Shown here one piece after another: positions 1-64,000 of a stretch of 64,000 bases of DNA. Below the pieces are notes generated by a model. The model saw only the letters and a list, made by a program, of their open reading frames with translations. It ran no database searches and was not told where the DNA came from. How positions within the stretch are numbered: the stretch's first letter is position 1; each line of letters starts with the position of its first letter. The stretch is from an uncultured Candidatus Saccharibacteria bacterium. GTDB lineage: Bacteria > Patescibacteriota > Doudnabacteria > UBA920. The DNA lies in NCBI GenBank assembly GCA_964436545.1, contig CAYTCJ010000003.1, positions 3,168 through 67,167 on the forward strand. The letters are read 5' to 3'. The translations under genes were made by a program, and so were the position numbers.

Positions 1-673
1 GTTTTTAGGTAAGCCGTTAATTACTCATTTATTGGGCAGAATTGCCCGAATTGCAAAAAGTCAAAAACCCATAATTGTGGTGGGTTTTTTGGCGGACAAA
101 GTTAAGCAGGCTCTAGGGACTAGGTATGAATATGTGCTCCAAGCCGAGCAGTTAGGCACAGCTCATGCGGTGAAGTGCGCAAAAGATGCGGTGGATGCCG
201 AGAATCTGTTAGTGCTATATGGCGACATGCCGTTTATTACCGAAGAAAGTTTAAGAAAATTTATTCGCATGCACCACGATAACCAAGCTCAAATTAGCAT
301 GCTCACCACCAAAGTGCCTAATTTTCAAAAAGAGTATGCGGGCTTTGAACATTTTGGGAGAATTGTGCGCAGTCCCTCGCTTCTCGCCAAGGGTAAAGAC
401 ATAGTTAAAATTACGGAATTTAAAGACGCCAGCGAAGCCGAAAAGGCCATTAAAGAAATTAACCCCGGAGTATACATGTTCAGCACAGCGTGGCTGTGGC
501 CGAACCTTAAAAAAATTAAAAATAAAAACGCGCAAAAAGAATATTACTTAACCGATATTGTGGAAATTGCCATTGCCCAAAAAGTAAAAATTTATAGTTT
601 GGAAGTCTCGCCCAAAGAAGTTATGGGGATTAATTCACTTGAAGATTTGGAATTGGCGGAAAAGGCTTTTTAG
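1..673 (+). CDS. Sugar-phosphate nucleotidyltransferase, GlmU N-terminal-domain-like (5' partial, continues upstream of window)
   Basis: Frame 2 is open from nt 2 (FLGKPLITHLLGRI...). The QLGTAHAV motif matches the GlmU/RmlA-type NTP-transferase fold. No left-handed beta-helix acetyltransferase domain follows, so this is the pyrophosphorylase domain only. Confidence 0.7.
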   Translation, partial: FLGKPLITHLLGRIARIAKSQKPIIVVGFLADKVKQALGTRYEYVLQAEQLGTAHAVKCAKDAVDAENLLVLYGDMPFITEESLRKFIRMHHDNQAQISMLTTKVPNFQKEYAGFEHFGRIVRSPSLLAKGKDIVKITEFKDASEAEKAIKEINPGVYMFSTAWLWPNLKKIKNKNAQKEYYLTDIVEIAIAQKVKIYSLEVSPKEVMGINSLEDLELAEKAF

Positions 674-932
674 GTTTTGGGTTTTTTAAGATTAGGTTTT
701 AGGTGTAAAAGATAAGTGTTGGACTGCGAAGTCAATTAATTTTAAAAAATAGTGGATATTTACCCAGCAAGTCATTTTTAATTTTCATATAACTTTAAAT
801 TTTGGTTATCAATGAGTTTGTGATTAATGTTTGTGGGTAAGTAAAGTTGTACTGCTGGGTCATACTCTGTTTCCGCATAGCTTAGCGGGATTTTTTTATT
901 GCCTTTTTAAGTAATTTGGAGTACTATTTATA

Positions 933-959
933 TATGATAAAGTATGATAGTATCATACT
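933..959. promoter_or_regulatory. Palindromic operator-like site with TATGATA half-sites: TATGATAaagTATGATAgTATCATAct
   Basis: A perfect 9-1-9 palindrome AGTATGATA-G-TATCATACT at 941-959 plus an extra direct half-site at 933-939. The same palindrome core recurs at 2616-2632. Confidence 0.55.
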
Positions 960-1281
960 TTTTTGTTCTTTCCAGTTTGGAATGGCTCGTCTCCCTACGG
1001 GAGACAGGCAAGTTTTGGTAGCAAAATTGTTCTGATATTGCAAGTAAAGCAATTTTATTATTGTCATGCTGAATTTATTTCAGCATCCAGTTGACATATA
1101 GATTCTGAAACCCACCAGAGGTTGGCAGGCAAGTTCAGAATGACAGAGGAAATTTATTTTCTTTATATTGCTATACAATGATAGGTGTTTTGCTCCCCAA
1201 GCTTGCCTTGCCTTGGTTCTATCCCATGGACTTTAAGGCAGGGTCATTCCTCCAAATCTCAAAAGGGGGAGTGAATAGAAA

Positions 1282-2466
1282 TTGAAGAAGGAGAAGGAAA
1301 TGCGGAATTTTATAGCAGAGAGAATTAATGCCGTCCCCCCTTCAGGGATACGGCGTTTTTTTGATATTATTGCTACCATGCCCGAGGTGATCAGTCTCGG
1401 GGTGGGAGAGCCTGACTTCGACACCCCGGAGCAGATCGTATCCGCGGGTGTTCAATCCCTCCACGCTGGCCGGACTCACTACACTTCCAACTACGGGACG
1501 ATTGAGTTGCGTCGGGCGCTCGCGGATCATCTCGATCGTCGTTACGGCGTCCAGTACGACCCACCCACGGAGATCCTGATCACCGTAGGCGCGTCCGAGG
1601 CCGTGGACCTGGCGCTTCGGGCTACCTGCGACCCGGGCGATGAGGTGATTCTCCACGAGCCGAGCTACGTCGCTTACGTTCCCGCGATCGTGTTCGCCGG
1701 CGGCACGGTCGTGCCGGTCGCCACGTGCTTCGAGGACGACTTCGCGCTGGACCCGACGGCGGTGGAGGCCGCGATCACGCCGAGGACAAAGGCACTGTTC
1801 CTGGGCTACCCGTGCAACCCGACCGGCGCGGTATTGCCGGATGCCGTGCAAGACGAGCTGGCCCGGATCGCCGAGCGCCATGACCTGATTGTGTACAGCG
1901 ACGAGATCTACGACCGCCTGGCCTACGGTAGCTACCGCCACCGGGCGTTCAGCTCGCTGCCCGGGATGCGCGAGCGAACGATATTGATGGGCGGCTTCTC
2001 CAAGGCTTACGCGATGACCGGCTGGCGGGTCGGCTACGTCGCGGCACCCGCCCCGATCCTCGAGGGGATGCTGAAAGTCCACCAGTACGGGATCATGTCG
2101 GCGTCCACCGTCGCCCAGGACGCGGCGCTGGCCGCGCTCCAGGCCGGCGAATCCGCGGTCGTCTCGATGGTCGCCGAGTACGACCGACGTCGGCGCTTGT
2201 TGGTCGACGGCCTCAATTGTATCGGCCTCGAGACCTTCGAGCCGCGTGGCGCGTTCTACGCGTTCCCGCGGATCACCTCGACGGGTCTCACGTCCGACGA
2301 GTTCACCGAACGGCTCCTGACCGAGGAGCACATCGCGGTCGTCCCGGGGAGTGCTTTCGGTCCGTCGGGCGCTGGGCACGTGCGCATGTGCTATTGCACT
2401 GCGTACGAAAAGCTCGAGGAGGCTTTGCGCCGAATTGAGCATTTCGTACGTAAAATTAAGGGCTAA
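1282..2466 (+). CDS. PLP-dependent aminotransferase class I/II (aspartate/aromatic aminotransferase-like); strongly high-GC gene body
   Basis: 394 aa. The N-terminal stretch (GVGEPDFDTP...) and the SFSKAYAMTGWRVGY PLP-lysine region are typical of AspC-family enzymes. GC is roughly 65% versus a background under 40%. The first ~20 and last ~25 codons are AT-rich. Confidence 0.85.
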   Translation: MKKEKEMRNFIAERINAVPPSGIRRFFDIIATMPEVISLGVGEPDFDTPEQIVSAGVQSLHAGRTHYTSNYGTIELRRALADHLDRRYGVQYDPPTEILITVGASEAVDLALRATCDPGDEVILHEPSYVAYVPAIVFAGGTVVPVATCFEDDFALDPTAVEAAITPRTKALFLGYPCNPTGAVLPDAVQDELARIAERHDLIVYSDEIYDRLAYGSYRHRAFSSLPGMRERTILMGGFSKAYAMTGWRVGYVAAPAPILEGMLKVHQYGIMSASTVAQDAALAALQAGESAVVSMVAEYDRRRRLLVDGLNCIGLETFEPRGAFYAFPRITSTGLTSDEFTERLLTEEHIAVVPGSAFGPSGAGHVRMCYCTAYEKLEEALRRIEHFVRKIKG

Positions 2467-2615
2467 ACGCCCGGCCTTCCCCCGCGCTTGCCGGCGCTGG
2501 GGGCGGGAAACCATTTTCTCCTAACAAACCCAAGAAGCGGAAATGCACCTAGAGGTTTTTAGCCTACCAGCTAAGAATTTTTAGGAGCTTTCCGCTTCTT
2601 CATTTTTTTTGAAGA

Positions 2616-2632
2616 GTATGATACTATCATAC
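2616..2632. promoter_or_regulatory. Palindrome GTATGATA-C-TATCATAC immediately upstream (4 nt) of the RHH-NTase start codon
   Basis: A perfect 8-1-8 inverted repeat with the same core as 941-959. It sits where an autoregulatory operator of the downstream RHH-domain protein would be expected. Confidence 0.55.
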
Positions 2633-2636
2633 ATAT

Positions 2637-3566
2637 ATGCGAGAACGACTTACCATTACTTTAAAACAAGACTTGTTAGAGGCTTTAGATGCCAATATTG
2701 ATGGCGATAAACTTAGAAACAGAAGTCATGCCATTGAATATTATTTGTCTAAAAGTTTAGGGCAAAAAGCTCTTAAAGTGTTAATTTTAGCCGGAGGCAA
2801 ACCGGTAGATTTTGGTAAAGCTCATGGCGGAAAATTACCCAAGGCAATGGTAAAAATTGCGGGTAAGCCACTCTTAGAACAAACTTTGCTAAAATTAAAA
2901 TCTGCCAAATTTAAAGATATCATTATTTCTCTGGGTGAAGGGGGTAAAACTATTAGAGACTATTTTAAAACCGGCGAAGCTTTAGGTTTGCATATTCAAT
3001 ATATTGAACAAGACAAGAGTGTTACCGGGCCGGCCAGCGCCCTCCTTCAGGCAAAAAAATGGGTAGACAATAGTAATTTTTTGTTAATTTATGGAGATGT
3101 GCTTTCGGATATAGATTTTTCTGATTTAATCCAATTCCATTCTTTAAACAAACCCTCCATTTGCACTATGACTTTAACTTCCACTGAAAGCATTGGGCTT
3201 TGGGGTTTGGCCAAACTGCAGGGCAGTCGGGTGGTGGAATTTGAAGAAAAACCGCAAAATCCTAAAACTTTTTCTCGGCTCATTAACGCCGGTATATATT
3301 TAATGGAACCGGGAATTTTTAAATACATTTCACCCCCTCCCAGCCTCCCCCCTCCCTCCTACGCCAAGGCTTCGGAGGACAGCCAAGGGGGAGGAATAAA
3401 GGTGGGGGGAAGTAAATTAGAAAGTGGAATTTTGCCTCGGCTCGCGGAAGAAGGAAAGTTATATGGGTATGTGTATGAAGGTTTATGGTTAGATATTAGT
3501 AATAGCGCAGTGTATAAACAAGCCATAAAAGAAATGAACAAGAATGACAAAAATGAACAAGAATGA
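2637..3566 (+). CDS. Ribbon-helix-helix (CopG-like) DNA-binding domain fused to NDP-sugar pyrophosphorylase (mannose-1-P guanylyl / glucose-1-P thymidylyltransferase-like)
   Basis: The N-terminus MRERLTITLKQDLLEALDANIDGDKLRNRSHAIEYYL has a strand-helix-helix RHH pattern. It is followed by LILAGGKPVDFG...GKPLLEQTL, the G-rich NTP-transferase signature loop. The gene also contains an in-frame GC-rich palindromic insert (see 3333-3410). Confidence 0.7.
   Translation: MRERLTITLKQDLLEALDANIDGDKLRNRSHAIEYYLSKSLGQKALKVLILAGGKPVDFGKAHGGKLPKAMVKIAGKPLLEQTLLKLKSAKFKDIIISLGEGGKTIRDYFKTGEALGLHIQYIEQDKSVTGPASALLQAKKWVDNSNFLLIYGDVLSDIDFSDLIQFHSLNKPSICTMTLTSTESIGLWGLAKLQGSRVVEFEEKPQNPKTFSRLINAGIYLMEPGIFKYISPPPSLPPPSYAKASEDSQGGGIKVGGSKLESGILPRLAEEGKLYGYVYEGLWLDISNSAVYKQAIKEMNKNDKNEQE
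3333..3410. repeat. GC-rich palindromic element inserted in frame in the nucleotidyltransferase gene
   Basis: Sequence ccccctcccagcctcccccctccctcc...ggaggacagccaagggggagg...ggtgggggg has C-run and G-run inverted symmetry. It encodes a Pro/Gly-rich stretch (ISPPPSLPPPSYAKASEDSQGGGIKVGG) that interrupts an otherwise ordinary low-GC gene. Confidence 0.6.
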
Positions 3567-3623
3567 CAAAAATCAGCGGAAATTAATTTTGTCAATTTTG
3601 TCATTTATTTAATTTTTGTCATT
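3534..3623. repeat. TGACAAAAAT inverted/direct repeat module (copy A)
   Basis: A 19-nt tandem duplication of atgaacaagaatgacaaaa is followed by three inverted TTTTGTCA(T) copies. A near-identical module lies at 55801-55891. Its TGA supplies the stop codon of the upstream gene. Confidence 0.7.
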
Positions 3624-3656
3624 AAGCCATAGAGGCACATTTTTTATAAAAAATAT

Positions 3657-4679
3657 ATGAATAAAAGAATATCAGCAAACTCTAAAATACGCATTGCACT
3701 TAATGGTTTGGGTAGAATTGGCAGGATTTTTTTACGCCAAGCTTGGAATAACCCAAAGTTTGAAATTGTAGCTTTACATAGCCGTTCAGGTTTAGAGATG
3801 TATGCCCATTTATTAAAGTACGATTCCACCTACGGGGTGTGGGAGAAAGCGGTAAGCGTGAAAGGTAATAATTTAGTGATTGCCGGGAAGGTTTTTCCGT
3901 TTGTGAGCGATGAAGGCGGTTTGCCTTGGGGGGATTTAAAGGTAGATATGGTAGTTGATGCCACGGGGAGATATACCAAAAAAAGTGAAGCTACTAAACA
4001 TTTGGCGCAAGGGGCAAAATATATGGTATGCACCGCGCCCATGGACGATGCGGACGAGACTTTTGTGTTTGGTGCCAACCATAAAACTTTCAATCCCAAA
4101 AAGCATAAAATTATTTCGGCCGGCAGTTGCACTACCGTGTGCAGTACTTTAAGTTTAAAAGTGTTAGAAGAAAATTTTGGCGTTAAGCAAGGGGTAATTA
4201 ATACCGTGCATGCGTTTACGGGCGACCAAATGCTCTTGGATGGGAGCCATAAAGATTTAAGACGCGCGCGCGGAGCCAGCCAGAGCATTATCCCAACTAC
4301 CAGTGGTGTATCTAAAACCATTGTGGGGCTTTACCCTCATTTGAAGGGAAAAATTTCCGCGTTATCTTTGCGGGTGCCGGTGCCTGACCCTTCGGTGGTG
4401 GTGTTAAGCGCGGAGCTAAAAACCGCAATTACCGAAGCGCAGTTACGCCAAGCTTTTATTCAGGCTTCCCGTAATAACTTAAAAGGTTTATTGGCGGTGA
4501 GTGAATTGCCTTTAGTATCCGTGGATTTTAAAGGGAACAGTCACGGGGCTGTGGTGGATTTATATAGTAGCAGTCTGGTTAATGAAAAGTTAATTAATCT
4601 TTTAGCTTGGTACGATAACGAGTGGGGTTATGTAGCGCAAACCATAAAGCTTTTAGAGTACTTGGCCAGTAAAATTTAA
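3657..4679 (+). CDS. gap: Glyceraldehyde-3-phosphate dehydrogenase, type I
   Basis: 340 aa with the NGLGRIGR Rossmann motif, an SAGSCTTVC catalytic-Cys motif and a WYDNEWGY C-terminal motif. Confidence 0.9.
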   Translation: MNKRISANSKIRIALNGLGRIGRIFLRQAWNNPKFEIVALHSRSGLEMYAHLLKYDSTYGVWEKAVSVKGNNLVIAGKVFPFVSDEGGLPWGDLKVDMVVDATGRYTKKSEATKHLAQGAKYMVCTAPMDDADETFVFGANHKTFNPKKHKIISAGSCTTVCSTLSLKVLEENFGVKQGVINTVHAFTGDQMLLDGSHKDLRRARGASQSIIPTTSGVSKTIVGLYPHLKGKISALSLRVPVPDPSVVVLSAELKTAITEAQLRQAFIQASRNNLKGLLAVSELPLVSVDFKGNSHGAVVDLYSSSLVNEKLINLLAWYDNEWGYVAQTIKLLEYLASKI

Positions 4680-4680
4680 T

Positions 4681-4721
4681 AAAAAAAACTCGCTCCGATG
4701 AACAACGGAGCGGGTTTTTTT
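4681..4721. terminator. Bidirectional rho-independent terminator between gap (+) and the suhB-like gene (-)
   Basis: A run of A, then a ctcgctccg/cggagcggg stem, then a run of T. Confidence 0.75.
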
Positions 4722-4728
4722 ATATTTT

Positions 4729-5517
4729 TTAGATTAAGACTGCCTTTTTAAATTCACTTAACATTTGTTTGTGAATGTGTTGGTTACTGCACAAGAAATT
4801 GGTGGTCTGGGTGGTTAACGGTTGGCCGTTAATTTCGGTAATTTTTCCACCCGCTTCAAGCACAATTACCGCTGAGGCGGCAAAATCCCACAGATTGATT
4901 TCATTTTGCAAATAAAAATCATACACACCTTCGGCCACCAAACACATTTCCAGCGTGGCTGAACCCAAAGTTCTCACTTTGTGTAAAATGGGTAAAAGTT
5001 TAGGAAAATTAATTTGGGCTTTTTTAACATTTCTGCCCCAACCAAAACCTCCGTAGGTAAAATTCAGCGATGTTTTATGGGATGCGGAAATTTTTTGCTT
5101 ATTTAAAAATGCGCCTTGGCCTTTTTTTGCCGTCCAGAGTTGTTTGGTAATGGGGTTGAATACCACCCCCACTAAGGGTGTATTGCCTTGCCATAAGCCT
5201 AAAGAAATGCAAGCAAACGGCAGACCTTGAATGTAGTTGGTGGTGCCGTCAATGGGGTCGATTATCCAAACTAAGTCGGTGGGCTTCACTTTGTCTTTGC
5301 TAAATTCTTCACCAATAATTTTATGGGTAGGGAAATGTTGGTGTAAAATTTTTCTAATTTGAAGTTCTATGTTTTTATCGGCGCGACTGACTAAATTGCC
5401 AAAATCATTATTTTTAATTTGGACATTTTTGGCTCTGCCAAAATCTTGTATAAACAGTTTGGCAGAAGCTTTTACCGCGGTTTGTGCGGTTTGTGAAAAT
5501 TTGTGAAGGTTAAACAT
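4729..5517 (-). CDS. suhB: Inositol monophosphatase family protein (SuhB/IMPase-like)
   Basis: WIIDPIDGTTNY metal-binding motif. The track ORF extends to 5616, but the likely true start is the ATG at 5517 (MFNLHKF...). Confidence 0.75.
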   Translation of the reverse strand: MFNLHKFSQTAQTAVKASAKLFIQDFGRAKNVQIKNNDFGNLVSRADKNIELQIRKILHQHFPTHKIIGEEFSKDKVKPTDLVWIIDPIDGTTNYIQGLPFACISLGLWQGNTPLVGVVFNPITKQLWTAKKGQGAFLNKQKISASHKTSLNFTYGGFGWGRNVKKAQINFPKLLPILHKVRTLGSATLEMCLVAEGVYDFYLQNEINLWDFAASAVIVLEAGGKITEINGQPLTTQTTNFLCSNQHIHKQMLSEFKKAVLI

Positions 5518-5652
5518 ATTACTGATTATACCTGAAAAAGTGATATAATAGAAGTGTGATACTAATCTACTAATACCTACCAATGATACTAATAATACGA
5601 ATCTATTCGTAGTCATTTGTAGATTCGTTTAATTCGTTGATTCGATATACTT

Positions 5653-7023
5653 ATGAGGATAATTGCCGACCTCCAAATTCATAGTAAATATTCTCGTGCT
5701 TGTTCCCAAGACCTTAATCCACAAAATATTGGCTTGTGGGCGCAAAAAAAAGGTATTCAGGTTATTGGCACCGGGGATTTTACGCATCCCAAATGGCTTT
5801 TGGAGTTAAAGGAGAATTTGGTAGAAGCAAAACCGGGGTTGTATCGATTGCGATCTAATTCGGGTCATTCAAATACTATTCGTGGATTCGGGTCGGCTCA
5901 TTTTATGCTTACTGCGGAAGTTTCGAGTATTTACAAACAAGGCGACAAAGTAAGGCGGGTGCACAATATGATTCTGGCGCCGAACTTTCAGGCAGTTGAT
6001 AAAATTATTGCCGGCTTAGAAAAGCGAGGAGCTAATTTAAAAAGTGACGGCCGACCGATTATGGGCATTAAGTGTCCGGATTTGGTAAAGCTGGTTAAAG
6101 AGGCCTCCTTAGAAGCGGAAATTATTCCGGCGCATGCTTGGACTCCGCACTTTGGCGTGTTTGGTTCCTTGTCGGGTTTTAATAGCATAGAGGAAGCGTT
6201 TGGTGAGGAGGCAAAACACATTTTTGCCATTGAAACCGGCCTGTCAGCTGACCCAAAAATGAATTGGCAAATTTCATCGCTCGACCAGTATGCTTTGGTG
6301 TCTAACAGCGATGCGCATAGTTTAAGAAAACTGGGGCGGGAGGCCAATGTGTTTGAAATAGAGGAGAAAAAATTATCTTATGCGGAAATAATTCGCGTGA
6401 TTCGGAATAAAGATCCCAAAGAATTTCTTTACACTTTGGAATTTTTTCCCGAGGAAGGCAAATACCATTTAGATGGCCATGCCGATTGCAAATTTTCTTG
6501 TGAACCTTTGAAAACCCAAAAATTAAAAGGGGTTTGTCCGGTGTGTGGAAAAAAATTATTGGTGGGTGTGTTAAGTCGGGTAGAGGCTTTGGCCGATAGA
6601 GCCTATGGGTTTATGCCGAAACGGGCTGTGCCTTTTAAAAATGTAATTCCGTTAGAAGAAATTATTGCCGATGTGCTGGGTGTGGGGGTGGCATCTAAAC
6701 GAGTGGTGGAGATGTATGAGCGAATGGTGAACTCCTCCCGACCTCCTCTTTCGAAAAGAGGAGGGGTATTGCAGTCACCCCCTCTTTCTTTAAAGAGGGG
6801 GGAGGGGGAGTTGTGTGATGAGTTTTCCATTCTTCTCGATTTAACCGAAGCGCAAATTACCGCCATCTCGAATCCAGCCATAGCCCAAGCCATCATCCGC
6901 GTTCGCGAAGGTAAGGTTAAACTAGAAGGTGGGTATGATGGCGTGTTTGGTAAAATTGAAATTTTTAGCCAAGCAGAAAGGGAAAAATTGTTTTTAAAAC
7001 CTAAACAAGTAACTTTATTTTAA
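5653..7023 (+). CDS. PHP-domain nuclease, endonuclease Q-like (TIGR00375-like) with C4 zinc finger
   Basis: The N-terminal IADLQIHSKYS motif is PHP-type. CEPL...CPVCGKK forms a zinc ribbon. The overall length and layout resemble EndoQ. The gene carries an in-frame palindromic insert (6733-6812). Confidence 0.6.
   Translation: MRIIADLQIHSKYSRACSQDLNPQNIGLWAQKKGIQVIGTGDFTHPKWLLELKENLVEAKPGLYRLRSNSGHSNTIRGFGSAHFMLTAEVSSIYKQGDKVRRVHNMILAPNFQAVDKIIAGLEKRGANLKSDGRPIMGIKCPDLVKLVKEASLEAEIIPAHAWTPHFGVFGSLSGFNSIEEAFGEEAKHIFAIETGLSADPKMNWQISSLDQYALVSNSDAHSLRKLGREANVFEIEEKKLSYAEIIRVIRNKDPKEFLYTLEFFPEEGKYHLDGHADCKFSCEPLKTQKLKGVCPVCGKKLLVGVLSRVEALADRAYGFMPKRAVPFKNVIPLEEIIADVLGVGVASKRVVEMYERMVNSSRPPLSKRGGVLQSPPLSLKRGEGELCDEFSILLDLTEAQITAISNPAIAQAIIRVREGKVKLEGGYDGVFGKIEIFSQAEREKLFLKPKQVTLF
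6733..6812. repeat. Tandem pair of GC-rich hairpins inserted in frame in the EndoQ-like gene
   Basis: Two perfect hairpins, cctcctctttcgaaaagaggagg and cccctctttctttaaagagggg(ggaggggg). They encode SSRPPLSKRGGVLQSPPLSLKRGEGEL. Confidence 0.65.
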
Positions 7024-7025
7024 AT

Positions 7026-7769
7026 ATGTTTGGAAAATTGTTTGATAGACTTACTTATTTTGAGCCAACTCGTTTTGAGTTTCTAGATTTAAAACAAGAG
7101 CAAAAAAATCGAGCTCAACATGTTTTGGCTTGGTCAAAAGCAGGTTTGCCTAAAACCGCGTTTGCCTATATGGGAGCGAGTGAGCATACCTTAGAAACTT
7201 ACATTCGCACTGGAAAATTAACGGAGTTTTTTCCAATGGGTGGTGTTCCGATTAATTCTCAAAATGCTCACGCAGAAAGTTTTGGAATTATGAGAGTGAA
7301 TATTTCCCCATATCCTTTAACTGAAAATAGTTTTGAGTTTATTAGAGATAATGATGCAGTTATCTTAGCCCGCAGTCATTTTATTTTGCAAAGTTTAGGT
7401 TTGCCCATAAATCCAGAAACAGTTATGTTGGCTAAAAATTTACCCCTAACACCAGAGGGTGTACTCATTCAGAAAGATTTAGAGACACTCATTGCCATGG
7501 TAGTTGCTAGGGATAGAATTACGGGTGCTGATGCAAGAAATAAAATTTTTGACTTTATGGTTCAAGGACAAGCTTATAAAGGTTATGTGTTAGCTTTAAG
7601 CACCGCAGTAGATAAACCAGAGGTATTATATAGAAATGAAGATCCATATAATGATCAAGTAATTATTTCGCCGGGTTTTGAACAATATATTCTTGGTTTA
7701 GAGGCTTTAGGTGAACATGAAAAAAGTTTTTTAAAAGGTATTGGCAGAGCAACATCCAAAGTCGTTTAA
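7026..7769 (+). CDS. Hypothetical protein, tightly coupled downstream of the EndoQ-like gene
   Basis: 247 aa with a 2-nt gap after the upstream stop. No motif recognised. Confidence 0.5.
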   Translation: MFGKLFDRLTYFEPTRFEFLDLKQEQKNRAQHVLAWSKAGLPKTAFAYMGASEHTLETYIRTGKLTEFFPMGGVPINSQNAHAESFGIMRVNISPYPLTENSFEFIRDNDAVILARSHFILQSLGLPINPETVMLAKNLPLTPEGVLIQKDLETLIAMVVARDRITGADARNKIFDFMVQGQAYKGYVLALSTAVDKPEVLYRNEDPYNDQVIISPGFEQYILGLEALGEHEKSFLKGIGRATSKVV

Positions 7770-7779
7770 TTTATTTGAA

Positions 7780-9057
7780 TTAGTTTATTAGTAATTCCTC
7801 AATCTTCATTAACCGGTTATATTTACACACCCGCTCGCCTCGGGTGGGGCCGACTTTAATCCACTCACTACCCATGGCCACGGCAAGGTCAACTAAGAAA
7901 GTGTCATTGGTTTCGCCCCCGCCTCGGTGGGAGGGAATAGTGATGAAATTATATTTTTTAGCTAAAAGGCAAGCCTCGACGGTTTCACTCACCGTGCCGG
8001 CTTGGTTAAGTTTAATTAAAATCGCATTGGCGCATTTTTCATCTATGGCTTTTTGCCAAAGTTTTGCATTAGTTACGGTTAAGTCATCGGCCACAATTTT
8101 TACTGTGCCCGCTTGGCTCATTAATTTTGGCCAATTGCTCCAGTCAAATTCCGAGAGACCGTCTTCCAAAGCTATAATCGGATATTTACGAAACCAATCC
8201 GCATACATAGCAATTATTTCGTCGGAAGTTAGCAGTTTTTTATCCACTTTTAAACTATATTTATTATCACTCAGGAATTCCGAAGCCGCAGCGTCTATGT
8301 AAATGCCCGCATCTGTGATAGCTTGATAGCCGGCTTGTTCTATGGCCTTAGTAAGAATTTGTAAAGGCAGTTCATTGCTGGTAATTCCGGCCGGCGCAAA
8401 AGCGCCTTCGTTGCCGACGTTGGTGTTAAACCCTTGTTGTTTTAAAAGGGTTTTGGTGGCTTGATAAATTTCTTCCATCATTTGCACGTTGGCCTTAGCA
8501 GATTGGTTTTTATTTACCGCTAAAATATACTCTTGTAAATCGGTAGAATTATCGGCATGTTTACCGCCTTCAATAAACACGGCAAGGGGACGAGGTAAGT
8601 TGTAAGTTGTAAGTTGCCTGTCTGCGGACAAGGCAGGTAAGTTGTAAGTATTAGCTAGATATTCATATAATTCCAAGTTTGCATCAGTGGCAGCAGCGCG
8701 GGCAATGGCCATGGAAACCCCCAAAATGGCATTGGCACCCAAATTACTTTTGTTTTCCGTGCCGTCTGCGTCAATCATAAGCCTATCAATTTCCTGTTGA
8801 GCTTTTGCCTCTTTGCCAATTAGTAGAGGTGCGATTTTTGTATTAACATTTGCCGTGGCCTGAAGCATACCTTTGCCGTTATAGCGTTTCACTTCACTAT
8901 CGAGCAAAACAAAAGCTTCTTTACTGCCTGCCGACTCGCCATAAGACACGCTGGCTGTGCCGACACAATTATTTTCTAAGACAACGTCCACCTCTAAAGA
9001 GGGCGCGCCACCGCTAGCTAAGATTTCTCTTGCAAAAATGTGTTTGATTTTGGTCAT
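7780..9057 (-). CDS. eno: Enolase (phosphopyruvate hydratase)
   Basis: The SHRGGGETNDTF(LV)DLAVA signature and the overall 425-aa alignment pattern match Eno. The gene contains an in-frame repeat insert (8595-8650). Confidence 0.9.
   Translation of the reverse strand: MTKIKHIFAREILASGGAPSLEVDVVLENNCVGTASVSYGESAGSKEAFVLLDSEVKRYNGKGMLQATANVNTKIAPLLIGKEAKAQQEIDRLMIDADGTENKSNLGANAILGVSMAIARAAATDANLELYEYLANTYNLPALSADRQLTTYNLPRPLAVFIEGGKHADNSTDLQEYILAVNKNQSAKANVQMMEEIYQATKTLLKQQGFNTNVGNEGAFAPAGITSNELPLQILTKAIEQAGYQAITDAGIYIDAAASEFLSDNKYSLKVDKKLLTSDEIIAMYADWFRKYPIIALEDGLSEFDWSNWPKLMSQAGTVKIVADDLTVTNAKLWQKAIDEKCANAILIKLNQAGTVSETVEACLLAKKYNFITIPSHRGGGETNDTFLVDLAVAMGSEWIKVGPTRGERVCKYNRLMKIEELLIN
8595..8650. 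repeat. Palindromic unit flanked by GTAAGTTGTAAGT repeats, inserted in frame in eno
   Basis: Plus strand reads gtaagttgtaagttgtaagttg-cctgtctgcggacaaggcagg-taagttgtaagt. On the coding strand it encodes TYNLPALSADRQLTTYNLP, which has a duplicated TYNLP flank. This sits where other enolases have a short loop before the GGxHADN motif. Confidence 0.65.
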
Positions 9058-9190
9058 ATGGAATGGTTAATCTTTTAGGTATTATATGCAAAATTGGTTA
9101 AATCCGCAAAAATTGATATAATCGTAATAGATTTAGATTAATTAGGTTTTGTCAGGGGAGAGGAGTAAAAAAAAGTAAAAGAATAAAAAA

Positions 9191-9832
9191 ATGCTAGAAA
9201 GTAAAGAATTTTGCACAATTTATATTGTTCGGCACGGGGAAACCGACCATAATATTCAGGGGATTATTCAAGGTCAAATAGATACGGAATTAAACGCGCA
9301 AGGTGTTGAGCAAGCCACGCAAGCTGGTAAAAGATTGGCGCCCATAAATTTTGATGTAGTGTTTGCTTCAGATTTGCTCAGAGCAAAAAGAACAGCGGAA
9401 ATAATTGTGGCGGAAAAACAATTAGCGATTAATACCACTAAATTGTTAAGAGAAAGAAACTATGGTCAATATGAAAATAAAAAACATTCAGAATTTAAAG
9501 AAGTTAATAAAGCTCTCTTGTTAAAATTACAAGCCATGGCAACTGAGCAAAGGCGAGAGTATAAATTTGATGCCGAATACGAAAGCGATAATCAGGTAGC
9601 CGGCCGGTTGCTAACTTTTTTAAGAGAAGTGGCTATAACTTATGCCGGAAAAACCGTGTTAATGGTTTCGCATGGCGGAGTAATGAGAATTTTATTGGAA
9701 CATTTAGGTTTTAAAACCACCGAAGAAATGAAAAAGATTTTTATTGAAAATACCGCTCACATAAAATTAGCCAGCAATGGGGTGGAGTTTAATTTATTGG
9801 AAACCAATGGCTTTACAATTAAAGAGGTTTAA
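9191..9832 (+). CDS. Histidine phosphatase family protein (phosphoglycerate mutase-like)
   Basis: The IYIVRHGETDHN catalytic motif is characteristic of the histidine phosphatase superfamily. The gene sits between eno and pyk. Confidence 0.75.
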   Translation: MLESKEFCTIYIVRHGETDHNIQGIIQGQIDTELNAQGVEQATQAGKRLAPINFDVVFASDLLRAKRTAEIIVAEKQLAINTTKLLRERNYGQYENKKHSEFKEVNKALLLKLQAMATEQRREYKFDAEYESDNQVAGRLLTFLREVAITYAGKTVLMVSHGGVMRILLEHLGFKTTEEMKKIFIENTAHIKLASNGVEFNLLETNGFTIKEV

Positions 9833-9834
9833 CT

Positions 9835-11229
9835 ATGCACAAAAAAACGAAAATTATTTGCACCTTGGGACCGGCGAGTGAAAGTATAAAAATCATTGAA
9901 CAAATGGTGAGGGCGGGAATGAATGTGGCACGCTTAAATTTTTCGCATGGCGACCACGAGAATCATAAATTATTAATAGACAATATCCGCCGGGTGTCTG
10001 GCAAAGTGGGCGTGCCGATTGCTATTATTCAAGATTTGCACGGTCCAAAAATTCGGATTAAAGATTTAACCGCGCCAATAGCGGTAAAAGTCGGCGATAA
10101 GGTGGTCATTGGTAAAGATTTTAATTTAGACACTGAAGTTTTTAAATCGATTCGCACGAAACAAAGAATTCTAATTGAAGACGGACTAATTGAATTGGAA
10201 GTGGAGAAAGTAACCGGTAAACAGATTACTTGCACGGTGCTGTCGCCGGGAAAAATTCAAAATCATAAGGGGGTCAATTTGCCCAGAACCAAATTAAAAA
10301 TTCCCATTCTTACCACCAGAGACATTGAGGACTTGAAGTTTGGTTTAAAGAACAATGTGGATTATGTGGCGTTATCTTTTGTAAGGACTGCCAAAGACGT
10401 GAGGAATTTAAAAAAATTGATTGCCAAGTTTAATCCTAAAACCTTACTGCCTCCGAAGATTATTGCCAAAATCGAAAAGCCGGAAGCGGTAAAGAATTTT
10501 AATGCAATTTTAAGAGAATCAGACGCCGTAATGGTGGCTAGGGGCGATTTGGGTGTGGAAATGCCGGAGTCGCAAGTGCCAATTTTACAAAAGGAAATTA
10601 TTCAAAAATGTTTAAGGTCGGCTAAGCCGGTAATTGTCGCCACGCAAATGTTAGACAGTATGATACGAAACCCCAGGCCAACTCGGGCGGAAGTGAGCGA
10701 TGTGGCAAATGCGGTAATTGACCAAAGCGATGCGGTTATGCTTTCGGGCGAGAGCGCGTTTGGTAAGTATCCGGTGAAAACTGTACAAGAAATGGCTAAA
10801 ATTATTGAAGTCACGGAGAAATCCCATTTTTTGCCCCCGCATAAACATTTGCAAGACAAAGTGGTAAGCAAAGTGGAAGCAATTTCCGAAGGTGTGTTTG
10901 ATTTGGCTGAACATACGAAAGCCTCTGCGATTGTTGGGGCTACGGAGAGCGGGTTTACTGCCAGACAAGTGGCTCACGAAAGGCCGTTCCATCCCAAACT
11001 TGTGATGTTTACACCGAAAGAAAAAACTTTGAGACAAATGGCATTAATTTGGGGAGTGGAGAGTTTTTATATGCCTCAAGTAAAAACTTTGGAACAGTTA
11101 ACTGCCACTATGTTTAAAATTTTAAAAGCTAAACGAGTTTTAAGAACCGGGCAAAAGGTAATTATGGTAACCGGCGAACCTATTGGCACTAAAGAGAGTT
11201 TAAATTTAGTGGAAGTTAAAGTAATTTAG
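9835..11229 (+). CDS. pyk: Pyruvate kinase
   Basis: 464 aa with TKIICTLGP, the MVARGDLGVE motif and a C-terminal regulatory domain. Confidence 0.9.
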   Translation: MHKKTKIICTLGPASESIKIIEQMVRAGMNVARLNFSHGDHENHKLLIDNIRRVSGKVGVPIAIIQDLHGPKIRIKDLTAPIAVKVGDKVVIGKDFNLDTEVFKSIRTKQRILIEDGLIELEVEKVTGKQITCTVLSPGKIQNHKGVNLPRTKLKIPILTTRDIEDLKFGLKNNVDYVALSFVRTAKDVRNLKKLIAKFNPKTLLPPKIIAKIEKPEAVKNFNAILRESDAVMVARGDLGVEMPESQVPILQKEIIQKCLRSAKPVIVATQMLDSMIRNPRPTRAEVSDVANAVIDQSDAVMLSGESAFGKYPVKTVQEMAKIIEVTEKSHFLPPHKHLQDKVVSKVEAISEGVFDLAEHTKASAIVGATESGFTARQVAHERPFHPKLVMFTPKEKTLRQMALIWGVESFYMPQVKTLEQLTATMFKILKAKRVLRTGQKVIMVTGEPIGTKESLNLVEVKVI

Positions 11230-11233
11230 CCAG

Positions 11234-11966
11234 ATGGGCATCTTCAAGGGGATTCCCCTTGAAGATGCCCATCGAGGGAATATGAATCATCGAGATTATA
11301 AACAATTTGCCCCTTTAACCTCCCATCATATTTATAATCGGGGAAATGGAAAGCGAGATATTTTTTTGGATGCGGATGATTATAATTTTTTTCTATATCG
11401 CCTGAAAGAAAATCTTTTTCCCACCTTGAAGATGCCCATCGAGGGGAGTGTATTTAATAATTCGCATACTCCATATAAACGCAAAACCTTGCCTAGCGGA
11501 GCATTTTCTTTATTGGCTTATTGTTTGATGCCAAATCATTTTCATTTACTAATCCAACAGAATTCGTTATTGCCTGTGAGTAAGTTATTAGCCAAAGTTT
11601 GTACAAGTTATAGTAAATATTTTAACAAAAAATATGATAATATTGGTGGAGTCTTTCAAGATCAATTTAAAGCAGTTTTAGTTGTTAGTGATACTCAACT
11701 GCTTTGGCTTTCAGCGTATATTCATCAAAACCCGGTAATAGCAGGAATTATAAAAAAGATAGAGGATTATCAATGGTCTAGTTATTTAGATTTGGTGGGT
11801 TTAAGGCAAGGGAGTCTTTGTGATAAAAGTTTTTTTGTGAAAATGGTTGGTTCTAAAAATTCTTATAAAAAATTTGTTGATGAAAGTTTTGAAAAAATTA
11901 AACAACGGAAGGACATTAAGAATTTACTAATAGAATAGTACCCCCCTTGAAGATGCCCATCAAGGG
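11234..11966 (+). mobile_element. RAYT (REP-associated tyrosine transposase) unit flanked by REP hairpins
   Basis: REP-like hairpins cccTTGAagatgcccatCgAggg occur as an inverted pair at 11234-11273, again at 11425-11447 (inside the gene) and again at 11941-11966. The enclosed CDS has HuH and Tyr motifs. Confidence 0.7.
11283..11938 (+). CDS. IS200/IS605-like Y1 HuH transposase (REP-associated tyrosine transposase)
   Basis: HFHLLI is the HuH motif, and YIHQNPV supplies the downstream catalytic Tyr. The track ORF start at 11234 is encoded by the REP palindrome, so the ATG at 11283 is the more likely start. Confidence 0.7.
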
Positions 11967-12143
11967 TATTTTAAGGTTTAAATGACATTCGTTGAAAATT
12001 AGGTTATAATAGTAGAAATCATTTATCATACAAACCCCATTAGAGAATTATTGGGAGTAAGATATTAATAGGCTTTAGGTTATTGTTTTATTTTTATTTA
12101 CAAAGCTTTATTCTATATTCTCTAACGGGGCAAGTCATACTTT

Positions 12144-14609
12144 ATGGAAAAAGATAAGCAATTTGTTTTATGGTTTGACGAAATTAGCAAAGGCGACGTG
12201 GGTTTAGTGGGGGGAAAAAACGCCAATTTGGGAGAAATGTACCAAAATTTAACCAAAGCGGAAAGTCCGCTTTTTAAAGGCGAAAAGATTAATGTGCCTT
12301 ATGGGTTTTCTGTAACCGCTTATGCCTATCGGCAGTTTATTAGTGCGAATCAATTAGATCAAAAAATTAAAGAACTATTAAAAGATTTAGACACGCATAA
12401 CATTAAACAACTGGAAGAAAAAGGTCATAAAGTTAGACAAATTATTTTAGAAGCCAATTTTCCGGAAGACTTGTCTACCGCTATAAAAACCGCTTATGCG
12501 GAAATGGCTAAAAAATTAAAATTGCCCGCCGAAGAGTTAGATGTAGCGGTTAGGTCTTCTGCCACGGCCGAGGATTTACCGGATGCGAGTTTTGCCGGAC
12601 AACAAGAGAGTTATTTAAACATTAAGGGTGACCACGAGTTGTTGGAGAGTATTAAAAAAGCCTTTTCGTCGTTGTTTACCAACCGCGCAATTTCTTACCG
12701 GCAAGACAAAAATTATGACCACTTTAATGTTGCCTTGTCCGTAGCTGTGCAAAAAATGGCGAGGTCAGATCGCGGTTCTAGCGGAGTATTATTTACCATA
12801 GATACGGAGAGCGGGTTTAAAAATTGTTTAATTATTAACGGCGCTTGGGGTCTGGGTGAGTTTGTGGTTAAAGGGATTGTGAACCCCGATGAGTTTAAAG
12901 TGTTTAAACCTACCCTAAAACAGGGTTTTAAATCTATCATCAATAAAAAGTTAGGCAGTAAAGAGAAAAAGTTAATTTATGCTTCGGAAGGCACAGAGCC
13001 CACAAGGGAAGCGCCGGTAGCCGAAGCCGACCGGCACCGCTTTGTGCTCAACGATGAGCAAATTTTGCAATTGGCCAAGTGGGGAGTAATTATTGAAGAG
13101 CATTACCAAAGACCCATGGATATTGAATGGGCGTTGGACGAAACTACTAACCAGCTCTACATTGTGCAGGCCAGACCCGAGACCGTGCATGCGCACCGCG
13201 ATGCTAATTTTTTGGAAGAATTTGTTTTGGAAGAAAAAGGCAAGGTAATTACGCAAGGTGCTGCGGTGGGTGCTAAAATCGGACAAGGCAAGGCACACTA
13301 TATAAAAGATGCGGGCAAAATTTCGGAATTCCAAAAAGGTGAGGTGTTAGTGACGGAAATTACCGATCCCGACTGGGAACCGATTATGAAGATTGCTTCG
13401 GCGATTGTGACCAATTCCGGCGGGCGAACCTCGCACGCTGCCATTGTGTCGCGGGAGTTAGGGATTCCGGCTGTGGTGGGCACGGGGAATGCCACAACGA
13501 TAATTAAAGACGGGCAGGAAATTACCGTTTCTTGCGCTGAGGGTGAGTTAGGTAAAGTTTACGAAGGTTTGCTGAAATTTAAAATCAATAAAACCGACCT
13601 TACCGGCTTTACGCCTCCGAAGACCGATATTAAAATGATAGCGGCTGATCCGGAATTGGCTTTTGGCTATTCATTTTTGCCCAATAAAGGCGTTGGCTTG
13701 GCTCGTCAGGAATTTGTGATTTCCAATTCCATAAAAATTCATCCCAATGCGTTAATTAATTATGACACACTGGAAGACCAAGAAGTTAAAAAACAGATTG
13801 ATGTGCTAACCGTGGGGTATGAAGATAAAACTAAGTATTACGTGGAAAAGTTGGCATTTGGTTTGGGGCAGTTAGCCGCAGCCTTCTACCCTTACGATGT
13901 GCTGATGCGGTTTAGTGATTTTAAAAGCAATGAATACGCCAATTTAATTGGGGGAAAATTGTTTGAGCCTGTGGAAGAAAACCCCATGCTCGGGTGGCGA
14001 GGGGCGAGCCGGTATTATTCTCCGGCATACGAAAAAGCGTTCGCGTTTGAGGTGGAGGCGGTTAAGCGCGTAAGGGAAGAAATGGGTTTAATGAATTTAA
14101 GCGTAATGGTGCCGTTTTGTCGCATGCCGGAAGAAGGCAAAAAAGTGGTGGAGTTAATTAATCGCCACGGTTTAACCAATCGCATTTCTCCGGAAGCTCG
14201 CAAACAAAAAAAGAACGGTGATTTGGTGGCCGGTTTGGAAATTTGGGTGATGGCAGAAATCCCTTCTAATATTTTACAAGTTGAAGAATTTGCGGAAATT
14301 TTTGACGGCTTTTCTATTGGCAGTAATGATTTAACCCAGTTAACTTTGGGGTTAGACCGAGACAGTAAAGACATTGCCCATATTGGCAATGAACGCAGTC
14401 CGGCCGTCAGAAAATTAATTAGTATCTTAATTAAAGAAGCTCATGCGCGGGGCTTAAAGGTGGGAATTTGCGGACAAGGGCCGAGTGACTTTCCGGATTT
14501 TGGGGAATTTTTGGTGAAAGAGGGAATAGATAGCGTGTCTTTAAACCCGGACACGGTAATTAAAGCCACCTTAAAACTTAAAGCAGTGGAAGAAAAGATA
14601 GGAAAATAA
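12144..14609 (+). CDS. ppsA: Phosphoenolpyruvate synthase (pyruvate, water dikinase)
   Basis: 821 aa. The N-terminus VLWFDEISKGDVGLVGGKNANLGEM, the phospho-His region GGRTSHAAIVSRELGIPAVVG and a C-terminal PEP-utilising TIM barrel are all present. Confidence 0.85.
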   Translation: MEKDKQFVLWFDEISKGDVGLVGGKNANLGEMYQNLTKAESPLFKGEKINVPYGFSVTAYAYRQFISANQLDQKIKELLKDLDTHNIKQLEEKGHKVRQIILEANFPEDLSTAIKTAYAEMAKKLKLPAEELDVAVRSSATAEDLPDASFAGQQESYLNIKGDHELLESIKKAFSSLFTNRAISYRQDKNYDHFNVALSVAVQKMARSDRGSSGVLFTIDTESGFKNCLIINGAWGLGEFVVKGIVNPDEFKVFKPTLKQGFKSIINKKLGSKEKKLIYASEGTEPTREAPVAEADRHRFVLNDEQILQLAKWGVIIEEHYQRPMDIEWALDETTNQLYIVQARPETVHAHRDANFLEEFVLEEKGKVITQGAAVGAKIGQGKAHYIKDAGKISEFQKGEVLVTEITDPDWEPIMKIASAIVTNSGGRTSHAAIVSRELGIPAVVGTGNATTIIKDGQEITVSCAEGELGKVYEGLLKFKINKTDLTGFTPPKTDIKMIAADPELAFGYSFLPNKGVGLARQEFVISNSIKIHPNALINYDTLEDQEVKKQIDVLTVGYEDKTKYYVEKLAFGLGQLAAAFYPYDVLMRFSDFKSNEYANLIGGKLFEPVEENPMLGWRGASRYYSPAYEKAFAFEVEAVKRVREEMGLMNLSVMVPFCRMPEEGKKVVELINRHGLTNRISPEARKQKKNGDLVAGLEIWVMAEIPSNILQVEEFAEIFDGFSIGSNDLTQLTLGLDRDSKDIAHIGNERSPAVRKLISILIKEAHARGLKVGICGQGPSDFPDFGEFLVKEGIDSVSLNPDTVIKATLKLKAVEEKIGK

Positions 14610-14611
14610 AT

Positions 14612-14938
14612 ATGAAGCCAAAAAGACAGGGTGAAAAAATCGGCGGTGAGCATTCAACTTTTAATGACCTAGCCGTGGGGGTGGCTGATTTTTTGCAAAA
14701 ACTGCCTGAAGTTCACAAAATTTCTCCAGGCTATATTACTTCTGGTATTGGGGGCGGTGCGGGTAGGCGCCATGTAAAAATTATTGATGAAACAGGTTGT
14801 ATATTATTAACTTGTAAACAATCAAGTTCAGTTCAGGAAGTTAGAGTATTTACTAAAAATCCTCAGTCGGTAAAATTGGCTTTAGCTCGGTGGTTAAGGG
14901 ATAGTAAGATAGAGATTAGTTTTGACAGCCATACATAA
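14612..14938 (+). CDS. Hypothetical small protein
   Basis: 108 aa. The start overlaps the ppsA stop region. No motif recognised. Confidence 0.4.
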   Translation: MKPKRQGEKIGGEHSTFNDLAVGVADFLQKLPEVHKISPGYITSGIGGGAGRRHVKIIDETGCILLTCKQSSSVQEVRVFTKNPQSVKLALARWLRDSKIEISFDSHT

Positions 14939-14945
14939 ACCCACT

Positions 14946-14975
14946 AAAAAACCAATCTGGTAAGATTGGTTTTTT
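14946..14975. terminator. Rho-independent terminator (aaaaaaccaatct-ggta-agattggtttttt)
   Basis: A perfect 13-bp stem flanked by an A-run and a T-run. It could serve both the upstream + gene and the - strand tRNA. Confidence 0.75.
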
Positions 14976-14977
14976 AG

Positions 14978-15067
14978 TGGCGGAGAGAGGGGGATTCGAA
15001 CCCCCGAAGCCTTTTACAGCTTACTCGCTTTCCAAGCGAGCGCACTAGACCACTATGCGATCTCTCC
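14978..15067 (-). tRNA. tRNA-Ser (anticodon GGA)
   Basis: The reverse complement folds as a class II tRNA. It has a 7-bp acceptor stem (ggagaga/tctctcc), the anticodon loop tt-GGA-aa, a long variable arm, a T-arm ggttcgaatcc and a CCA end. Confidence 0.85.
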
Positions 15068-15190
15068 TTGGGTAATAAAACAAATGAAATACCAACAAAT
15101 CTTACCATTTTTTTACCGGCTTGTCGAGATTAAGAATTTATTATAGAATAGTAAGGCAATTAAAACATTTATTCTCTAATAAACACCAAT

Positions 15191-15766
15191 ATGACCGCAC
15201 TTAGCCCAAAAATTTTGAAAGCTTTGGAGTTTGCTTCTATTGCTCATAAAGGTCAACTGCGCAAATTTCCCACCAATGTGCCTTATATTTCTCATTTGGG
15301 AGCGGTAGCCCTTATTTTATCTAACGCCGGTTATGCGGAGAATGTGGTGGTAGCGGGGATTCTGCACGACGTTATTGAAGACACGCCGTTTAAAGCTGAA
15401 GATATTATGGAAAATTTTGGTACCGAGGTTTACGAGTTAGTGGTGGTGGTTACAGAAAATAAAAGTTTGCCGTGGCAGGAACGCAAGGAGCGTTATTTGG
15501 AACAAATTAAAAATGCTTCGGTGGAAGCTCAAGCCATTTCCGCTGCGGATTTATTTGCCAATCGGTTATCCAATTTATTGGGTTTAAGAAAAGGCGAGAA
15601 TCCGTGGATAAAGTTTTCCAAACAACCTAAAGAATATGCCCAAAGAATTTTTGATATTGACGAAAAACGTTTAGCCATTATTAAAAACAGTCCCATTCCG
15701 TTTGTGTCCGAGTTAGAGCGAGCCATGCGAGAAGTGGAAGATTTAACTTGGCAGATGCTGGGTTAA
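15191..15766 (+). CDS. HD-domain phosphohydrolase, SpoT/RelA-hydrolase-like (small alarmone hydrolase candidate)
   Basis: 191 aa. It has the HxxxxxHD-type metal motifs including HDVIEDT, typical of (p)ppGpp hydrolase domains. Confidence 0.6.
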   Translation: MTALSPKILKALEFASIAHKGQLRKFPTNVPYISHLGAVALILSNAGYAENVVVAGILHDVIEDTPFKAEDIMENFGTEVYELVVVVTENKSLPWQERKERYLEQIKNASVEAQAISAADLFANRLSNLLGLRKGENPWIKFSKQPKEYAQRIFDIDEKRLAIIKNSPIPFVSELERAMREVEDLTWQMLG

Positions 15767-15890
15767 GCCCGAAATTCTAAAGTCTAAAATCTAAATAAAA
15801 GATAAATTACAAATTCTAATAAAATATTTGGAGTTTAATTTTTTGAGTTTGTTTAGGTTTTGTTTTTAGATTTTAGTTATTGACTTTTTT

Positions 15891-17648
15891 ATGTCAGATA
15901 ATCAGTCGCAGGAAGTTAAAGATCGCTTAAATATTGCCGATGTAATTGGCGGTTATTTGCCATTAAAAAAAGCGGGCGTGAATTTTAAAACCACTTGCCC
16001 GTTTCACCATGAAAAAACGCCCTCGTTTAATGTGAACGTGCCAAAACAAATTTGGCACTGTTTTGGTTGCGGAGAGGGAGGCGATGTGTTTAGTTTCGTA
16101 ATGCGGTATGAAAATTTAGACTTTAAAAGCGCTTTAAAACTCTTGGCCGATAAAGCCGGAGTGAGCTTGCCCAGTTATAAGCCCCAAAATCCGGAAGTGG
16201 AACAGGAAAGGGAGCGACTTTTGAGAGTGAATGCTTTTGCCGGCAAGCTCTATCATCAAATTTTGTTAAAAGACGCCAAAGGCAGTTTGGCCAAAAACTA
16301 CTTACTTCACCGCGGGCTAACTTTAGATACTTTAACCACTTGGCAGATTGGGTTTGCACCCAAAGAGTTTGGTTTTTTAAGAAGTGCTTTAGCGGTTAAG
16401 CGAGTGTCCGATGCGCACATGGTAAAAGCCGGTGTGGTGGTGAGCGGAGAGAATAATAAATTTTACGATAGGTTTCGTGGTCGTCTGACTTTTCCGATTT
16501 TTGATTTATCCGGCCAAGTGGTGGGTTTTTCCGCTAGGATTCTGCCCGAATTCGACGATGGCAAAACCGCCAAATATATTAATTCTCCTGAAACTCTTAT
16601 TTATCAAAAAGGTAAAATTTTGTTTGGTTTGAATTTTGCCAAATCAGCTATTCGTAAACAGGACGAAGCCATTGTGGTGGAAGGACAAATGGATTGCGTG
16701 GCCAGCCACCAGGCCAAAGTGGCGAATGTGGTGGCCAGTAGCGGAACGGCCTTAACTGCGGAACAGTTGGGCCAAATAAAAAAACTTACCTCCAATTTAA
16801 AACTATGTTTCGATGCCGACTCGGCCGGACAAATCGCTTTAAGCCGAGCCGTGGAATTGGCCGTGCCTATGGGTTTTAATCTTAGCGTCATTAATTTACA
16901 AACTGCCAAAGACCCCGATGAGTTAATTAAACAAGACAGTAAATTGTGGTTAGAGGCCATTGCCCAAGCAGTGCCATATTTTGAATATTTTTTACACAGA
17001 GCTTTAAAGCAGTTTACCGGCACAGTAGAACAAAAAAAAGCCATTGCGCATCAGTTAATGCCCGTGGTATCCAAAATTCCCGATCCCGTGGAGCAAGACC
17101 ATTATTTAGTTAAACTGGCCAGAGCTCTGGGCACTGAGGTGAAAGCTTTAAGTCGGTTATTAACTCACTCGCCGGCGAATCACTCGCTCCCGCCTAGTAG
17201 AGAGGCTCCGGCTGTGGCCTCGGTTTTAGAACCTGTGGGTGGGTTATCGGAAGAAAAGTTAGTGCTGGGAGGACTGTTAACCATGCCGGAATTTTTTAAA
17301 CAAATTGCACATGGCTTGGAGTTAGAGGATTTTCGGATTTTGGAAATTCGGGAGGTGGTGGCTGACTTTTTAAACCCTGCCACCCAAACTCAAGCGTTAG
17401 CCGGTTCGCTTGCCAAAGAAGCCATATTTGTGGTAGAATCTTTGGTAGAACAGCAAGGTCAAAAGCCGATTTTACGGCAACTTTTAAAGTCATATTCCTT
17501 GCTCAAAATAAAGCAGTTAAAAAAGAAACAAAAACAATTACAATTGGAGTTAAGTTTATTGGAAACATCCGGCAAATTGGCGGAAAGCGCTCTTGTTCGT
17601 TCCGAGTTTGCTCGGGTTTCCAAGGCGATTGTGTTTTGGCAAAAGTAA
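15891..17648 (+). CDS. dnaG: DNA primase
   Basis: A CHC2 zinc finger (CPFHHEKTPSFNV...CFGCG) and a TOPRIM region (EGQMDCV). Confidence 0.9.
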   Translation: MSDNQSQEVKDRLNIADVIGGYLPLKKAGVNFKTTCPFHHEKTPSFNVNVPKQIWHCFGCGEGGDVFSFVMRYENLDFKSALKLLADKAGVSLPSYKPQNPEVEQERERLLRVNAFAGKLYHQILLKDAKGSLAKNYLLHRGLTLDTLTTWQIGFAPKEFGFLRSALAVKRVSDAHMVKAGVVVSGENNKFYDRFRGRLTFPIFDLSGQVVGFSARILPEFDDGKTAKYINSPETLIYQKGKILFGLNFAKSAIRKQDEAIVVEGQMDCVASHQAKVANVVASSGTALTAEQLGQIKKLTSNLKLCFDADSAGQIALSRAVELAVPMGFNLSVINLQTAKDPDELIKQDSKLWLEAIAQAVPYFEYFLHRALKQFTGTVEQKKAIAHQLMPVVSKIPDPVEQDHYLVKLARALGTEVKALSRLLTHSPANHSLPPSREAPAVASVLEPVGGLSEEKLVLGGLLTMPEFFKQIAHGLELEDFRILEIREVVADFLNPATQTQALAGSLAKEAIFVVESLVEQQGQKPILRQLLKSYSLLKIKQLKKKQKQLQLELSLLETSGKLAESALVRSEFARVSKAIVFWQK

Positions 17649-17660
17649 ATTAATTTTATT

Positions 17661-18995
17661 ATGGGAAAAAAGCATAAGCTCAAAAAGAAAGCGGTAAAAA
17701 AAACCAAGGTCGCTAAACCGGCTAAGCGATTTATTAAGAAAGTAATTAAAAAGCGAATTTGGGCGAGAAAAGCCAAAAAAATTCGCAGTGTTAAACCTAA
17801 GTCCACTAAATTCAAGCGCAAGTCCGGTTCCGGAGCGAAAAGTGAAAAATCGCCAGTGGTGGAAATGTTATTAAGTGAAGGTGAAAGACAAAAATTATTT
17901 GCCGATTTAATGCAAAGAGGTTTAAGTCGGGGTTTTGTCACCGAAGCGGAAATGCTTCACACTTTTCCCGATTTGGAAAATGACTTAGTGGGTTTGGAAT
18001 TGGCCATGGAGGCTTTGGAAAAACGAGGCATAGAAATTGTTGACCAAGAAGTGGCGAGCGTGTGGGAGCAGAATAAAAAACCGGAAATTAAGGAAGGCGA
18101 AAAACCTTTAAAAGGCAGAAAGTTAAAAAAAGCCGAAGAAGCTTTGGAAGCTTTTGATTTGGGCGATATTTACGATGACAGTATTCAAATGTATTTGCGG
18201 GAAATTGGCAAGGTGGGGTTATTGTCCGGCACAGAGGAAATCGATTTGGCCAAACGAGTGGCCAAGGGCGATGTGGCGGCCAGAAAACGCCTGACCGAAG
18301 CCAACTTGCGCTTGGTGGTGAGTATTGCCAAAAAATATATGGGGAGGAATTTGGGTTTGTTAGATTTGATTCAAGAAGGGAATTTGGGTTTGTTTCGGGC
18401 CGTGGAAAAATTTGACTGGACTAAAGGTTATAAATTTTCCACTTATGCCACGTGGTGGATTAGGCAAGCCATTACTCGTGCTTTGGCAGATCAATCTCGT
18501 ACCATTCGGATTCCCGTGCATATGGTGGAAACTTTAAATAAGTATGCGCAGGCGGAAAGACAATTGGTGCAAGATTTAGGCCGAGAACCTCTGCCGGAAG
18601 AAATTGCCGCGGAAATGGGGATTGAAGTGGAGAAAGTCTATCATTTAAAAAAGATTTCTCAGGAAACTGTTTCCATAGATTCGCCGGTGGGGGAAGACGA
18701 AGGCGAAGATTCCTCACTCGGCGATTTTATTGTGGACGAAGATACCACCAAGCCTAATGAAATGGCGGGTAGGCAAATTTTAAAAGAATATGTGGGCAAT
18801 ATATTGTTAGATTTAGACCCCAGAGAGCAGAAAATTTTAAAAATGCGGTTTGGTTTGGAAGATGGCGTGACGCATACGTTAGAAGAAGTGGGGGAAGAGT
18901 TTGGCGTAACAAGGGAACGCATAAGACAAATAGAGAGTAAAGCTCTGGAAAAAATCCGCGAGCATATAGATGTAAATAAATTAAGAGATTATTAA
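17661..18995 (+). CDS. rpoD: RNA polymerase sigma-70 (primary sigma factor) with Lys-rich N-terminal extension
   Basis: Region 2 ([31 protein letters not shown]) and region 4 are present, in the classic dnaG-rpoD arrangement. Confidence 0.9.
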
Positions 18996-19064
18996 ATATA
19001 ACGTTTAGCGATTAGGGGTTAGCGTTTAGCCTTAAAAATCGTTAAAGGTAAAAAAGGAAAAAAT

Positions 19065-19244
19065 ATGTCATTAGAAAAGCGTTTGGGAGAACCACGAGAG
19101 TTAAATATCGATGACTTAGCTTTTCAGCTTAATCATTTGACTAGAGAACAGTGGGAAGCATTAGTATCAGGTTTAGAATCAGAAACTAGAGAATTGTTAG
19201 AAACAGCTTTAAATTCTAATCTTGGAGTAGAGCACGGAGCTTAA
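19065..19244 (+). CDS. Possible small ORF (59 aa) not in supplied track
   Basis: ATG preceded by aaaaaggaaaaaat. The product is MSLEKRLGEPRELNIDDLAFQLNHLTREQWEALVSGLESETRELLETALNSNLGVEHGA. Coding status is uncertain. Confidence 0.25.
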   Translation: MSLEKRLGEPRELNIDDLAFQLNHLTREQWEALVSGLESETRELLETALNSNLGVEHGA

Positions 19245-19662
19245 GTTTTTAGCATAAACAAAACCAAAAATATTTTTTTATTTATACTTAACAGGAATTT
19301 AAGAGTTATCCACTTTTCTACTCTTGAAGCCGGAGAAGTTCAGGCGTAAAATGTAAGTAGAAAGGAAAAAGAAAGCAGATGATTAACAGGTTTAGTAGCG
19401 TCAAGTAAGGTAGCTTTTCCCGCCCCATATGGGCGAACAGCGAAAAAGCCTTATAGGTGCTTAACCTACAACTACGTCTGGCTAGTAGAATACGAACTTG
19501 CCGGACAAAAAAAGAAAATCGCATATGGGAAAAGTTATCTCAGTATAAACCCTCTTGCTCCTCAATTAGGACAAGGGGGTTTATCATATTTACAAAACTT
19601 AAAATTTATGTTAAAATTTTGAGTTAATTTAGAATAAGTCCTTAACTAAAACGTTCAAAATC

Positions 19663-22005
19663 ATGAAGTCCATTGGGTTTATTTTACAAGGGATTTTTAC
19701 CGGCATTTTAACAGTAATATTACTAGTGGTGGCTGGTGGGTTTTTTGTTTGGTATGGTTACCATCAGTTGGTTTCGGCGGTACAGCCGGATATTAAATAT
19801 TTGTTAAATAAAAATTTTCCTGAATCAAGTAAAATTTACGATAAAGATGGCGGGCTACTTTACGAGCTCAGTCGAGAAATCAAAAGAACCCCGGTGCCTT
19901 TAACCGAAATTGCCGATAATTTTCAAAAGGCAGTAGTGGTAATTGAAGATAAAGATTTTTTTGTGCATCAAGGTGTGTCTTTACCCAGTATTGTTCGATC
20001 CGGTTTGATGAATTTTGTGTTAGGCGAACCGGCTTATGGCGGGAGTACTATCACTCAGCAAGTGGTAAAGCTAACTATTTTGCCCAAAGATAAAACTTTA
20101 GCTAGAAAAATTTCCGAAGCCATTTGGGCGAGGGAAGTGGAGAAAGTTTTATCCAAAAAAGAAATTTTAGAAATTTACTTAAACCAATTGCCTTTTGGCG
20201 GTAATTTATATGGAGTGGAAGCAGCGGCTAGAAGTTATTTTGGCAAACCGGCTAAGCAATTAAGTTTGGCAGAAAGCGCTTATTTGGCTAGCATTCCCAA
20301 TGCTCCCAGTTTTTTAAATCCGTTTGGAGAGAATCGTTTACAGTTAGAGGATCGAAAAAATAAAGTTTTAGGTTTGTTATATACTCATGGGTATATTAGC
20401 CAAACAGATTATAATTTGGCTAAAAGCCAAACAGTTAAGTTTTTGTCACCCCAAGCATCGATTTTTGCTCCTCATTTTGTATTTTACATTACTGAGGCGC
20501 TAATTAAGGAGTATGGCGCAGAGCGAGTGTATAATGGTGGTTTGAAAGTTTACACCAGTTTAGATAGACACTTGCAAAGTTTGGGTGAACAGGTGGTAAA
20601 AAGTCAATTGGCAACCTTAACTCAGAAATATAAAAACGCTAATGCCGGTTTGGTGGCAATTGATCCTAAGAGTGGCAGGATTTTAGCCATGGTGGGCAGT
20701 AAGGATTATTTTGCTCCCAGCGAGCCGGCTAAGTGTGTATCTGGACAAACTTGTCGGTTTGATCCGTTTACGAATGTGACCACTGCGCTCTTACAGCCCG
20801 GCAGTAGCTTTAAGCCCTATATTTATGCTACGGCTTTTGACCGAGGCAATGGTTATTATCCGGGTTCTGTAATATTAGATATAGCTAAAAATTTTAGTCC
20901 GCCGGGATCGGTGCCTTATATACCGAAAAATTATAATTTTTTTCAATATGGTCGAGTGAGTTTGAGAAAGGCCTTGGCTGGGAGTTTGAATATTGCCACT
21001 GTAAGATTAGCGAGTGAGTTGGGTTTGGATAAAATCAACAATAGTTTAAAAAAATTTGGTTTTAAAAGGGATTTTCGTACTTGCGGTTTGGCAACGGCTT
21101 TGGGTGCTTGTGAAGTGACTTTGTTAGATCATACAGCCGGTATGGCGGGTTTGGCGAATTTGGGTAAGCTGTATAAAGCCAATGGGATAGTTAAAGTGTT
21201 AGACGCTCGGAATAATGTAATTTCCGAATTGTTTAATTCTGCTACGCAAGTAGTCGATGAGCAGTCAGCTTATGAGGTGGTTAGCATTTTAAAAGACAGT
21301 CAAGCCAGAAAATATATTTTTGGCAATAATCCTAATTTGGTTTTTAATCAGAGAGAGGTAATTGTTAAGACTGGCACCACCCAAAACTGGAAAGATGGCT
21401 GGACTGTGGGTGCTACGCCAAGTTTAGCCGTCGGAGTGTGGACAGGTAATAATAATGGTCAAGTAATGACCAAAGGGGCAGATGGAGTTTTTTCTGCCGC
21501 GCCCATTTGGCATCAGTTTATGGAATTGGCTTTGGAGCATTCATTTAAAGAAGTTTTTGTTCCACCAAGTGGCATTGCTGAATATAAAATTAATCCTTAT
21601 ACGGGCAAGTTAGCCGGCTCTGGACAAAGAGCTCAAGTGGAAATTGCTTCGGATTATACGGAATTATCAGCTCCAAATTTAACTTTAACCGGTCAAGTTG
21701 AACCGGTCGATCCGGCGCTCGCTTATGAATTTTCTCCCGTAAAATTTATAGGTATCGCTTCCGGTGAAGTTTGGAAAACCGAAGGTTTAAAAATTGTTGC
21801 CGTGCAGGCAGAGGAAAATTTTGGAACTCGTGCGAGTTTATATGTAGATGGGAATTTATATTCTAGCATTCAAGGCCCCAATTTTTATTGGCAATTACCC
21901 GGCGATTGGTTGACTCCTGGGGAACATTTGTTAAAAGTTTTGGCAGTGAACCAGGCGGGGTACCGAAGCGAAGACACGGTTAAAATTACAGTCGCCACCA
22001 ATTAA
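19663..22005 (+). CDS. Class A penicillin-binding protein (PBP1A-type bifunctional transglycosylase/transpeptidase)
   Basis: An N-terminal TM segment, then GT51 motifs (EDKDFFVHQGVS, GGSTITQQVVK), then a transpeptidase domain. Confidence 0.85.
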   Translation: MKSIGFILQGIFTGILTVILLVVAGGFFVWYGYHQLVSAVQPDIKYLLNKNFPESSKIYDKDGGLLYELSREIKRTPVPLTEIADNFQKAVVVIEDKDFFVHQGVSLPSIVRSGLMNFVLGEPAYGGSTITQQVVKLTILPKDKTLARKISEAIWAREVEKVLSKKEILEIYLNQLPFGGNLYGVEAAARSYFGKPAKQLSLAESAYLASIPNAPSFLNPFGENRLQLEDRKNKVLGLLYTHGYISQTDYNLAKSQTVKFLSPQASIFAPHFVFYITEALIKEYGAERVYNGGLKVYTSLDRHLQSLGEQVVKSQLATLTQKYKNANAGLVAIDPKSGRILAMVGSKDYFAPSEPAKCVSGQTCRFDPFTNVTTALLQPGSSFKPYIYATAFDRGNGYYPGSVILDIAKNFSPPGSVPYIPKNYNFFQYGRVSLRKALAGSLNIATVRLASELGLDKINNSLKKFGFKRDFRTCGLATALGACEVTLLDHTAGMAGLANLGKLYKANGIVKVLDARNNVISELFNSATQVVDEQSAYEVVSILKDSQARKYIFGNNPNLVFNQREVIVKTGTTQNWKDGWTVGATPSLAVGVWTGNNNGQVMTKGADGVFSAAPIWHQFMELALEHSFKEVFVPPSGIAEYKINPYTGKLAGSGQRAQVEIASDYTELSAPNLTLTGQVEPVDPALAYEFSPVKFIGIASGEVWKTEGLKIVAVQAEENFGTRASLYVDGNLYSSIQGPNFYWQLPGDWLTPGEHLLKVLAVNQAGYRSEDTVKITVATN

Positions 22006-22026
22006 AAAATTCTATATAATAGTTAT

Positions 22027-23547
22027 ATGGCTAATGATAACGTAATTTTAAGGTTTGCAAATGTGAGTTTTGAGCATACGCACAATAAACCGCTGTTAGA
22101 AGAAGCGAGTTTTTCGGTAAGGCAAGGCAGTCGGATTACTTTAATGGGGCAAAATGGTGCGGGGAAATCCACTTTGTTTAAACTGATTACCGGTGAATTA
22201 AAACCCACCAGTGGGGAAATTTATATTACTCCTAAAACCGCAAGTATTGCCATTGCTCGGCAAGTTATGCCGAAAGCTTTGGCGGAATTGAGTGTGCGTG
22301 AATATTTTGCCACTGCTTTTTCCGGCGCAGATGGGCAGAGTCAACCCCCTGTGGAGGAAAATCACGAATGGGAAAATAAGGTGCCCTATAATTTGGATAA
22401 ACTCATTCGCGAAGTGTTTGAGGTGGTAAATGTTAATTTGCCCTTAGAGCAAACGGTTAAAACTCTGTCGGGTGGCCAACAAGCCAGATTGCTGTTGGCT
22501 TATGCGCTCATTCAAAACCCCGATATTTTGTTATTAGACGAACCGACGAATAATTTAGACGCTCAAGGTATAGAACACTTAACCGGATTTTTAATGCTGT
22601 ATGAAAAAACCGTGCTGGTAATTTCTCACGACGCGGATTTTTTAAACGCCTTTTCCGATGGCGTCTTGTATTTGGATTATTTTAGTAAAAAAATTGAGCA
22701 GTATTCCGGCAATTATTACACGGTGGTGGAAGAAATTAAGAATCGGATTGAGCGGGAAAATTTGCAAAACGCCCGGATGCAAACACAAATTAAAGAAAAA
22801 CGAGCTCAAGCCGAAGTGTTTGCGCATAAGGGTGGTAAGCTTCGGGCCGTGGCCAAAAGAATGCGGGAAACTGCCGAGGAGGCGGAAGAGAATATTGTGG
22901 AGGTTCGGCAGGAAGACAAAACCATTCGTGACTTTACCATTCCTTGCCAAGAATTTAGTCCATTTTTCGATGGCAAGTTGTTGGAATTTAGCGCGGTTTC
23001 TGCCATAAAAGCCGGCGAGGCAGTAAGTAAACCTTTGGAATTAGTGGTAAGAAAAAATACTCACGTGTTAATAGCTGGTCCCAATGGGATTGGCAAGTCT
23101 ACGCTGTTGGAAAAATTGGCCACTCATAACGGTGAAGGATTTACAATTGCCAAAGACATAAAAGTGGGTTATTACAAACAAGATTTTAGTAATTTAGATT
23201 TTACCCAAACCGCTTTTGATTGTTTAAAGGCGGTAATGGAAAAGTTGGACGAACACTTTTTGCGTTCTACGGCAGCCGGGTTTTTGTTAGACGGTAAGCT
23301 CTTGGGCCAAACTATTGAATCTTTGTCCGAGGGGCAAAAAGGCCTTTTGGCTTTTTGTCGGTTGGTCTTAATGAAGCCTGGGTTGTTAATTTTAGACGAA
23401 CCAACCAATCACATTAATTTTCGGCATTTACCCGTTATTGCGAGGGCTTTAGATGCTTACGAGGGAGCCAGTTTAATGGTATCCCACATTCCGGATTTCG
23501 TTTCGCAAATTAGAATAGATGAAGTAATAGACTTAGAAACGGTTTGA
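22027..23547 (+). CDS. ABC-F family ATPase (tandem ABC domains, no TMD)
   Basis: Two Walker A motifs (GQNGAGKST, GPNGIGKST), two signature motifs (LSGGQQ, LSEGQK) and an inter-domain linker. Confidence 0.85.
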   Translation: MANDNVILRFANVSFEHTHNKPLLEEASFSVRQGSRITLMGQNGAGKSTLFKLITGELKPTSGEIYITPKTASIAIARQVMPKALAELSVREYFATAFSGADGQSQPPVEENHEWENKVPYNLDKLIREVFEVVNVNLPLEQTVKTLSGGQQARLLLAYALIQNPDILLLDEPTNNLDAQGIEHLTGFLMLYEKTVLVISHDADFLNAFSDGVLYLDYFSKKIEQYSGNYYTVVEEIKNRIERENLQNARMQTQIKEKRAQAEVFAHKGGKLRAVAKRMRETAEEAEENIVEVRQEDKTIRDFTIPCQEFSPFFDGKLLEFSAVSAIKAGEAVSKPLELVVRKNTHVLIAGPNGIGKSTLLEKLATHNGEGFTIAKDIKVGYYKQDFSNLDFTQTAFDCLKAVMEKLDEHFLRSTAAGFLLDGKLLGQTIESLSEGQKGLLAFCRLVLMKPGLLILDEPTNHINFRHLPVIARALDAYEGASLMVSHIPDFVSQIRIDEVIDLETV

Positions 23548-23600
23548 TTTGTGGTTTTTTTGGGTGTATAGTAAAGGTAAATAATTAAGTTTATAAATTT

Positions 23601-23930
23601 ATGCTAGAAAATATACCACCGAAAGAAGTACAACCAAACATGGAAAGTAAGTGGCAAGAACATAGGCGTACTGAAGTAACCGGAGACGATAGAATACTAA
23701 CAGATGATACTAGATTTGAAGGACCAGAGTGGGAAGTTTTAGTAGAAGGCCCAGCACAAGCCATGAGGGATTATACAAACACACCTCATGACTTACTTAG
23801 AAAGTATAGGACTAGAAAGGTTCGTGGCAGAAAAATTAAACAAGCTGATGGAACAGAAGTAGATATGTGGCATACTCAAGAGCTACCATACCATCAGCGT
23901 GATTTAACCACCGAAAAAAAAGTCAGTTAG
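23601..23930 (+). CDS. Hypothetical protein
   Basis: 109 aa, charged. A strong terminator follows. Confidence 0.4.
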   Translation: MLENIPPKEVQPNMESKWQEHRRTEVTGDDRILTDDTRFEGPEWEVLVEGPAQAMRDYTNTPHDLLRKYRTRKVRGRKIKQADGTEVDMWHTQELPYHQRDLTTEKKVS

Positions 23931-23942
23931 GAAAATAAAAAA

Positions 23943-23972
23943 CCCTTCCGATATTTGTCGGAAGGGTTTTTG
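23943..23972. terminator. Rho-independent terminator (cccttccga-tatttg-tcggaaggg-ttttt)
   Basis: A 9-bp GC-containing stem followed by a T-run. Confidence 0.75.
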
Positions 23973-24006
23973 AAACTAATTTCATATTTTCGCGTATAAT
24001 AAGTTA

Positions 24007-24546
24007 ATGGACATTGACCCAGAGATTATTACCAAGGCAATACATAAAGACTTAACCGCTTTTGAAGAAGTGGTGTTTGCCTTTGAAAAACCCATTTTTA
24101 ATTACTTATTTCGGTTATTAGGGAGCCGGTTAGATGCCGAAGATGCTGTGCAAACTACTTTCATTAAGGTGTATAAGCATTTGACTTCCTATAAACCGGA
24201 AAAGAAATTTAGCACTTGGGTGTTTGCCATTGCCACCAATACGGCTTATGACCTGCTTAGAAAACGCAAATACGTTATTGAGACCGATTTAAGCGAAGCC
24301 GATACCTACATAAATGAAACCAAACTGGGTGAAGATCCGTATTATACTGCAGAGAGGGAGGTTAATGCTCAAATGGTGCAAAAGCATTTAAACCAGTTAA
24401 AGCCAGTACAAAAAAACTTAATCCTCCTCTATTATTATAAAGAGTTTTCTTTGCAGGAGATTGCAGACTTGCTCAATATGCCCCTAGGCACGGTGAAAAC
24501 TAATTTATTTAGAGCCAGAGAAGAGTTAAAAAAATTAATTATGTAG
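24007..24546 (+). CDS. ECF-type RNA polymerase sigma factor (sigma-24 family)
   Basis: Sigma-70 region 2 (DAEDAVQTTFIKVY) and region 4 HTH (LQEIADLLNMPLGTVKTNLFRAR). Confidence 0.8.
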   Translation: MDIDPEIITKAIHKDLTAFEEVVFAFEKPIFNYLFRLLGSRLDAEDAVQTTFIKVYKHLTSYKPEKKFSTWVFAIATNTAYDLLRKRKYVIETDLSEADTYINETKLGEDPYYTAEREVNAQMVQKHLNQLKPVQKNLILLYYYKEFSLQEIADLLNMPLGTVKTNLFRAREELKKLIM

Positions 24547-24639
24547 GACTTTCGGGACTGTCGTTTTATCTTGGGCAAAGCCCAACCTGGGGATGGTGTC
24601 GTATTCAGCTCAAACCCGTAAGTCCTAACTTAATTAAAT

Positions 24640-24993
24640 ATGAATAAATTTGCTTTAAAAAATTTAGCCGATGAAGCCTTACCGGAAAATTTGCATAATA
24701 AAATTATGCGAAAAATTTTACTTATTAAATTTCGCAATGTAGCAATTCTAACCGGAATTTTTTTAGCTATAAATTTGTGGTTTATTGTGGATAAAATTAT
24801 TACCAATGCTTCGGAGAACCAAGCTGTGCCGGTAATGGTTAGTTTTTTAAAAGAGTTAGAATTTAGCGTGGCTTATTTTAAAGTATTATTGAGTGTCAGC
24901 ACAGCTGTGTTACCTTGGGGTTTAATGCTGTTTGCTTTAGTAAATATTGTGTTATCCTCTTATATTTTTCGGGTTTATCAAAAAGAATTTTAA
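24640..24993 (+). CDS. Small membrane protein, candidate anti-sigma factor partner of the upstream ECF sigma
   Basis: 117 aa with two predicted TM helices, placed directly downstream of the ECF sigma gene. The assignment rests on position only. Confidence 0.4.
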   Translation: MNKFALKNLADEALPENLHNKIMRKILLIKFRNVAILTGIFLAINLWFIVDKIITNASENQAVPVMVSFLKELEFSVAYFKVLLSVSTAVLPWGLMLFALVNIVLSSYIFRVYQKEF

Positions 24994-25055
24994 TTTGGCA
25001 CAGATAGGACTTACCCATTACGTATGTTCTAACAGAGCCAAAAGAAAGGCAAATT

Positions 25056-25466
25056 ATGCAAATAAAAGAATTAGTTGGAGCATTGGGAATTTTAAGTGTA
25101 ATACTAACCGCGACTCCGGCGTTAGCTTCGGAAAATACTACTACCCCCGAATTTAGACACCAAGAAAGGGAGGAAAAAAAGATTTTAAGAAAAGAATATA
25201 AGATGGCGCTGAAAGCTTTAAAGGAAGTTAAACAAACAGCCATTAAAAAAGCCAGAGAAGAATTTACCCAAAGCGTCAAGACTGCCAAAGAAGTTAGAAA
25301 AACCGCTTTAGAAAAAGCTACCACCGAGGCGGAAAAGAACACGGCTAAGGAAGCCTTTCGGCAAACCGTGAAGTTAGCTCAAGAAAAATTTGCCCAAGCA
25401 AAAAAGTTGGCAAACGAGAAATTTGAAGCAGATAAAAAAGTTTTAATGGAAAAATATAAAAAATAA
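25056..25466 (+). CDS. Secreted Lys/Glu-rich coiled-coil protein
   Basis: Signal peptide (ILSVILTATPALASE) followed by a low-complexity KE-rich helical region. Confidence 0.5.
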   Translation: MQIKELVGALGILSVILTATPALASENTTTPEFRHQEREEKKILRKEYKMALKALKEVKQTAIKKAREEFTQSVKTAKEVRKTALEKATTEAEKNTAKEAFRQTVKLAQEKFAQAKKLANEKFEADKKVLMEKYKK

Positions 25467-25485
25467 GGTTTAATCTTATTAAACA

Positions 25486-25514
25486 AAAATCCTCTTACAT
25501 GGAGGATTTTTGTT
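25486..25514. terminator. Bidirectional rho-independent terminator (aaaaatcctc-ttacatg-gaggattttt)
   Basis: A perfect stem with A and T runs, lying between convergent genes. Confidence 0.75.
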
Positions 25515-25537
25515 TGCACGGGTTTTGTAAATAGGTG

Positions 25538-27379
25538 TTAGTAGGCCCGAGAAGCTTTGTTATTACTAAAAATGGCGTCTTTACCTGTGTCGCCGGTAAA
25601 GGGACCGGTGGAGGTTTGGTTGTAGAGATTTTCGTCTATCCATTCCCAAGCGGTTAATTTTAAGTTGTAACTATAAGTTTCACCTGTGCAGTTAAGGGTG
25701 CATTGGGTGAAATTTGAGGTGTCAGCTGAAATAATTAAGTAGCCCTCTCCGTCAGCCGGAGCAATTACCCCGCCGGACATGATGGCGGAGTTTAAATTTA
25801 ATTTAATTTTAGAAGTGGTAGATCCGTCTAATACGCCAATACCCACAGGTTGGCTTAAGCTGTGTGAGCCATCGTAAACATAGTAGGTAACCGGAGAAGT
25901 GGTGCCAGTGGGTAAGGCACTACCGGATTGCTGTAAACTAATTTCTAACAGGCGCATATTGGTGCCCGATAAACTTTTAGGTTTAAAAATCCCCATAATT
26001 TCCAAAGTTGTAGGCGTGCCCTTACTTGAAGCCGTGGCATAGAGACCGTTTTTATTAAATGAGGCTACGGAAGAAAAGGTTACGGGCTGTTTAATAATGG
26101 TAGTAGTACTCGAGAGAGCTTGGTTTAGAATAGATGGCACTAGATTCATTCGCGAGTTTTCTCCACTTACAGTGACATCGTCGGGTGAGGCTATAAAAAA
26201 ACTCCAAACCGAATTAGCGGAGGCCTCCATAAGCCAAGGGTTTACTTCGGCTTTGAGATTTAAAGTTATAGTGCTACTGGACGCAACGGTTAAATTTAAG
26301 GGTGAGTTAGTAAAGTAGTCAATTAAATAAGTTTGTTCGCCACTGCCACTTACTCCACCGGGTCTGGGCGGTGTTTCGCTGGACCAAGTAGGTCTTACTA
26401 AAGTGGTGGTGCCACTGGTTAGGGTAAAGTTTTTTAAAGTATAGTAGGCGGAATTGGTAATGAGATTATTTAAAGTGGTGCCTCCTAAAATTTTAGCTCG
26501 GATTTTTAGGCCTTTTAATTTAGCTCCTTCCATTCCGCTGGTTTCTTGTAAATTTAGGGTGTAGAGTAAAACATCTTTGGTATCCATTATTACTTTTTGG
26601 GTAGCCGGAGAGTTGGTGTCTGTACTCAGGGTAACGGCTCCTCGGGGGGTGTAGAGGGGACCTTGAGTTTCGTATGGAGTTTGTGGTGCAGAGTTAAGTG
26701 AGTTAGTATTAGATTTTGGATTTATATTTAACGGGCTTAATTGTCCACTCTTTTGGGTTGGCATAATGCCACTTTTGGGTTTTTGTTTGTCGGCCGTGTT
26801 GGCCGGTACTACATCTTTGTAAGCATAACCCCAAGATTTAAAAGTATTTTCAGTGGGAATGCCCATTAGGCCTTCTGGGCCAACTAAAAAAATAGTTCCG
26901 TTGTCGTTAATGAGTACACCGGGACTGTGGGCTTCGGACGCGCTTTGAATGGTAGATAAAAGAGTTAAGAAAGATACATCGCCGGTTTCGGCATTTTTAA
27001 AACTAAACCCTTGGCCAAGAAAGACTTCTGCCGAGGGAAAAGCCACTCGGGCACTTTGGGAAATTAAATAACAAGTGCCTTTGTCGTTGCCTCGGTCGGA
27101 GCAAATTATTTTCCCGTCTTGAGGAGGAATGAAAACACCGGTAGTGAGGGCCATATCTTCGGCAGTGGCTGGTAAAGTGCCGGCAATGGAATTTAAACCA
27201 TAAGATAAAAACGCGCCGGCTGAAGTGTAGGGACGTTTTTGATTCGCCTGTGTAATAAAATATATGGTGCCGTCGGATCCCAAAACATTTTGTCCGGGTG
27301 AGTGGGCAACGGCTTGGGCTGGGTGGTGGTTTGCTAAAAATATTCCGGCTAAGGCCAATGTAATAATAAGCTTCTTCAT
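25538..27379 (-). CDS. Large secreted Ser/Thr-rich protein of unknown function
   Basis: 613 aa with an N-terminal signal peptide (ALAGIFLANHHPAQA) and no recognisable catalytic motif. Confidence 0.55.
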   Translation of the reverse strand: MKKLIITLALAGIFLANHHPAQAVAHSPGQNVLGSDGTIYFITQANQKRPYTSAGAFLSYGLNSIAGTLPATAEDMALTTGVFIPPQDGKIICSDRGNDKGTCYLISQSARVAFPSAEVFLGQGFSFKNAETGDVSFLTLLSTIQSASEAHSPGVLINDNGTIFLVGPEGLMGIPTENTFKSWGYAYKDVVPANTADKQKPKSGIMPTQKSGQLSPLNINPKSNTNSLNSAPQTPYETQGPLYTPRGAVTLSTDTNSPATQKVIMDTKDVLLYTLNLQETSGMEGAKLKGLKIRAKILGGTTLNNLITNSAYYTLKNFTLTSGTTTLVRPTWSSETPPRPGGVSGSGEQTYLIDYFTNSPLNLTVASSSTITLNLKAEVNPWLMEASANSVWSFFIASPDDVTVSGENSRMNLVPSILNQALSSTTTIIKQPVTFSSVASFNKNGLYATASSKGTPTTLEIMGIFKPKSLSGTNMRLLEISLQQSGSALPTGTTSPVTYYVYDGSHSLSQPVGIGVLDGSTTSKIKLNLNSAIMSGGVIAPADGEGYLIISADTSNFTQCTLNCTGETYSYNLKLTAWEWIDENLYNQTSTGPFTGDTGKDAIFSNNKASRAY

Positions 27380-27500
27380 AAGCTGATTATAACATACTAA
27401 TTTACTAAAGAATCCGGAATGTTGACGTTAGGTATACTTTACTGGGGTATAAGCTTGATTTTTGTTTTATTTATGTTAAAATATCCAAAGGTATTCGGGA

Positions 27501-27565
27501 GTTCCGCCAGCTGGCGGATCAGCGGTACCTGCCTCTACCTGTCGGCAGACAGGTGCCGGCAGGCA
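27501..27565. repeat. Cluster of GC-rich palindromic units (ccgccagctggcgg; cctgtcggcagacagg; gccggcaggcagg)
   Basis: Perfect short palindromes lie in an otherwise AT-rich intergenic region. The same units recur at 61356-61373, 55731-55750, 45491-45512 and 8617-8635. Confidence 0.65.
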
Positions 27566-27595
27566 GGGAGCAATCGGCTTCAGAATAAAGAAAAT

Positions 27596-27874
27596 ATGTA
27601 TTGTGTTTATGCAATCATTAGCCAAATAAAAAATAGAATTTATGTAGGACTGTCCCACGATCCCTTTAAAAGGCTTACCGAACATAATTTAGGAGAATGT
27701 AAATCCACTAAAGGTTATACACCTTGGAAATTGTTTTTTATCGAAACTGACCATCAATCTTTAAATTCTGCAAGAAATAGTGAAAAGAGATTGAAGAGCG
27801 GTTTTGGTAAAGAATTTTTAAAAACTTTACCGAAAGAAAAAATTTCATATTATTCGGGAGTAGCTCAGCGGTAG
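27596..27874 (+). CDS. GIY-YIG nuclease family protein (small, standalone)
   Basis: MYCVYAII...RIYVGLSHDPFKRLTEHN matches the GIY-YIG core. The 3' end overlaps the tRNA-Asn 5' end, and the track start at 27419 lies in repeat DNA. Confidence 0.6.
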   Translation: MYCVYAIISQIKNRIYVGLSHDPFKRLTEHNLGECKSTKGYTPWKLFFIETDHQSLNSARNSEKRLKSGFGKEFLKTLPKEKISYYSGVAQR

Positions 27875-27928
27875 AGCAATCGGCTGTTAACCGATGGGTC
27901 CTGGGTTCGAATCCCAGCTCCCGAGCCA
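27854..27928 (+). tRNA. tRNA-Asn (anticodon GUU)
   Basis: Acceptor stem tcgggag/ctcccga, D-arm gctcagcggtagagc, anticodon loop ct-GTT-aa, T-arm ctgggttcgaatcccag, discriminator G and an encoded CCA. Confidence 0.85.
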
Positions 27929-27967
27929 CGCTAAGCGTGGCTGTACCCCCGCTTAGCGGGGGAGCCA
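27914..27967. repeat. 54-bp direct repeat copy 1 (tRNA-Asn 3' end + two downstream hairpins); attL-like
   Basis: ccagctcccgagccacgctaagcgtggctgtacccccgcttagcgggggagcca is identical over 54/54 nt to 32357-32410. Confidence 0.8.
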
Positions 27968-28038
27968 CAGATACGTTTAGTGCAGTTAAGAAAACCTTGC
28001 TAGTTGCGAGGTTTTTCTTTTAGGTTTAAAATTTAATC

Positions 28039-28308
28039 ATGTTTTATGTATACATCTTGCATAGTCAAAAAGATGGTTTGTTATATACTGGCTACACACC
28101 TGATCTCAAAAATCGGATAAAGTCCCACACAGCAGGTTATGTTATAGCAACTAAACATCGCCGTCCTTTAAAGCTTATTCATTATGAGGCTTTTTTGTTC
28201 GAGTCAGATGCCAAACGGCGTGAACTGTATCTTAAAGGTGGTAATGGTAAAAAAGAGTTAGAACAAATTTTAGAAGATTATTTTAAAAGCAATCCTTGGA
28301 ATAAATGA
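28039..28308 (+). CDS. GIY-YIG nuclease family protein (second paralog)
   Basis: MFYVYILHSQKDGLLYTGYTPDLKNRIKSH matches the GIY-YIG core (YVYIL...YTGYT...R...H). Confidence 0.65.
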   Translation: MFYVYILHSQKDGLLYTGYTPDLKNRIKSHTAGYVIATKHRRPLKLIHYEAFLFESDAKRRELYLKGGNGKKELEQILEDYFKSNPWNK

Positions 28309-28375
28309 TAGGTTAGCTTTATTAAATATAAAAGCTTGTCAAAAATTCAGACTTGCCTCTTATTTTTTTATATAT

Positions 28376-28909
28376 ATGTACAAAAAGTTTATTTTTTGCC
28401 GAGATATTAAAAATAAGAAATATAAGGTTAAAATTGACCAATTAAATTTTCGTCCGGCAGTATACGGACTGATTTTTAAAGGTAATAAAATATTATTAAG
28501 TAGACAAGGAGACGGTTATGATTTTCCAGGTGGTGGTGTAGACAAGGGAGAGAAACTTGAAGATGCATTAAAACGTGAGGTTTGGGAAGAAACAGGAGTA
28601 AAAATAACGTCTGGAGATTTAGTTTATGTTACCCAAGATTTTTTTATTAGCATCCAGAGTAGAAAAAGAATTCATTCCATTCTTGTATATTATCTATGCA
28701 AGAAACCAAGTGGTAAAATTTCGACCAAGCATTTTGATGGTTATGAAAAGAGCTATTTAAAAGCAGCAGAGTGGATTGATTTAAAAGATGTAAAAAAACT
28801 GCATTTCTACAATGCAGTTAATAGTCCAAAACTTATCAAGCAAGGTTATGAACTTTATAAAAGGCTTTATGAATCAACAATACAAGTTTCAATTAGCAGG
28901 CAACAATAG
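28376..28909 (+). CDS. NUDIX hydrolase
   Basis: Nudix box GGGVDKGEKLEDALKREVWEETGV (GX5EX7REUXEEXGU). Confidence 0.8.
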   Translation: MYKKFIFCRDIKNKKYKVKIDQLNFRPAVYGLIFKGNKILLSRQGDGYDFPGGGVDKGEKLEDALKREVWEETGVKITSGDLVYVTQDFFISIQSRKRIHSILVYYLCKKPSGKISTKHFDGYEKSYLKAAEWIDLKDVKKLHFYNAVNSPKLIKQGYELYKRLYESTIQVSISRQQ

Positions 28910-28921
28910 AAAATAAATTAT

Positions 28922-29785
28922 ATGCCAGAAAGGCCAACATCAGAAGAATTAAATAGATCTATTGAAGAAGGAATTATGACATTCCAAGAGTATGCAAAAA
29001 AGGAGCACGATGTTCCTTATGTTTTTGAATTGAAGGAAGGGAGTAAATCACTTACCTATTACGGGGCTGGTCACTCGCATAATCCTGAAGATCCTATGTT
29101 TGTAGATATTGAACAAAGATTTAAAGCGCCACATCCTCAAGTAGTTATAGTTGAAGGAGTAAATCAATTAGTAGAACAAAAAGAACGATTCAGAAGTACC
29201 TTGAGAGGGGTAACTCGTGAAGGAGTAATAAAAAAAATGGGTGAATCTGCTTTCGCTCTAAAATTAGCAATGGATTCCAATATAGAAGTAGAATCACCGG
29301 AACCGCAATTAAGCGAAGAAATACAATATTTAATACAAACAGGTTTCGAGAAAGAAGATATTTTTGCTTTTTATCTTTATCGTTCGGCAAATCAATATCA
29401 AAGAACTCCCCAGACCCCAAGTATAGAAGAATATTTACAGCCAGACGCAGAGGAGTTTAAAGCCGCAACAAATTGGGAAAATTTTGATTATTCAATTGAA
29501 AATCTAAAAACCATCGGTCATAGGTTATGGGGAAATAGGAGTGCTTTAGATAGTGCAGAATTTTCAGAAGAACGTATTGACCCTGTCCCTTGGGATGAAA
29601 AGAAAGATGAACAAACAGTAGTAAATCAAATAGCGGCTCAGTCCAGCTTTTTTCGTGATAGATTTATGGTAAAACGATTACAAAAAATACTAAAAGAAAA
29701 AGATAGTGTGCTTGTAGTTTTTGGTGTAAGTCATGCATATATGCAAGAACCAGCTTTAAGAAAAATATTTGAAAGTTTTAAATAA
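28922..29785 (+). CDS. TraB/GumN/Tiki-family-like protein (tentative)
   Basis: An N-terminal YYGAGHSH and a C-terminal VVFGVSHA resemble the paired GxxH motifs of the Tiki/TraB/PrgY family. Similarity is judged by eye only. Confidence 0.35.
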   Translation: MPERPTSEELNRSIEEGIMTFQEYAKKEHDVPYVFELKEGSKSLTYYGAGHSHNPEDPMFVDIEQRFKAPHPQVVIVEGVNQLVEQKERFRSTLRGVTREGVIKKMGESAFALKLAMDSNIEVESPEPQLSEEIQYLIQTGFEKEDIFAFYLYRSANQYQRTPQTPSIEEYLQPDAEEFKAATNWENFDYSIENLKTIGHRLWGNRSALDSAEFSEERIDPVPWDEKKDEQTVVNQIAAQSSFFRDRFMVKRLQKILKEKDSVLVVFGVSHAYMQEPALRKIFESFK

Positions 29786-29850
29786 GAAAGTATGTGCTCA
29801 TTAGACTGCCTAAATAAGGTCCCAACCATTTCTACTGTGTTGAACCAAAC

Positions 29851-29880
29851 AAAAACCACTATTTAGATAGTGGTTTTTGT
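29851..29880. terminator. Rho-independent terminator (aaaaaccactat-ttag-atagtggttttt)
   Basis: A perfect 12-bp stem followed by a T-run. Confidence 0.75.
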
Positions 29881-30115
29881 TTGGGGAAAGTGGTAATATA
29901 TTAAAAATAAGCAGGTTATATTTTTGTCAAAAATTCAGACTTGACCCTATTCTAGACAGTGGGTTTATCTTGGCATGATAAATTGGCACCGACTAAAGGC
30001 ATATTTGGTTTTAATGATTGGGGTAGTTTGCTATTTGGGTATGGTATTTTGTTCTTTATCGTGGGAAAAGTTGTAGCATGGTTTCAACGCCCTTAACTGT
30101 AAATTTGTTAGCGTT

Positions 30116-30144
30116 AAAAGCCTGGACGAAACCAGGCTTTTTTG
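30116..30144. terminator. Rho-independent terminator (aaagcctgg-acgaaa-ccaggctttttt) just upstream of the MOSC gene
   Basis: A 7-bp GC-rich stem followed by a T-run. Confidence 0.7.
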
Positions 30145-30160
30145 ATAGACTAAAGGGTCT

Positions 30161-31069
30161 TTGAATCAAATCGAAGAAGAAAGGAGCAGGAGGGTGAAAG
30201 TATCAGAACTCTACGTTTACCCAATTAAATCGTGCCGTGGAATTGGGCTTTCGGAAGCTCGAGTCAACGCGCGCGGAATTGAACACGACCGGGAGTATAT
30301 GGTCATAGACGCCGATACGGGCATGTTCGTAGCCCAGCGGCAGGACAACGGTCTCGGCATCGAAATCAAGAGCATGTGCCAGGTGAAGACGAAACTCCAA
30401 CCCATGAACTTCATTCACATCTGGGCACCGGAAATGAGGGGCGTGCACATTAACCCCAAACTGGCCGGTAGCGAGATGCGGGTTCAGGTCTGGAAGAACG
30501 GCGGCATCCTGGCTTATGACATGGGCGACTTTTTGGCCGATTGGTTTACCAAGTTCCTAAGTCGCGAACGGCCTGGCAAGTATCGTCTGGTGCGTATGAC
30601 CGACGACTTCATCCGGCGGGCCAAGATCGGTGACGCTCAAGTGGGTTTCGCCGACGCTTACCCGTTCATGGGGATCGGCTGCAGCGCACTCGGGGAACTC
30701 AACCGACGGTTGGCGGTCAAACGCCATCCCGAACTTCCCATGAACCGCTTCCGGCCGAACATCGTGTTTGGCGACGCTGCTCCGCACTCCGAAGACCACA
30801 TGAAGGTCATCAAAATCGGCGACGAGGGCGGCGTAATCCTCGACGGTATGACGCTATGCGAACGCTGCCCCTTGCCCTGCACGGATCAGGAAATCGCTGT
30901 GCGGACCAAGGAACCCAGCGCCACCTGGGCGGAATATCGTCGCGGTCGGCACATCGGTATCACCGATCCGACAAAACAGGGAGCTGTCTTCTTCGGGCGT
31001 AACTTCAACCACCGCGGACCCGGTTACATCAAGGTCGGCGACTACGTGGAGATTCTGGAATCGGACTAG
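30161..31069 (+). CDS. MOSC-domain protein (MOSC N-terminal beta-barrel + MOSC; YcbX/mARC-like), high-GC
   Basis: VSELYVYPIKSCRG is the MOSC_N signature. The more likely start is the GTG at 30194, preceded by aaggagcaggagg. GC is about 60% against a background under 40%. Confidence 0.75.
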   Translation: MNQIEEERSRRVKVSELYVYPIKSCRGIGLSEARVNARGIEHDREYMVIDADTGMFVAQRQDNGLGIEIKSMCQVKTKLQPMNFIHIWAPEMRGVHINPKLAGSEMRVQVWKNGGILAYDMGDFLADWFTKFLSRERPGKYRLVRMTDDFIRRAKIGDAQVGFADAYPFMGIGCSALGELNRRLAVKRHPELPMNRFRPNIVFGDAAPHSEDHMKVIKIGDEGGVILDGMTLCERCPLPCTDQEIAVRTKEPSATWAEYRRGRHIGITDPTKQGAVFFGRNFNHRGPGYIKVGDYVEILESD

Positions 31070-31170
31070 CACTCGAGGCGTGGGCCGTTGACCTTAACCG
31101 GCAACGATTCACGCTTCTCATCTTAGCAAATCAAGGATTGGTTTATTGAGATGAGAAAAGAAGGAGGAGT

Positions 31171-31437
31171 ATGTTAGCAATCGCACGCTTAATGGTGCAT
31201 ATGCACCACCACATTTGGGCGATTCTTGTGGTGTTTCTTGTAGGAGTCGGAGCTTTTGTTCTCGGCTCTTACATCCAAAACGCAATTGCCCGCAACGTGG
31301 TTTTCGGTATCGCAATCATCGCTGTGGCGTTTGTCATGGCGACGGGCGCTTCTATCGGCCCTATGGACGACTGGCAGCACCAGCACGGAAGCTGCCTGCT
31401 CGAAACAATCGACCAAATGCAGAGAGGTAAAAAGTGA
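31171..31437 (+). CDS. Small hydrophobic membrane protein, His-rich N-terminus, high-GC
   Basis: 88 aa with two predicted TM helices. It is translationally coupled (ATGA-type overlap) to the downstream amidase. Coding status is moderately likely. Confidence 0.45.
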   Translation: MLAIARLMVHMHHHIWAILVVFLVGVGAFVLGSYIQNAIARNVVFGIAIIAVAFVMATGASIGPMDDWQHQHGSCLLETIDQMQRGKK

Positions 31438-32117
31438 AGCTACGCAATCTGTTGTTCGTGCTCATGGTTCTGTCTGTCGCTTTCGGGTGCGCCAATGCGC
31501 AGTCGCCGCAAAAGCAGCCCGAATGGCAGGCCAACTGGTTCCCCATTAACTGGGAGGCGGAGAAGATTGAGAAACAAATCGTCACCGATACAATCTTCAT
31601 CCACCATACGGCATGGGAACCGAACGCCACATGGCAGCGGCTGTCCGAGGAGCAGAAAAAACGGCTCTACGATGCCCGCTACGCCATCGCCGACAAAGAC
31701 CCGTTCGTGCAAGGCGAGCCGTCGCACTCGGGTCACTATCGCTTAGTGGACGGCAAATTGGTGGAAGTGTTTTACGCCTACCACTGGATAGTCCGGCAAG
31801 ACGGTAAGGTCGAACGGCTTCTGGATGACCGCGAAGTCGGCTGGCACGCCGGCAACTGGGCGGAGAACATGCGGTCAGTGGGTATTGTTTTCGATGGCGA
31901 CTACAGCAAAAAGCCGCCGCCGAAGAAAGCGCTCAAGGCAGCAGCCAAGCTCATCCAGCAATACGTCCAGCAGTATCCGACAATTACCCGCCTCAAGGCA
32001 CACCAGGACGTGCGCAAGACCGAGTGCCCGGGTGCATGGTATCATGCGGCAGACAAGCACGGGCAGACCGGCCGGGACCGACTGCTCAAATACGCAAAGC
32101 TAATATTGTCCGAGTAA
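31434..32117 (+). CDS. N-acetylmuramoyl-L-alanine amidase, Amidase_2/PGRP (T7-lysozyme-like) family, secreted; high-GC
   Basis: Signal peptide. IFIHHTAWEP, GWHAGNWAENMRSVGIVFDGDY and HQDVRKTECPG match zinc amidase_2 catalytic motifs. Confidence 0.75.
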   Translation: MKLRNLLFVLMVLSVAFGCANAQSPQKQPEWQANWFPINWEAEKIEKQIVTDTIFIHHTAWEPNATWQRLSEEQKKRLYDARYAIADKDPFVQGEPSHSGHYRLVDGKLVEVFYAYHWIVRQDGKVERLLDDREVGWHAGNWAENMRSVGIVFDGDYSKKPPPKKALKAAAKLIQQYVQQYPTITRLKAHQDVRKTECPGAWYHAADKHGQTGRDRLLKYAKLILSE

Positions 32118-32137
32118 GTGTTCGGACTAACTGTGGG

Positions 32138-32173
32138 GCGCACGTTCAAGCTGGACGTGCGCTTCTTCTTTTT
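32138..32173. terminator. Rho-independent terminator (gcgcacg-ttcaagctgga-cgtgcgc-ttcttcttttt)
   Basis: A GC-rich 7-bp stem plus a T-rich tail directly after the amidase stop. Confidence 0.7.
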
Positions 32174-32356
32174 CCATATAAGCCTTTCTAATACGCTGCA
32201 CATATCGGAGCCATAAGAAATTCATTCCATTTTGGGATGGATTTTTTATTTCTAGATACTGGTATGAGAAGTTTATCCGCCTCTGGCGGAAATCCCGCCT
32301 ACAATAATTTGAATTGCTTTAGCAATTCATAGTGGAAGTGCCATAAAACTTTATGG

Positions 32357-32410
32357 CCAGCTCCCGAGCCACGCTAAGCGTGGCTGTACCCCCGCTTAGC
32401 GGGGGAGCCA
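32357..32410. repeat. 54-bp direct repeat copy 2 (partial tRNA-Asn 3' end + hairpins); attR-like
   Basis: Identical to 27914-27967, but no full tRNA precedes it. It is preceded by the palindrome gccataaaactttatggc. Confidence 0.8.
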
Positions 32411-32456
32411 AGAGAAAACATCCAATAGGCAAGGTTAGGGTGTTTTTTGCTATAAT

Positions 32457-32822
32457 ATGATTATGGATAAAAACCGAAAACTCAGAAATAAAATGAAGCT
32501 GGGCAAACCCAAGCAAATGATTGTTTATCTTTGCGGGGAATGTGGGTTTAAGTTTGGCAGGACAGAATTGCATACGCCTATTTGTTCTTATTGCCAAGCA
32601 AAAAGTGGTTTTACTATTGTTAAAAAACAAAAACTTACTCCTAGTGCTATTGCCGAAAGGTTAAAAGAATCCACAGACAATATGATGAATGCGTTAATGG
32701 GCGCTTACCAAATTCGGCCCAAAGAAATTGATGAAAAGGAACTTTTAAAAGTTATGCAAAAAGCCAAAAGCTTTACGCAAAAAATACAAAAGTTAAAACT
32801 TAAAAAATCATTTAAAAAATAA
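32457..32822 (+). CDS. Basic zinc-ribbon protein (CxxC...CxxC)
   Basis: 121 aa. LCGECGFKF...CSYCQAK forms a C4 ribbon. The protein is Lys-rich. Confidence 0.45.
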   Translation: MIMDKNRKLRNKMKLGKPKQMIVYLCGECGFKFGRTELHTPICSYCQAKSGFTIVKKQKLTPSAIAERLKESTDNMMNALMGAYQIRPKEIDEKELLKVMQKAKSFTQKIQKLKLKKSFKK

Positions 32823-32915
32823 TTGACCATACTTGAGTTATTCACCTAAGGTGTGAACAAGATTTAAAAATGGTATAATAGTCAGGTAAATAAAATTAAA
32901 CAAAATTAAAATTAT

Positions 32916-33713
32916 ATGGGTAATTTAATAGAAAAAATCTTTAATCCTAAAGTGCTTTTAGTTACTAACCTGTTAATTATACTTATTGCCGAGCTTAGCG
33001 GGGAATTGTTTGACACTTTGGGCCTAATTCGGATTTTTTCTTTTTTCTTTGTGGGTTTAGGTTTTATAAGAATCTTTGTCCACTACAAACTTTACGATCA
33101 ATACTTACAACCTTTAATTTTTTCCGCCATCGCTTCCTTGATTATTTTAGCGGGCACGAATTTTTTAGGGATTCATGGGTTTGAGGAAAGTGTAGAGCAT
33201 GAGGAAATGCTCTTTGTGAATTCGGTGAATTTGTATATTGTGAGCATGTTAGTTATTAGTTTCGGGGTAGAATTCTTTTTAAGAAAAGTGCAAAGAAGAT
33301 CCTCGCTGGGTTTGTGGGTTTTAGGAGGCATTACCCTAGGGGTTTTAGCTTTGGCTTTATTAATTTTAAACGAACGCATAGAAGTATCTTTGGAGCCTGA
33401 TCAATTTGGACCTTATGGCTTTTTACTGGCGCTGTTTGGCACATTCTTTTATGCTATTGCCAAATTAATCAAACTTAAAAAAGTCGTATTAATTATGAAG
33501 GATTTTGCCAACTATTATATTTATGCGTTTATTTTATTTACCATTGGCGGAGTATTAATCTTGTTATACCAATATTTAGATTTACCCGAGTACCAAATAA
33601 CTTACATCTTCCACTTTTTGTTTTACGGGGCCCTTTCCATGATGTATTTAGCCTTTGCCTTCTTTAAGACCTTACCCGGACTTTACCAAACGTTAAACAG
33701 TCAATCCCAATAA
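32916..33713 (+). CDS. Polytopic membrane protein, unknown function
   Basis: 265 aa with about 7-8 hydrophobic segments. Confidence 0.5.
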   Translation: MGNLIEKIFNPKVLLVTNLLIILIAELSGELFDTLGLIRIFSFFFVGLGFIRIFVHYKLYDQYLQPLIFSAIASLIILAGTNFLGIHGFEESVEHEEMLFVNSVNLYIVSMLVISFGVEFFLRKVQRRSSLGLWVLGGITLGVLALALLILNERIEVSLEPDQFGPYGFLLALFGTFFYAIAKLIKLKKVVLIMKDFANYYIYAFILFTIGGVLILLYQYLDLPEYQITYIFHFLFYGALSMMYLAFAFFKTLPGLYQTLNSQSQ

Positions 33714-33824
33714 GTTTATAATTTAGACGTTTAAATTGAAAACTTGGTAAAGTAAGTAATATCTTTGTAAATAAAACCAATTTAGCCTATATCATTTTAA
33801 TCAATAGTTTGTTATTATTAAACC

Positions 33825-34295
33825 ATGGAAGAGATTGATTACCAAAAAACTAAAGATTCAATGGTCGCCTTCTTGAAGGACCATTTTGTTATGGCTTTGG
33901 CTACGGCAAATGAAGAAAGTCCGGCTGTGGCTCCGGTGGTTTACATTATAGATGAAGATTTAAATGTTTATTTTGTCACTTATCGGATGTCTTACAAGGC
34001 TCAAAATTTGATTAAGAATCCTAAGTGTAGTTTTTCTGTCTGGGAATTTTTAAAAATGTCAGTGCAGGGTTCCGGAGATGCCTCGATTGTTGAAGATGAA
34101 AAACAGCAAGGTTGGGTTATGGACGCGTTTGCCGACGCAGCCACTAAAGATCCGAATTTTTGGGCACCAATTTTTAGAATTAAACGGGGAGATTACTGTG
34201 TTTTTAAGATAAAGCCCACTTGGCTCAGGGTGCTCGATTTGACTCATAACACAGTCAGACAACAAACATCACCCTTTACCGAAATTAAATTATAA
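33825..34295 (+). CDS. Pyridoxamine 5'-phosphate oxidase-like FMN-binding split-barrel protein
   Basis: FVMALATANEESPAVAPVVYIIDEDLNVYFVT is the typical PNPOx-like N-terminal pattern. Confidence 0.6.
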   Translation: MEEIDYQKTKDSMVAFLKDHFVMALATANEESPAVAPVVYIIDEDLNVYFVTYRMSYKAQNLIKNPKCSFSVWEFLKMSVQGSGDASIVEDEKQQGWVMDAFADAATKDPNFWAPIFRIKRGDYCVFKIKPTWLRVLDLTHNTVRQQTSPFTEIKL

Positions 34296-34297
34296 AT

Positions 34298-34690
34298 ATG
34301 AGCAATAATAAGCAACCCTCCATTCTGTTTTTAATTGCCGATAATGATCCGGTTTTGGCTCGAGTGATACGGAATAAATTTGAGAAAGAAATGGGTTGGC
34401 AATCATTTATTGTTTCCACTTATAAAGATGCCTTGGAAACCATAACTCATCAAAAACCCAGTGCAGTAATGACAGAAATTATTATTAAAGATGATTCGGG
34501 TAAAACCGGTTTTGATTTGATTGCCGAAATCAAAAGTCAAAATCAAAATATTCCCATTATAGTTTTTTCGGATTTGGGCCAGACAGAGGACAAGGAAAAA
34601 GCTATGCAGGCGGGTGCTACACATTATTTCTCCAAAAATGATGTTAGCATTGTTCAGCTTATGGATGAAGTAAAGAAAATCTTGAAATAA
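34298..34690 (+). CDS. Stand-alone response-regulator receiver (REC) domain protein
   Basis: 130 aa, CheY-like. It has the DND acidic pocket, the SDLG Thr/Ser position and a C-terminal YFSK lysine. The phospho-Asp position is ambiguous. Confidence 0.6.
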   Translation: MSNNKQPSILFLIADNDPVLARVIRNKFEKEMGWQSFIVSTYKDALETITHQKPSAVMTEIIIKDDSGKTGFDLIAEIKSQNQNIPIIVFSDLGQTEDKEKAMQAGATHYFSKNDVSIVQLMDEVKKILK

Positions 34691-34723
34691 AGCTTAAGTT
34701 AATGATTTGCTTTAGGCAGAAAT

Positions 34724-35089
34724 ATGGACATGAACATTACCAAAACCAAATTTGTCATAATTTTTTTAGTCTGTGGGTTTGTTTTTCAATTCCTCACCAC
34801 TTCGCTGTTGGGGTCAACCGGTTTGCGGGGCATGCCCAAATACCCCGATACTTTTTTACATACCGCTTCACCCATTGCTTGGAAGCAAACTGCCTCTAAT
34901 TTTATTTTGCCTCTGAAAGTCGTGTTAACCGGGCCCTTAGTCTTATCTGAAGTAAAGTTTTTAAAAGATGATCCACCTCCACCGTTTGTGGCTTTTTATT
35001 TTATGGTTTATTGGTCGTTGCTGGCCATAAGTTTACATTATTGTTTTAGTAAATGGTTCTTTACACCCAAAAAACCCTCACCGAAGTGA
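34724..35089 (+). CDS. Small membrane protein, unknown
   Basis: 121 aa with hydrophobic segments. A terminator overlaps the stop. Confidence 0.4.
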   Translation: MDMNITKTKFVIIFLVCGFVFQFLTTSLLGSTGLRGMPKYPDTFLHTASPIAWKQTASNFILPLKVVLTGPLVLSEVKFLKDDPPPPFVAFYFMVYWSLLAISLHYCFSKWFFTPKKPSPK

Positions 35090-35097
35090 GGGGTTTT
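35071..35097. terminator. Rho-independent terminator (aaaaccctcac-cgaag-tgaggggtttt)
   Basis: A perfect stem followed by a T-run. Confidence 0.7.
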
Positions 35098-35116
35098 AGT
35101 TGGAAAACACAGCAGA

Positions 35117-36355
35117 TTAATTTACGCCGGCTGATTGTAGATAAGAGTCAAAGAACTTTTTACAGTCTAAATCGTCTTCGGTGGTAGAGCCATGGCCACA
35201 GCCGTCGGTTTTGGGGTCGGGTTTACCGCAGAGCATACCATGACAATGGTAATAAGCGCACTTGTCGGGTTTGGCTAAGTGCAGAGCGGTCGGAAATTTT
35301 TTATTTCGTTCGGCATTTTCCTGATTAATTTTTGCCAGTCTGGCAGTAATTTGGGCTTCTACAGTTTTTAGTTCATCTTCCAGTTTTTGTTTTTCCGCTA
35401 CTTTTCTAGCTAGTAAATTTTTATAAAATTCCAAAGCGGATTCAATCGAGACTTTGCGTTCCGCGCGAAGAGCGTTTAAAGCTCCTTCGTATTGGGTTTT
35501 AGTGCTTTCCGGCGGGATATAAGTATCCACCTCTTTTAAAGCTCGCTGTAAAGGGTTCATTCTTTTTTGAATGTTTTCTAAACTGGTTTGTAAAGTGGGA
35601 AGTTCTGCCGAAATTTCTCCTGCCCGTTTGCGGAGGGCTAATAGTTCCGAATCTAAATTAGCATTTACAGGTCTGCAACTTAAGAGATTTTCCGACACCT
35701 CATTGTTGGTCCCATCTTTAGCCTGTGGCGGATCGGTAAATTTTTCTTTCCCTTGTGGTGGGTGGCAGGCTTTTTCTCGAGCTGATAAACCGGCTAAGGC
35801 AGTGTTTAGAGCAGTGCGCATAGCTTGCGTATTTTGGTCAAAAGTGGTTTGCATTTGCACAAGGCTTTTGTCGTAGGCATCAAAGCAAGCTTTGGTGTCG
35901 GACTGTTCGTAAGTCACCACGGGTTTAGGGGGGTTGGCTAACCGGCAAGCGTCTAAGGCTGTCTTGGCGGTTTTGTAACTATTGTAAGCTTCGTCGCGTT
36001 TTTTAAAATAAGCTTGAAAGTCTGCATAAGGTGCCTCGTTCGCCGGAGCAGGGATATTGTTATAGTTGGCCACGGCGTTATCTCTTTGGGCTTGTGCCTC
36101 TGCACAGGGATCTACCGGTTTGGCATTGATACATTGGCTGAGTTGTGCCTCGGCTTCGGCTTTGGCCTCGGCAAATACTTGTACACTCGCCGTTACTCCG
36201 GTATCGTATAGATTTTGCAGTTCTAAGCGAGTTTCGTTAATTTTATTGCAAGCAATTTTGTTAGCATCAAAATTGCGCAAAGAAAAAATGACTCCCACAA
36301 CCACGGCCGAAGCCACGGCTACGGAGCCGACTAGTTTTGCCAGACTTGTATTCAT
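35117..36355 (-). CDS. Membrane-anchored/secreted long coiled-coil protein with Cys/His-rich C-terminal module
   Basis: 412 aa with an N-terminal hydrophobic anchor and extended heptad-like Ala/Gln/Glu-rich helices. The C-terminus is CAYYHCHGMLCGKPDPKTDGCGHG...DC. Confidence 0.55.
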   Translation of the reverse strand: MNTSLAKLVGSVAVASAVVVGVIFSLRNFDANKIACNKINETRLELQNLYDTGVTASVQVFAEAKAEAEAQLSQCINAKPVDPCAEAQAQRDNAVANYNNIPAPANEAPYADFQAYFKKRDEAYNSYKTAKTALDACRLANPPKPVVTYEQSDTKACFDAYDKSLVQMQTTFDQNTQAMRTALNTALAGLSAREKACHPPQGKEKFTDPPQAKDGTNNEVSENLLSCRPVNANLDSELLALRKRAGEISAELPTLQTSLENIQKRMNPLQRALKEVDTYIPPESTKTQYEGALNALRAERKVSIESALEFYKNLLARKVAEKQKLEDELKTVEAQITARLAKINQENAERNKKFPTALHLAKPDKCAYYHCHGMLCGKPDPKTDGCGHGSTTEDDLDCKKFFDSYLQSAGVN

Positions 36356-36450
36356 AAATTAGTAGTTAGTGATTAATAATTTATTATAACATTTAATTCG
36401 GAATTGTATATAAATGGAGTGGTTTTTGGAGTAAAAAAATGGTATTATGA

Positions 36451-36675
36451 ATGCATAAAACTATGAAACCCACCAAAGAAGATTTAAATCAATTCCAGCA
36501 GTATTTAGCCGATCATAAAGGTGAGGCGTTTTCATCTGATACTTTAGGTGCAGTTGTGACAGATGAAATCAGAGAACAAGAACGGAGGTTAGAGGCAAGA
36601 TTAAGTTATAGTCGTGAATATAATCACCCGCCTGATTTAATACCTAAGCGAGAAGTAGCCGAAGAAGAAATCTAA
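36451..36675 (+). CDS. Small hypothetical protein
   Basis: 74 aa. The stop overlaps the DedA start (ATGG). Confidence 0.35.
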   Translation: MHKTMKPTKEDLNQFQQYLADHKGEAFSSDTLGAVVTDEIREQERRLEARLSYSREYNHPPDLIPKREVAEEEI

Positions 36676-37299
36676 ATGGGAATTATAGATTTTATTTTAC
36701 ATATCGATGTGCATTTAGCCAACTTGATTGCCCAGTATGGCTTTTTGGCTTATGGCATAATCTTTTTAATTATTTTTGCGGAAACCGGTTTAGTAGTGGC
36801 GCCATTTTTACCCGGCGATTCCTTGCTGTTTGCAGTAGGGGCGTTTAGTGGCGCGGGGCATTTAAATGTATTTTTAGCGTTCTTGCTTTTAACGTTGGCG
36901 GGAATTTTGGGTGATACCACTAATTATTTATTAGGTCGACATGTGGGCGCGAAAGCTTTTGCGAGAGAGAATTCCAAAATTTTTAAACCTGAATATTTGG
37001 AAAAAACCCAAAATTTTTATGTGCAATACGGGGCAAAAGCCATTGTGCTCGCCAGATTTTTGCCGATTCTAAGAACTTTTGCGCCGTTTGTAGCCGGGGT
37101 GGGTAAAATGGATTACGTTAAATTTTTTGTGTTTAATGTTTTGGGTTCGGTATTGTGGGTAAGTGTGTTTTTATTCTTAGGTTATTTTTTCGGCCAAATT
37201 GCCGTAGTCAAAAATCACTTTCAATATGCCGTGTTGGGGATTATTTTTTTATCTTTTCTCCCTATGATTTGGGAATATATTAAATATCATAGAAAGTAA
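36676..37299 (+). CDS. DedA/SNARE-associated family membrane protein
   Basis: FAETGLVVAPFLPGDSLLFAVGAF is the DedA signature. Confidence 0.8.
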   Translation: MGIIDFILHIDVHLANLIAQYGFLAYGIIFLIIFAETGLVVAPFLPGDSLLFAVGAFSGAGHLNVFLAFLLLTLAGILGDTTNYLLGRHVGAKAFARENSKIFKPEYLEKTQNFYVQYGAKAIVLARFLPILRTFAPFVAGVGKMDYVKFFVFNVLGSVLWVSVFLFLGYFFGQIAVVKNHFQYAVLGIIFLSFLPMIWEYIKYHRK

Positions 37300-37312
37300 G
37301 TTGGTACTAAAA

Positions 37313-37346
37313 AATCACCCCTCCGGTGTTCATCGGAGGGGTGATT
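37313..37346. terminator. Bidirectional rho-independent terminator (aatcacccctccg-gtgttcat-cggaggggtgatt)
   Basis: A perfect 13-bp stem between convergent genes. Confidence 0.75.
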
Positions 37347-37365
37347 GCCTAAATCGGAGCTTAAG

Positions 37366-38091
37366 TTATTTAACTTCGCCTAAAACCGCAATTTTAACGG
37401 TAAACATATCGTCAATTACGGCATTGCCTAATTTGCTGGAACCGTAGTTAACTCCCCATTTGGTTCGGTCTAATTGGAGTTGGGATTCCAAAGTTGCCAT
37501 AGTGCCTAAAATGGTGACATCGCCTTTAAAAGTAACGGGTTGGGTAATGCCTTTTATTGTGAGGGTGCCGGAAAATTCATATTGTTTGCCAGTAGGGGTT
37601 TCGCTTAAGACTTTAGCGGTAGTAATGGCTAATTCAGCCGTTGGGTATTTTTCTGCGTCAAAAAAATCCGGAGATTTTAAATGCTTTGAGAGCATATCCA
37701 TTCCATCACCTTTGCCGGTGGTAAGGGCGGTAATGGAAGTCATATCAATGGTGGCGTTAGCTTTAACAATAACTCCATCTTTAATTTCCGCACTGCCTGA
37801 TTTGACATTAATGCTTCCCGCGTCTTCATAATTGGCCACAATTACTTTTCTGCCCACCCAAGCCATTTTGGTGTTTTCGGCAGTTAAAGCCACAGTGCCA
37901 TTTTTGGCATTTTCTTTGGGTAAGGTTTCGGCTGTTTTTTCCTCGGGAGTCTCACTGGGGTTTTTGGTTTGGTTTATATAATCGTCAGAAACTTTTTCAC
38001 TATTTTTTTGTGATTGTTTAGACATAATTACGCCTCCGGCAACAATTATGGCTACAACTACGACTCCCACGCCTAAAACTTTTTTATTCAT
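37366..38091 (-). CDS. YceI-like periplasmic protein
   Basis: Signal/TM at the N-terminus. FDAEKYPTAEL, TLTIKGITQPVTF and the LDRTKWGVNYGS region match the YceI-family pattern. Confidence 0.65.
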   Translation of the reverse strand: MNKKVLGVGVVVVAIIVAGGVIMSKQSQKNSEKVSDDYINQTKNPSETPEEKTAETLPKENAKNGTVALTAENTKMAWVGRKVIVANYEDAGSINVKSGSAEIKDGVIVKANATIDMTSITALTTGKGDGMDMLSKHLKSPDFFDAEKYPTAELAITTAKVLSETPTGKQYEFSGTLTIKGITQPVTFKGDVTILGTMATLESQLQLDRTKWGVNYGSSKLGNAVIDDMFTVKIAVLGEVK

Positions 38092-38183
38092 GCTTTTTTC
38101 CTTTCAATTAATTTTTTTAACTTCAAAATTATAACTAATTTATTTTTGGATTGTCAATTAAAACGCAAATCCTTTATTGTAGT

Positions 38184-39149
38184 TTATTTGTTTGAGACTT
38201 CGGCAGGGGGAGTTTGGGAGTTTTGGTAAGACAGGGCGGTAATGGCACCTAGCAGAATCAGCCCGCCTACAATTTGCATTATCGCCAGTTGACCCCCTGG
38301 AATAAATATCCAATTAATAATTACTGCAGAAAAGGGGAAAGCTAATTCGCACAAAGTGGCAATGCTCGCTTTGGTATGCTGTAAGCCTTTGTAGTAAATA
38401 AATAAAGAAACAAAGCCCGCAATTGTGGCAATAATTAAAACAAATAGCCAATCTTTAGTGGTGGCGTGAGCAATTTCGCCCCAATGGCCTTGGTATGTTT
38501 GGAAGGCCAATAAAAATCCGCCTGCGGTTAAAAACCGAATAGCAGTTAAGGCCTGAAAAGAGAGTTGATTTAAAAGTTTTCTGCCAAACACAGTCGAGCC
38601 TGCCCACAGCCCGGCTGCCAGTAAAGCTAATAAGACGCCTTTGAGGTTAGGGTTAAAGCTTTCGCCCGGGTAAAGTTGAGGTGTAAAGTTAGGGAAACTT
38701 AGCAAATACGCGCCCAAGATCGCAAAGCCAGACCAGAGCCAAAATTTGGCTGAAAGTTGTTCTTTTAAAAAGATAACGGCTAACAGAATGGCAATAATGG
38801 GCTGAATTTTTTGGAGGAGAATGGCTACCGAAGGGTTAACATAGTGAAAGCTTTGGGTAAAGGCTATGGTAGCCAGTGCACTGCCTCCTATACCAATAAA
38901 GACAACATACCCCCACTCTAGGCGGGTTAAAGTTTTTAGTTCGGACAGGTATTTATTTAAAAACCATAACACTAAAACCGCAATCACCAAATGCTCCATA
39001 AGCACAATAGTGCCGGAAGATAGATCGCCGGTTAAATATTTTCTAAAGGGCGCATCTATAGTCCAAAGCAGAGCAGAGAAAAAAACTAACCAAGGCGCAA
39101 AACGAGATGAAAGCATAGGGGAAATAGAGTTATGAATTATGTCCCGCAA
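38184..39149 (-). CDS. DMT-superfamily transporter (EamA-like, 10 TM)
   Basis: Two EamA-like halves with about 10 hydrophobic helices. Confidence 0.7.
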   Translation of the reverse strand: MRDIIHNSISPMLSSRFAPWLVFFSALLWTIDAPFRKYLTGDLSSGTIVLMEHLVIAVLVLWFLNKYLSELKTLTRLEWGYVVFIGIGGSALATIAFTQSFHYVNPSVAILLQKIQPIIAILLAVIFLKEQLSAKFWLWSGFAILGAYLLSFPNFTPQLYPGESFNPNLKGVLLALLAAGLWAGSTVFGRKLLNQLSFQALTAIRFLTAGGFLLAFQTYQGHWGEIAHATTKDWLFVLIIATIAGFVSLFIYYKGLQHTKASIATLCELAFPFSAVIINWIFIPGGQLAIMQIVGGLILLGAITALSYQNSQTPPAEVSNK

Positions 39150-39180
39150 AGCGGGATCCGCCTTTGGCGGAAATTATGAA
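39141..39180. repeat. Palindromic element: gtcccgcaaagcgggat + ccgcctttggcgg + aaattatgaa
   Basis: Two perfect hairpins. A longer version with an extra middle unit lies at 55711-55770. Confidence 0.7.
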
Positions 39181-39292
39181 GTATGAATAAAGCTTCAGAC
39201 AGAGTGGTTAAGAGTCAGATGACAAAGCTTTGGGTTTTTGCTAAAGTAAATTAATTAGCGATGGATAAATTATACCATAATAATAAAAAAAT

Positions 39293-39673
39293 ATGTTTAT
39301 TGACGAAGACGAATTAAAAGCTAAATTAAGTCCCAAGCAGTACCAAATTTTAAGAGAAAAAGGCACAGAAGCGCCGTTTTCCAGTGAACTGCTGAACGAA
39401 AAGCGTCCCGGACAGTTTAAGTGCGTTGTATGTGGCAACCAGTTATTTGCTTCCGACGCCAAGTTTGACAGTGGCACAGGTTGGCCGAGTTTTGATAAGG
39501 CCCTCCCCGGAGCAGTAAACTTCACAGAAGATTTGAGCCATGGCATGCGCAGGACGGAAATTACTTGCGCTGAATGTGGCAGTCATTTGGGGCATATCTT
39601 TGATGATGGCCCCACTTCCACAGGTAAGCGGTTTTGCATTAATGGGGCGTGTTTAGTTCACAAACCAAATTAA
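39293..39673 (+). CDS. msrB: Peptide methionine-(R)-sulfoxide reductase
   Basis: The CVVCGNQLF...CAECGSHLGHIF SelR zinc and catalytic motifs, with GWPSF. Confidence 0.9.
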   Translation: MFIDEDELKAKLSPKQYQILREKGTEAPFSSELLNEKRPGQFKCVVCGNQLFASDAKFDSGTGWPSFDKALPGAVNFTEDLSHGMRRTEITCAECGSHLGHIFDDGPTSTGKRFCINGACLVHKPN

Positions 39674-39726
39674 AATAGGACTTACAGTCCGTATGTTCTA
39701 TAGTGGGTAGGATTCTAAAAAACAGT

Positions 39727-39849
39727 TGTCATTCCGGAACCCTGAGTGCATCCGAAGTGGTATCCGGAATCTACACAAAAATAGCATGGATCCCGGATAT
39801 CCCGCCTTTTGTTCCCAAGAGCGGAATTCCGGGATGACACAACAAAGAT
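39727..39849. repeat. MITE-like element with 13-bp terminal inverted repeats (tgtcattccggaa / ttccgggatgaca)
   Basis: The terminal inverted repeats have one mismatch. Inside are repeats of atccggaat / atcccggat and a ccgcctttt unit. The track ORF at 39726-39908 is probably non-coding. Confidence 0.6.
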
Positions 39850-39868
39850 TGCGTTTAGAATTCAAACA

Positions 39869-40975
39869 CTATATAAAATTTTTGGATTCTGCGCCCACAG
39901 CTTCTTGAATGTGGTGGTAGTTGTCTTGTTTTAAAAGTTTAACTAAATCGTAATTAATTTCGCCAATCAGTTGGGGACCTTGGTAGATCATACCGGTAAT
40001 CAGCTGAATTAAAGACGCGCCCAATTTAATTTTTTTATACGCATCTAAAGCATTAAAGACTCCGCCACAACCAATTATCAATTTTTTTCCGTGGTAAAAA
40101 TTATAGACTGTGGCAATTAATCGGTTGGTTAGGGCTTCTACAGCCTTGCCGGAAAAACCGCCTTTGCCCACGTGGTTAAATACATTATTTTTGGTTAAAT
40201 TGGCACACACAAAACCATCTACGGGGTAGGTGGCACAAACCGTGAGGATTTGAGTGAGCTGGGCTTCGGGTAAATCGGGCGAGAGTTTAATAAAAACCGG
40301 TTTGGGTTTAGGGAGTTTAAAAATTTCGGTTAACAATAAAGTTAAATTTTCCGGTTCGGCAAAAATGGGTTTTTCTTCACAGGTGTTAGGACAGCTAATG
40401 TTAATGGTAATATAGTGCCCCAAATCGTGAAAGATGTGGTAGCTGGTTAAGTAGTCACGAATGCCGTTTGCTACGTTAGAGGTGGTGGGGGAATTGGTTT
40501 TAGCCAAACTAATTCCCACGGGGAAAGTAAAAGTTAAGGGTTTTAAAAATTGGTAAATGGCCGGAGCGCCAAAATTTTTAAGCCCGTAATTGACTCGTAA
40601 AGTTTGTTGTTCGGGTAAACGCCATAATCTGGGTGGCTGGTTGCCTTGATAGGGTAGCGCGGTAAGGGATCCAACTTCTTCAAAACCAAAACCCACACTG
40701 GGTAAAATTTGGGTGAGTTTAGCGTCTTTGTCAAAGCCCGCAGCCAGCCCAATGGGGTTATTAAACCGGATGCCTAAAAGGGTTTGCTCTAAGGCAGGGT
40801 GAGTGTAGGAGAAGCTCTGTTTGGTGAGGGCTGTTAAAATTTTTGATTGGCCGGCCAAAAACCCAATCTTTCCCACCCAATCATGCACGGTTTCCGGATC
40901 AAACAGAAAGAAGAGTTTTTTAATTAAGTGTCTGTACCAAAAGCCAAAAATTTTAGCTCTTAAAAACATATACAA
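39869..40975 (-). CDS. pyrD: Dihydroorotate dehydrogenase (quinone), class 2
   Basis: N-terminal membrane-association helix, FNNPIGLAAGFDKDA and the C-terminal GGV/IIGxGG FMN-binding motifs. Confidence 0.85.
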   Translation of the reverse strand: MYMFLRAKIFGFWYRHLIKKLFFLFDPETVHDWVGKIGFLAGQSKILTALTKQSFSYTHPALEQTLLGIRFNNPIGLAAGFDKDAKLTQILPSVGFGFEEVGSLTALPYQGNQPPRLWRLPEQQTLRVNYGLKNFGAPAIYQFLKPLTFTFPVGISLAKTNSPTTSNVANGIRDYLTSYHIFHDLGHYITINISCPNTCEEKPIFAEPENLTLLLTEIFKLPKPKPVFIKLSPDLPEAQLTQILTVCATYPVDGFVCANLTKNNVFNHVGKGGFSGKAVEALTNRLIATVYNFYHGKKLIIGCGGVFNALDAYKKIKLGASLIQLITGMIYQGPQLIGEINYDLVKLLKQDNYHHIQEAVGAESKNFI

Positions 40976-40978
40976 AAT

Positions 40979-42334
40979 GTGTTAAAATATACTCGCATCA
41001 TAACACTCCTTATGTTAAATCGCAAAATTATCTATTGGGGCGAACAAACCCAAAAAGCTTTGGCTAATTTTCCTTTTTCCGCTCCCAAAACGCCTTGGGG
41101 GTTAATTGTGGCGTTTGCGCAAATTAAATTATCCGCAGTGACGGCAAATTACGCCAGCAAACGGGTAAGTAAAAAACAGTTTGAGGCCATCTCCCGCGCT
41201 TGTAAAGAAATTATCCAAGGCCAGTGGGCCGAGCAATTTGTTTTGCCCGCTTTGCAAGGCGGAGCCGGCACTTCTTTGCATATGAATGTTAACGAAGTAA
41301 TTGCCACTCGGGCCACGGAAATTTTAGGGGAAACTATCCATCCCAATGACTTGGTAAATTTAGGTCAATCCACCAACGATGTTAATCCTTCCGCCTTAAG
41401 AATAGAAAGTTTTCGGCAGGTTAACCAGTTAGCGGAGGTTGTGAGGGAGGCGATTAAAACTTTAAAGCGGTTGGCGCATAAAAATCGGCATCATTTAAAA
41501 CTCGGACGGACGCATTTGCAAGATGCCGTGCCCATTACTTTAGGCGAGGAGTTTTTGGCTTATGCCGACACTTTGGACAACGAATTAAATAAAGTTATGG
41601 GCGCGCAAAAAGCTTTACTAAACTTAAATTTGGGCGGTACGGCAGTGGGTAATAGTGTTAATGCGCCTGTGGCGTTTAGGCAGGCCATGTATAAAGCGTT
41701 AAGAACAATCACCCAAATTAATTTTCGGGAAGCGAAAAATAAAATGGCGCAAACCGGTACTGCCGGAGATTTTTTTTCCCTGTCTGGTGCGCTTACCGGT
41801 TTAGCCGGAGCTTTGAGTAAAATGGCGAATGATTTAAGATTACTGGCCAGCGGGCCCAAAGGGGGTTTAGGCGAAATTAGTTTGGCGGAATTGCAGAAAG
41901 GTTCCAGCATTATGCCCGGTAAGGTTAATCCGGTATTGCTGGAAGCTCTTAATCAAGTTTATTTTTTAGTCTCGGGCAATAACCACACCATTGAACTCGC
42001 TATGTCAGGGGCTCAACTGGAGCTTTCGGCTATGGGTCCGGTAGTGGCGTTTCGGCTACTGGAAAGTTTAACGTTGTTACGGGAAGTGGTGCAGGTGACC
42101 ACTGAGAAGTGTATAAGATTAATTGAGCCAGTGCCGGCTAACTGTTTTAAGCATTTAAAAGCTTCTACCGCGGTTGCCACTCTGTTTACTCCGGTACTGG
42201 GGTACGATGTCGTAGCCGGTTTGGTTAAAGAGAGTTTAAAACAGCAGGTAGACTTTTTAAGTCTAATTCAAACCAAGCAGTTATTGAATCAACAGCAAAT
42301 TGATAAACTTTTAAAACTAAAACCCTCGGCTTAA
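40979..42334 (+). CDS. Aspartate ammonia-lyase / class II fumarate hydratase family lyase
   Basis: GSSIMPGKVNP is the fumarate-lyase signature. The likely start is the ATG at 41012 (MLNRKIIYWGEQTQ...). Confidence 0.8.
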   Translation: MLKYTRIITLLMLNRKIIYWGEQTQKALANFPFSAPKTPWGLIVAFAQIKLSAVTANYASKRVSKKQFEAISRACKEIIQGQWAEQFVLPALQGGAGTSLHMNVNEVIATRATEILGETIHPNDLVNLGQSTNDVNPSALRIESFRQVNQLAEVVREAIKTLKRLAHKNRHHLKLGRTHLQDAVPITLGEEFLAYADTLDNELNKVMGAQKALLNLNLGGTAVGNSVNAPVAFRQAMYKALRTITQINFREAKNKMAQTGTAGDFFSLSGALTGLAGALSKMANDLRLLASGPKGGLGEISLAELQKGSSIMPGKVNPVLLEALNQVYFLVSGNNHTIELAMSGAQLELSAMGPVVAFRLLESLTLLREVVQVTTEKCIRLIEPVPANCFKHLKASTAVATLFTPVLGYDVVAGLVKESLKQQVDFLSLIQTKQLLNQQQIDKLLKLKPSA

Positions 42335-42347
42335 TGCAGAGGGTTTT
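42319..42347. terminator. Bidirectional terminator (aaaaccctc-ggcttaatgca-gagggtttt)
   Basis: A perfect 9-bp stem between convergent genes. Confidence 0.65.
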
Positions 42348-42351
42348 AAGT

Positions 42352-42753
42352 TTAGCTAACTGGAGAAGTGCAGAAAGCACATTTTTTCGCTTGCAGGGGA
42401 ATTTCGCTAAAACATTCGGAGCATTTTTTGCTCGTAGGGTCCGCGGGCGGAGCTTTTTTCATTTTAGCGAGCAGAGTGTTCATGGGTAAAACCACAAAGA
42501 AGTACACCGCGCCGGAAACCATTAAGAAAGCAATGAGCGCATTAATAAACTTGCCCAGCATAAATTTACTGCCATTGAGAGTAAAGGTTAAATTGCTAAA
42601 ATCCGGCACTTTGGCAATGGCGCCAATTAAGGGAGTTAAGACATCGGCCACTAAGGAGCTGACAATTCCGCTAAAAGCCGCGCCAATTACCACCCCAACG
42701 GCGAGGTCCACTACATTTCCGCGTAAAATAAATTGTTTAAAACCATTGAGCAT
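42352..42753 (-). CDS. mscL: Large-conductance mechanosensitive channel with C-terminal Cys4 tail
   Basis: NVVDLAVGVVIGAAF is the MscL signature. The C-terminus CSECFSEIPLQAKKCAFC resembles a zinc ribbon. Confidence 0.8.
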   Translation of the reverse strand: MLNGFKQFILRGNVVDLAVGVVIGAAFSGIVSSLVADVLTPLIGAIAKVPDFSNLTFTLNGSKFMLGKFINALIAFLMVSGAVYFFVVLPMNTLLAKMKKAPPADPTSKKCSECFSEIPLQAKKCAFCTSPVS

Positions 42754-42790
42754 ATTTTTTCCTTTTTACGATGTAAAAAACATCGCTTAA

Positions 42791-43471
42791 TTATGAAGGT
42801 TGAATATTTATTTTTTTAATGATTTTTATTAATTCCCCCATATGGTGAATAATAAAGTGGGGCTTGTGTTGTTTTAAGCGTTTTTCGGTATTATAACCGC
42901 CGGTAATGCCTACGGTATAATAGCCTAATTGTCTGCCAATTTCAATTTCTTCTTCGGTATCGCCAATGCTTAAGACTTCGTGGGGTTTAAATTTTTGAGT
43001 TTTCACATAACTCGCTAATTTTTCGCCTTTACTGCGTTTGTGAAGCAAGCCTTCGTCTTTATGGGTTCTGGCTAAAATGGTGGTAATGTAAGGTTTTAAA
43101 TGTAAACGGTGGAGTTGCCGGTTAATTAATTCCACAATATGGTTGGAATAAATAATGCTGTGATAGTGGTTGGTTTTTAGCCAAGTGAGGGTTTGGCGAA
43201 CGCCGGCTCGGCTCCGGCATCTGGTAGCTTGGCTTTCGTAGATATCGTTATAGATTTTTTCTATTTCATCCATATGCTGGGAAAAAAATTGTTCATCCAT
43301 ACCCACTCGTTTCCAATATTCAATAATGGGAATATGAAAGCACTGGCGAAATTTATTTATGCCAATGGGCGGGTGACCAAATTTTTTTAAGGCAATGTTT
43401 TCGGCCTTGACCGCAGTTTGGGTGTCGGACAAAAGCGTGCCGTTCCAGTCAAAAGCAATGAGTTTGAGCAT
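42791..43471 (-). CDS. HAD-superfamily hydrolase (phosphoglycolate phosphatase-like)
   Basis: FDWNGT motif I, with motifs II and III present. The track ORF extends to 43576 through repeat DNA, so the ATG at 43471 is the likely start. Confidence 0.7.
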   Translation of the reverse strand: MLKLIAFDWNGTLLSDTQTAVKAENIALKKFGHPPIGINKFRQCFHIPIIEYWKRVGMDEQFFSQHMDEIEKIYNDIYESQATRCRSRAGVRQTLTWLKTNHYHSIIYSNHIVELINRQLHRLHLKPYITTILARTHKDEGLLHKRSKGEKLASYVKTQKFKPHEVLSIGDTEEEIEIGRQLGYYTVGITGGYNTEKRLKQHKPHFIIHHMGELIKIIKKINIQPS

Positions 43472-43790
43472 AGAGAAGAGGGGCAGGTTGGTAAGTTGTA
43501 AGTAAGTTGTAAGAAGAGATATTAGAGAAGCAGGGTAAGTTGCCTGCCGGCAGGTAAGTAAAGTATACCAGCTCATTGAGACTCAGTAAACAAGCGAGAG
43601 AAGATAAGTTAAATTGCGATGCTAATATGCGAATACATGCTAATAATGCGAATAAATCCATATAGCCATTGGCTAATAGGCAGGTAAGGAGAGAGGGATA
43701 GAGATTAGAGAAGAGGGATTAGAGATTAGAGAAGAGAGAAGTAGGGAGTAGATAGGGAAAAAGAAAAAAGTAAAAAAATTAACAAGGTGC
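43472..43790. repeat. Low-complexity/short tandem repeat region containing a gtaagttg-cctgccggcagg-taagt unit
   Basis: It holds GTAAGTTGTAAGT, AGAGATTAGAGAAG and GAGAAGAG repeats. The 43533-43557 unit is of the same kind as the eno in-frame insert. Confidence 0.6.
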
Positions 43791-44851
43791 GTAAAAAGTT
43801 GTATAATTGGGATATGTTACCAGCCAAGTCAAAATTTAATCCGGAATTAAGACGCGTAGCCCAAATGGCTAAAGAGGCGGGTATGAATGAAGACCAAAGA
43901 CGCGTGCTGTTATCTAGACAAGAAGTTCCTCCGCCAAACGGATATAAATATGAGTTGCCATATACGAGCGGAGATGTGGGTTTTGCGGAAGTGATGGCAG
44001 AGGCAGGTAAAAATGGAAAATTAAAACAAACTTTATTTGAAAGTTTAACTTTTCAGGGCATACCTAAAATTCAGGCCGAAGATATTCGGATTTTGGCAGA
44101 AAGGTTAAGGTGCGCTAGAGAAGCATTAGAGCACAGACCTCAAGTGGAATTACAGAATGCTTATAAGGTTTCTTTAACCGAAAGTGAAATACAGTCTTTT
44201 AATTGGGCAGTAAGGTTTTTTGAAGAGTGGTTTTATCGGGGTAAATGGGCGGAATTGTCTAAACCACGGTCTTATGCCAGAGAAAATGCTTGGGCGGATT
44301 TTTTTGTACCCGCGACTTTGTTAAACACTATGGCTAAAATTAAAGAACAGTCTCTTGATGTGAGTCGATTGAAGCAAATTAATAGAGAAAAAACAGATGA
44401 GTTTGTCGGTCGGGTAAAGGGTTATGCAGAAAATGTGCTTAAAAAAGCATCGTCCAGTTTAAAATTGTTTGACTCAGCGACAGAATTGTTAGTCGGCGAT
44501 TTAGAAGAAACATATAGTAACGCCGAGGTAGGTACTCGCGGATCAATCTGGGCTGACGATTTATATTTTATGAAAGTTTCGCTTATTGCGGGGGAATTTG
44601 CCAGAAGAGATTATTGTCAAGCTCAAGCACATAATCAAGTTTACGAGTTTGACCCGGAAAGTATACTGGTAGATTTACATGGTAATCCAATTACAACCGG
44701 TAATGATTTAACGGAACCAGATAAAATTTGTTTACAACCAATTCATGAAGATTTTCTTTATTCCATGCATTATAGAAGATATGAACTCCCTTTTGCTCGT
44801 GTGGCGTTTGAATATTTTAGGCAACAACAAAATCATAAAAATAATCATTAA
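43787..44851 (+). CDS. Hypothetical protein (354 aa)
   Basis: A long ORF with normal composition and no recognised motif. Confidence 0.5.
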   Translation: MRKKLYNWDMLPAKSKFNPELRRVAQMAKEAGMNEDQRRVLLSRQEVPPPNGYKYELPYTSGDVGFAEVMAEAGKNGKLKQTLFESLTFQGIPKIQAEDIRILAERLRCAREALEHRPQVELQNAYKVSLTESEIQSFNWAVRFFEEWFYRGKWAELSKPRSYARENAWADFFVPATLLNTMAKIKEQSLDVSRLKQINREKTDEFVGRVKGYAENVLKKASSSLKLFDSATELLVGDLEETYSNAEVGTRGSIWADDLYFMKVSLIAGEFARRDYCQAQAHNQVYEFDPESILVDLHGNPITTGNDLTEPDKICLQPIHEDFLYSMHYRRYELPFARVAFEYFRQQQNHKNNH

Positions 44852-44871
44852 TTTAAAAAATATGCTAAAAC

Positions 44872-45050
44872 AAGAAAACTGGGAGCTGGGCGAAAGACAG
44901 CCGGTGCCCACACCCGAAGCCGATAAGGCACAAGAACAAAAACCAATTTATCACGAAGGAGATGTCGCGGATGGTGGAGATGGTAATAGATATAAGACCG
45001 ATGGTCAGGGTAGGTGGGAAAAAGTCAGGCCGAGTGATGGAATGTTTTAA
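44872..45050 (+). CDS. Possible small acidic/Gly-rich protein (59 aa)
   Basis: The first ATG after the upstream stop. The upstream part of the track ORF overlaps the previous gene. Confidence 0.25.
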
Positions 45051-45254
45051 CGCATTAGTAAGTTTACTAAAGGCGATCTTCGTCATTTTGACAGTTTACC
45101 AATTAAGTGACATATGTCACTTAATTGGTAATGGTAAAAATTATTTTTAGCTGTGGTATAATACAGTTATGCTAAATATCCAAGAAATAAAAAAAAATTT
45201 ACCCCGTTAGAGAAATGAAATTTCGTTTTCTTATTCGGGTGAAAGGTTAGTTAA

Positions 45255-47081
45255 ATGCTTAATGATAATTTATCAGCATTACATTCTCTAATGGGGTTTG
45301 AGGGGGAAGTAGACAACAGTGAAGATACTTTAATCAAATACAGTCATGATGCCAGCATTTTTGAAGTGAGGCCCATGGGTGTGGTGCATCCGAAAAATAG
45401 TGAAGATGTAAAGAATGTGGTGAAGTGGGTGGTAAGCCAAAGGCAAGATAGTTTAACTTTGAATACAGATGACTCAGAGCGTCATCCTGAACCTGCCTTG
45501 TCGTCAGGCAGGCTTGTTTCAGGATCCCATATAAATGGATTCCGAAATAAATTCGGAATGACAAATGGAGATAAAGCTTCTGTAAATAAAGGGGGGGAGT
45601 TATCTATTACAGCTCGGAGTGCCGGCACAGATATGTCGGGCGGGCCACTTAATACTGGAATAATTGCCGACTTTACCACGCATTTTAATAAAATTTTAAA
45701 CTTTGGGCCGAATTTTGTAGAAGTAGAGCCGGGGGTATATTACCGCGACTTTGAAGTAGAAACTTTAAAACGCGGACTACTTTTGCCATGTTATACGGCT
45801 TCCAAAATGCTGAATACCGTGGGCGGAATGGTGGGCAACAATAGCGCGGGTGAAAAAACTTTGGCGTATGGGCAAACTAAAGATTTTGTAGAAGAATTAA
45901 GCGTGGTATTGAGTGATGGAAATGAATATCAATTTAGTGAATTGGAAAGTAGAGAATTAGAGAGTAAACTAAAACTCCCGAATTTTGAAGGTGATATTTA
46001 CCGAAAAATCTATCAGCTCATTAAAGATAATCGCGATTTAATTCAAAACGCCAAACCCAAAACCAGTAAAAATTCCGCCGGATATTTACTGTGGGAAGTA
46101 TGGGATGGTATAAAATTTAATTTAGCCAAATTAATTGTAGGCAGTCAGGGGACATTGGGCCTTGTTACGAAAATTCGGTTTCGGCTGGTAGAGCCTAAGC
46201 CTAAGTCTGCTTTGCTGGTGATGTTTTTAAAAGACTTGAATAATTTGGGAGAAATTGTGGCAGATGTGGTAGAACATAAGCCGGAAAGTTTTGAAAGTTA
46301 TGATGATAAAACTTTAAAACTGGCCATAAAGTTTTTGCCCGCCATGGTAAAGAAGATGTCCAAAACCGCTGGGTCGGCTTTTGGTGGCATTCTAAACATG
46401 TTAAGTTTGGGTTGGCAGTTTATGCCCGAAGCGGTTATGACTTTAACTGGCGGAATGCCTAAGCTGGTATTAATTTGTGAGTTTACCGGCACGAGCCAAG
46501 AAGCAGTAAATGAAAAAGCCAGTTTACTCCAGCGGGAAGTGGAAGGGAAATTTCATATCCAAACTCGGATTTGTCAAAATAAACAAGAAGTGGAAAAATA
46601 TTGGACCATAAGGCGGGAGTCGTTTTCTCTTTTACGGGAGCGCATTAAAGACCGGCACACCGCCCCCTTCATAGATGACATTGCGGTCCTGCCCAAAGAT
46701 ATGCCAGCATTTTTACCGCGGTTAAATAAAATTTTGGAAAAATATCAGGACAAAATTATTTACACCATTGCCGGACATGCGGGGAATGGCAATTTTCACA
46801 TCATTCCCTTAATGAATTTGGCGGACGAAAACCAGCGCGCGATAATTCCTCAACTTTCCGAAGAAGTTTATAGTTTGGTTTTGGAATTTCATGGGACAAT
46901 TACGGCAGAGCATAACGACGGACTGATTCGCACCCCTTTTTTACAAAAAATGTATGGGAAAGAGGTAATAGGTTTGTTTGAAGCAGTAAAAAATATTTTT
47001 GATCCGCACAATATTTTTAACCCCGGCAAAAAAGTTCACGGGGATTTGGGGTATGCGATGGAGCATATTAAAAGAAGTTAG
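45255..47081 (+). CDS. FAD-linked oxidase (GlcD / D-lactate dehydrogenase-like, PCMH-type FAD-binding)
   Basis: ARSAGTDMSGGPLN and an N-terminal FAD-binding-4 pattern. The C-terminal domain ends NIFNPGK. Carries an in-frame ~80-nt palindromic insert (see 45480-45562). Confidence 0.75.
   Translation: MLNDNLSALHSLMGFEGEVDNSEDTLIKYSHDASIFEVRPMGVVHPKNSEDVKNVVKWVVSQRQDSLTLNTDDSERHPEPALSSGRLVSGSHINGFRNKFGMTNGDKASVNKGGELSITARSAGTDMSGGPLNTGIIADFTTHFNKILNFGPNFVEVEPGVYYRDFEVETLKRGLLLPCYTASKMLNTVGGMVGNNSAGEKTLAYGQTKDFVEELSVVLSDGNEYQFSELESRELESKLKLPNFEGDIYRKIYQLIKDNRDLIQNAKPKTSKNSAGYLLWEVWDGIKFNLAKLIVGSQGTLGLVTKIRFRLVEPKPKSALLVMFLKDLNNLGEIVADVVEHKPESFESYDDKTLKLAIKFLPAMVKKMSKTAGSAFGGILNMLSLGWQFMPEAVMTLTGGMPKLVLICEFTGTSQEAVNEKASLLQREVEGKFHIQTRICQNKQEVEKYWTIRRESFSLLRERIKDRHTAPFIDDIAVLPKDMPAFLPRLNKILEKYQDKIIYTIAGHAGNGNFHIIPLMNLADENQRAIIPQLSEEVYSLVLEFHGTITAEHNDGLIRTPFLQKMYGKEVIGLFEAVKNIFDPHNIFNPGKKVHGDLGYAMEHIKRS
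45480..45562. repeat. Compound palindromic element inserted in frame in the FAD-oxidase gene
   Basis: atcctgaa-cctgccttgtcgtcaggcagg-cttgtttcaggat followed by attccgaaataaattcggaat-gaca. It encodes ERHPEPALSSGRLVSGSHINGFRNKFGMTNG between the conserved FAD-binding segments. Confidence 0.65.
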
Positions 47082-47121
47082 CAATCAGTAGTCAGTAAAT
47101 CAGTAATCAGTAGACAGCGAA

Positions 47122-47613
47122 TTAGTAGTTAGAAAATAAATGAAATTGCCGGACCGAGCGCCCCGTGGGGGGCGAAGGTCCGGCTTTGCGTTGCGCGCTG
47201 TCTTTTTTTGCCGGAGGGCGCGCCACCTCCAGCAAAACCGATTTGAACTCTTCTACTGCCTTTTGGGCAGCCGGGACACGTGCCCCTTCCAAAATGAGCT
47301 CAAGCTGATAAACAGCACGAGCTCCGTCCGGCCGGAGTTCAATCCGGAATCGTCGTTTTTTAACTTCCACGACATGGACGGTTATGCTCAGAGCCTTGCC
47401 CGATTCAACATCGGGATTTGACTTGAGCCATGGAACCAAGGTTTCCGACACCGCGCCGTAAAGGACGCGGTAGTCCTCGCCGGCTTCGTCCGGCGGAACT
47501 TTAGGCAGGAGTTCAACCTGCCGGTCGGTCGCCCCCTCAAGAGAGGGTATAAAATAGCAAGAAATAAAAAAAAGACCCACCCTCAATAATATCACCAAAA
47601 ATTTCCTCATCAT
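47122..47613 (-). CDS. Secreted hypothetical protein, high-GC body with AT-rich signal-peptide region
   Basis: 163 aa. The signal peptide is encoded at low GC and the body at about 60% GC. Low-complexity AATCAG/CAGTAG repeats flank it (47085-47135, 47950-48035). Confidence 0.45.
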   Translation of the reverse strand: MMRKFLVILLRVGLFFISCYFIPSLEGATDRQVELLPKVPPDEAGEDYRVLYGAVSETLVPWLKSNPDVESGKALSITVHVVEVKKRRFRIELRPDGARAVYQLELILEGARVPAAQKAVEEFKSVLLEVARPPAKKDSAQRKAGPSPPTGRSVRQFHLFSNY

Positions 47614-48042
47614 TCTCTCCTTTTAGGAAGTTCGCGTCCGTTTTGCCTCTGTGGCCAAGAACGCTTAAAAGAGAGTATAAAAGAAAAATTAAAAAATGAC
47701 AAAAAATAAAAAAATCGCGCTTTGGACAATTACCAAAGGCGATTTGGACTAATTAAAATTAGTCCTCCTATTTTATCCGGCTCCCTCAGGCGAAGGAAAT
47801 GCTAAAACCCACCCTTGGGAGCCGGAACCCTGTTCAGCAAAAGTAGAACAGGGCCACAATTAATTGATAGTATAAAGCTGGTTTGCGATTAAAGCAAGGC
47901 GCTGGTTTTTTATTGGCAGATAGTGGTATAATTGTTAGGTTATTGATTGTAGGTGATAAGTCGGTCAGCAGACAGAAATTAGCTAATCAGCTGACAGCTA
48001 ATCAGCAGTCAGCTGATCAGCAAGTAAGTTGAAGAAAATTAT

Positions 48043-48324
48043 TTGAATAAACTATATATGGTTAAACATCTTAAATTAAAAATTTATGGCCGAGTGCAGG
48101 GCGTCGGGTTTCGGTGGTGTACCTACGAAAAGTTTGTAGAATTCGGTTTGGTGGGGAAAGCGGAAAATCGGGAAGATGGCACAGTAGAAATTTTTGCACA
48201 AGGGGAAACCGAAGCTTTGGAAAAATTAATTGCTTGGGCGCACACAGGCCCCGAGGGGGCTAAGGTGGAAAAATTAGAAACCGAGGAATTAAAGGAACCT
48301 TTTGTGCCTTTAAAAAACTCTTAA
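48043..48324 (+). CDS. acyP: Acylphosphatase
   Basis: YGRVQGVGFR signature. The true start may be the internal ATG at 48058. Confidence 0.8.
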   Translation: MNKLYMVKHLKLKIYGRVQGVGFRWCTYEKFVEFGLVGKAENREDGTVEIFAQGETEALEKLIAWAHTGPEGAKVEKLETEELKEPFVPLKNS

Positions 48325-48327
48325 CGT

Positions 48328-48924
48328 ATGGAAAATTATTCCACAATTTTTGTTTTATCCGCTGTGCGTTTAAACAGCGAGGGTGAATTTCCCAATTTTG
48401 AACCCAGCCCACAAAACCCTGAGCAAGAAATTTATACCGGTGGAGGTGTGAGAATGGAAGCTATGCGTCAGTTTTCAAATTTACACCCACAAACCCAAAT
48501 AATTACCGTAGGGGGTTTAGAAAGCGACCATCAAACACAGTTTTCTAAAGCGAAAGAAATGGCCGAGTGGTTAAAAAATAAAAATCCCCAAGCACAAGTT
48601 GCTTATATAGATTCCACAACTTCCACTCAAGGTAATTTACAAAAGATAGCCGAGTATTTATTAGAGAAGGGAATTTTGGCGGGTAGTTTTGCTCTATTAA
48701 CCAATGAGTATCATCAAGAGAGAATTCAAGCTTTGTGGGGTAAATTACAACAAGAATACTCAAACTTACCGGCATTAAATTTTATTACACCAAAGGCTCT
48801 GGAAGTATGGGAAGTAGTTAGTGAAGATGACCCCAGGTATTTACACAGGAAAGAAATGGAAAGGCAAGGGATAGATAAAATTCATAGCGGGGAATATGTG
48901 AGTTTTCGTGAAAAAAGGCTTTAA
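48328..48924 (+). CDS. DUF218 / YdcF-ElyC-like protein
   Basis: The IITVGG...STTSTQGN...LLTNEYHQERI pattern resembles the DUF218 family. Confidence 0.5.
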   Translation: MENYSTIFVLSAVRLNSEGEFPNFEPSPQNPEQEIYTGGGVRMEAMRQFSNLHPQTQIITVGGLESDHQTQFSKAKEMAEWLKNKNPQAQVAYIDSTTSTQGNLQKIAEYLLEKGILAGSFALLTNEYHQERIQALWGKLQQEYSNLPALNFITPKALEVWEVVSEDDPRYLHRKEMERQGIDKIHSGEYVSFREKRL

Positions 48925-49140
48925 CTTTAAGATAAAAAATTTTAAATTATGCCCAATCTATATCAGCCCAGAGAATCATATCCTGTAAGGCCACCGGTTT
49001 TAAGACTGGGTGATGGATTAAGCTTGCCAGAAGCGAGAGTAGCTAACAGTAGGCCACAGGAAAAAGCCTTTATTGGCAAACCCTATCCAATGGTGGAAGT
49101 GTAAGCGGATTTAAGCAGAGTAGTCAGTTTAAAAGCCAGA

Positions 49141-49839
49141 ATGGAAAGAGACACAAAGCAGGAAGGTCATGTATTAGAAGGCGTGGTGGCTAAGGGTATA
49201 AACGATTTTAAATGGTTAGGACCACATGCAGTTTGGAATCAGACCACAGAATTTGATGACATAGTTAACGGGGTTGATGGCGTAGTGGAATTTCATTCAG
49301 GACCAGATAAACATAATTCTATGTGGGCTTTAGCAATAGATGTAACCGAAAACTCCGGAAGAATTTTGGGTAAAGGCATAAGACCAAAATTAGGGGAAAT
49401 TAAAGCCGGTTTACAGAGTGGGGAAATGGGCAAAGTAAAATATTTTCGTCCGAATCGGCCGGGTTTACAAATGAGAGGCGAATGGCGAGGTTTGCCCAAA
49501 ATGTTGTTAGTGGGTTCGGGAAATTTAGAGGAGCTTCAAAGGCTTAAGAGACATCAACAACAGGCGTCGGGAGCATTAGAAAAAGACCCCGTCGCTATGG
49601 ATTTATTAATTCAACTGCGGATACAAGCTCAAGTGTATGCAGAATATTGCCGAAGTTTGGGTAAAAATCACTCCGCTGTAATCTTTAAAAATATAGATGA
49701 AAAATTAGAACAAATTTTTAAAACTAAATTTCCAGAGGCAGTTTATCATTCCAAGGATTTTGCCACTAACCCAAATGATTTAGGGTTGTTAAGCGCCTTA
49801 AGTGATTTAGGGTATAAAGTAGATGCAGTAAAGTTATAG
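49141..49839 (+). CDS. Hypothetical protein
   Basis: 232 aa with no motif recognised. Confidence 0.45.
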   Translation: MERDTKQEGHVLEGVVAKGINDFKWLGPHAVWNQTTEFDDIVNGVDGVVEFHSGPDKHNSMWALAIDVTENSGRILGKGIRPKLGEIKAGLQSGEMGKVKYFRPNRPGLQMRGEWRGLPKMLLVGSGNLEELQRLKRHQQQASGALEKDPVAMDLLIQLRIQAQVYAEYCRSLGKNHSAVIFKNIDEKLEQIFKTKFPEAVYHSKDFATNPNDLGLLSALSDLGYKVDAVKL

Positions 49840-49842
49840 CCT

Positions 49843-51288
49843 ATGAGCAAAGCGTTAATTTATAGAAGTATATTGTTTACCGCTTTGGCGGTTTTTATAT
49901 TTTTATTTTCAGCCAGTAAACCGCATGGGCCGGCGGTAGAACATTATTCGTATTTTAGCCAAGCGGAGTTTTTTGAGGAAGCGTATGCTATGGCAGGCAA
50001 TAGCCAAGGTGAGCCGGTTTTTAAAGGCATCATTGTTAACCATCACCTATTAGCCAAACAATTTATAGCTGAAGCGTTTAAACAGGTTGCCACAACCGCA
50101 CCAATAACTGTGCTTTTAGTTAGTCCGAATCATTTTGCCACCGGAAAGTTTCCCATAATTACCTCCGGTGCGGTTTGGAAAACTCCGTTTGGGGATTTGG
50201 AACCGGATACAGGGTTGATAAATCAGCTTACTACAAAAGGGTTGGTCAGTTTAGAAGAACAACCGTTTGAGCAAGAACATGGGGTAAGCGGGATAGTGGG
50301 ATTCATTAAAAAATCTTTGCCCAATGCCAAGCTGGTGCCCATAATTGTTAAAGACCGGTTAAGTTTAACATCAGCGAAAAAAATTGCTAATCAGTTGCAT
50401 CAAATTTTGCCAAATCAACAGTGGATGGTAGTGGGCTCGTTTGATTTTTCCCATTATTTAACCAGTCGAGCCAGTGACTTTCACGATGCGCAAAGTTTAG
50501 CGGTTTTGGAAAATTTGGATTTTAATAAATTAAAAACTTTAGATGTAGATTCTCGGCCGGGTTTGGCTGTATTTTTAGAATTGATGCGGTTAGCCTCAGC
50601 AAATAAGTTTACTCTGTTTAAGCAGAGTAATTCCGCGAAGTTGGTTAGACAAGATATTTTAGAAAGCACGAGTTATCTTACCGGTGGGTTTAGTGTAGGA
50701 GAAAATCAACCACAGCCGATTGATACTTTGTTAAGCCTGGGTAATGTGGCGGGGTATAATTCTAAAATTTCTTTAGAATTCATAAACCGGTTATTCTGGG
50801 GACAAGATTATACGTTAAGTTTTGTATCTGACTCTGCATCAAATGTATTTTTAACAAGAGAGATTGAGAAGACATTGGAAAATATTATTTACAAACAGTT
50901 AGGAAATAACAGAATTGCTTTGGTGAATGGTAAAAAAGTATCAGATGAGGTTTTGTTTCAAGTGGTTAAACATGGGGTAAGTATGGTAATTTGCCAAGGT
51001 GCCAAAGCAAATAAAGTGGAAATTTATGAAAACGTTCCCATTATTTACGCCCAAGGTAATTTATTAGATGAAAATCCCATTTCCCCTGTAGGTCGGAGTT
51101 TAGCTGTGGGCGTAGTAAGTAAAGCAAGTAAGTTAGAAGTATATCTTTTGCCTATGGGGGTAAAAGATAACCAAATTCAGTTGCTGATTGGCAAGGAAAA
51201 TGATACAGTATTAAGAGAAATGGCCAATAATTCTAGGGTGCCAGAAGATATAAAAATCAGGATACAAAAAGGAATAATTAATTTTTAA
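49843..51288 (+). CDS. Memo-like (AmmeMemoRadiSam system protein B family) N-terminal domain fused to CapA-like metallophosphatase C-terminal domain
   Basis: N-terminal TM segment, then GIIVNHHLLA...VLLVSPNHF (Memo-like). The C-terminal VSMVICQGAKANKVEIYENVPIIYAQGNLL resembles the CapA/PGA_cap HHPH..LGNF region. Confidence 0.5.
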   Translation: MSKALIYRSILFTALAVFIFLFSASKPHGPAVEHYSYFSQAEFFEEAYAMAGNSQGEPVFKGIIVNHHLLAKQFIAEAFKQVATTAPITVLLVSPNHFATGKFPIITSGAVWKTPFGDLEPDTGLINQLTTKGLVSLEEQPFEQEHGVSGIVGFIKKSLPNAKLVPIIVKDRLSLTSAKKIANQLHQILPNQQWMVVGSFDFSHYLTSRASDFHDAQSLAVLENLDFNKLKTLDVDSRPGLAVFLELMRLASANKFTLFKQSNSAKLVRQDILESTSYLTGGFSVGENQPQPIDTLLSLGNVAGYNSKISLEFINRLFWGQDYTLSFVSDSASNVFLTREIEKTLENIIYKQLGNNRIALVNGKKVSDEVLFQVVKHGVSMVICQGAKANKVEIYENVPIIYAQGNLLDENPISPVGRSLAVGVVSKASKLEVYLLPMGVKDNQIQLLIGKENDTVLREMANNSRVPEDIKIRIQKGIINF

Positions 51289-51291
51289 ACT

Positions 51292-53127
51292 ATGGAACAA
51301 ACACCAACAGGTCAAAATCCCAATAATCAACCTATCATTTCCCCCGAAAACCCTTCCCAGCCAAGTAAAAAAACTTGGGGGATAGTTGGCGGAGTGGTAG
51401 TTTTGGTGTTGGTGGGTTTAGCTTTAGGTTATGGGCAATATAAAAAACAGTTAGCCAATAATTTATTAAACCCAGCCAACCGGCCTAACAATATTAAAGT
51501 AGTGGATAATCCTTTTGATACTGCCAATCCGGTTACTAATCCGGAAAATCAACTGCCTCCTTTTGCGGAGAATCCGGCCATTTTAGACCCGCTTTCGTAT
51601 TCGCGTTGCAAAAATTTTGGTGCAACTTTAGCCAGTAAATCCGGTTTAATCGTTTGGCAAAAACCGGAGTTATTGGCGGATGTAAAAATCTTTCAATCGG
51701 CTGTCGGACCGGACAATACGGAAGTTTATAGTGATTATGGTAGTGACTATAGTTATAAAGTCGGGCATTTTACTTCCGGGCAGTTTAAGGGAGGTGATTT
51801 ACTGCTTACTTATATTACTTACAATGCTCCCGGTCGGCCGGTAGTGTATCGAATCGTTAAGCAAGACAATCTTTACACGGTTTTAAGTAAGTATTCGGAA
51901 AGTTTGCCAGACGCTAAATACACTCCACCTCAAGTTAAATTGGCAGTTGACCCCAGTTTTGAATTGGCGGATTTGAATTTCCCCGCCAATTTACAAGCGG
52001 AAAATCCCAAGTTGAGCTTGGAAGCCGTGAGTTCCATAGCCTTTTTTAAAAGTGGCGGTGAATTTTTTTGCCAAGATGGTTTAGTTAAAATATTTTCAGA
52101 CCCTCAGGTCGGTGATGTTTATACCATGACGGAACCGAAGATTGAAACGCCAATATTTCCTAAGTTTGGTTTTTATGTAAAATCTCCGGACAGCACGGTG
52201 CAGTATTATAAAATGGGCGTTAGTTTTATGGGTCAAAATAAAGTGCCCTTAATTACTTGGAAAAATGGAGAAGCAAATACTAAAGAATATGATAATGCTC
52301 ATGTGGGCGGGTGCGGAGCCGGTGAATTTTTGGCGGTTAGAGACATTCCAGCCGACCAATTAACTCCCGCAGGAATGACTTTTGACGGTCAAACGGTTTA
52401 TGTTTATAAAGATAGTCAAACTACTGCCCTTAAAGATTTATATGAGGGGATGTTTGTGCCGGAGGGAAAAACTAAAATGACTTATCAGACCTTTGTGAAT
52501 TCTCGGCCAATTTTTTTCTGGCAAGATCCTTTGGGCAGAATGGTGGAATTTAAATCCAGAGATTACCAGCCTTTGGCTGAATGTGGCAAGCCGGTGATTT
52601 ATTTATACCCAACAGAGACGCAAAAAATTTCCGTAAAAGTTGAACCTCAAGGCGGTATGAGCGTATCGATTCCCGCTTACCACCAAGGCTGGGAGGTGGA
52701 GTCAGATCCGCAAAGTAAAATAAAAAATTTAGCCGACGGCTTAACCTACCCTTATTTGTTCTGGGAAGGCAGAGGGGGAATTTACCAGACACCGGAAAAA
52801 GGGTTTGTGGTAAGTAAGGCCGAGGTAAATAACTTTTTACACGAAAAATTGCATCAATTAGGGTTAAATGCGCAGGAAACCGCTGACTTTATGGAGTTTT
52901 GGTATCCCAAGATGCAAAGTAGTCCTTACTATTTTATAACTTTTCTGGGTAATTCGGCCATGGATGAATTAGCGCCTTTAACCATTACACCTAAACCTGA
53001 CACTATCATTCGAGTATTAATGGATTTTGTGCCGTTAGAAAAACCCATTCGTGCGTCGGGATTTAAGATTCGCACGCCGGAACGAAAAGGGTTTACCGTG
53101 GTGGAGTGGGGCGGAGTCTTAAAATAG
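51292..53127 (+). CDS. Membrane-anchored extracellular protein, unknown function
   Basis: 611 aa with a Pro/Asn-rich N-terminus, one TM segment and a large C-terminal domain. Confidence 0.5.
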   Translation: MEQTPTGQNPNNQPIISPENPSQPSKKTWGIVGGVVVLVLVGLALGYGQYKKQLANNLLNPANRPNNIKVVDNPFDTANPVTNPENQLPPFAENPAILDPLSYSRCKNFGATLASKSGLIVWQKPELLADVKIFQSAVGPDNTEVYSDYGSDYSYKVGHFTSGQFKGGDLLLTYITYNAPGRPVVYRIVKQDNLYTVLSKYSESLPDAKYTPPQVKLAVDPSFELADLNFPANLQAENPKLSLEAVSSIAFFKSGGEFFCQDGLVKIFSDPQVGDVYTMTEPKIETPIFPKFGFYVKSPDSTVQYYKMGVSFMGQNKVPLITWKNGEANTKEYDNAHVGGCGAGEFLAVRDIPADQLTPAGMTFDGQTVYVYKDSQTTALKDLYEGMFVPEGKTKMTYQTFVNSRPIFFWQDPLGRMVEFKSRDYQPLAECGKPVIYLYPTETQKISVKVEPQGGMSVSIPAYHQGWEVESDPQSKIKNLADGLTYPYLFWEGRGGIYQTPEKGFVVSKAEVNNFLHEKLHQLGLNAQETADFMEFWYPKMQSSPYYFITFLGNSAMDELAPLTITPKPDTIIRVLMDFVPLEKPIRASGFKIRTPERKGFTVVEWGGVLK

Positions 53128-53151
53128 ATAAAAGTTAAAAACTAAAAAGGT

Positions 53152-55008
53152 TTGGAGGTAAAAAATCGTGTGGTTAAAACAAATACTTATCATCAAAAAT
53201 CAAAACTAGTAAAAACCGGTGCCGGATTTACCATTATAGAGCTGGTTGTGGGACTGGCGGTATTCGCACTTTTGGCCAGCGGAGTGATTGCCGCGTTTTT
53301 AGCTTTGTCCACCACAGTTAAACAAGCAAGGGAAAAAACCGTGCTCGCATCTTTGGCCTCCAGCAACTTAGAAGTGGTGCGCAATATGCCGTATAGCCAA
53401 ATTGGCACATTGAATGGCAATCCGGTTGGCACTTTATTGGATTTGGCTAATGCCACGACGACTAAAATTGAAGGCTTTACTTATAAAATATATTACGAAG
53501 TAACTTATATAGATGATCCGGCCGATGGTACTGTGGGCGGAACTCCCAACGATACGGCGCCGGCAGACTACAAGCAAGTAAAAATGAGTGTGCAAAATGT
53601 GCAAACCGGCATTGTGACCGATTTTTTAACCAATGTTGTGCCCAAAGGTTTGGAAGGCACCACGAATGCCGGTGCTATTCGGATTAAAGTTTTCAATTTT
53701 GCCGGTCAGCCGGTAAGTGGGGCGGATATCCGCATACAAAGGCCCACTTCCACTCCCACCTTAATATTAGATAGGCAAACCGACAGTAGTGGTCAGTGGA
53801 CCGAAGTTGGGCTTCCCGCTGACATTAATAATTATCGGATTGTGGTGAGTAAAACGGGTTATAACTCGGACCAAACTTACCCCATTACCGCTGAAAACCC
53901 CAATCCCACTAAGCCGGATGCCACGGTAATCAACGGACAAGTGACGGAAATCAGTTTTAGTATAGATTTATTAGCTAATTTAACTATTAAAACTTTAAAT
54001 GAATATTGTCAGAATTTAAGCGGAGTGAATGTGAATATTCGGGGCGACAAGCTAATTGGTACTAATCCGTTTGTGTATAAATTTAATAATAATTTTACTT
54101 CCGCTTTGGGACAAATTGCCCTCACGAATCTGGAGTGGGATACCTATACGCCGACACTTTTGACGAATCAAAATTTGGTGGTGCGAGGCACTTCGCCCAT
54201 CCAAAAAATTGATGTGCTCCCCGGCAGTAGCCAAACTTTTACCATGATTTTAAGTCCGAATTCCACAGCCAATAGTTTTTTGGTGATTGTCAAAGACAGT
54301 GCCACGAACGCGGCTTTGGAAAATGCTTTGGTGCATTTACAAAAAGGCGGAAGTGAACCTCAAGATTATTACGGGGTTACCGGGGGGAGTGTGTGGACGC
54401 AAAACAGTTGGACCGGTGGGAGTGGGAGTAGTGTTTGGTCCACAACTTCCCCGAGCGTGTACTATGCCGATGATGGCAATATAGACGTCAATTCCAATCC
54501 AACCGGAGTGAGACTCAAAAAAACCAGTGGGAGGTATGCGTTAAGCGGGTGGCTGGAGAGTGCAGTTTTTGATTCGGGGACTGACAGTAGTAATTTTACT
54601 ACCATCTCTTGGGAACCAACCAGTCAAACCGCTAATACCACGCTGAAATTTCAATTGGCTACTGCCAATGCTTTAGAGGGTCCGTGGAATTATTTGGGCC
54701 CCGATGGGACGGCAAATACTTATTATACTACCTCGGGTAATAATATTTCCTCTGCCCACGATAACCAACGCTACATTCGCTATAAAGCTTTTTTAGCTAC
54801 CACGGATGATAAAAAAACCGCAGTGTTAACCGGAATCAGTTTAAACTATGTTTCGGGTTGTTTTACTCCCGGACAAGTGTATTTTGGCGATTTAACTTCG
54901 GGAAATAATTATGATTTGGAAATTAGTTTAGATGGATACCAAAATTTTGAATTAGACAATAACACCATAGATGGCGATGATGTTTTGGAAGTTTTTTTAA
55001 GCCCATAG
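53152..55008 (+). CDS. Type IV pilin-like protein with prepilin N-terminal methylation motif and very large extracellular domain
   Basis: KTGAGFTIIELVVGLAVFALLA is a class III signal (G|FTxxE). 618 aa. Confidence 0.75.
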   Translation: MEVKNRVVKTNTYHQKSKLVKTGAGFTIIELVVGLAVFALLASGVIAAFLALSTTVKQAREKTVLASLASSNLEVVRNMPYSQIGTLNGNPVGTLLDLANATTTKIEGFTYKIYYEVTYIDDPADGTVGGTPNDTAPADYKQVKMSVQNVQTGIVTDFLTNVVPKGLEGTTNAGAIRIKVFNFAGQPVSGADIRIQRPTSTPTLILDRQTDSSGQWTEVGLPADINNYRIVVSKTGYNSDQTYPITAENPNPTKPDATVINGQVTEISFSIDLLANLTIKTLNEYCQNLSGVNVNIRGDKLIGTNPFVYKFNNNFTSALGQIALTNLEWDTYTPTLLTNQNLVVRGTSPIQKIDVLPGSSQTFTMILSPNSTANSFLVIVKDSATNAALENALVHLQKGGSEPQDYYGVTGGSVWTQNSWTGGSGSSVWSTTSPSVYYADDGNIDVNSNPTGVRLKKTSGRYALSGWLESAVFDSGTDSSNFTTISWEPTSQTANTTLKFQLATANALEGPWNYLGPDGTANTYYTTSGNNISSAHDNQRYIRYKAFLATTDDKKTAVLTGISLNYVSGCFTPGQVYFGDLTSGNNYDLEISLDGYQNFELDNNTIDGDDVLEVFLSP

Positions 55009-55033
55009 CGGGCAAGAAGTAAGTAGTAAGTTT

Positions 55034-55699
55034 ATGAATAAAGAAGTTAGCGTCAAATTTAATAAGTCAATTGTTAAAGGTCAATGGTTAAGTGTTAACC
55101 GAGGTTTTACTTTGGTAGAACTGATTGTCGCTTTGTTTGGGTTTGTTATTTTAGTGTTCGGGGTGGTGGCTTTGGTGAGTAATGTGTTTTTTGCTTCCAC
55201 AAAGCAAGCCAATTTATTAGCCGACTCCGATTCAGCCAGAAGTTTAAGTAATAAAATTATTAATGAATTACGAAATGCCAGTTTATCGGCAGTGGGGGCT
55301 TATCCGTTAGATACCGCCGGAGCGCAAAGTTTAATTTTTTACAGCAATGTAGATACCGATGCGGATATGGAACGAGTTCGGTATTTTGTGCAGAACGGTA
55401 AGCTCCTTAAAGGTATAATTAACCCTAGCGGAAATCCTTTAAGTTATAATTCCGCAAACGAAAGAATTCTCACTGTGCAGGATAATTTAGCCAATGGCAA
55501 TAGCCCGCTGTTTTATTATTACAACGGTGCCTATACGGGTAAAGAAGCCCCTTTAGCCCAGCCGTTAAATGTAACAGAAGTTAAAACCGTAAAAATGGAT
55601 TTACGAATTTTAAATAAAGCCGGAGTCACGAACACTAACTATTATTCTGTGGTAACCAGCGGAGTGATGCGAAGTTTAAAAACGAATTTAGGAGAGTGA
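55034..55699 (+). CDS. Type IV minor pilin / pseudopilin
   Basis: NRGFTLVELIVALFGFVIL prepilin motif. 221 aa. Confidence 0.7.
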   Translation: MNKEVSVKFNKSIVKGQWLSVNRGFTLVELIVALFGFVILVFGVVALVSNVFFASTKQANLLADSDSARSLSNKIINELRNASLSAVGAYPLDTAGAQSLIFYSNVDTDADMERVRYFVQNGKLLKGIINPSGNPLSYNSANERILTVQDNLANGNSPLFYYYNGAYTGKEAPLAQPLNVTEVKTVKMDLRILNKAGVTNTNYYSVVTSGVMRSLKTNLGE

Positions 55700-55710
55700 G
55701 CAGGAAGCAT

Positions 55711-55770
55711 GTCCCGCAAAGCGGGATCCCTGCCTTGTCGGCAGACAGGCGCCTTTGGCGGAAATTATGA
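55711..55770. repeat. Three-unit palindromic element: gtcccgcaaagcgggat + cctgccttgtcggcagacagg + gcctttggcggaaattatgaa
   Basis: A longer form of the 39141-39180 element. Its middle unit equals the eno and FAD-oxidase insert cores. AGAGAATAG tandem repeats follow it. Confidence 0.7.
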
Positions 55771-55800
55771 ATAGAGAATAGAGAATAGAGAATAAAGCAA

Positions 55801-55891
55801 ATGACAAAAATGAACAAAATTAATAAAAATGAACAAAAATTAAAATCTCCATATTTTCGGCGTTTTTGTCATTTTTTTAATTTTTGTCATT
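55801..55891. repeat. TGACAAAAAT inverted/direct repeat module (copy B)
   Basis: atgacaaaaatgaacaaaa...tttttgtcatttttttaatttttgtcattg. The right arm is 27/29 identical to copy A. Its ATG is used as the apparent start of the downstream ORF. Confidence 0.7.
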
Positions 55892-57285
55892 GCCAAAAAG
55901 GCAGTGTGTTGATTTTTAATGTGGTGTTGATTTTTATTTTTTCCACCGTGATGCTCGGGGTTTTGTCTTACGCGGTCATTCAACTCAGGGTGATTCGGGG
56001 GAGTGTGAATAGAGAACTGGCGTTTCAAATTGCCGAAGCCGGAGCGAATTATTATCAATGGCGGTTGGCGCATTTTCCCACCGATTATTACGACGGCAAT
56101 GCTTCCACTACCCCAGGACCCTATGTGCATAATTTTTTAGATACTGACACTAACCAAAAATTAGGTGAGTATAGTTTACAAATTATTCCGCCACCGGTTG
56201 GCTCAACTGTAGTAACTATTAAATCTACCGGTTATACTTTGGATAATCCAAACCAAAAACGCACTATTACAGTGCGTTATGGGGTGCCCTCTTTGGCCAA
56301 ATATGCGTTTTTAACCAATACCGATGTCTGGATAGGGAACACCGAAACTATAAATGGCGAAATGCATGCTAACGGTGGTATTCGGTTTGATGGCATTGGC
56401 AATGCCCCGATTAAATCCGCTAAGCCGAATATTCCGCCGGGGCCGGGGTATCAATGTTATTGGTATCACGGGTGTAGTAATCCGTTTCAATGGAAGCCGG
56501 GGATTTGGGGGAGCGCCGCGACTTCTACCAAAAATTATTGGAAGATGTCAGAACCGAATGTGGATTTTACTACCATTACGGCTGACTTGCAAACGCTAGA
56601 GAGTTTGGCCGATGGGCAGGCCGATATTCCACCATCTAATGCCCAAGGTTATTCTTTGGTGTTTAATGCCAATGGCACGGTGAGCGTTTATAAGGTAACT
56701 TCCTTAAGAGCGCACCAGACCGGTTGGGACGTGAATAACGTAGCCCACAATGAAGATTTAGACTATCAAAATCGAAGTTTTCAATACACCATGAACCTTC
56801 CCACCAATGGGGTAATTTTTGTGAAAGATCATGTGTGGGTGGAAGGCGTGGTAAACGGCCGGGTGGTAGTGGGAGCCACCAAGTATTCCACCAATCCCAA
56901 TTTGCAGGCGAGAATTTTAATTCCCAATAACTTAACTTATTTAGCCAAAGATGGCAACCATAGTTTAGGTTTAATTGCGGAAAAAGATATTTTAATTACA
57001 TATTATGCGCCGAGCAATTTGGAAATTAATGGCGCTTTAATTGCGCAAAAAGGCAGTGCGCAAAATTATTATTTTCCCAATAACACTAAAACTTCAATAA
57101 ATATTTTTGGTTCAGTGGCCAGTTTTGGAGTATGGACTTGGAGTTGGGTAAATGGCAGTAATCAATGCACTAGTGGATATTGCTCTACTGCCACCACTTA
57201 TGATGCCAATTTATTGTATTATCCACCTCCCTCGTTTCCTTTGTCCAGCGAAGGGTATAGACAGTTAAGCTGGAGTAGTGACTGA
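55801..57285 (+). CDS. PilX-N-like pilus assembly / minor pilin-associated protein
   Basis: A hydrophobic segment followed by ELAFQIAEAGANYY matches the PilX N-terminal pattern. The start is uncertain because the first ~30 codons are encoded by the repeat module. Confidence 0.55.
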   Translation: MTKMNKINKNEQKLKSPYFRRFCHFFNFCHCQKGSVLIFNVVLIFIFSTVMLGVLSYAVIQLRVIRGSVNRELAFQIAEAGANYYQWRLAHFPTDYYDGNASTTPGPYVHNFLDTDTNQKLGEYSLQIIPPPVGSTVVTIKSTGYTLDNPNQKRTITVRYGVPSLAKYAFLTNTDVWIGNTETINGEMHANGGIRFDGIGNAPIKSAKPNIPPGPGYQCYWYHGCSNPFQWKPGIWGSAATSTKNYWKMSEPNVDFTTITADLQTLESLADGQADIPPSNAQGYSLVFNANGTVSVYKVTSLRAHQTGWDVNNVAHNEDLDYQNRSFQYTMNLPTNGVIFVKDHVWVEGVVNGRVVVGATKYSTNPNLQARILIPNNLTYLAKDGNHSLGLIAEKDILITYYAPSNLEINGALIAQKGSAQNYYFPNNTKTSINIFGSVASFGVWTWSWVNGSNQCTSGYCSTATTYDANLLYYPPPSFPLSSEGYRQLSWSSD

Positions 57286-57377
57286 AAACATTAAAACAAT
57301 TATCATTCTAACATTCTAACAAAGCAGAAATCCGCAGGCGTTAAGATCTTTATATGTTAAGAAGTTAGAATGATAAG

Positions 57378-57761
57378 ATGTTAAAATTTTTTATGACGAA
57401 ACATATGTACTATTTGGGTTTATTATTTGCGGTGTGGGTTTTTTTCTCACAGCCGGTTTTGGCAGTGCGTTTGGTGCCGGGGAGTGTGCCGACTACTACC
57501 CCGCTTCAGCCGATACCCGCAGGCAGTGTCCCCAATTATAGTGGCAATGTTAACTTTCAGGCTTTACCGGCTCCCGAAGCGGTTGACAAACCTCATGAGA
57601 ATCCGCAAGATAGCTTTAAGCCAACTAGTCCTCTTAAACCAGAGCCAGTGGATTTAACATCCGGACATCCAAGTAGTGGTAAAATTCAGTTGGGTCTAAT
57701 TGTGGCGGGGATTTTAGGCTTACTTTATGTGTATGTCAAATTCAAAAAAACTTTGCGTTGA
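57378..57761 (+). CDS. Small Pro-rich surface protein with signal peptide and C-terminal TM anchor
   Basis: 127 aa. Confidence 0.4.
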   Translation: MLKFFMTKHMYYLGLLFAVWVFFSQPVLAVRLVPGSVPTTTPLQPIPAGSVPNYSGNVNFQALPAPEAVDKPHENPQDSFKPTSPLKPEPVDLTSGHPSSGKIQLGLIVAGILGLLYVYVKFKKTLR

Positions 57762-57957
57762 GTGTGGAAAAAATCCGGTTCCGCATTTTTTATATTGGTA
57801 TTTTGAAAGTATAAATATTTTTTTTGGCCCCATCCGCCGATGGTTTTTAAACCAGTCGTGGTTTTATAGAGTAAGCTTACTGTCCAGTTATGGAAATTGG
57901 GCTCAAAAATTTTTTTGGTTGGGTAAGCAACTAAAAATAATTCGGGTGAATTGGGAA

Positions 57958-58983
57958 ATGGCTCAATGTAAGATTCCGAGAGCCAAAGTTTTATGGGAAG
58001 AAGCAAAACAACGCGGAATAGTTATGGGAGAATTGCTTTTGTTCGGTAAATCTTTCGATACCTATATAGCGCAAAAAACAGAATTTTCAATTTTTAGTTC
58101 TCAATTTTTAAAAAAGGTAAAAAATCAAAACGACAAACTAAATAAAAGTAACACACTAATATTTAGTGGCTTACCCAGACCCCATAATTACTACAATTCA
58201 GCTTTGGATTGGATGGATGACAAGTGGTTATTGAAGCAAAAATTTCAAGCACTGAATTTGCCTGTGCCCGAAGGCGGGAGCGCCTTAACATTAAAGCAAG
58301 CTTTAGAAATCTTTAACCGAATTAGCAAGCCGGTAATTGTAAAGCCCAGAGCAGGAAGCCGAGGTCGGCACACCAGGATTTTTGTAAATACCCCAGAGCA
58401 GTTAGAAGTGGCAGTAAAATCGGCTAAAAAATTATGCGCCTGGGTGATGGTGGAAGAGCAGTTAAGGGGGCCCATTTATCGCGCCACGGTTATTAATTTT
58501 GAATTATGCGGAGTTTTAAGAGGTGACCAACCTTTGGTGGTGGGTGATGGACAACAGACCATTCGGGCATTGGTAGAGCAAAAAAATCGGCAGTTATCTT
58601 TACCGGTAAAGCCCATTGTGTTAGATAGCTACACGGAAAGATTTTTAAATTTACAAGGCTTATCTTTAAATTCGGTTTTGCCCGCAGGGCAAGTAATTAC
58701 TCTGTCTGAGAAAGTGGGCGTGAATTATGGCGGGTCTTCCAAAGAAGAATTGGCACTGTGCCATCCGGACACCCGTGAGTTATTTGTGCGAGCTGCGAAA
58801 GTTTTAAAGGAGCCGATTGTGGGTTTTGATTTTATTATTCCAGAGATTACCCAAACCTATAAAACCCAAAAGTGCGGGTTTATTGAAGCCAATAGTTTAC
58901 CGTTTATTAATTTACACCATACCCCACTATTGGGTGAACCGCAAAACGTGGCCAAAAAAGTTTGGGATATGGTGGGGATGTAA
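57958..58983 (+). CDS. ATP-grasp domain protein (cyanophycin-synthetase-N-terminal / RimK-like)
   Basis: KPVIVKPRAGSRGRH and VVGDGQQTIRALVE resemble the CphA-type ATP-grasp (VGDGxHTI). The track start at 57727 overlaps the upstream gene, so the ATG at 57958 is proposed. Confidence 0.55.
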   Translation: MAQCKIPRAKVLWEEAKQRGIVMGELLLFGKSFDTYIAQKTEFSIFSSQFLKKVKNQNDKLNKSNTLIFSGLPRPHNYYNSALDWMDDKWLLKQKFQALNLPVPEGGSALTLKQALEIFNRISKPVIVKPRAGSRGRHTRIFVNTPEQLEVAVKSAKKLCAWVMVEEQLRGPIYRATVINFELCGVLRGDQPLVVGDGQQTIRALVEQKNRQLSLPVKPIVLDSYTERFLNLQGLSLNSVLPAGQVITLSEKVGVNYGGSSKEELALCHPDTRELFVRAAKVLKEPIVGFDFIIPEITQTYKTQKCGFIEANSLPFINLHHTPLLGEPQNVAKKVWDMVGM

Positions 58984-59011
58984 AAAAACAAAATCAAAAC
59001 CGTCCTGTGGG

Positions 59012-60316
59012 ATGAGTGAGAAAGTTATGATGATACAAAATTTTCAAAAATTAGCCAGTTCTCAATTACGCAAAGATGCTTTGCTCATTGCTGAGGCGGG
59101 CTTGTCAGCCATTAATACCGAGCAGGCCTTTGAGCAGAATTTGATGTATAGTCGCAGGACAAATGTTTTGAAGATTTTAGGTAAACGTTATTATTTAGGT
59201 AAATTTAAACATATTTATTGTATTGCTTTCGGTAAATCCGCGTTTGTGGGCATAGCTTCTGTGGCGAAAATTTTAGGGCCTAAATTAACTGGCGGTTTTG
59301 CCATAGATGTATCTAATCAGATTCCAAATATTTCCAATATCCAATTCCGGACTGGCACACATCCGCACCCCAGTGAGCAAAATGCGCAGATTGCTTATGA
59401 GATGGAGGGATTTTTATCTAGAGTGAAAGCCGATGATTTGGTGTTATGTTTAATTTCCGGTGGAGGCAGTTCGCTGTTATGCCATCCGCACAGTTTGAGT
59501 GTGGAAAATCAGGCTAAAATATTAAAGGAGTTAATGAATTCCGGCGCAGATATTTTTGAAATGAATGCAGTTCGCAAGCATTTGAGTTTAGTTAAGGGCG
59601 GACAGTTGGCAAAATTAATTTACCCGACTAAATTAATTAGTTTAATTTTTTCCGACGTGCCGGGGAATGATTTGTCCACCATTGCCTCAGGTCCGACTGT
59701 GCCAGATAAGACAACGGTGAAAGAAGCTCAAGGGATTTTAGAACGTTATGACATTTTAAAAAAAGTTGGCATTACTCAAGTGGAGTTTAGGGAAACTCCC
59801 AAAGACAATAAATATTTTAAAAATGTGGAAAATATTTTGTTTGTCTCGGCCAAGACTGCGCTTAAAGCCATGCGCGAAAAGGCTGAGGATTTAGGTTATG
59901 AGGCTCAAGTGTTTAATGAGCAGTTTCAAGGGGAAGTAAAAAAGTTATCTCAGGAAATAATTTCAGCAGGCAATAAAAAACATTTGTGTTTGCTGGGGTC
60001 AGGGGAAAGCACAGTGCAGGTACTGGGCAAAGGCGTAGGGGGGCGAAACCAAGAATTGGCTTTGCGAGTTTTGCCGTTTTTGCATCAGCACCAAGTGTTT
60101 GTGAGTTTGGCCTCGGACGGGCATGATAATTGCGAGTCAGCCGGAGCGATTGTGGACTTGTCCACTTTAGCCAGAGCCAAAAATTTAAATTTAAACTTAG
60201 ATGAGTATTTGCAAAATAATGACAGTTTTAATTTTTTGGAAGCAGTGGGAGATAGTTTGCACACCGGACTTACCGGAAGTAATGTCGCGGATTTATTTAT
60301 TTGGTTAAATGAGTAA
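59012..60316 (+). CDS. Glycerate kinase, MOFRL family (glycerate 2-kinase / hydroxypyruvate reductase TtuD-like)
   Basis: LISGGGSSLL and GSGESTVQVLGKGVGGRNQELAL are MOFRL motifs. The track start at 58817 overlaps the upstream gene, so the ATG at 59012 is proposed. Confidence 0.7.
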   Translation: MSEKVMMIQNFQKLASSQLRKDALLIAEAGLSAINTEQAFEQNLMYSRRTNVLKILGKRYYLGKFKHIYCIAFGKSAFVGIASVAKILGPKLTGGFAIDVSNQIPNISNIQFRTGTHPHPSEQNAQIAYEMEGFLSRVKADDLVLCLISGGGSSLLCHPHSLSVENQAKILKELMNSGADIFEMNAVRKHLSLVKGGQLAKLIYPTKLISLIFSDVPGNDLSTIASGPTVPDKTTVKEAQGILERYDILKKVGITQVEFRETPKDNKYFKNVENILFVSAKTALKAMREKAEDLGYEAQVFNEQFQGEVKKLSQEIISAGNKKHLCLLGSGESTVQVLGKGVGGRNQELALRVLPFLHQHQVFVSLASDGHDNCESAGAIVDLSTLARAKNLNLNLDEYLQNNDSFNFLEAVGDSLHTGLTGSNVADLFIWLNE

Positions 60317-60343
60317 ATGTATGGTATAATTTGTGGGTAAATT

Positions 60344-61339
60344 ATGAAAATTCTATTTTTAGAAACTAAAGAATGGGAAGCGGAATATTTAAAAACCAAA
60401 TTTAAGCATAAGGAGTTGGTGTTTTGTGAGAGCGGAGATTTGGCAATGCACAAAGATTGTGAAATCCTCTCTAACTTTGTTAATTCCCCCGTGAATGCAG
60501 AGGTTTTAAATCAGTTACCAAATTTAAAATACATTACCACCCGAAGCACGGGGTTTGACCATATAGATTTAAACGCATGCAAGACCAGAGGCATACTGGT
60601 AAGCAATGTGCCCACTTATGGCGAAAACACCGTGGCGGAATTTACTTTTGCTTTGCTGTTGGCTTTAACTCGGAAACTTTATTTAAGTATTAAGCAAGTC
60701 AAGGAGCAAGGGAAATTTTCTACGGAAAATTTAATGGGGCAAGATTTAAAAGGTAAAGTTTTAGGCGTGGTCGGTACCGGACATATTGGCGAGCATGTGG
60801 TCCGAATGGCCAAAGGGTTTGAAATGCAAATTAAGGCCTACGATCCCCACCCAAAAGCTGAGTTAACCAATAAGTATCAAGTTGAATATTTGGATTTAGA
60901 TCGTCTATTAGAGACCGCTGATATTATCACACTGCATATGCCGTATTTGCCGGCTACTCACCACATTATTAATGCGGAAAAATTTCAGTTATTTAAACCG
61001 GGGGCTATTTTAATTAATACTTCTCGGGGTGGACTGGTAGAAACTTCGGCTTTAATTACGGCTTTAAAAACCGGACAAGTGGCAGGCGCCGGGCTGGATG
61101 TGTTAGAAGAAGAAGGTATGCTTGTTCACGAAGATGCCCTGTGGCAAAATGCCCACCCAAACGCCAACGCTTTAATGACCATTTTAGCCGATCATGAATT
61201 AATGCACATGGAAAATGTAATAATTACTCCCCATAATGCGTTTAACTCCAAGCAAGCCGTGGAAAGAATTTTAGATACCACAGTAGAAAATATTACGGCT
61301 TTTATTGCGGGTCATCCAATTAATGTGATTAAGTGTTAA
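60344..61339 (+). CDS. D-isomer-specific 2-hydroxyacid dehydrogenase (NAD-binding)
   Basis: GVVGTGHIGEHV Rossmann motif. The catalytic R/E/H pattern includes TPHNAF. Confidence 0.8.
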   Translation: MKILFLETKEWEAEYLKTKFKHKELVFCESGDLAMHKDCEILSNFVNSPVNAEVLNQLPNLKYITTRSTGFDHIDLNACKTRGILVSNVPTYGENTVAEFTFALLLALTRKLYLSIKQVKEQGKFSTENLMGQDLKGKVLGVVGTGHIGEHVVRMAKGFEMQIKAYDPHPKAELTNKYQVEYLDLDRLLETADIITLHMPYLPATHHIINAEKFQLFKPGAILINTSRGGLVETSALITALKTGQVAGAGLDVLEEEGMLVHEDALWQNAHPNANALMTILADHELMHMENVIITPHNAFNSKQAVERILDTTVENITAFIAGHPINVIKC

Positions 61340-61355
61340 CATGGATCTACCGATA

Positions 61356-61373
61356 ATCCGCCAGCTGGCGGAT
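61356..61373. repeat. Palindromic unit atccgccagctggcggat
   Basis: Identical to the unit at 27503-27520. Confidence 0.7.
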
Positions 61374-61427
61374 TGATGCGGAATCTATAATTTATTTTCA
61401 ATTAGATTTTTATTTAAGGTAAGTCTG

Positions 61428-61516
61428 GATCCTGAAACCCCAATAGCAGAACCTTTGGTTCGCTACGGGGTAAACAAGTTTAGGATGACAATCAACAAGT
61501 TCAGGATCATTAAGAA
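61428..61516. repeat. Inverted-repeat element (ggatcctgaaac ... gttcaggatca)
   Basis: Terminal inverted repeats lie about 65 nt apart, using the same ATCCTGAA/TTCAGGAT arms as the FAD-oxidase insert. Confidence 0.5.
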
Positions 61517-61591
61517 ACAAATTTACAGTTCCTTGGTAAATATTAAAATATGACAAAAATTAGTTTTAGTTACTAGATCCGTGTTAAATAT

Positions 61592-64000
61592 ATGGACAAA
61601 GTAAAAATCAAAAGAACCAAAAGAAATAAAAAGAAATTATCTTTCAAAGAAAAGGCGCTGGCGGGCGTGGGTTTAACATCTACACTTGTGGGCGGTGTGG
61701 CGGGAGTGAGCCGAGGGATGCAAGAACAGAGAATGGTAAGCACCATAAAAGACATGCTTACTTCGGGCAAGAAAAAAAGCAATACCCAAAAAGCCAAAGA
61801 TGCCATTGCCAAAGTTTTTGGCATTAAAGAAGCCAAAGCCAGTTCGGCGACCATTAATTTTCGGAATTTAACTTCCGGTAACAACAGCCAAGTGCGGGTG
61901 GGTGAGAGTGTGCAAATTAACATTACCGGTCCTGCCGGTTCGGCAGTGTTTTATGATGGCGGAAAAAATGGAAGTCAGGAAAGAATTTATTTAACTAACG
62001 ACCAAGGCGAGCAAATGTATGTGGGTGAAGATGGCACCTTAAACCAAACCATAACCATGACGGCAGACTGGGTGGGTGATTGGAGTTTAGATTATAAATT
62101 ATTTACCCCGAGTGAAGAAGAAGTCTTTGCGGGTAATGTAAGTTTTAGCGTGATATCTACAGCTACCCAAAACCTCGGGAGGAATTCTGCCAACCCAACC
62201 AGAGTGGTGGCTTCGGAAAGTTCGTTTGATTTAAAAGTGGGGGAGAGTAAAACCGCTCGCGTGTGGGTAGATTACGATGATAATTCTCAAGATAGCGAAT
62301 TTAACGTAGAAACTTCTAACCCGAATGTGGTGAATTTTGTTTTAAATAACGACGGCAGTTTTAGTATGCAGGCCATTGGTCCGGGACAAGCGAGTATTAT
62401 AGTGAATGCCAAAAAAGATCCCAGTAAAGGGGTGCGGATACCGGTGAGAGTAAGCGAGGCAACGGCGACGGTATCCACTTTTAGAGTTACGCAAAATAAT
62501 CGAGAAACTAGCGGAGTGAATGTTAACGTGAATGGTAGAACTACTATTACCGCTTTGGCTACGTTGTCTGATGGGAGTTTAAGTCCGGCAGTGGAAATAA
62601 AAGTTTTAGATAGTAACAATGCCAATTATAGCCAGCACGTGAGTGCCTCGGTGGATAATAACGGGCTAATAACTATTCAAGCTGGCGACCCTTACCAAAA
62701 CGAAGATCCATATAATCAGATTTCAGATTATATGGCGACTTTAGTTTTGCACCCGATTTTAGCCGGCAGTGATACAAGCTTAGATAAAACTGTATCGGTG
62801 TTTGTGGAAAGAGCAAATCAAAATTTACCTACTCAACAAACCGAAACCAAAGAAATGCCTGCTTATATCTACCAAATGGGCGCGCAAACCAGATTAGAAC
62901 AATTAACCAAAGCCCAGCAAGATGAATTGGTAAATTGGTTTTTGGCCAACTCCGATGTTTTACCCGCCAGTTTTATTCCGGGAAGTTTTTTTGCAGACGC
63001 AGTTTTTCAAGTGGGTAAAAATCCGCCCACGCATAACGACGGAAATGCAGTAAGAGGCATTTTATGGGGTTATGAATATCAAAATGGACAATGGCGTCAT
63101 ATTTTTGAATTGCCTGGAAAGAATGCGATAAATATTGACCAAAGTTATTTTGCTAATAGGTGGTATAATTCTGATTTTGCAAGAGGATCAGCAATGGCTG
63201 CAGCTGGTATTACCTCTAGTTTAGGAGCTACTATTGCTTTAACGATGGGCTCGGTAAGTATAACTTACGCGGCAGGCACCGCAGTTCCTATAGTCGCTGA
63301 GGTAGTTTTAAATGGGGTTACTTATGCATTAGGACAAGCTTTAGGAACCGCAACAATGAGCAGTACAATGCTTTCTTTTCAGGCAACTATGACCGCTTTA
63401 ATGGCTCAACCGGTTTTTGTGGTTGCTATTGTGGCTGCAGTTATTTTAGGTAGTATAACTTTAATAAGTTGGTTAGATAATAAAAGAAAGATGGCACATT
63501 ACAGACAAGATGATAGTCGTTTAGCCAACGAAGCTTTTGTTAAAATAAATAAAATCGCGGATATTTATAATTCCAATGCTTTAGGCGACATAGATCTTGA
63601 GGGTGAGTATAAAGATCGAATTATAGAATTGATGAATAATATTTTTAATCAGACTTCGGCGTATTTTAAGTTGCAAAATTCCTCTGTGCAGAGTCAGCGT
63701 CAATACTTAAATTCAGCCATCAGTAGTATTAATCAGACTTATTATCAAAGAATGTCCGGCTATGAGCAAGGTTTGCAAAATATAGAGGTCTTTGAAGATA
63801 AAAACGGACACCGAGAAGCTTATGTAAATGAAAATTTTGGCATGGTGGTAGCATATAAAGATGGTTATCAGCATTCCCAAACCGGTAGGTTTGTTGGTCA
63901 ACGAACCGTAGAGGCGATAAGAAATAAAAGTAATACGATTAAAATAGATAGAATTACGTTTGACCCGGGTTGGGTGTATGGCAATCCGGCACAAGGTAAT
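61592..64000 (+). CDS. Large membrane/surface protein with Big_2-like Ig domains and multi-helix hydrophobic region (3' partial, runs off window)
   Basis: Manual translation from the ATG at 61592 finds no stop through 64000 (over 800 codons). A basic N-terminus and a TM segment are followed by Big_2-like repeats (…ASESSFDLKVGESKTARVWV…QAIGPGQASIIVNA…) and an Ala/Gly-rich TM cluster. The supplied ORF track lists no ORF for this stretch, presumably because no stop falls inside the window. Confidence 0.65.
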   Translation, partial: MDKVKIKRTKRNKKKLSFKEKALAGVGLTSTLVGGVAGVSRGMQEQRMVSTIKDMLTSGKKKSNTQKAKDAIAKVFGIKEAKASSATINFRNLTSGNNSQVRVGESVQINITGPAGSAVFYDGGKNGSQERIYLTNDQGEQMYVGEDGTLNQTITMTADWVGDWSLDYKLFTPSEEEVFAGNVSFSVISTATQNLGRNSANPTRVVASESSFDLKVGESKTARVWVDYDDNSQDSEFNVETSNPNVVNFVLNNDGSFSMQAIGPGQASIIVNAKKDPSKGVRIPVRVSEATATVSTFRVTQNNRETSGVNVNVNGRTTITALATLSDGSLSPAVEIKVLDSNNANYSQHVSASVDNNGLITIQAGDPYQNEDPYNQISDYMATLVLHPILAGSDTSLDKTVSVFVERANQNLPTQQTETKEMPAYIYQMGAQTRLEQLTKAQQDELVNWFLANSDVLPASFIPGSFFADAVFQVGKNPPTHNDGNAVRGILWGYEYQNGQWRHIFELPGKNAINIDQSYFANRWYNSDFARGSAMAAAGITSSLGATIALTMGSVSITYAAGTAVPIVAEVVLNGVTYALGQALGTATMSSTMLSFQATMTALMAQPVFVVAIVAAVILGSITLISWLDNKRKMAHYRQDDSRLANEAFVKINKIADIYNSNALGDIDLEGEYKDRIIELMNNIFNQTSAYFKLQNSSVQSQRQYLNSAISSINQTYYQRMSGYEQGLQNIEVFEDKNGHREAYVNENFGMVVAYKDGYQHSQTGRFVGQRTVEAIRNKSNTIKIDRITFDPGWVYGNPAQGN

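Follow-up and report, generated by a model that had tools for sequence, protein, structure and literature searches.

The window analysed here, a stretch of 64,000 nucleotides, is assigned by its gene content to a small-genome Patescibacteria (CPR) bacterium near Doudnabacteria; homologs of its RHH-nucleotidyltransferase are named Patescibacteria or Doudnabacteria. It also encodes the core genes for enolase, pyruvate kinase, PPDK, DnaG, and RpoD. The locus under study is an aminotransferase gene on the + strand that follows a glmU-like gene and precedes the genes for the RHH-nucleotidyltransferase, GAPDH, and inositol monophosphatase, and this gene order is conserved in the clade. The features of the locus are as follows (relatives are cited by labels such as L002 and L004).

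871-900, + strand: intrinsic terminator of the upstream glmU-like gene (32-673), a stem-loop followed by a T run, conserved in L004
942-958, no strand: palindrome 1, GTATGATAgTATCATAC, promoter/operator-like, upstream of the aminotransferase and overlapping a promoter-like match with the -10 TATCAT
977-1022, + strand: conserved block with the hairpin GTCTCCC-tac-GGGAGAC, ending in CAGGCAAG, near-invariant in the window, L004, and L002, unlike its surroundings
1013-1200, + strand: variable spacer, ~190 nt in the window and ~65 nt in L004, with the best sigma-70-like match at 1140-1169
1203-1299, + strand: conserved 5' leader with hairpins P1 (1206-1214/1235-1243) and P2 (1244-1253/1265-1274) and the unpaired Shine-Dalgarno region AAGGAGAAGGAA (1288-1299)
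1300-1384, + strand: 5' arm, codons 1-28, AT-rich (GC3 0.39), shared by descent with L002
1385-2395, + strand: GC-rich core of the Limnocylindria type (GC3 about 0.85-0.9), probably acquired independently of the L002 core
2396-2466, + strand: 3' arm, codons 366-388 and the stop codon, lower in GC, shared with L002
2460-2507, + strand: conserved GC-rich 3' UTR with a small GGGC/GCCC hairpin around the stop codon (2460-2472) and a GC hairpin (2475-2507)
2534-2610, + strand: long-stem intrinsic terminator, a hairpin (2534-2598) followed by a T run, matched in a terminator scan
2616-2632, no strand: palindrome 2, GTATGATAcTATCATAC, promoter/operator-like, 4 nt upstream of the ATG of the next gene
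2637-3566, + strand: fusion of a putative ribbon-helix-helix (RHH) domain and a sugar-phosphate nucleotidyltransferase (PF00483)

Product and composition of the aminotransferase gene

The true start of the gene is probably the ATG at 1300 (MRNF..., with AAGGAG just upstream) rather than the TTG at 1282, in agreement with the Logan gene call and all homologs. An exact look-up of the 394-aa ORF gave no match, presumably because the real product begins at ATG 1300. The match to PF00155 (E = 1.6e-74, residues 35-385 of the 394-aa ORF) places the product among the class I/II aminotransferases, which are fold-type I PLP enzymes. The PLP-lysine motif GGFSKAYAMTGWRVGY (S-K-x-[FY]-x-x-x-G-x-R) is present, and S234, K235, and R243 are invariant in an alignment with 11 homologs. 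By these features, the product is a full-length class-I aminotransferase with predicted catalytic activity. It shares the motif and a full-length match (E = 4e-115, residues 5-385 versus 2-384) with the Pyrococcus horikoshii aromatic aminotransferase (1DJU, 1GD9), and it resembles PRK07682/PRK07683 "aminotransferase A" in the same respects. The score of the top NCBIfam equivalog, PRK07682, is below the equivalog level (494 bits versus a cut-off of 620), so family membership assigns no substrate specificity; its substrates may be of the aromatic or aspartate type.

A GC-rich stretch at 1385-2515 (60-75% GC) stands out from a background of 41%. The gene has a GC content of 0.64 versus 0.41 for the recipient and a GC3 of 0.80, the median of the 60 window ORFs being 0.39 and the native maximum 0.48. 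The sliding-window GC plot confirmed a sharp island: in 60-nt windows, GC rises from 0.42-0.47 at 1280-1399 to 0.58-0.78 at 1370-2419, falls to ~0.50 at 2390-2479, and climbs to 0.63-0.67 at 2450-2539, past the stop codon. From a GC3 of 0.39 over the first 28 codons, the gene climbs to 0.85 in its middle part and drops to 0.56 over the final 25 codons; both ends differ from the middle (Fisher p = 2e-7 for the 5' end and p = 9e-4 for the 3' end); the lower GC noted earlier for the last ~25 codons is thus borne out.

The original prediction described three gene bodies of 58-65% GC, each with an AT-rich 5' end. That range fits the aminotransferase but overstates the other two, island 2 (MOSC, membrane protein, and amidase genes) having 57% GC and the gene at 47122 having 53%. 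The AT-rich 5' end is significant in the aminotransferase and in MOSC (p = 1e-3) but not in the membrane protein, the amidase, or the 47122 gene. Besides the aminotransferase, the GC3 outliers among the window ORFs are the amidase (0.73), MOSC (0.70), and the 47122 gene (0.55). For MOSC, the closest representative reaches 67% identity, and the matched clusters bear no organism names. The low-complexity direct repeats (CAGT/AATCAG) reported near the 47122 gene are real and lie at 47085-47132 and 47965-48021.

Aminotransferases and conserved signals at one position

Relatives carry five non-orthologous aminotransferases (types A-E) at this one locus, type A being the gene of the window, and by this comparison the aminotransferase position is a replacement hotspot. 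Types A-D share a 5' leader, conserved to the ATG, and a 3' UTR whose conservation begins at GGGCTAA; in relatives farther away, the position is held by type E. PF00155 is also matched by types B, C, and D, and type A is 22-28% identical to the other types. Several alleles thus occupy one slot: the flanks of L087 and L088 are 98.97% identical over 4088 nt and their coding sequences are unrelated, and the flanking genes of L004, L087, and L088 are 74-90% identical in nucleotides to the window, with unrelated genes in the slot. Homologs of type C down to 53% identity all start with M[KR]xI[ND]LGLGSP and mostly end in ..KG, the next homologs being at most 38% identical; those whose contigs were examined (L087, L093/L094) lie in the CPR slot. 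Because these homologs share the start of the slot gene and mostly its ..KG end within the CPR slot, type C is regarded as the resident gene. In L093, the ..KG* end and the leader hairpin P2, with changed bases, are present.

The leader is unique within the window and conserved right to the ATG in five lineages with four different types of coding sequence. Hairpins P1 and P2 contain G.U pairs and would therefore form only on the + strand. No Rfam family matched the leader or the 3' UTR at the gathering score, and nothing credible appeared at E <= 10 in 674-2700. The label of riboswitch was not adopted, as the folding energy of the leader is unexceptional (z = -0.86) and its covariation is limited because the sequences are too similar. 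A leader peptide from the small ORF at 1231-1290 was also discarded, this frame being destroyed by a 1-nt indel in L002 and by an early stop in L087/L088. The 3' UTR follows all four types of coding sequence and is present in L093, and is therefore taken as resident rather than donor DNA. In its alignment, 7 of the 44 predicted pairs show compensatory changes, all in the long terminator hairpin.

The palindrome GTATGATAnTATCATAC has exactly two copies in the window (942-958 and 2616-2632; 0.01 expected by chance), so that the two flanking copies first reported are real. Palindrome 1 is conserved upstream of the aminotransferase in L004, L087, L090, and L093, whatever type is present, and palindrome 2 is present in L004, L005, L087, and L088. 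The orthologous next gene in L090 has its ATG overlapped by this palindrome, of which a third copy exists in L090. The gene behind palindrome 2 has no Shine-Dalgarno sequence, and its mRNA is therefore probably leaderless. The suggested link of the palindromes to the transfer does not hold, since they are conserved in relatives with other aminotransferase types and overlap promoter -10 regions; their persistence beside other types and the third copy in L090 likewise led us to reject target-site duplications or terminal inverted repeats. On their position and conservation, the palindromes are promoter/operator-like sites and not insertion scars. The N-terminus of the RHH-nucleotidyltransferase matches RHH_1 (PF01402, E = 4.9e-4, residues 4-39, 20.4 bits versus a cut-off of 20.5) and NikR (TIGR02793, E = 1.8e-4, residues 4-46), and its homolog P0255 carries PF01402. 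As expected of the operator of an RHH repressor of the CopG/NikR type, the inverted repeat lies at the fusion gene's own promoter, with the second copy upstream of the aminotransferase and both conserved across the clade. The fusion protein is a candidate binder of the palindromes and may regulate both genes.

Donor clade and different histories of the ends and the core

The homology search for the nearest taxonomic neighbours points to a high-GC donor in the Limnocylindria group of the Chloroflexota, in agreement with the high-GC origin originally put forward. The closest homologs (83-88% aa identity) are Limnocylindria/Chloroflexota proteins from ~70% GC genomes with a GC3 of 0.86-0.97. The best 120 protein matches are 82-86% identical, some being named Candidatus Limn[ocylindria], and the genome matches at 80-84% are Limnocylindrales/Chloroflexia MAGs with 70-73% GC and the same range of GC3. 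The aminotransferase is nested among Limnocylindrales/Chloroflexia genes, and other phyla reach at most 62% identity. Deviant composition, nesting in a distant donor clade, patchy presence among relatives, and linkage to recipient DNA together mark it as a xenolog. That the acquisition was very recent, as had been proposed, is not borne out: no donor exceeds 88% aa identity, the 4-fold sites are saturated against every sampled donor (45-52% identical where DNA was compared), and a type-A gene with the same junctions occurs in a relative despite a nucleotide identity of only 74% in the flanking native gene. The best core matches reach 88% aa identity (P0041, P0026), so the sampled donors include no parental sequence for the imported segment.

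The relative L002 (GCA_021733325.1), from an independent sample and assembly, carries the same gene at the same locus with the same architecture and diverged sequence. The window and L002 have in common an N-terminal truncation (MRNF) and AT-ending synonymous codons (e.g., CCC CCT TCA) in the 5' arm, and C366 and the ..KIKG* end, absent in donors, in the 3' arm. In bootstraps, L002 is the nearest neighbour of the window in 85% for the 5' arm and 80% for the C-terminus (80-88% for the ends) versus 2.5% (2-3%) for the core. The quartets at the ends favour the window with L002 against two donors (17-27 versus 0-3 for the alternatives, ~20:1:1), whereas the three topologies are roughly equal in the core (about 30:30:20). 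By identity, L002 ranks 69th of 119 for the window core, a rank that long CPR branches could distort. The branch pattern is heterogeneous along the gene (Fisher p 2e-8 to 2e-4), and its segments thus differ significantly in phylogenetic affinity, as in a recombinant gene. The core signal is star-like and gives no positive assignment of the window and L002 to separate donor subclades; at the protein level only 11 sites discriminate two donor groups, with a mixed pattern, and the core retains 15 shared derived sites. A whole-gene NJ tree that joins the window and L002 had suggested a single acquisition, but this was overturned by the segment-wise analyses. The ends and the core have different histories, a result that supports in-situ mosaic recombination and upholds the earlier proposal of recombination at the ends of the gene, where, unlike in the core, the sequence groups with L002. 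The alternative idea of a fusion to resident N-termini fails, as the AT-rich 5' codons encode the N-terminus of the donor family itself (IAERINAVPPSGIRRFFD), and the contribution of the displaced gene appears limited to the ATG and the final two or three codons. The last 9 nt of the gene, AAGGGCTAA (2458-2466), match the end of the displaced resident gene, AAG GGC TAA/TGA being the native end of type C.

We consider it probable that a Limnocylindria gene occupies the resident slot with older type-A ends and an independently imported core. A resident alanine-transaminase-like gene (type C) would have been displaced in frame by a class-I aminotransferase of Limnocylindria-group Chloroflexota, which kept the resident promoter/operator palindrome, 5' leader, Shine-Dalgarno sequence, and ATG on one side and the last codons (AAG GGC TAA), 3' UTR, and terminator on the other. 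The incoming gene is therefore predicted to be expressed under resident signals. The outer ~28 and ~23 codons would descend from an older type-A copy and have drifted or been selected toward AT, also keeping the ribosome-binding site unpaired. The core, some 1 kb long (about 1385-2395), would have been imported, presumably later than the ends, by homologous recombination with GC-rich donor DNA, independently of the event that gave the L002 lineage its core. The crossovers probably lie in the most conserved motifs, LGVGEPDFDTP and GHVRMCY, and the DNA may have been taken up by natural transformation. Natural competence and homologous recombination have been demonstrated in Saccharibacteria (PMC10633639), and horizontal gene transfer into Patescibacteria is widespread (PMC12455944).

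A single acquisition in the ancestor of the window and L002, followed by position-dependent amelioration, is an unlikely alternative. The ends would have been converted toward AT before the split while the core changed slowly, driven by selection to keep the translation-initiation region free of structure and the vicinity of the stop codon weakly structured. Donor-like codons would indeed pair with the Shine-Dalgarno/ATG region, the free energy of -20 to +40 falling from -4.8 to -15.6 kcal/mol and the unpaired probability of the ribosome-binding site from 0.72 to 0.36; an AT-rich 5' end is also seen in MOSC, which opens island 2. The shared derived changes cluster at the gene ends, a short stem lineage could account for the star-like core, and the whole-gene NJ tree is as this account would predict. 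However, the 4-fold sites of the core differ between the window and L002 by G<->C at 29-30% and by GC<->AT at 22%, resembling donor-donor pairs, whereas the adjacent native gene, at the same host divergence, shows 6% and 35%, a comparison that assumes the native mutation spectrum for the aminotransferase gene. The core GC3 persists at 0.85 in the window and ~0.78 in L002, though native 4-fold sites differ at 47% between the two. The AT-rich arm also ends at unlike points, ~codon 28 in the window and ~codon 45 in L002, and the AT-shifted gradient runs ~90 codons, too long for a translation-initiation effect. Strong 5' selection, also raised in the original prediction, thus remains a plausible contributor through the halved accessibility, but the AT shift is longer than it would explain.

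We consider it improbable that a dedicated, integron-like site-specific recombinase swaps promoterless aminotransferase cassettes at sites in the leader and the 3' UTR, although such a system would account for ORF-precise junctions in four unrelated genes, for different alleles in two 99%-identical strains, and for the position of the stop codon, which falls in the loop of a small conserved hairpin. In the loci read with covered flanks, no gene for an integrase, transposase, or any other recombinase was called beside the slot, and the neighbours are always the glmU-like, NTP transferase, GAPDH, and IMPase genes. No attC/attI-type sites were found at the slot, the 5' leader and 3' UTR having no similarity to each other. 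In addition, the G.U pairs in both leader hairpins fit an RNA structure better than a duplex DNA site, the slot holds a single gene and no array, and the replacement of the type-A core resembles homologous, not site-specific, recombination.

It is highly improbable that there was no transfer and that this locus keeps native genes high in GC by codon selection or as a recombination hotspot with biased gene conversion. In favour of this reading, each of the five aminotransferase types exceeds its host by 12-20 GC points, and type C keeps a GC3 of 0.63-0.68 across deep divergence, its close homologs all bearing the termini of the slot gene. Since type C is still ~60% GC after this divergence, some locus-specific GC-favouring force may exist. 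This might contribute to the pattern but is no substitute for transfer in the case of type A, which is far closer to the Limnocylindria proteins among which it is nested than to the other slot types and whose GC1 and GC2 are likewise donor-like. An assembly chimera or binning contamination, joining Chloroflexota reads to a CPR contig inside a conserved motif, was raised earlier and might be suspected from a 5' GC boundary that falls within the gene beside the highly conserved GEPDFDTP motif, but it is refuted: the independent Logan contig L001, from a second assembler, is 100% identical over 2885 nt across both GC junctions, L086, from the same run, bears the neighbouring genes, host sequence flanks the island on both sides within a 134.9 kb contig, L002 repeats the architecture, and the AT-rich ends code in frame for the same protein family.

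Comparison with known systems and biological meaning

In the pbp2x/penA mosaics of Streptococcus and Neisseria, which arise by transformation and homologous recombination with diverged donors, resident ends also surround an imported core, lineages carry cores of unlike origin, and breakpoints lie inside the coding sequence. Here, however, donor and recipient are in different phyla and ~30 GC points apart, the homology arms would be remains of an earlier foreign copy, and there is no known selective agent. Replacement flexible genomic islands, such as O-antigen/glycosylation loci, hold unrelated gene sets of equivalent function at one site and share with the slot its sharp boundaries, conserved flanks, and unrelated alleles in close strains; sugar-nucleotide genes are neighbours here too. 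The slot differs in holding a single metabolic class-I aminotransferase, bounded by the ORF ends, instead of a multi-gene surface-structure cluster. As with integron cassettes, the exchanged unit is a promoterless ORF that occupies a fixed site and runs from resident signals, but there is no integrase, no attC-like site common to both flanks, and no array. Xenologous (non-orthologous) gene displacement in situ, a concept that arose in comparative genomic work on mosaic operons, means that within a conserved neighbourhood a resident gene gives way to one with equivalent general function acquired from a distant lineage, its neighbours remaining in place, as here. The term is used, e.g., in PMC9425974. 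The slot departs from it in the precision of the exchange, which reaches the start codon and the final two or three codons, with the resident leader and 3' UTR reused; in its repetition, with at least five types overall and four in one leader/UTR context; and in its polymorphism among strains 99% identical in their flanks.

More tentatively, the leader, start codon, GGGCTAA hairpin, and 3' UTR could act as a plug-in expression slot in which episymbiotic Patescibacteria install genes from the bacteria they live on. Its content, here of the Limnocylindria type and refreshed more than once, might then record the host lineage under diversifying selection, and the ORF-precise junctions might reflect a specific joining mechanism instead of chance illegitimate recombination.

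The locus documents a cross-validated inter-phylum transfer from Chloroflexota to Patescibacteria and makes Limnocylindria a candidate partner or host lineage for an uncultured Doudnabacteria-like CPR bacterium; for most CPR, the identity of the host is the principal gap in knowledge. It shows that a streamlined genome can hold one metabolic gene position in constant turnover inside a regulatory shell conserved at nucleotide precision. As in-situ gene displacement, this ORF-precise form is unusual. The mosaic of ends and core would be a natural record of homologous recombination with DNA ~20% diverged and ~30 GC points away, which bears on how competent CPR cells use foreign DNA. The leader, the palindromes, and the RHH-nucleotidyltransferase together form an uncharacterised, directly testable putative regulatory unit.

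A GC-rich aminotransferase gene and its high-GC donors

The aminotransferase reading frame matches the class I/II aminotransferase family (PF00155, E = 1.6e-74) and lies in a window with a mean GC of 41%. Measured over 60 nt, the GC content climbs from 0.42-0.47 (1280-1399) to 0.58-0.78 (1370-2419), falls to ~0.50 (2390-2479), and rises a second time to 0.63-0.67 (2450-2539) 3' of the stop codon. The true start is almost certainly the ATG at 1300 (MRNF...), immediately 3' of AAGGAGAAGGAA; the gene call on the Logan contig and all homologs start at, or align from, this MRNF. The GC at codon positions 1/2/3 is 0.65/0.47/0.80; GC3 rises from 0.39 over codons 1-28 to 0.85 across the middle of the gene and drops to 0.56 over the final 25 codons (p = 2e-7 and 9e-4). 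The protein keeps the PLP lysine (K235) and can be matched over its full length to 1DJU and 1GD9, structures of the aromatic aminotransferase of Pyrococcus horikoshii (E about 1e-115); its short N-terminus is therefore normal for the family, the additional ~16 N-terminal residues of the donors having been lost.

The GC3 of the 60 window ORFs has a median of 0.39, with native genes at ≤0.48 and outliers at 0.80 (aminotransferase), 0.73 (Amidase_2 gene), 0.70 (MOSC), and, weakly, 0.55 (47122 gene). The original prediction described three islands of 58-65% GC with AT-rich 5' ends. The aminotransferase island is real, but the other two reach 57% and 53%, and the AT-rich 5' end is significant for the aminotransferase and MOSC only.

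GC-rich features of the window
1300-2466, aminotransferase
30161-32170, island 2: MOSC_N+MOSC, an 88-aa membrane protein, and a secreted Amidase_2 protein (signal peptide); 57% GC, GC3 0.70-0.73
47122-47613, minus strand, island 3: 163-aa secreted protein; 53% GC

Island 2 is probably foreign; the best library representative of MOSC, which probably starts at GTG 30194, is 67% identical. A terminator-like hairpin closes the island at about 32137-32175. A family assignment was sought for the 163-aa protein of island 3 and none was obtained. As predicted, CAGT/AATCAG low-complexity direct repeats flank this gene at 47085-47132 and 47965-48021; these are 73% identical over 48 nt and enclose a ~880-nt segment containing 47122-47613 and its upstream region, and a weaker patch exists at about 39951-39991. 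The repeats could mark an insertion.

Chimerism or contamination is refuted at the aminotransferase. The Logan contig L001, an independent assembly of run SRR11567520, is 100% identical to window 1-2885, including both GC boundaries; a second contig of the run, L086, holds the following genes, and a single NCBI contig (134,891 nt) accounts for the proteins of the window. In addition, in the diverged relative L002 (GCA_021733325.1), from a separate assembly, this gene is found at the equivalent position and shows a matching GC profile. The recipient is a Patescibacterium: the names on homologs of the gene downstream are Patescibacteria group and Candidatus Doudnabacteria. The window also encodes the core genes GAPDH, enolase, pyruvate kinase, PPDK, DnaG, RpoD, and PBP1.

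The best 120 protein matches to the aminotransferase are 82-86% identical, several of them named Candidatus Limn[ocylindria]. Among species-representative genomes, the 80-84% matches are MAGs of Limnocylindrales, 'Chloroflexia', or Chloroflexota, with loci of 70-73% GC and genes with a GC3 of 0.86-0.97, and phyla outside Chloroflexota reach at most about 62% identity. Thus, transfer from a high-GC donor was correctly proposed as to donor type, but the "very recent" acquisition is unproven, since a search among the homologs found no near-identical donor for this gene.

A refilled slot between conserved flanks

The closest relative found (L004), with a GAPDH region 90% identical in nucleotides, matches the window at 817-1012, 1201-1302, and 2460 onward, and carries an unrelated aminotransferase of 53.5% GC from ATG to stop. 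A leader-motif scan of metagenomes yielded two further loci, L087 and L088, which share 98.97% identity across 4,088 nt of downstream sequence and 96.5% in the leader, with coding sequences unrelated to one another and to the remaining types. We assigned the occupants to type A (window and L002), B (L004), C (L087), and D (L088). All four are PF00155 proteins with 22-34% pairwise identity, no nucleotide similarity, and a GC of 0.54-0.64 in hosts of ~0.40. In the junction alignment, conservation of the 5' leader reaches exactly to the ATG and that of the 3' flank begins at (A)AGGGCTAA; types A, B, and C take their final Gly codon and stop from this sequence, and in D it follows closely on the gene's own stop. 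In the more distant relatives L090 and L091, synteny is kept with a downstream protein 64-71% identical to that of the window, and the slot holds a type E protein 44-48% identical to one annotated as alanine transaminase.

Type C is the resident of the leader/UTR context. Every homolog of type C at 53% identity or above begins M[KR]xI[ND]LGLGSP, and most end ..KG; all those whose contigs were read occupy the CPR slot, and identity beyond them is ≤38%. In L093, a 60% relative, a P2 hairpin can be recognised ahead of the type C ortholog, whose last codons are AAG GGC TGA; a related 3' UTR comes next. Types A, B, and D therefore displaced type C in frame, keeping the ATG and the last codons. One aminotransferase position, its regulatory flanks frozen, has thus been refilled with unrelated genes time and again, a form of in-situ xenologous displacement combined with mosaic-gene formation. 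No recombinase lies near the slot in the loci read that cover its flanks, and no known mechanism accounts for four unrelated genes being joined precisely at their ORF ends.

Type C itself (L087 658-1737; L093 about 3000-4110) has about 60% GC and a GC3 of 0.63-0.68 in hosts of 40-42% GC; the two orthologs differ at 53% of 4-fold sites with a native-like mutation spectrum, and the high GC despite this divergence suggests a gene-specific GC-rich equilibrium. The conserved type C start in L093 (about 2985-3000) contains no ATG, GTG, or TTG (..AAA ATT AAA ATA ATA AAT CTC GGA..); the start codon may be ATT or ATA, and the gene caller's start is 30 codons late.

The palindrome GTATGATAnTATCATAC occurs in the window at 942-958 and 2616-2632 only (0.01 matches expected by chance) and is conserved in L004, L005, L087, L088, L090, and L093. 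Insertion scars are rejected by this conservation in relatives (including L004, L087, L088, L090, and L093). L090 has three copies: the first, upstream of the aminotransferase, follows a TTGACG -35 box, the second precedes a small ORF, and the third overlaps the ATG of the downstream gene. The palindromes are promoter/operator-like sites. The downstream product fuses a probable N-terminal ribbon-helix-helix (RHH) domain (PF01402, E = 4.9e-4; NikR model, E = 1.8e-4) to a sugar-phosphate nucleotidyltransferase and is the obvious candidate binder of the palindromes. In the region 2616-3566, the ATG of its gene lies 4 nt past the palindrome, which doubles as the -10, and there is no Shine-Dalgarno (SD) sequence; the arrangement resembles a regulator-enzyme fusion, leaderless and autoregulated, that is conserved clade-wide.

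The aminotransferase leader, unique within the window, folds into two adjacent hairpins that leave the SD/ATG region open and, because of G.U pairs, form on the + strand only; no matching family was found in Rfam. Three structures make up the 3' UTR: a small hairpin whose loop contains the stop codon, a second hairpin that is GC-rich, and a long-stem terminator, which contains all seven compensatory pairs of the 3'-UTR alignment. The GC-rich stretch 3' of the stop is resident sequence, not donor DNA.

Several flanking segments vary. Between conserved upstream blocks, ~190 nt of the window (1013-1200) correspond to ~65 nt in L004 and other sequence in L002; the best sigma-70-like match (1140-1169) lies inside this stretch. 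In L002 only, an inserted BrnT toxin/CopG antitoxin pair (2897-3443) separates the aminotransferase 3' UTR from the nucleotidyltransferase gene. L090 (5433-5786) and L091 (5414-5635) have a GC-rich ORF of 62-73 aa with its own palindrome between the aminotransferase and RHH genes, which is absent from the window's subclade. A hairpin-forming repeat (GGGAGGCGAAAGTTAAAAAG...CCCCCACCCTTGC), which may be a clade-specific intergenic repeat, lies upstream of the aminotransferase in L002 (about 500-560) and L090 (about 3870-3925).

Mosaic ancestry of the type A gene

The two type A genes share the N-terminal truncation, the ..K-I-K-G/D end, and, in the first ~25 codons, many AT-ending synonymous codons (e.g., CCC CCT TCA vs. 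CCG CCG TCC in the donor). In contrast to these ends, in the core (residues 46-360) L002 ranks only 69th of 119 by identity to the window, whose nearest sequences are the donor-side proteins P0041 and P0026 (88%), while those of L002 are P0029 and P0060 (88-89%). At the ends, 80-88% of bootstraps make the two genes mutual nearest neighbours; in the core, only 2-3% do. The three-taxon patterns of the ends are also strongly unlike those of the core (Fisher p 2e-8 to 2e-4). Quartets with two donors favour window plus L002 by 17-27 vs. 0-3 at the ends but back the three topologies about equally in the core, where L002 leans to the donor-side L007 and the window to L003, L006, and L009. These ranks, bootstraps, and quartets bear out the proposed mosaic, although the core phylogeny is star-like without a positive split of the two genes.

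The mutation spectrum is the most telling evidence for separate cores. At 4-fold sites, G<->C differences between the two genes amount to 29-30% and GC<->AT differences to 22%, like window-donor and donor-donor pairs; the corresponding values are 6% and 35% in the adjacent native nucleotidyltransferase gene, at equal host divergence, and 12% and 38% in the vertically inherited type C pair. From this donor-like, non-native spectrum, the G<->C differences arose in GC-rich genomes before transfer. The ends therefore share ancestry, and the two cores entered separately.

AT-shifted sites form gradients inward from both gene ends, and the AT-rich arm spans ~28 codons in the window vs. about 45 in L002. 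Read from the codon alignment, we place the window's putative 5' crossover between codons 28 and 32 (about 1384-1395, LGVGEPDFDTP motif) and its putative 3' crossover between codons 365 and 366 (about 2395), directly 3' of GGGCACGTGCGCATGTGCTA, which is identical to L003 at 20/20 positions.

Under the proposed mechanism, the resident gene would have been exchanged, with its expression signals kept on both sides, for foreign DNA that probably entered by natural transformation. Saccharibacteria have been shown to be competent and capable of homologous recombination (PMC10633639), and horizontal transfer into Patescibacteria is widespread (PMC12455944). The initial type A copy would have drifted to AT over time, and later Limnocylindria-donor DNA may have recombined within conserved motifs of this old copy and overwritten its core. 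The AT-rich 5' codons have a functional pay-off, since donor-like codons would cut the predicted unpaired probability of the SD..ATG region from 0.72 to 0.36.

What the first reader, a model, noticed from the sequence alone, without database searches (positions are those of the whole stretch)
2616..3566. RHH DNA-binding domain fused to an NDP-sugar pyrophosphorylase, with a candidate operator present twice
The protein starts with a canonical ribbon-helix-helix pattern (RLTITLKQDLLEALDANIDGDKLRNRSHAIEYYL) joined directly to a G1P-thymidylyl/M1P-guanylyltransferase-like domain. A perfect palindrome GTATGATA-C-TATCATAC ends 4 nt before its ATG. A second copy with an added direct half-site (933-959) lies upstream of the high-GC aminotransferase. 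The direct coupling of a transcriptional-repressor fold to a sugar-activating enzyme is unusual. The site is so close to the start codon that a leaderless or tightly autoregulated transcript is implied.
Basis: partly seen in the sequence, partly recalled or inferred. Interest (0 to 1): 0.6.

Follow-up and report, generated by a model that had tools for sequence, protein, structure and literature searches.

The report
NikR-like repressor fused to sugar-nucleotide enzyme fold
A gene in this candidate-phyla-radiation bacterium joins a small DNA-binding head, closest to the nickel regulator NikR, to a sugar-nucleotide enzyme fold that has lost a key catalytic motif. Its predicted DNA site sits on its own promoter and on a second conserved promoter nearby, so it is very probably an undescribed metabolite-sensing repressor family.

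Summary

- **Gene.** ORF 2637-3566 encodes a ribbon-helix-helix (RHH) head of about 45 aa fused to an NDP-sugar-pyrophosphorylase fold.
- **Head.** Its best solved relative is the RHH domain of E. coli NikR. The strand pattern R-x-T-x-T is the same.
- **Sites.** The palindrome GTATGATA-N-TATCATAC occurs exactly twice in 64 kb (0.22 expected). Its half-site GTATGAT equals the published enterobacterial NikR-box half-site.
- **Conservation.** About 25 syntenic Doudnabacteria-like loci carry the motif, as a palindrome or as 10-bp tandem repeats. It lies both in front of the fused gene and about 1.5-2.8 kb upstream, on a TTGACA-N16-18-TATGAT promoter. Several non-syntenic lineages also keep it in front of the gene (enrichment P about 1e-28 to 1e-32).
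- **Leaderless start.** In the window the right half-site TATCAT lies 6 nt before the ATG. Six other genes here show the same geometry, so a leaderless, self-repressed transcript is likely.
- **Enzyme domain.** It keeps four catalytic or ligand-binding residues but lacks the GxGTR Thr-Arg in all 120 nearest clusters. It probably senses a ligand rather than acting as a normal enzyme.
- **Second promoter.** It drives a structured leader and a swappable cargo gene. Here the cargo is an aminotransferase acquired from a high-GC lineage.

No binding, ligand or transcript start has been shown experimentally.

The parts
860..865 (.). Distal half-site TCATAC (O0), 68 nt upstream of the site-1 cluster and just before the terminator of the upstream gene.
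   Evidence: Read directly from the sequence. It corresponds to the conserved GTGGATATCATAC element found about 55 nt upstream of the repeat cluster in most orthologous loci.
871..897 (+). Terminator-like hairpin plus T-run that ends the GlmU-like nucleotidyltransferase gene (ORF 32-673).
   Evidence: Terminator scan. An equivalent GC hairpin plus T-run lies at the same position in the orthologous loci.
933..958 (+). Site 1 (promoter P1 operator cluster): a direct half-site TATGATA (933-939), two bases, then the palindrome GTATGATA-G-TATCATAC (942-958).
   Evidence: The same three-repeat cluster occurs at the syntenic position in about 20 loci. There the middle repeat is the -10 of a TTGACA-N16-18-TATGAT promoter. 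The TTGACA box itself is not recognisable in the window.
979..1022 (+). Promoter-proximal leader hairpin GGAATGGCTCGTCTCCC-TAC-GGGAGACAGGCAAGTTTTGG.
   Evidence: Conserved in L109 and L161, with changes in the loop and on one side of the stem. It occupies the same place as the covarying hairpin that follows P1 in 16 other loci.
1062..1146 (.). Variable insert bounded by TGTCAT...ATGACA, which looks like a miniature mobile element (MITE).
   Evidence: This stretch is replaced by unrelated sequence in L109 and L161, while both flanks are conserved.
1200..1280 (+). Conserved two-hairpin leader just before the cargo gene. The second hairpin pairs CATTCCTCC with the Shine-Dalgarno-like GGGGGAGTG.
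   Evidence: Alignment A6 and its consensus fold. It is conserved in front of different cargo aminotransferases. It has no Rfam match even at E<=1.
1300..2466 (+). Class I/II aminotransferase: the cargo gene of the P1 slot, acquired by horizontal transfer.
   Evidence: Pfam PF00155 at 1.5e-74. It is 83-86% identical to proteins of high-GC genomes that NCBI labels 'Candidatus Limn...'. GC3 is 0.80 against 0.34-0.44 for neighbouring genes. The same xenolog occupies the same slot in the independent contig L161.
2534..2610 (+). Long hairpin (GAAGCGGAAA ... TTTCCGCTTC) followed by a T-run: the terminator of the cargo gene.
   Evidence: Read from the sequence. The terminator scan flags 2583-2599 plus the T-run. 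The stretch is conserved in L109.
2616..2632 (+). Site 2 (the gene's own operator): the perfect palindrome GTATGATA-C-TATCATAC. Its right half TATCAT (2625-2630) is the likely -10 box.
   Evidence: A palindrome or tandem form is present upstream of the orthologous gene in nearly all syntenic loci and in several non-syntenic lineages. The -10 box followed by 6 nt and the ATG is a geometry shared with six other genes in the window.
2637..2771 (+). RHH DNA-binding domain (aa 1-45), of the NikR/CopG type.
   Evidence: Pfam RHH_1. The family profile hits NikR at E=4.9e-4 and then CopG. Predicted helices span residues 11-20 and 29-45. The domain is nearly invariant across the family.
2772..3563 (+). 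Domain with the NDP-sugar-pyrophosphorylase fold. The GxGTR motif is replaced by GGKPVD.
   Evidence: PF00483. Foldseek and profile matches to G1P-thymidylyltransferase, tlr0611, MurU and GDP-mannose pyrophosphorylase. Motif analysis.
3330..3413 (+). GC-rich hairpin-forming insertion, in frame (aa 232-259), which forms a disordered loop.
   Evidence: It is absent from most orthologs and shorter in the three closest. pLDDT is below 50 for residues 235-257. The 96 nt around it fold at -44 kcal/mol.

Best explanation
ORF 2637-3566 encodes a one-component transcriptional repressor. Its N-terminal ribbon-helix-helix head is of the NikR/CopG type. As in other RHH proteins, it is expected to dimerise and place a two-stranded sheet (strand residues R4, T6, T8) in the major groove at GTATGA(TA) half-sites. 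Two dimers bound one helical turn apart would occupy the palindrome at 2616-2632. That palindrome contains the -10 box (TATCAT) of the gene's own promoter, whose transcript probably starts at the A of the ATG and so has no leader. Binding there would shut off its own synthesis.

The same protein would occupy the cluster of three to four half-sites at 860-958. In related genomes this cluster is laid over the spacer, the -10 box and the start region of a strong promoter. That promoter drives a structured leader RNA and a replaceable metabolic gene, here a horizontally acquired aminotransferase.

The C-terminal domain has the fold and most ligand-binding residues of an NDP-sugar pyrophosphorylase but has lost the catalytic Thr-Arg of GxGTR. 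It most probably binds a sugar nucleotide, a sugar-1-phosphate or an NTP. It would then act as the effector-sensing and oligomerising module, much as the nickel-binding domain does in NikR.

What is shown: the domain assignments, the site statistics, the conservation and placement of the sites, and the loss of the motif. What is inferred: binding itself, repression, the identity of the ligand, the oligomeric state and the transcript start.
For: RHH assignment:
- Pfam RHH_1 scores 20.7 bits against a cut-off of 20.5.
- The family profile hits the E. coli NikR RHH domain over residues 2-43 at E=4.9e-4, and CopG next.
- Helices are predicted at residues 11-20 and 29-45.
- The head is the most conserved part of the protein across lineages that are only 24-43% identical overall.

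Half-site:
- GTATGAT/ATCATAC equals the published NikR box: GTATGA-N16-TCATAC in PMC7055735 and GTATGAT-N13/14-ATCATAC in PMC545781.
- The strand is RLTITL here and RVTITL in NikR.

Statistics:
- The window has two exact palindromes against 0.22 expected.
- In 38 loci, 34 of 154 TATGATA copies lie within 150 nt upstream of the gene (P=8.5e-29).
- 49 of 261 GTATGA copies lie within 200 nt upstream (P=3.8e-32).

Arrangement:
- There are 29 direct pairs at 10-nt spacing and 23 inverted pairs at 9-nt spacing.
- The sites overlap TTGACA-N16-18-TATGAT promoters.
- Non-syntenic lineages L020, L022, L035, L037 and L038 keep the repeats directly before the gene.

Leaderless start: a -10-like hexamer lies exactly 6 nt before the ATG in 7 of 56 ORFs, against 0-1 at other spacings. 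Most genes in the window lack a Shine-Dalgarno sequence.

Sensor reading:
- None of the 120 nearest clusters keeps GxG[TS][RK]; the loop reads GG-x-P-V.
- Changing Thr-Arg to Met-His in GalU lowers activity about 500-fold, and the natural GalF carries that change (PMC4643126).
- The Lys of PK, the Asp of YGD, the Lys of EEKP and the Asp of WLD are all invariant.

No other similar RHH protein is encoded in the window.
Against: - There are no binding, expression or ligand data of any kind.
- The Pfam RHH match is only at threshold, and below it when the whole protein is scanned.
- The half-site contains a -10-like hexamer, so part of its conservation could reflect promoter function alone.
- In the window neither site has a recognisable -35 box.
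- About ten distant homologs show no site upstream. One close relative, L161, has lost site 2 to an inserted toxin-antitoxin pair.
- Some distant fused homologs keep Arg or Lys at the catalytic position. The ancestral protein, and possibly this one, could therefore still catalyse a reaction.
- That NikR residues R3, T5 and T7 read the GTATGA bases is recalled from the NikR-DNA crystal structure paper, which I could not open.
Confidence: 0.62

Rival explanations
1. The protein is a true bifunctional enzyme-repressor, like PutA or BirA. The C-terminal domain is an active sugar-1-phosphate nucleotidylyltransferase with an unusual phosphate-binding loop. Its substrate or product controls binding of the RHH head to the same GTATGA sites.
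For: Four catalytic or ligand-binding residues are invariant: the Lys of PK, the Asp of YGD, the Lys of EEKP and the Asp of WLD. The fold and profile matches are to active enzymes. Distant fused homologs keep loops closer to the canonical one, such as GAGARMRP, GRGTKLRP and GEGVRFRP. GalF, which has a degenerate motif, still has residual activity (PMC4643126).
Against: All 120 nearest clusters lack the Thr-Arg, and no basic residue is conserved in the replacement loop. Loss of these residues costs about 500-fold in GalU (PMC4643126). Some fused homologs are truncated to about 210 aa and cannot be enzymes. A separate GlmU-like nucleotidyltransferase with an intact GKGTRM motif is encoded next door.
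Confidence: 0.22
2. The repeats are promoter elements or the site of some other regulator. The RHH-like head has no DNA-binding role and serves, for example, only as a dimerisation module.
For: TATGAT and TATCAT are 5-of-6 matches to the -10 consensus. In orthologs the middle repeat sits where a -10 box should be. Synteny alone could keep the sites and the gene together within Doudnabacteria.
Against: A -10 box does not need three or four copies of an 8-nt unit in both orientations at one-turn spacing. TATGAT is not a common hexamer in the window: 33 copies against about 58 expected. The repeats follow the gene into non-syntenic lineages. The half-site equals that of NikR, the closest solved RHH relative (PMC545781). 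The head is the most conserved part of the protein.
Confidence: 0.1
3. The two palindromes are recombination sites, or the inverted ends of a mobile cassette that carries the foreign aminotransferase.
For: The two copies are exact reverse complements of each other and bracket a GC-rich foreign gene. The gene in this slot differs between close relatives.
Against: The exchange junctions between the window and L109 lie at about 1275 and 2457. That is about 320 nt inside site 1 and about 160 nt inside site 2, not at the palindromes. Both sites persist in loci that have no cargo gene at all: L006, L010 and L016. A 1-nt spacer does not resemble the core sites of known recombinases (own knowledge).
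Confidence: 0.03

Closest known systems
NikR (nickel-responsive RHH repressor, E. coli; PDB 1q5v, 2hzv)
   Same: It is the best solved match to the head, at E=4.9e-4 over the whole domain, with the same R-x-T-x-T strand and NRS-x-AI helix start. The DNA half-site is identical, GTATGA(T) (PMC7055735, PMC545781). The logic is the same: an RHH head plus a C-terminal ligand-binding and oligomerising domain that represses by sitting on a promoter.
   Different: The C-terminal domain here is a pyrophosphorylase fold, not the ACT-like nickel-binding domain. The half-sites are adjacent, with hexamers 5 bp apart or in 10-bp tandem, instead of 16 bp apart. Direct as well as inverted arrangements occur. 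There is no link to nickel.
PutA (RHH + proline dehydrogenase + P5C dehydrogenase), and enzyme-repressors such as BirA and NadR
   Same: A DNA-binding domain is fused to an enzyme fold and controls genes, including its own, in response to the enzyme's ligand (own knowledge).
   Different: The enzyme folds are unrelated. In PutA, BirA and NadR the enzyme is fully active. Here the catalytic GxGTR motif is lost.
CopG and the omega repressor (plasmid RHH repressors)
   Same: The CopG strand KKRLTITL is nearly identical. As I recall, omega binds 7-bp units in direct or inverted orientation and cooperatively, which matches the mixed arrangements seen here.
   Different: Those proteins are 45-71 aa and stand alone, with no effector domain. 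Their operator sequences differ.
GalF and GMPPA (catalytically weak pyrophosphorylase paralogs with regulatory roles)
   Same: They keep the pyrophosphorylase fold with a degenerate or disrupted N-terminal signature, so ligand binding is kept while catalysis is reduced (PMC4643126 for GalF; GMPPA from own knowledge; GMPPA/GMPPB structures are among the fold matches).
   Different: They regulate partner enzymes through protein-protein contacts, not DNA. They have no DNA-binding domain.

Membership tests
Ribbon-helix-helix superfamily (Pfam RHH_1 PF01402, CopG/Arc/MetJ/NikR type) | Sequence match to the family model | tested here: met
   20.7 bits against a cut-off of 20.5 for residues 1-48; only 16.1 bits in the whole protein. 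The family profile hits NikR at E=4.9e-4 and CopG at 0.07. The result is borderline in Pfam but consistent across methods.
Ribbon-helix-helix superfamily (Pfam RHH_1 PF01402, CopG/Arc/MetJ/NikR type) | N-terminal strand with alternating polar residues, followed by two helices | tested here: met
   The strand RLTITL is followed by predicted helices at residues 11-20 and 29-45. The strand itself is not modelled in a monomer, as expected for a fold that forms only on dimerisation.
Ribbon-helix-helix superfamily (Pfam RHH_1 PF01402, CopG/Arc/MetJ/NikR type) | Obligate dimer that binds DNA through the paired strands | not testable with these tools
   Only single-chain prediction is available, and there is no DNA docking.
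NikR family | C-terminal ACT-like tetramerisation domain with the His/Cys nickel site | tested here: not met
   The C-terminal domain is NTP_transferase PF00483. The protein is therefore not a NikR.
NikR family | Operator built from GTATGA / TCATAC half-sites | tested here: met
   Sites at 942-958, 2616-2632 and 860-865, compared with PMC7055735 and PMC545781. The spacing differs: 5 bp between hexamers instead of 16.
NDP-sugar pyrophosphorylase (PF00483; RmlA, GalU, GMPP, MurU type) | Rossmann-like nucleotidyltransferase fold | tested here: met
   Foldseek E=1e-16 to 3hl3, 8x7s and 4y7u. Profile E=2.5e-35 to 8x7s.
NDP-sugar pyrophosphorylase (PF00483; RmlA, GalU, GMPP, MurU type) | N-terminal signature G-x-G-T-R with the catalytic Arg | tested here: not met
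   GGKPVD aligns with GGYGTR and AGKGTR. None of the 120 nearest clusters keeps it. The Pfam match begins only at profile position 19.
NDP-sugar pyrophosphorylase (PF00483; RmlA, GalU, GMPP, MurU type) | Lys of PK, Asp of the GD motif, the EKP motif and the C-terminal Asp | tested here: met
   K69, D154, K205 and D286 are invariant in alignment A1.
NDP-sugar pyrophosphorylase (PF00483; RmlA, GalU, GMPP, MurU type) | Catalytic activity | not testable with these tools
   This needs an enzyme assay.
Leaderless mRNA | A -10 box about 6-7 nt before the start codon, with no Shine-Dalgarno sequence | tested here: met
   TATCAT-ACATAT-ATG. Six other genes in the window have the same 6-nt spacing, and most genes lack a Shine-Dalgarno sequence.
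Leaderless mRNA | Transcript 5' end at the start codon | not testable with these tools
   This needs 5'-end mapping.

The most novel reading that the evidence does not exclude
The protein is a repressor that senses a sugar nucleotide through a domain derived from a pseudo-enzyme, and it is core to Doudnabacteria and related Patescibacteria. Besides its own gene, it guards a conserved 'expression socket': an operator-covered promoter, a promoter-proximal hairpin and an undescribed two-hairpin leader that sequesters the ribosome-binding site. These reduced symbionts repeatedly plug foreign metabolic genes into this socket. The cargo includes aminotransferases of many subtypes, a PfkB kinase and a HAD-kinase fusion, and here a gene from a high-GC lineage labelled 'Candidatus Limn...'. 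Newly acquired genes would thus come at once under host-tuned control.
Probability: 0.2. Interest if true: 0.8.

Novelty: new variant of a known kind. Interest (0 to 1): 0.6.

Why it matters
- **A testable regulatory circuit.** To my knowledge, candidate-phyla-radiation bacteria have very few recognisable transcription factors and almost no mapped regulatory circuits. This gives a concrete one: a conserved regulator, its DNA motif, two target promoters and a small set of candidate ligands.
- **An annotation gap.** Source names call these proteins plain nucleotidyltransferases, and the precomputed Pfam domains list an RHH domain for only 1 of the top 120 clusters. Metabolic reconstructions may therefore be counting a regulator as an enzyme.
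- **Modular evolution of regulators.** A DNA-reading head with NikR's half-site has been moved onto a different sensor domain, with the half-site spacing changed to suit.
- **Gene exchange in the neighbouring slot.** The swappable cargo hints at frequent, targeted gene replacement, and possibly at the partners these organisms exchange genes with.

Tried and rejected
- **Rfam, whole window.** At gathering thresholds it gave only two tRNAs.
- **Rfam, 13 related loci.** It gave only rRNA, tRNA and one intron.
- **Rfam, window 850-1330 at E<=1.** It gave nothing. The leader elements are therefore not a described RNA family.
- **Metagenome scan for the exact palindrome.** It returned 120 loci. Only about eight sit next to the fused gene and three more are P1-type sites; the rest look like chance or unrelated contexts. 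It could not define a regulon. Two hits lie upstream of ParD-like RHH antitoxin genes (L129, L130), which I note but do not interpret.
- **Search with the head alone.** It returned only short proteins. The best one, P0121, is a frameshift fragment from an error-rich assembly and not a free-standing head.
- **Other GTATGATA copies in the window.** The copy at 10658 lies inside a pyruvate-kinase-like coding region and is taken as chance. The copy at 12024 is a single intergenic half-site of unknown meaning.
- **Cassette-end idea for the palindromes.** Rejected, because the exchange junctions lie well inside them.
- **Assembly chimera as the source of the GC-rich gene.** Rejected, because an independent contig (L161) has the same gene in the same slot.
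- **-35 boxes in the window.** I found no convincing -35 box for either site.
- **NikR-DNA structure paper.** It could not be opened.
Full report
**1. What is in the sequence**

ORF 2637-3566 (+, 309 aa) begins MRERLTITLKQDLLEALDANIDGDKLRNRSHAIEYYL. The perfect palindrome GTATGATA-C-TATCATAC lies at 2616-2632 and ends 4 nt before the ATG. A TGA at 2619 rules out any earlier in-frame start.

A second copy, GTATGATA-G-TATCATAC, lies at 942-958 and is the exact reverse complement of the first. It is preceded by a direct half-site TATGATA at 933-939. Allowing three mismatches, these are the only two matches in the window. Shuffles give 0.22 on average and never reach two. A further hexamer, TCATAC at 860-865, corresponds to a conserved distal site in relatives.

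The window averages about 40% GC. It has a 1.2-kb GC-rich block at 1300-2466 between the two sites.

**2. The protein**

*Domain calls.* Pfam gives NTP_transferase at E=1.9e-22. It gives RHH_1 at 20.7 bits (cut-off 20.5) for residues 1-48 alone, but only 16.1 bits in the whole protein.

*The head.* A profile of the first 47 columns from 19 family members finds the RHH domain of E. coli NikR as the best solved relative (E=4.9e-4, residues 2-43). CopG comes next through the strand and first helix.

*The model.* The AlphaFold model has mean pLDDT 71. It shows an unstructured N-terminus, helices at 11-20 and 29-45, and then a Rossmann-like domain. An unformed strand is expected for a monomer model of a fold that forms on dimerisation.

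*The enzyme half.* Foldseek against the PDB matches glucose-1-phosphate thymidylyltransferase (3hl3), tlr0611 (8x7s), MurU (4y7u) and GDP-mannose pyrophosphorylases at E about 1e-16. The profile search agrees.

**3. The family**

The fusion is not a one-off. The best 120 clusters at 90% identity cover 93-99% of the query. They come from Patescibacteria, mostly labelled Doudnabacteria. Of these, 117 carry RNRSHAIE. Source names call them nucleotidyltransferases, and only one of the 120 clusters has an RHH domain in the precomputed Pfam column.

The head is nearly invariant. It stays recognisable in homologs that are only 24-43% identical overall, from MAGs labelled Berkelbacteria, Gottesmanbacteria, Shapirobacteria, Pacebacteria and Peribacteria, and one labelled archaeon.

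**4. The sites in relatives**

*Counts.* I fetched 39 genome loci. In 38 of them, 34 of 154 TATGATA copies fall in the 150 nt before the gene, which is 1.6% of the sequence (P=8.5e-29). For GTATGA, 49 of 261 copies fall in the 200 nt before it (P=3.8e-32).

*Two conserved positions.* In the syntenic Doudnabacteria-like loci the arrangement matches the window.
- A palindrome or tandem pair lies 30-190 nt before the gene.
- A cluster lies 1.5-2.8 kb upstream, or only about 0.35-0.8 kb upstream in the three loci that lack a cargo gene.

*Structure of the upstream cluster.* It has a fixed layout.
- A distal inverted site, GTGGATATCATAC, comes first.
- The terminator of the upstream gene follows.
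- Then comes TTGACA, and 16-18 nt later TATGAT.
- One repeat lies in the spacer, one is the -10 box itself, and a third lies just downstream. The third is either inverted at a 9-nt offset or direct at a 10-nt offset.
- Across loci there are 29 direct pairs at 10 nt and 23 inverted pairs at 9 nt.

*Non-syntenic lineages.* L020, L022, L035, L037 and L038 share neither the GAPDH nor the GlmU-like neighbour. They still have two such repeats directly before the gene.

*Background frequency.* The hexamer TATGAT is not frequent in the window, with 33 copies against about 58 expected. It is therefore not simply the local -10 box.

**5. The link to NikR**

The published E. coli NikR operator is GTATGA-N16-TCATAC (PMC7055735; PMC4486848). 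The enterobacterial consensus is GTATGAT-N13/14-ATCATAC (PMC545781). The half-site here is the same seven bases.

The strand that enters the groove reads RVTITL in NikR and RLTITL here. From memory of the NikR-DNA crystal structure, which I could not open, R3, T5 and T7 make the base contacts. The equivalent residues here are R4 (nearly invariant) and T6 and T8 (invariant in alignment A1).

This is the strongest argument that this head reads these sites. The spacing differs: the hexamers are 5 bp apart here and 16 bp apart in NikR. That is what one would expect if a different C-terminal domain holds the two heads.

**6. Leaderless start**

Most genes in the window lack a Shine-Dalgarno sequence. 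Among 56 non-overlapping ORFs, a -10-like hexamer ends exactly 6 nt before the ATG in seven, against none or one at every other spacing. This gene is one of the seven, with TATCAT-ACATAT-ATG.

The right half of the palindrome is thus the likely -10 box of a leaderless transcript. A protein bound to the palindrome would cover positions about -21 to -5.

In relatives the distance from site to ATG varies from 4 to about 190 nt. The difference is due to inserted hairpin elements. The leaderless arrangement is therefore specific to this lineage and L109.

**7. Is the C-terminal half an enzyme?**

In the profile alignments GGKPVyFesekksLPKAM lines up with GGYGTRLRPLTLSTPKPL of GDP-mannose pyrophosphorylase and AGKGTRVRPITYTIPKPM of tlr0611. 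The Thr-Arg is replaced by Val plus a variable residue.
- None of the 120 nearest clusters keeps it, and no basic residue is conserved in the loop.
- In GalU the same two residues changed to Met-His cost about 500-fold in activity. The natural paralog GalF carries that change and is nearly inactive (PMC4643126).
- K69, D154, K205 and D286 are invariant, so ligand binding is probably retained.

More distant fused homologs have loops nearer the canonical form (GAGARMRP, GRGTKLRP, GKGIKMRP). Others are cut down to about 210 aa.

I read this as an ancestral enzyme-regulator that became a sensor in this clade. Residual or altered catalysis is not excluded.

**8. What the upstream promoter drives**

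*Conserved flanks, variable cargo.* Across loci the flanking genes (the GlmU-like gene, the fused gene, GAPDH and an inositol-monophosphatase-family gene) are 40-77% identical to those of the window. The gene in the slot is only 21-30% identical to the window's, or unrelated. The slot genes are mostly 21-56% identical to each other.
- In most loci the slot gene is a class I/II aminotransferase of varied subtype.
- It is a HAD plus uridine-kinase-like protein in L019 and a PfkB kinase in L023.
- It is absent in L006, L010 and L016, where both site clusters persist.

*Exchange limited to the coding region.* L109 is about 79% identical in DNA across the fused-gene block and 74-90% identical in the other aligned flanks. 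It shares the leader ends and the 3' untranslated region, but its coding sequence in the slot does not align at all.

*Origin of the window's cargo.* The window's aminotransferase is 83-86% identical to proteins of high-GC genomes. The few that carry a name are labelled 'Candidatus Limn...'.
- One such homolog lies on a 2.69-Mb contig, and the 7.2-kb stretch fetched around it has GC 0.74.
- GC3 of the window's gene is 0.80, against 0.96 in that genome and 0.34-0.44 in neighbouring genes.
- The same gene, at 78% DNA identity, sits in the same slot in the independent contig L161. This is real horizontal transfer, not a chimeric assembly.

**9. RNA elements in the leader**

- In 16 loci the promoter is followed by a hairpin, AAAGGCAGATG-TGGGAGCC...GACCCCGCC-CATCTGCCTTT. 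Its base and internal loop are conserved and its apical stem covaries.
- The window, L109 and L161 instead have GGCTCGTCTCCC-TAC-GGGAGACAGGC at that place.
- Just before the cargo gene lies a two-hairpin element, at 1200-1280 in the window. Its second stem pairs a CCUCC-type strand with a Shine-Dalgarno-like strand, with some compensatory changes.
- None of these elements matches Rfam.

**10. Rival readings**

- *Active enzyme-repressor.* A PutA- or BirA-like protein remains possible (about 0.2).
- *Promoter elements only, or another factor's site.* This is unlikely given the repeat number, the mixed orientations, the association outside synteny and the NikR half-site identity (about 0.1).
- *Cassette ends.* This is excluded by the position of the exchange junctions and by loci without cargo (about 0.03).

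**11. Verdict**

The element is best described as a new variant of a known kind. It is an RHH one-component repressor built like NikR but with a pyrophosphorylase-derived effector domain, conserved across many Patescibacteria. It has a defined motif and two target promoters. All mechanistic steps beyond sequence and conservation are inferences that await binding, ligand and transcript-mapping experiments.

Noticed in passing
window 1300-2466; loci L109, L161, L162: The GC-rich aminotransferase is a recent horizontal acquisition. It is 83-86% identical in protein to genes of high-GC genomes labelled 'Candidatus Limn...', with GC3 of 0.80. It sits in a slot whose coding sequence is exchanged between close relatives, while the leader and 3' untranslated region stay conserved.
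   Followed up: partly
window 1200-1280 and 979-1022; alignment A6: A conserved two-hairpin leader, whose second stem sequesters a Shine-Dalgarno-like sequence, precedes the different cargo aminotransferases. An upstream hairpin can pair with it. There is no Rfam match even at E<=1, so it is a candidate undescribed cis-regulatory RNA.
   Followed up: partly
L002-L019, L043, L138, L156 just downstream of the upstream promoter; alignment A4: A hairpin of about 50 nt follows the promoter in 16 loci. Its basal stem (AAAGGCAGATG/CATCTGCCTTT) and internal loop are conserved, its apical stem covaries, and a T-run follows. It could be an attenuator or a small RNA. It is not in Rfam.
   Followed up: partly
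window 3330-3413: A GC-rich insertion that forms a hairpin (about -44 kcal/mol) lies in frame inside the regulator gene and gives a disordered Pro/Gly-rich loop. A similar-looking stretch lies in ORF 5653-7023 near 6775-6805. This is reminiscent of palindromic elements that insert into coding regions.
   Followed up: partly
window 1062-1146; upstream regions in L001, L002, L003, L005, L017: Small hairpin elements bounded by TGTCAT...ATGACA, or ending in GGATGACA, are inserted at different places in leaders and 5' regions of related loci. They look like miniature mobile elements (MITEs).
   Followed up: no
window 3535-3624: A 19-nt tandem duplication, GAACAAGAATGACAAAAAT x2, creates the C-terminal tail and stop codon of the regulator. 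Three inverted copies of TTTTGTCA follow, in the gap before the GAPDH gene. GAPDH itself has TATAAA 6 nt before its ATG.
   Followed up: no
whole window: Most genes lack a Shine-Dalgarno sequence. Seven of 56 ORFs have a -10-like hexamer exactly 6 nt before the ATG, which suggests that leaderless mRNAs are common in this organism.
   Followed up: partly
L006, L007, L009, L014, L015, between the operator and the ATG: Arrays of TYYGTAG / CTACRRA repeats, direct and inverted, lie in the 5' region of the regulator gene in some relatives. They could be another protein's site or a structured leader.
   Followed up: no
L129 8997, L130 8468: The same 17-nt palindrome lies directly upstream of ParD-like RHH antitoxin genes in unrelated, higher-GC contigs.
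   Followed up: no
window 30161-32117: A second island of raised GC (0.54) holds a MOSC-like ORF and an ORF that I read by eye as amidase-like. It may be another acquired segment.
   Followed up: no
L161 2897-3443: In one close relative a BrnT/BrnA-type toxin-antitoxin pair is inserted directly upstream of the regulator gene and replaces its operator.
   Followed up: no
L006 32-304: A group I intron lies within the 23S rRNA gene of a related genome.
   Followed up: no

Follow-up and report, generated by a model that had tools for sequence, protein, structure and literature searches.

Short palindromic repeats that lie within genes have been described in several systems. In Rickettsia, the Rickettsia palindromic elements (RPEs) are dispersed through small genomes, many of them in frame in functional housekeeping genes, and the added peptide segment is compatible with the protein fold (PMC10969869; PMC3733652). 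Another example is the GTAG- and CGTC-tagged REPs, short palindromic units that are often paired. Some lie wholly inside ORFs, where they contribute 20–30 amino acids, with genes of replication and repair prominent among the hosts, and RAYT tyrosine transposases have been proposed as the enzymes that move REPs (Di Nocera et al., 2013, PMC3733652). In mitochondria, the G+C-rich hairpins called GC clusters occur in the A+T-rich, compact genomes of yeast, most of them intergenic (PMC4478555), and double-hairpin elements of Allomyces, also mitochondrial and G+C-rich, are cited in the same paper (Paquin et al., 2000, via PMC4478555).

The window analysed here, a stretch of 64,000 nucleotides, comes from a tiny groundwater bacterium of the Patescibacteria and carries a palindromic element in its gene for endonuclease Q (EndoQ). 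By analogy, the best reading is that this element behaves like RPEs or intragenic REPs. As with RPEs, the family is a dispersed palindromic repeat that occurs in frame within functional ORFs. However, RPEs are about 100–150 bp long and are confined to Rickettsia, with consensus sequences of their own, whereas the present element measures 39–102 nt, belongs to Patescibacteria, has C-rich/G-rich homopyrimidine/homopurine stems within a 9–10 nt inverted repeat, and has been replaced repeatedly at a single codon position; because size and host differ, it is set apart from the RPEs by description. With intragenic REPs it shares short palindromic units, often paired and in some cases wholly intra-ORF, but its pairs stand in direct order within an outer stem and not as inverted REP dimers, and the GTAG/CGTC tag is missing from the ends of 21 complete copies and from both hairpins of the window. 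The likeness to GC clusters and to the Allomyces elements (G+C-rich hairpins in compact, A+T-rich genomes, stems more conserved than synonymous sites, turnover of presence and absence at strain level, merging of hairpin modules) is one of behaviour only, since those elements are organellar and differ in sequence. In the full-text literature, of which coverage was incomplete, we found no account of palindromic elements lying in frame in Patescibacteria/CPR genes, and the family is apparently undescribed so far.

The host gene

The gene at 5653–7023 (forward strand) encodes a protein of 456 aa which, by family model and solved EndoQ structures, is assigned to the EndoQ family. It matches TIGR00375 (E 2.9e-41, 142 bits, under the curated equivalog cut-off of 326.6) and the PfuEndoQ structures 5ZB8 and 7K30 (for 5ZB8, E 1.5e-40 with residues 3–359 and 386–441 aligned), and its nearest homologs, from Candidatus Doudnabacteria, carry the name "endonuclease Q family protein". 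The element occupies the short linker that leads from the Zn-finger/catalytic part to the C-terminal helical domain. In the AlphaFold2 model, residues 361–386 form a coil flanked by helices 349–359 and 390–395, with pLDDT <50 at 369–381, and this Pro/Gly/Arg-rich loop is predicted to be disordered and a permissive site. A second hypervariable loop, site 1 (5863–5889, forward strand), has been recognised in the ortholog alignment; here the window holds a non-palindromic, lineage-specific segment of 9 aa, GHSNTIRGF, which most orthologs lack and which gave no signal in fold analysis. Site 1 of other lineages contains palindromic elements; that of locus L054 holds a complete AACTCC element.

The 83-nt element

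Two perfect hairpins in frame in the EndoQ gene had been reported by a first-pass annotation, and both are real: each has a 10-bp stem, the first (6742–6764) formed by CCTCCTCTTT and AAAGAGGAGG around the loop cga, and the second (6778–6801) by CCCCCTCTTT and AAAGAGGGGG around the loop cttt. They are not separate objects but inner modules of one complete 83-nt element (6730–6812, forward strand like all its parts), which is delimited by a break in homology, by shared architecture and by its fold, and which encodes NSSRPPLSKRGGVLQSPPLSLKRGEGEL in frame. The element is bounded by an imperfect terminal inverted repeat of 9–10 nt, with AACTCCTCCC on the left (6730–6739) and GGGGGAGTT on the right (6804–6812, supported by the DNA fold and by conserved ends). 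These ends pair with each other in both DNA and RNA folds and form an outer stem around both hairpins. The spacer GGTATTGCAGTCA between the hairpins (6765–6777) is unpaired in the DNA fold and is the most variable part of the element when the window is compared with loci L044 and L178; hairpin 2 is identical in these two loci, in spite of an identity of only about 70% in the gene around it. Near-perfect stems and high conservation are also compatible with selection for structure.

As single-stranded DNA, 6727–6815 folds into the outer stem plus the two hairpins with −25.2 kcal/mol (z = −5.9), and 0 of 200 shuffles folded as well; for the RNA fold of the element z is −4.8, the mRNA structure amounting to roughly −48 kcal/mol. 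The hairpin pattern CCTCTTT-N2-8-AAAGAGG occurs twice in the window and never in 100 shuffles. The break in composition, which had been called sharp, proved to be only mild, with a GC content of 0.54 in the element, 0.43 in the rest of the EndoQ gene and 0.41 in the window. A known structured RNA family has been rejected as an identity for the element: in Rfam 15 the window has matches at the gathering threshold for tRNAs only, and at a relaxed threshold the element matches only chance hairpin-like miRNA models, far under their cut-offs. The idea that the pyrimidine and purine arms keep all frames open ("stop-free by design") is not supported either, the mean number of open frames out of six being 2.6 in complete elements, 2.2 in random window segments and 2.8 in shuffled elements.

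The EndoQ linker across orthologs

The linker stretch is 102 nt long in the window and 24–27 nt long in 32 of 53 orthologous loci. All distant orthologs (relatives at 43–52% identity) have the short linker without the segment, and P. furiosus EndoQ (PDB 5ZB8), in which the insert maps between residues 330 and 332, lacks the segment too. This alignment supports the earlier claim that palindromic DNA was inserted in frame, and a Pro/Gly segment conserved in distant, non-palindromic homologs, which had been named as the observation that would speak against it, was not found. In all, 21 of the 53 loci carry inserts at this codon position, and these comprise at least ten unrelated sequences, some of them partly non-palindromic. 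One (L027) is a tandem duplication and another (L005) is a nested design with an outer stem and inner hairpins, of which such designs have one to five. Because the segments of all 54 sequences (53 loci and the window) are open and multiples of 3 nt in length, they are in all likelihood translated, and the same two properties speak against an intron or other intervening sequence removed from the transcript.

Close relatives differ at the site. In L177, with 93% identical flanking DNA, homology ends exactly at 6729/6730 and a different insert of 45 nt follows; L041 (92% identical) has a single-hairpin version of the element in another frame. More distant hosts can agree: the genes of L044 and L178 are 70–72% identical to that of the window, with third codon positions at 42–47%, and their elements are 89–93% identical. 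Recombination over a long tract has been rejected as the source of this identity, since the peak is restricted to about 6697–6830. The loop has thus been filled repeatedly by different repeat families, which marks it as a site of recurrent gain and replacement and not as an old conserved feature; on the evidence of the alignments, this codon position is an insertion hot spot. For the present family alone, at least three different junctions occur in the linker. The net gain is 78 nt, against an element length of 83 nt, and the linker has lost its ancestral codons (AKYP) to the insert, so that a simple cut-in insertion does not describe the event. No empty site for this particular element was found in close relatives.

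It is scarcely conceivable that these inverted repeats were created by assembly or amplification. The sequence does come from a metagenome-type genome, the kind of source in which small inverted repeats might be so produced, but the same twin element stands at the same codon in three independent assemblies (the window, NCBI JBBTRN01 for L044 and Logan SRR12901044 for L178), and the reading frame is always preserved.

A dispersed family of palindromic elements

The element has a recognisable layout: ends AACTCCYCCC/GGGGGAGTT, mostly with T and A outside, and one or two hairpins within, the stems being of the type pyrimidine arm/purine arm (CCYCCTCTT...AAGAGGRGG). The architecture of the window element recurs in L044, L178, L180, L002, L096, L171 and others, and complete forms with the same ends have been found in many contigs, either single (39–56 nt) or twin (73–102 nt). 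Across 21 complete copies the ends AACYCCYCCC/GGGRGRGTT are conserved. When the left end alone was searched in metagenomes, at least 129 matches were obtained; among the matches listed, 57 of 129 have a matching right arm, and in 55 of these 57 the right arm complements the two variable positions of the left arm through four pair combinations.

Outside EndoQ, unrelated genes contain the element in various frames and in either orientation, and further copies lie in intergenic DNA. Its in-frame hosts include genes that, from their ORF sequences, we take to encode transketolase, a DinG-like helicase, hydrogenase, MiaA, RluD and DnaE. A further copy is in frame in TatD, the host being assigned to Portnoybacteria/Parcubacteria by protein search, and the loop concerned shows hot-spot behaviour like that of the EndoQ linker. 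In local comparison, the metagenome loci with the element are only 27–53% identical to the Doudnabacteria loci. In Doudnabacteria the same repeat families are found in other genes and spacers too, and complete copies in the sampled loci are concentrated in EndoQ itself. Among C-rich hairpins in 950 kb of Doudnabacteria DNA, 30 have the pyrimidine arm first and 1 has the purine arm first, a bias that speaks against random palindromy.

With copies read in more than one frame, from either strand, or lying between genes, what is conserved is nucleotide sequence and pairing and not peptide. The contrary explanation, in which a flexible Pro/Gly-rich linker or a PPLxxRGG motif was selected in the protein and DNA palindromy is incidental, is very improbable. 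PPLxxRGG-like peptides do recur among homologs of EndoQ and of TatD, always in one frame with the context N-S-P...G-E-L, and that of the window's EndoQ includes PPLSKRGG/PPLSLKRGEGEL. However, PPL and RGG are the two arms of one palindrome read in one frame, other frames or the other strand give LTPPNPLFKKEG, ELPPTPSLEKRGS and SPSLSKEEVGG, many copies are intergenic, third codon positions are conserved along with the pairing, and disorder is predicted for the loop.

The edges of the element recall those of MITEs with TA target sites, for example the Correia elements of Neisseria and IS630-derived MITEs: both are small and non-coding, with terminal inverted repeats and T...A edges. The EndoQ element is shorter than typical MITEs (70–300 bp), and no longer target duplication was found. 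A T precedes 16 and an A follows 18 of the 21 complete copies, which is compatible with a TA target, although this reading is ambiguous because T and A merely extend the palindrome. No target-site duplication of fixed length beyond T...A is consistent among the 21 copies, and possible duplications in L054 (TAAGG) and L067 (AAGGYT) are isolated cases that do not generalise. A fixed target-site duplication is thus not supported by these copies, nor by the enolase insert described below.

The lack of a consistent target duplication would also suit palindromes made in situ at a fragile site, whether by template switching during replication or by repair primed from a hairpin, with no mobile family involved. 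Perfect stems, nested designs such as that of L005, tandem duplications such as that of L027, and the occurrence in the empty site of GGAGTT, identical to the element's right end, all point the same way. Nevertheless, we consider this origin improbable, given that the same sequence of 40–100 nt with the same ends recurs in unrelated genes and spacers of different Patescibacteria classes, that the element remains 89–93% identical between hosts whose synonymous sites are saturated, and that the 30:1 bias in arm order points to a specific sequence family.

A somewhat stronger, though still unlikely, alternative is a nucleic-acid signal selected by the host, an mRNA structure at a domain boundary that pauses ribosomes or controls mRNA processing or stability. 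The perfect, covarying stems, a conservation far above that of the synonymous sites of the host gene, and the location exactly at the domain junction would agree with such a role, as would right arms that resemble Shine-Dalgarno sequences (GAGGAGG) and intergenic copies that often adjoin ATG codons. On the other hand, the element is missing from half of the orthologs and from every distant one, relatives at 92–93% identity hold a different insert or version, other inserts at this codon position are unrelated in sequence and partly non-palindromic, and the same element stands in unrelated genes and spacers.

We regard it as likely that the EndoQ insert is a dispersed, probably mobile, non-autonomous palindromic element that is tolerated in a disordered linker. 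Such an element would spread as DNA, either by way of its hairpin or cruciform state or through recombination of one copy with another. The genomes of Patescibacteria (CPR) measure about 1 Mb and are almost entirely coding; because there is almost no intergenic space, the surviving copies would be those in frame in permissive surface loops. The EndoQ copy keeps the reading frame and is in all likelihood translated as a Pro/Gly/Arg-rich loop. A more speculative proposal, which we hold to be possible but doubtful, is that elements are directed to a few codon positions by an unrecognised targeting or homing-like process, instead of being merely tolerated where they landed. The positions may be the EndoQ linker, the EndoQ site 1 loop, the TatD loop and the nucleotidyltransferase loop, and the agent may be a single-stranded DNA enzyme that recognises hairpin-prone sites, or recombination over short tracts, by which filled alleles would pass from lineage to lineage. 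Targeting would explain why an approximately 90% identical element is found at the same codon in hosts with saturated synonymous divergence, why 93% identical hosts differ at that codon, and why the same positions are shared by several families of repeats that are unrelated to one another.

If hairpin elements do persist mainly as in-frame loops, mobile DNA would be reshaping conserved enzymes across much of bacterial diversity. For CPR proteins, the inserts provide a concrete cause of variation in length and of low-complexity Pro/Gly segments, which should not be taken for functional motifs. The hot spots in enzymes such as EndoQ, TatD and enolase form a natural map of insertion-tolerant sites, of use in protein engineering, and the elements could serve for strain tracking because they are gained and replaced fast between near-identical strains. 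A transposition or recombination activity behind the family may remain to be found.

The RAYT locus and the search for a mobilising enzyme

The window encodes a RAYT-like Y1 transposase (gene 11234–11938, forward strand; PF01797, E 1.6e-9) within a locus at 11233–11965 that includes four REP copies, an inverted pair at 11233–11273, one in frame at 11421–11446 (11425–11440 by the tighter bounds) and one after the stop codon at 11946–11961. Insertion without target duplication is typical of single-strand Y1 transposition. The resemblance to REPIN–RAYT systems lies in the presence of hairpin repeats alongside a genomic gene for a Y1 (HUH) transposase, with one REP in frame in a gene, and in the lack of a target duplication at the enolase hairpin and of a consistent one at the EndoQ element ends. 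In contrast to those systems, the EndoQ element does not flank a RAYT, and the RAYTs here are flanked by other repeats. The window's own REP, CTTGAAGATGCCCATC/CCCCTTGAAGATGCCCATCGAGGGG, is unrelated in sequence to the EndoQ element, is found only at the RAYT locus and is missing from all other loci, and mobilisation of the element by this RAYT has been rejected on present data. The RAYT genes of L003 and L060 are likewise each flanked by their own, different repeats, and a RAYT is encoded in 1 of 120 metagenome loci that bear the element; no transposase linked to the element was found among the window RAYT, L003, L060 and these 120 loci.

Other in-frame palindromic inserts in the window

The comparable C-run/G-run palindrome noted in the nucleotidyltransferase gene (2637–3566) is a real, lineage-specific in-frame insert (3345–3413, forward strand), missing from 21 of 23 aligned orthologs, while the other two have different inserts. 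As a palindrome it is degenerate, and its fold is not significant (z = −0.76). The sequence CCCCTCCCAGCCTCCCC is common to this insert and to the L002 element, where it stands at the left end, and the insert is probably a decayed relative of the EndoQ element family.

A second family, with the sequence CCTGCCTTGTCsGCAGACAGGC, is represented by a 21-nt hairpin insert in the enolase gene (7780–9057) at 8617–8637 on the reverse strand. The filled site of the window and the empty site of L177, which is 90% identical, differ by exactly one 21-nt gap preceded by 60 identical bases, and this comparison gave no target duplication. A pattern search for the family returned 8 matches against 0.17 expected. 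Three further copies from this search are on the forward strand: an intergenic one at 55730–55752; a hairpin within an outer stem ATCCTGAA/TTCAGGAT at 45484–45522, a candidate insert in frame in the FAD-linked oxidase gene (45255–47081); and a palindrome at 27528–27567 in frame in a GIY-YIG ORF (27419–27874). Judged by sequence likeness, the in-frame palindromic inserts of the window fall into at least three unrelated families. The earlier count of at least five genes with such inserts in 64 kb (EndoQ, nucleotidyltransferase, enolase, FAD-oxidase and RAYT) holds, and the GIY-YIG ORF is added to it.

A twin-hairpin element in the EndoQ gene

The open reading frame at 5653-7023 (456 aa) has been assigned by family match to the endonuclease Q (EndoQ) family, and its closest proteins, up to 90% identical, belong to Candidatus Doudnabacteria and other Patescibacteria. 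Twin hairpins had been described within this gene by the first-pass annotation (6733-6812), and the sequence agrees with that description: hairpin 1 (6742-6764, CCTCCTCTTT-cga-AAAGAGGAGG) and hairpin 2 (6778-6801, CCCCCTCTTT-cttt-AAAGAGGGGG) each have a perfect 10-bp stem. Two matches to the motif CCTCTTT-N2-8-AAAGAGG are present in the window, and 100 shuffles contain none. The left end (6730-6739, AACTCCTCCC) pairs with the right end (6804-6812, GGGGGAGTT), and folding of an 89-nt stretch as single-stranded DNA places an outer stem around both hairpins (-25.2 kcal/mol, z = -5.9, equalled by none of 200 shuffles). Therefore, both hairpins are parts of a single 83-nt element (6730-6812) and not independent units. 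As RNA, the same stretch folds at -48.1 kcal/mol (z = -4.8). An mRNA or DNA structure selected by the host is a weaker explanation for the element than the insertion of a dispersed sequence. The sharp break in composition proposed at this point turned out to be a mild shift (G+C 0.54 vs 0.43 in the remaining gene), and no Rfam family matches the element.

At the protein level, the match to TIGR00375 (E 2.9e-41) stops at residue 360, where the insert starts. The alignment with the Pyrococcus furiosus enzyme (5ZB8) covers residues 3-359 and 386-441 and places the insert between positions 330 and 332 of the archaeal sequence. In a model obtained with AlphaFold2 from a 55-sequence alignment (mean pLDDT 78.9, pTM 0.83), residues 361-386 form a predicted coil that separates helices 349-359 and 390-395, with pLDDT <50 at residues 369-381. 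A second variable loop near residue 70 (site 1, 5863-5889) is likewise modelled with low confidence. The predicted location of the element thus fits a permissive surface linker; selection for the encoded peptide is a weaker reading than insertion.

Repeated filling of the EndoQ site

Orthologous EndoQ loci were taken from species-representative genomes (56 loci, here numbered with the prefix L), and the length of DNA separating two flanking anchors, each located independently, could be measured in 53. The segment is 24-27 nt long in 32 of these, among them all the distant relatives (43-52% identity; Terrybacteria, Buchananbacteria, and others), and 48-159 nt long in the other 21; that of the window is 102 nt. 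Its length is divisible by three in all 54 cases (53 loci plus the window), which argues that the inserts are translated and not removed; an artefact is the weaker account. Among the 120 closest proteins, at least 10 unrelated insert sequences occupy this single position. Many of them share a design when folded as DNA, consisting of an outer stem and one to five inner hairpins (five in L005). Further families are represented by L009 and L037 and by L011 and L025, and the remaining inserts are non-palindromic or tandem duplications. The twin form with identical ends is found at this site in L044 (JBBTRN01), L178 (Logan SRR12901044), L002, and L180, and a single-hairpin form in L001, L041, and L181.

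Three comparisons bear on turnover. In L177, the flanking gene is 93% identical to that of the window (86% at third positions), and homology ends exactly at 6729/6730, followed by a different 45-nt insert that is itself a dispersed repeat. The element of L041, which is 92% identical to the window, consists of a single hairpin unit whose inner hairpin and reading frame are not those of the window; its genome mate L054 departs from the window both at EndoQ site 1, where it carries an element of the same family, and at the loop of the nucleotidyltransferase. On the other hand, in L044 and L178 the flanking gene is only 70-72% identical, with effectively saturated third positions (42-47%), whereas the element is 89-93% identical, hairpin 2 and the right end being unchanged; this identity peak is limited to about 6697-6830. 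In addition, at least three junctions of the element family lie within two codons (GTN|AAC; GTTTCT|AAC; GTTTAT|AAC or GTTAGT|AAC). Taken together, these sequence comparisons and the multiple junctions favour recurrent gain or replacement at one loop over a single old, vertically inherited insertion. Insert types are also scattered among close relatives on a neighbour-joining tree, which serves only as a rough guide. The element is an insert, apparently translated, in a linker predicted to be disordered, at a site that has been filled repeatedly.

A dispersed family

The element is also a member of a dispersed family. A metagenome scan by the left end alone (AACTCCYCCC-N1-4-CCYCCYCTT) gave at least 129 matches. 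In 57 of the 129 listed, a right arm follows within 22 nt, and in 55 of these 57 that arm is complementary to both variable positions of the left arm, with four different pair combinations. Complete elements of the single type span 39-56 nt and those of the twin type 73-102 nt; their termini are AACYCCYCCC and GGGRGRGTT, in most cases with T before and A after the element. The majority of the listed metagenomic copies lie in spacers or short ORFs, and 11 of the 57 well within ORFs that encode 150 aa or more. Judging from their sequences, we take the hosts to include transketolase, a DinG-like helicase, a hydrogenase subunit, MiaA, RluD, and DnaE. Another host, placed by a protein search, is TatD, from a Portnoybacteria/Parcubacteria organism; in one loop of the 120 TatD homologs compared, empty sites are mixed with diverse inserts, as in EndoQ, including NSPxPPLNLRGGxGEL in the EndoQ reading frame. 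In 950 kb of Doudnabacteria DNA, the pyrimidine arm comes first in 30 perfect C-rich hairpins and the purine arm in 1; of the 30, long ORFs contain 22, 13 of them in EndoQ as tallied from coordinates.

Other in-frame inserts in the window

The proposal that at least five genes in the 64 kb carry in-frame palindromic inserts holds, for EndoQ, nucleotidyltransferase, enolase, GIY-YIG, FAD-linked oxidase, and RAYT; in the first three of these, lineage-specific inserts were confirmed by local alignment with syntenic orthologs, at both sites in the case of EndoQ. The nucleotidyltransferase palindrome (3345-3413) is indeed a lineage-specific insert, with a left end common to the EndoQ-element family, but the palindrome itself has decayed. 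The cleanest event is that of enolase (8617-8637), where the alignment with L177 shows one 21-nt gap after 60 identical bases and no target duplication; the insertion point is in an (ACTTACA)n repeat, on the 3' side of TTAC. This tandem heptamer (8595-8660, minus strand) is coding, is read as TYNL...TYNL, and contains the 21-nt hairpin. A second family (CCTGCCTTGTCsGCAGACAGGC) includes the enolase hairpin, in-frame copies in the GIY-YIG ORF (27528-27567) and in the gene for the FAD-linked oxidase (45484-45522), and a spacer copy (55730-55752). The REP of the RAYT-like gene (11234-11938, PF01797) constitutes a third; it forms a perfect 41-nt inverted pair across the start codon, with one in-frame copy within the gene and one past the stop. 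An intergenic palindrome at 47982-48021 (GCTAATCAGCTGAC...GTCAGCTGATCAGC), whose translation resembles the "KQISKSADKQ"-type EndoQ-site inserts of other lineages, may represent a fourth.

Possible mechanism and known systems

The element would have moved or been copied as DNA, with only in-frame copies in permissive loops surviving in gene-dense genomes. No target duplication is consistent across the copies compared. The net gain in EndoQ is +78 nt for an element of 83 nt, and ancestral linker codons were replaced; therefore, the event was not a simple insertion or was adjusted afterwards. Template switching in situ is a weaker explanation than movement or copying of the element. Membership of the GTAG/CGTC REP families is ruled out because the tag is absent, and the element is not part of the REP-RAYT system of the window, whose RAYT is flanked by a different repeat. 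A RAYT is encoded in only 1 of the 120 element-bearing metagenome loci among the matches listed. In L003, a RAYT ortholog 54% identical to that of the window lies directly downstream of EndoQ (11296-12000), bounded by its own REP pair (CAAGGGTCATCCTTGCAATTTGCAAGGATGACCCTTG); in fact, every RAYT seen has a private repeat. It is at most a candidate MITE. The element behaves like the Rickettsia palindromic elements and like the intragenic REPs of Di Nocera et al., which are notably common in replication and repair genes (PMC3733652; PMC10969869), and more loosely like mitochondrial GC clusters and double-hairpin elements (PMC4478555). A full-text literature search gave no account of such elements in Patescibacteria, and the apparent site specificity is the aspect that could turn out more novel.

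Other features of the window

The interval between EndoQ and enolase is a variable gene slot. In the window it holds a 247-aa ORF (7026-7769) that matches neither Pfam nor NCBIfam and lacks an ortholog among the 56 related loci; in L177 (93% identical) about 70 nt separate the two genes, in L041 a different stretch of roughly 690 nt, and in L003 the RAYT gene. A perfect 54-nt direct repeat (27914-27967 and 32357-32410), holding two adjoining hairpins (GCCACGCTAAGCGTGGC and CCCCCGCTTAGCGGGGG), encloses about 4.4 kb of ORFs, including an N-acetylmuramoyl-L-alanine amidase, and the 3' end of tRNA-Asn (27854-27928) lies within its first copy; the two copies look like attachment sites of a tRNA-integrated element. 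The class I/II aminotransferase gene at 1282-2466 has a G+C of 0.63 (up to 0.8 in local windows) vs 0.41 for the genome and an ortholog in seven related loci. Its horizontal acquisition is possible, and the high G+C probably accounts for the long antisense ORF at 1342-2514. A perfect palindrome with a 17-bp stem (45096-45131, TTACCAATTAAGTGACA-ta-TGTCACTTAATTGGTAA) is located upstream of the gene for the FAD-linked oxidase; it is A+T-rich, differs from the other families, and could be an operator-type site. On the minus strand, a 163-aa ORF (47122-47613; G+C 0.53; no Pfam match) contains a strong G+C-rich hairpin (47148-47184). Finally, a terminator-like hairpin with a perfect 18-bp stem (14941-14980) shares 3 nt with the adjoining end of tRNA-Ser (GGA) (14978-15067), which is encoded on the opposite strand.
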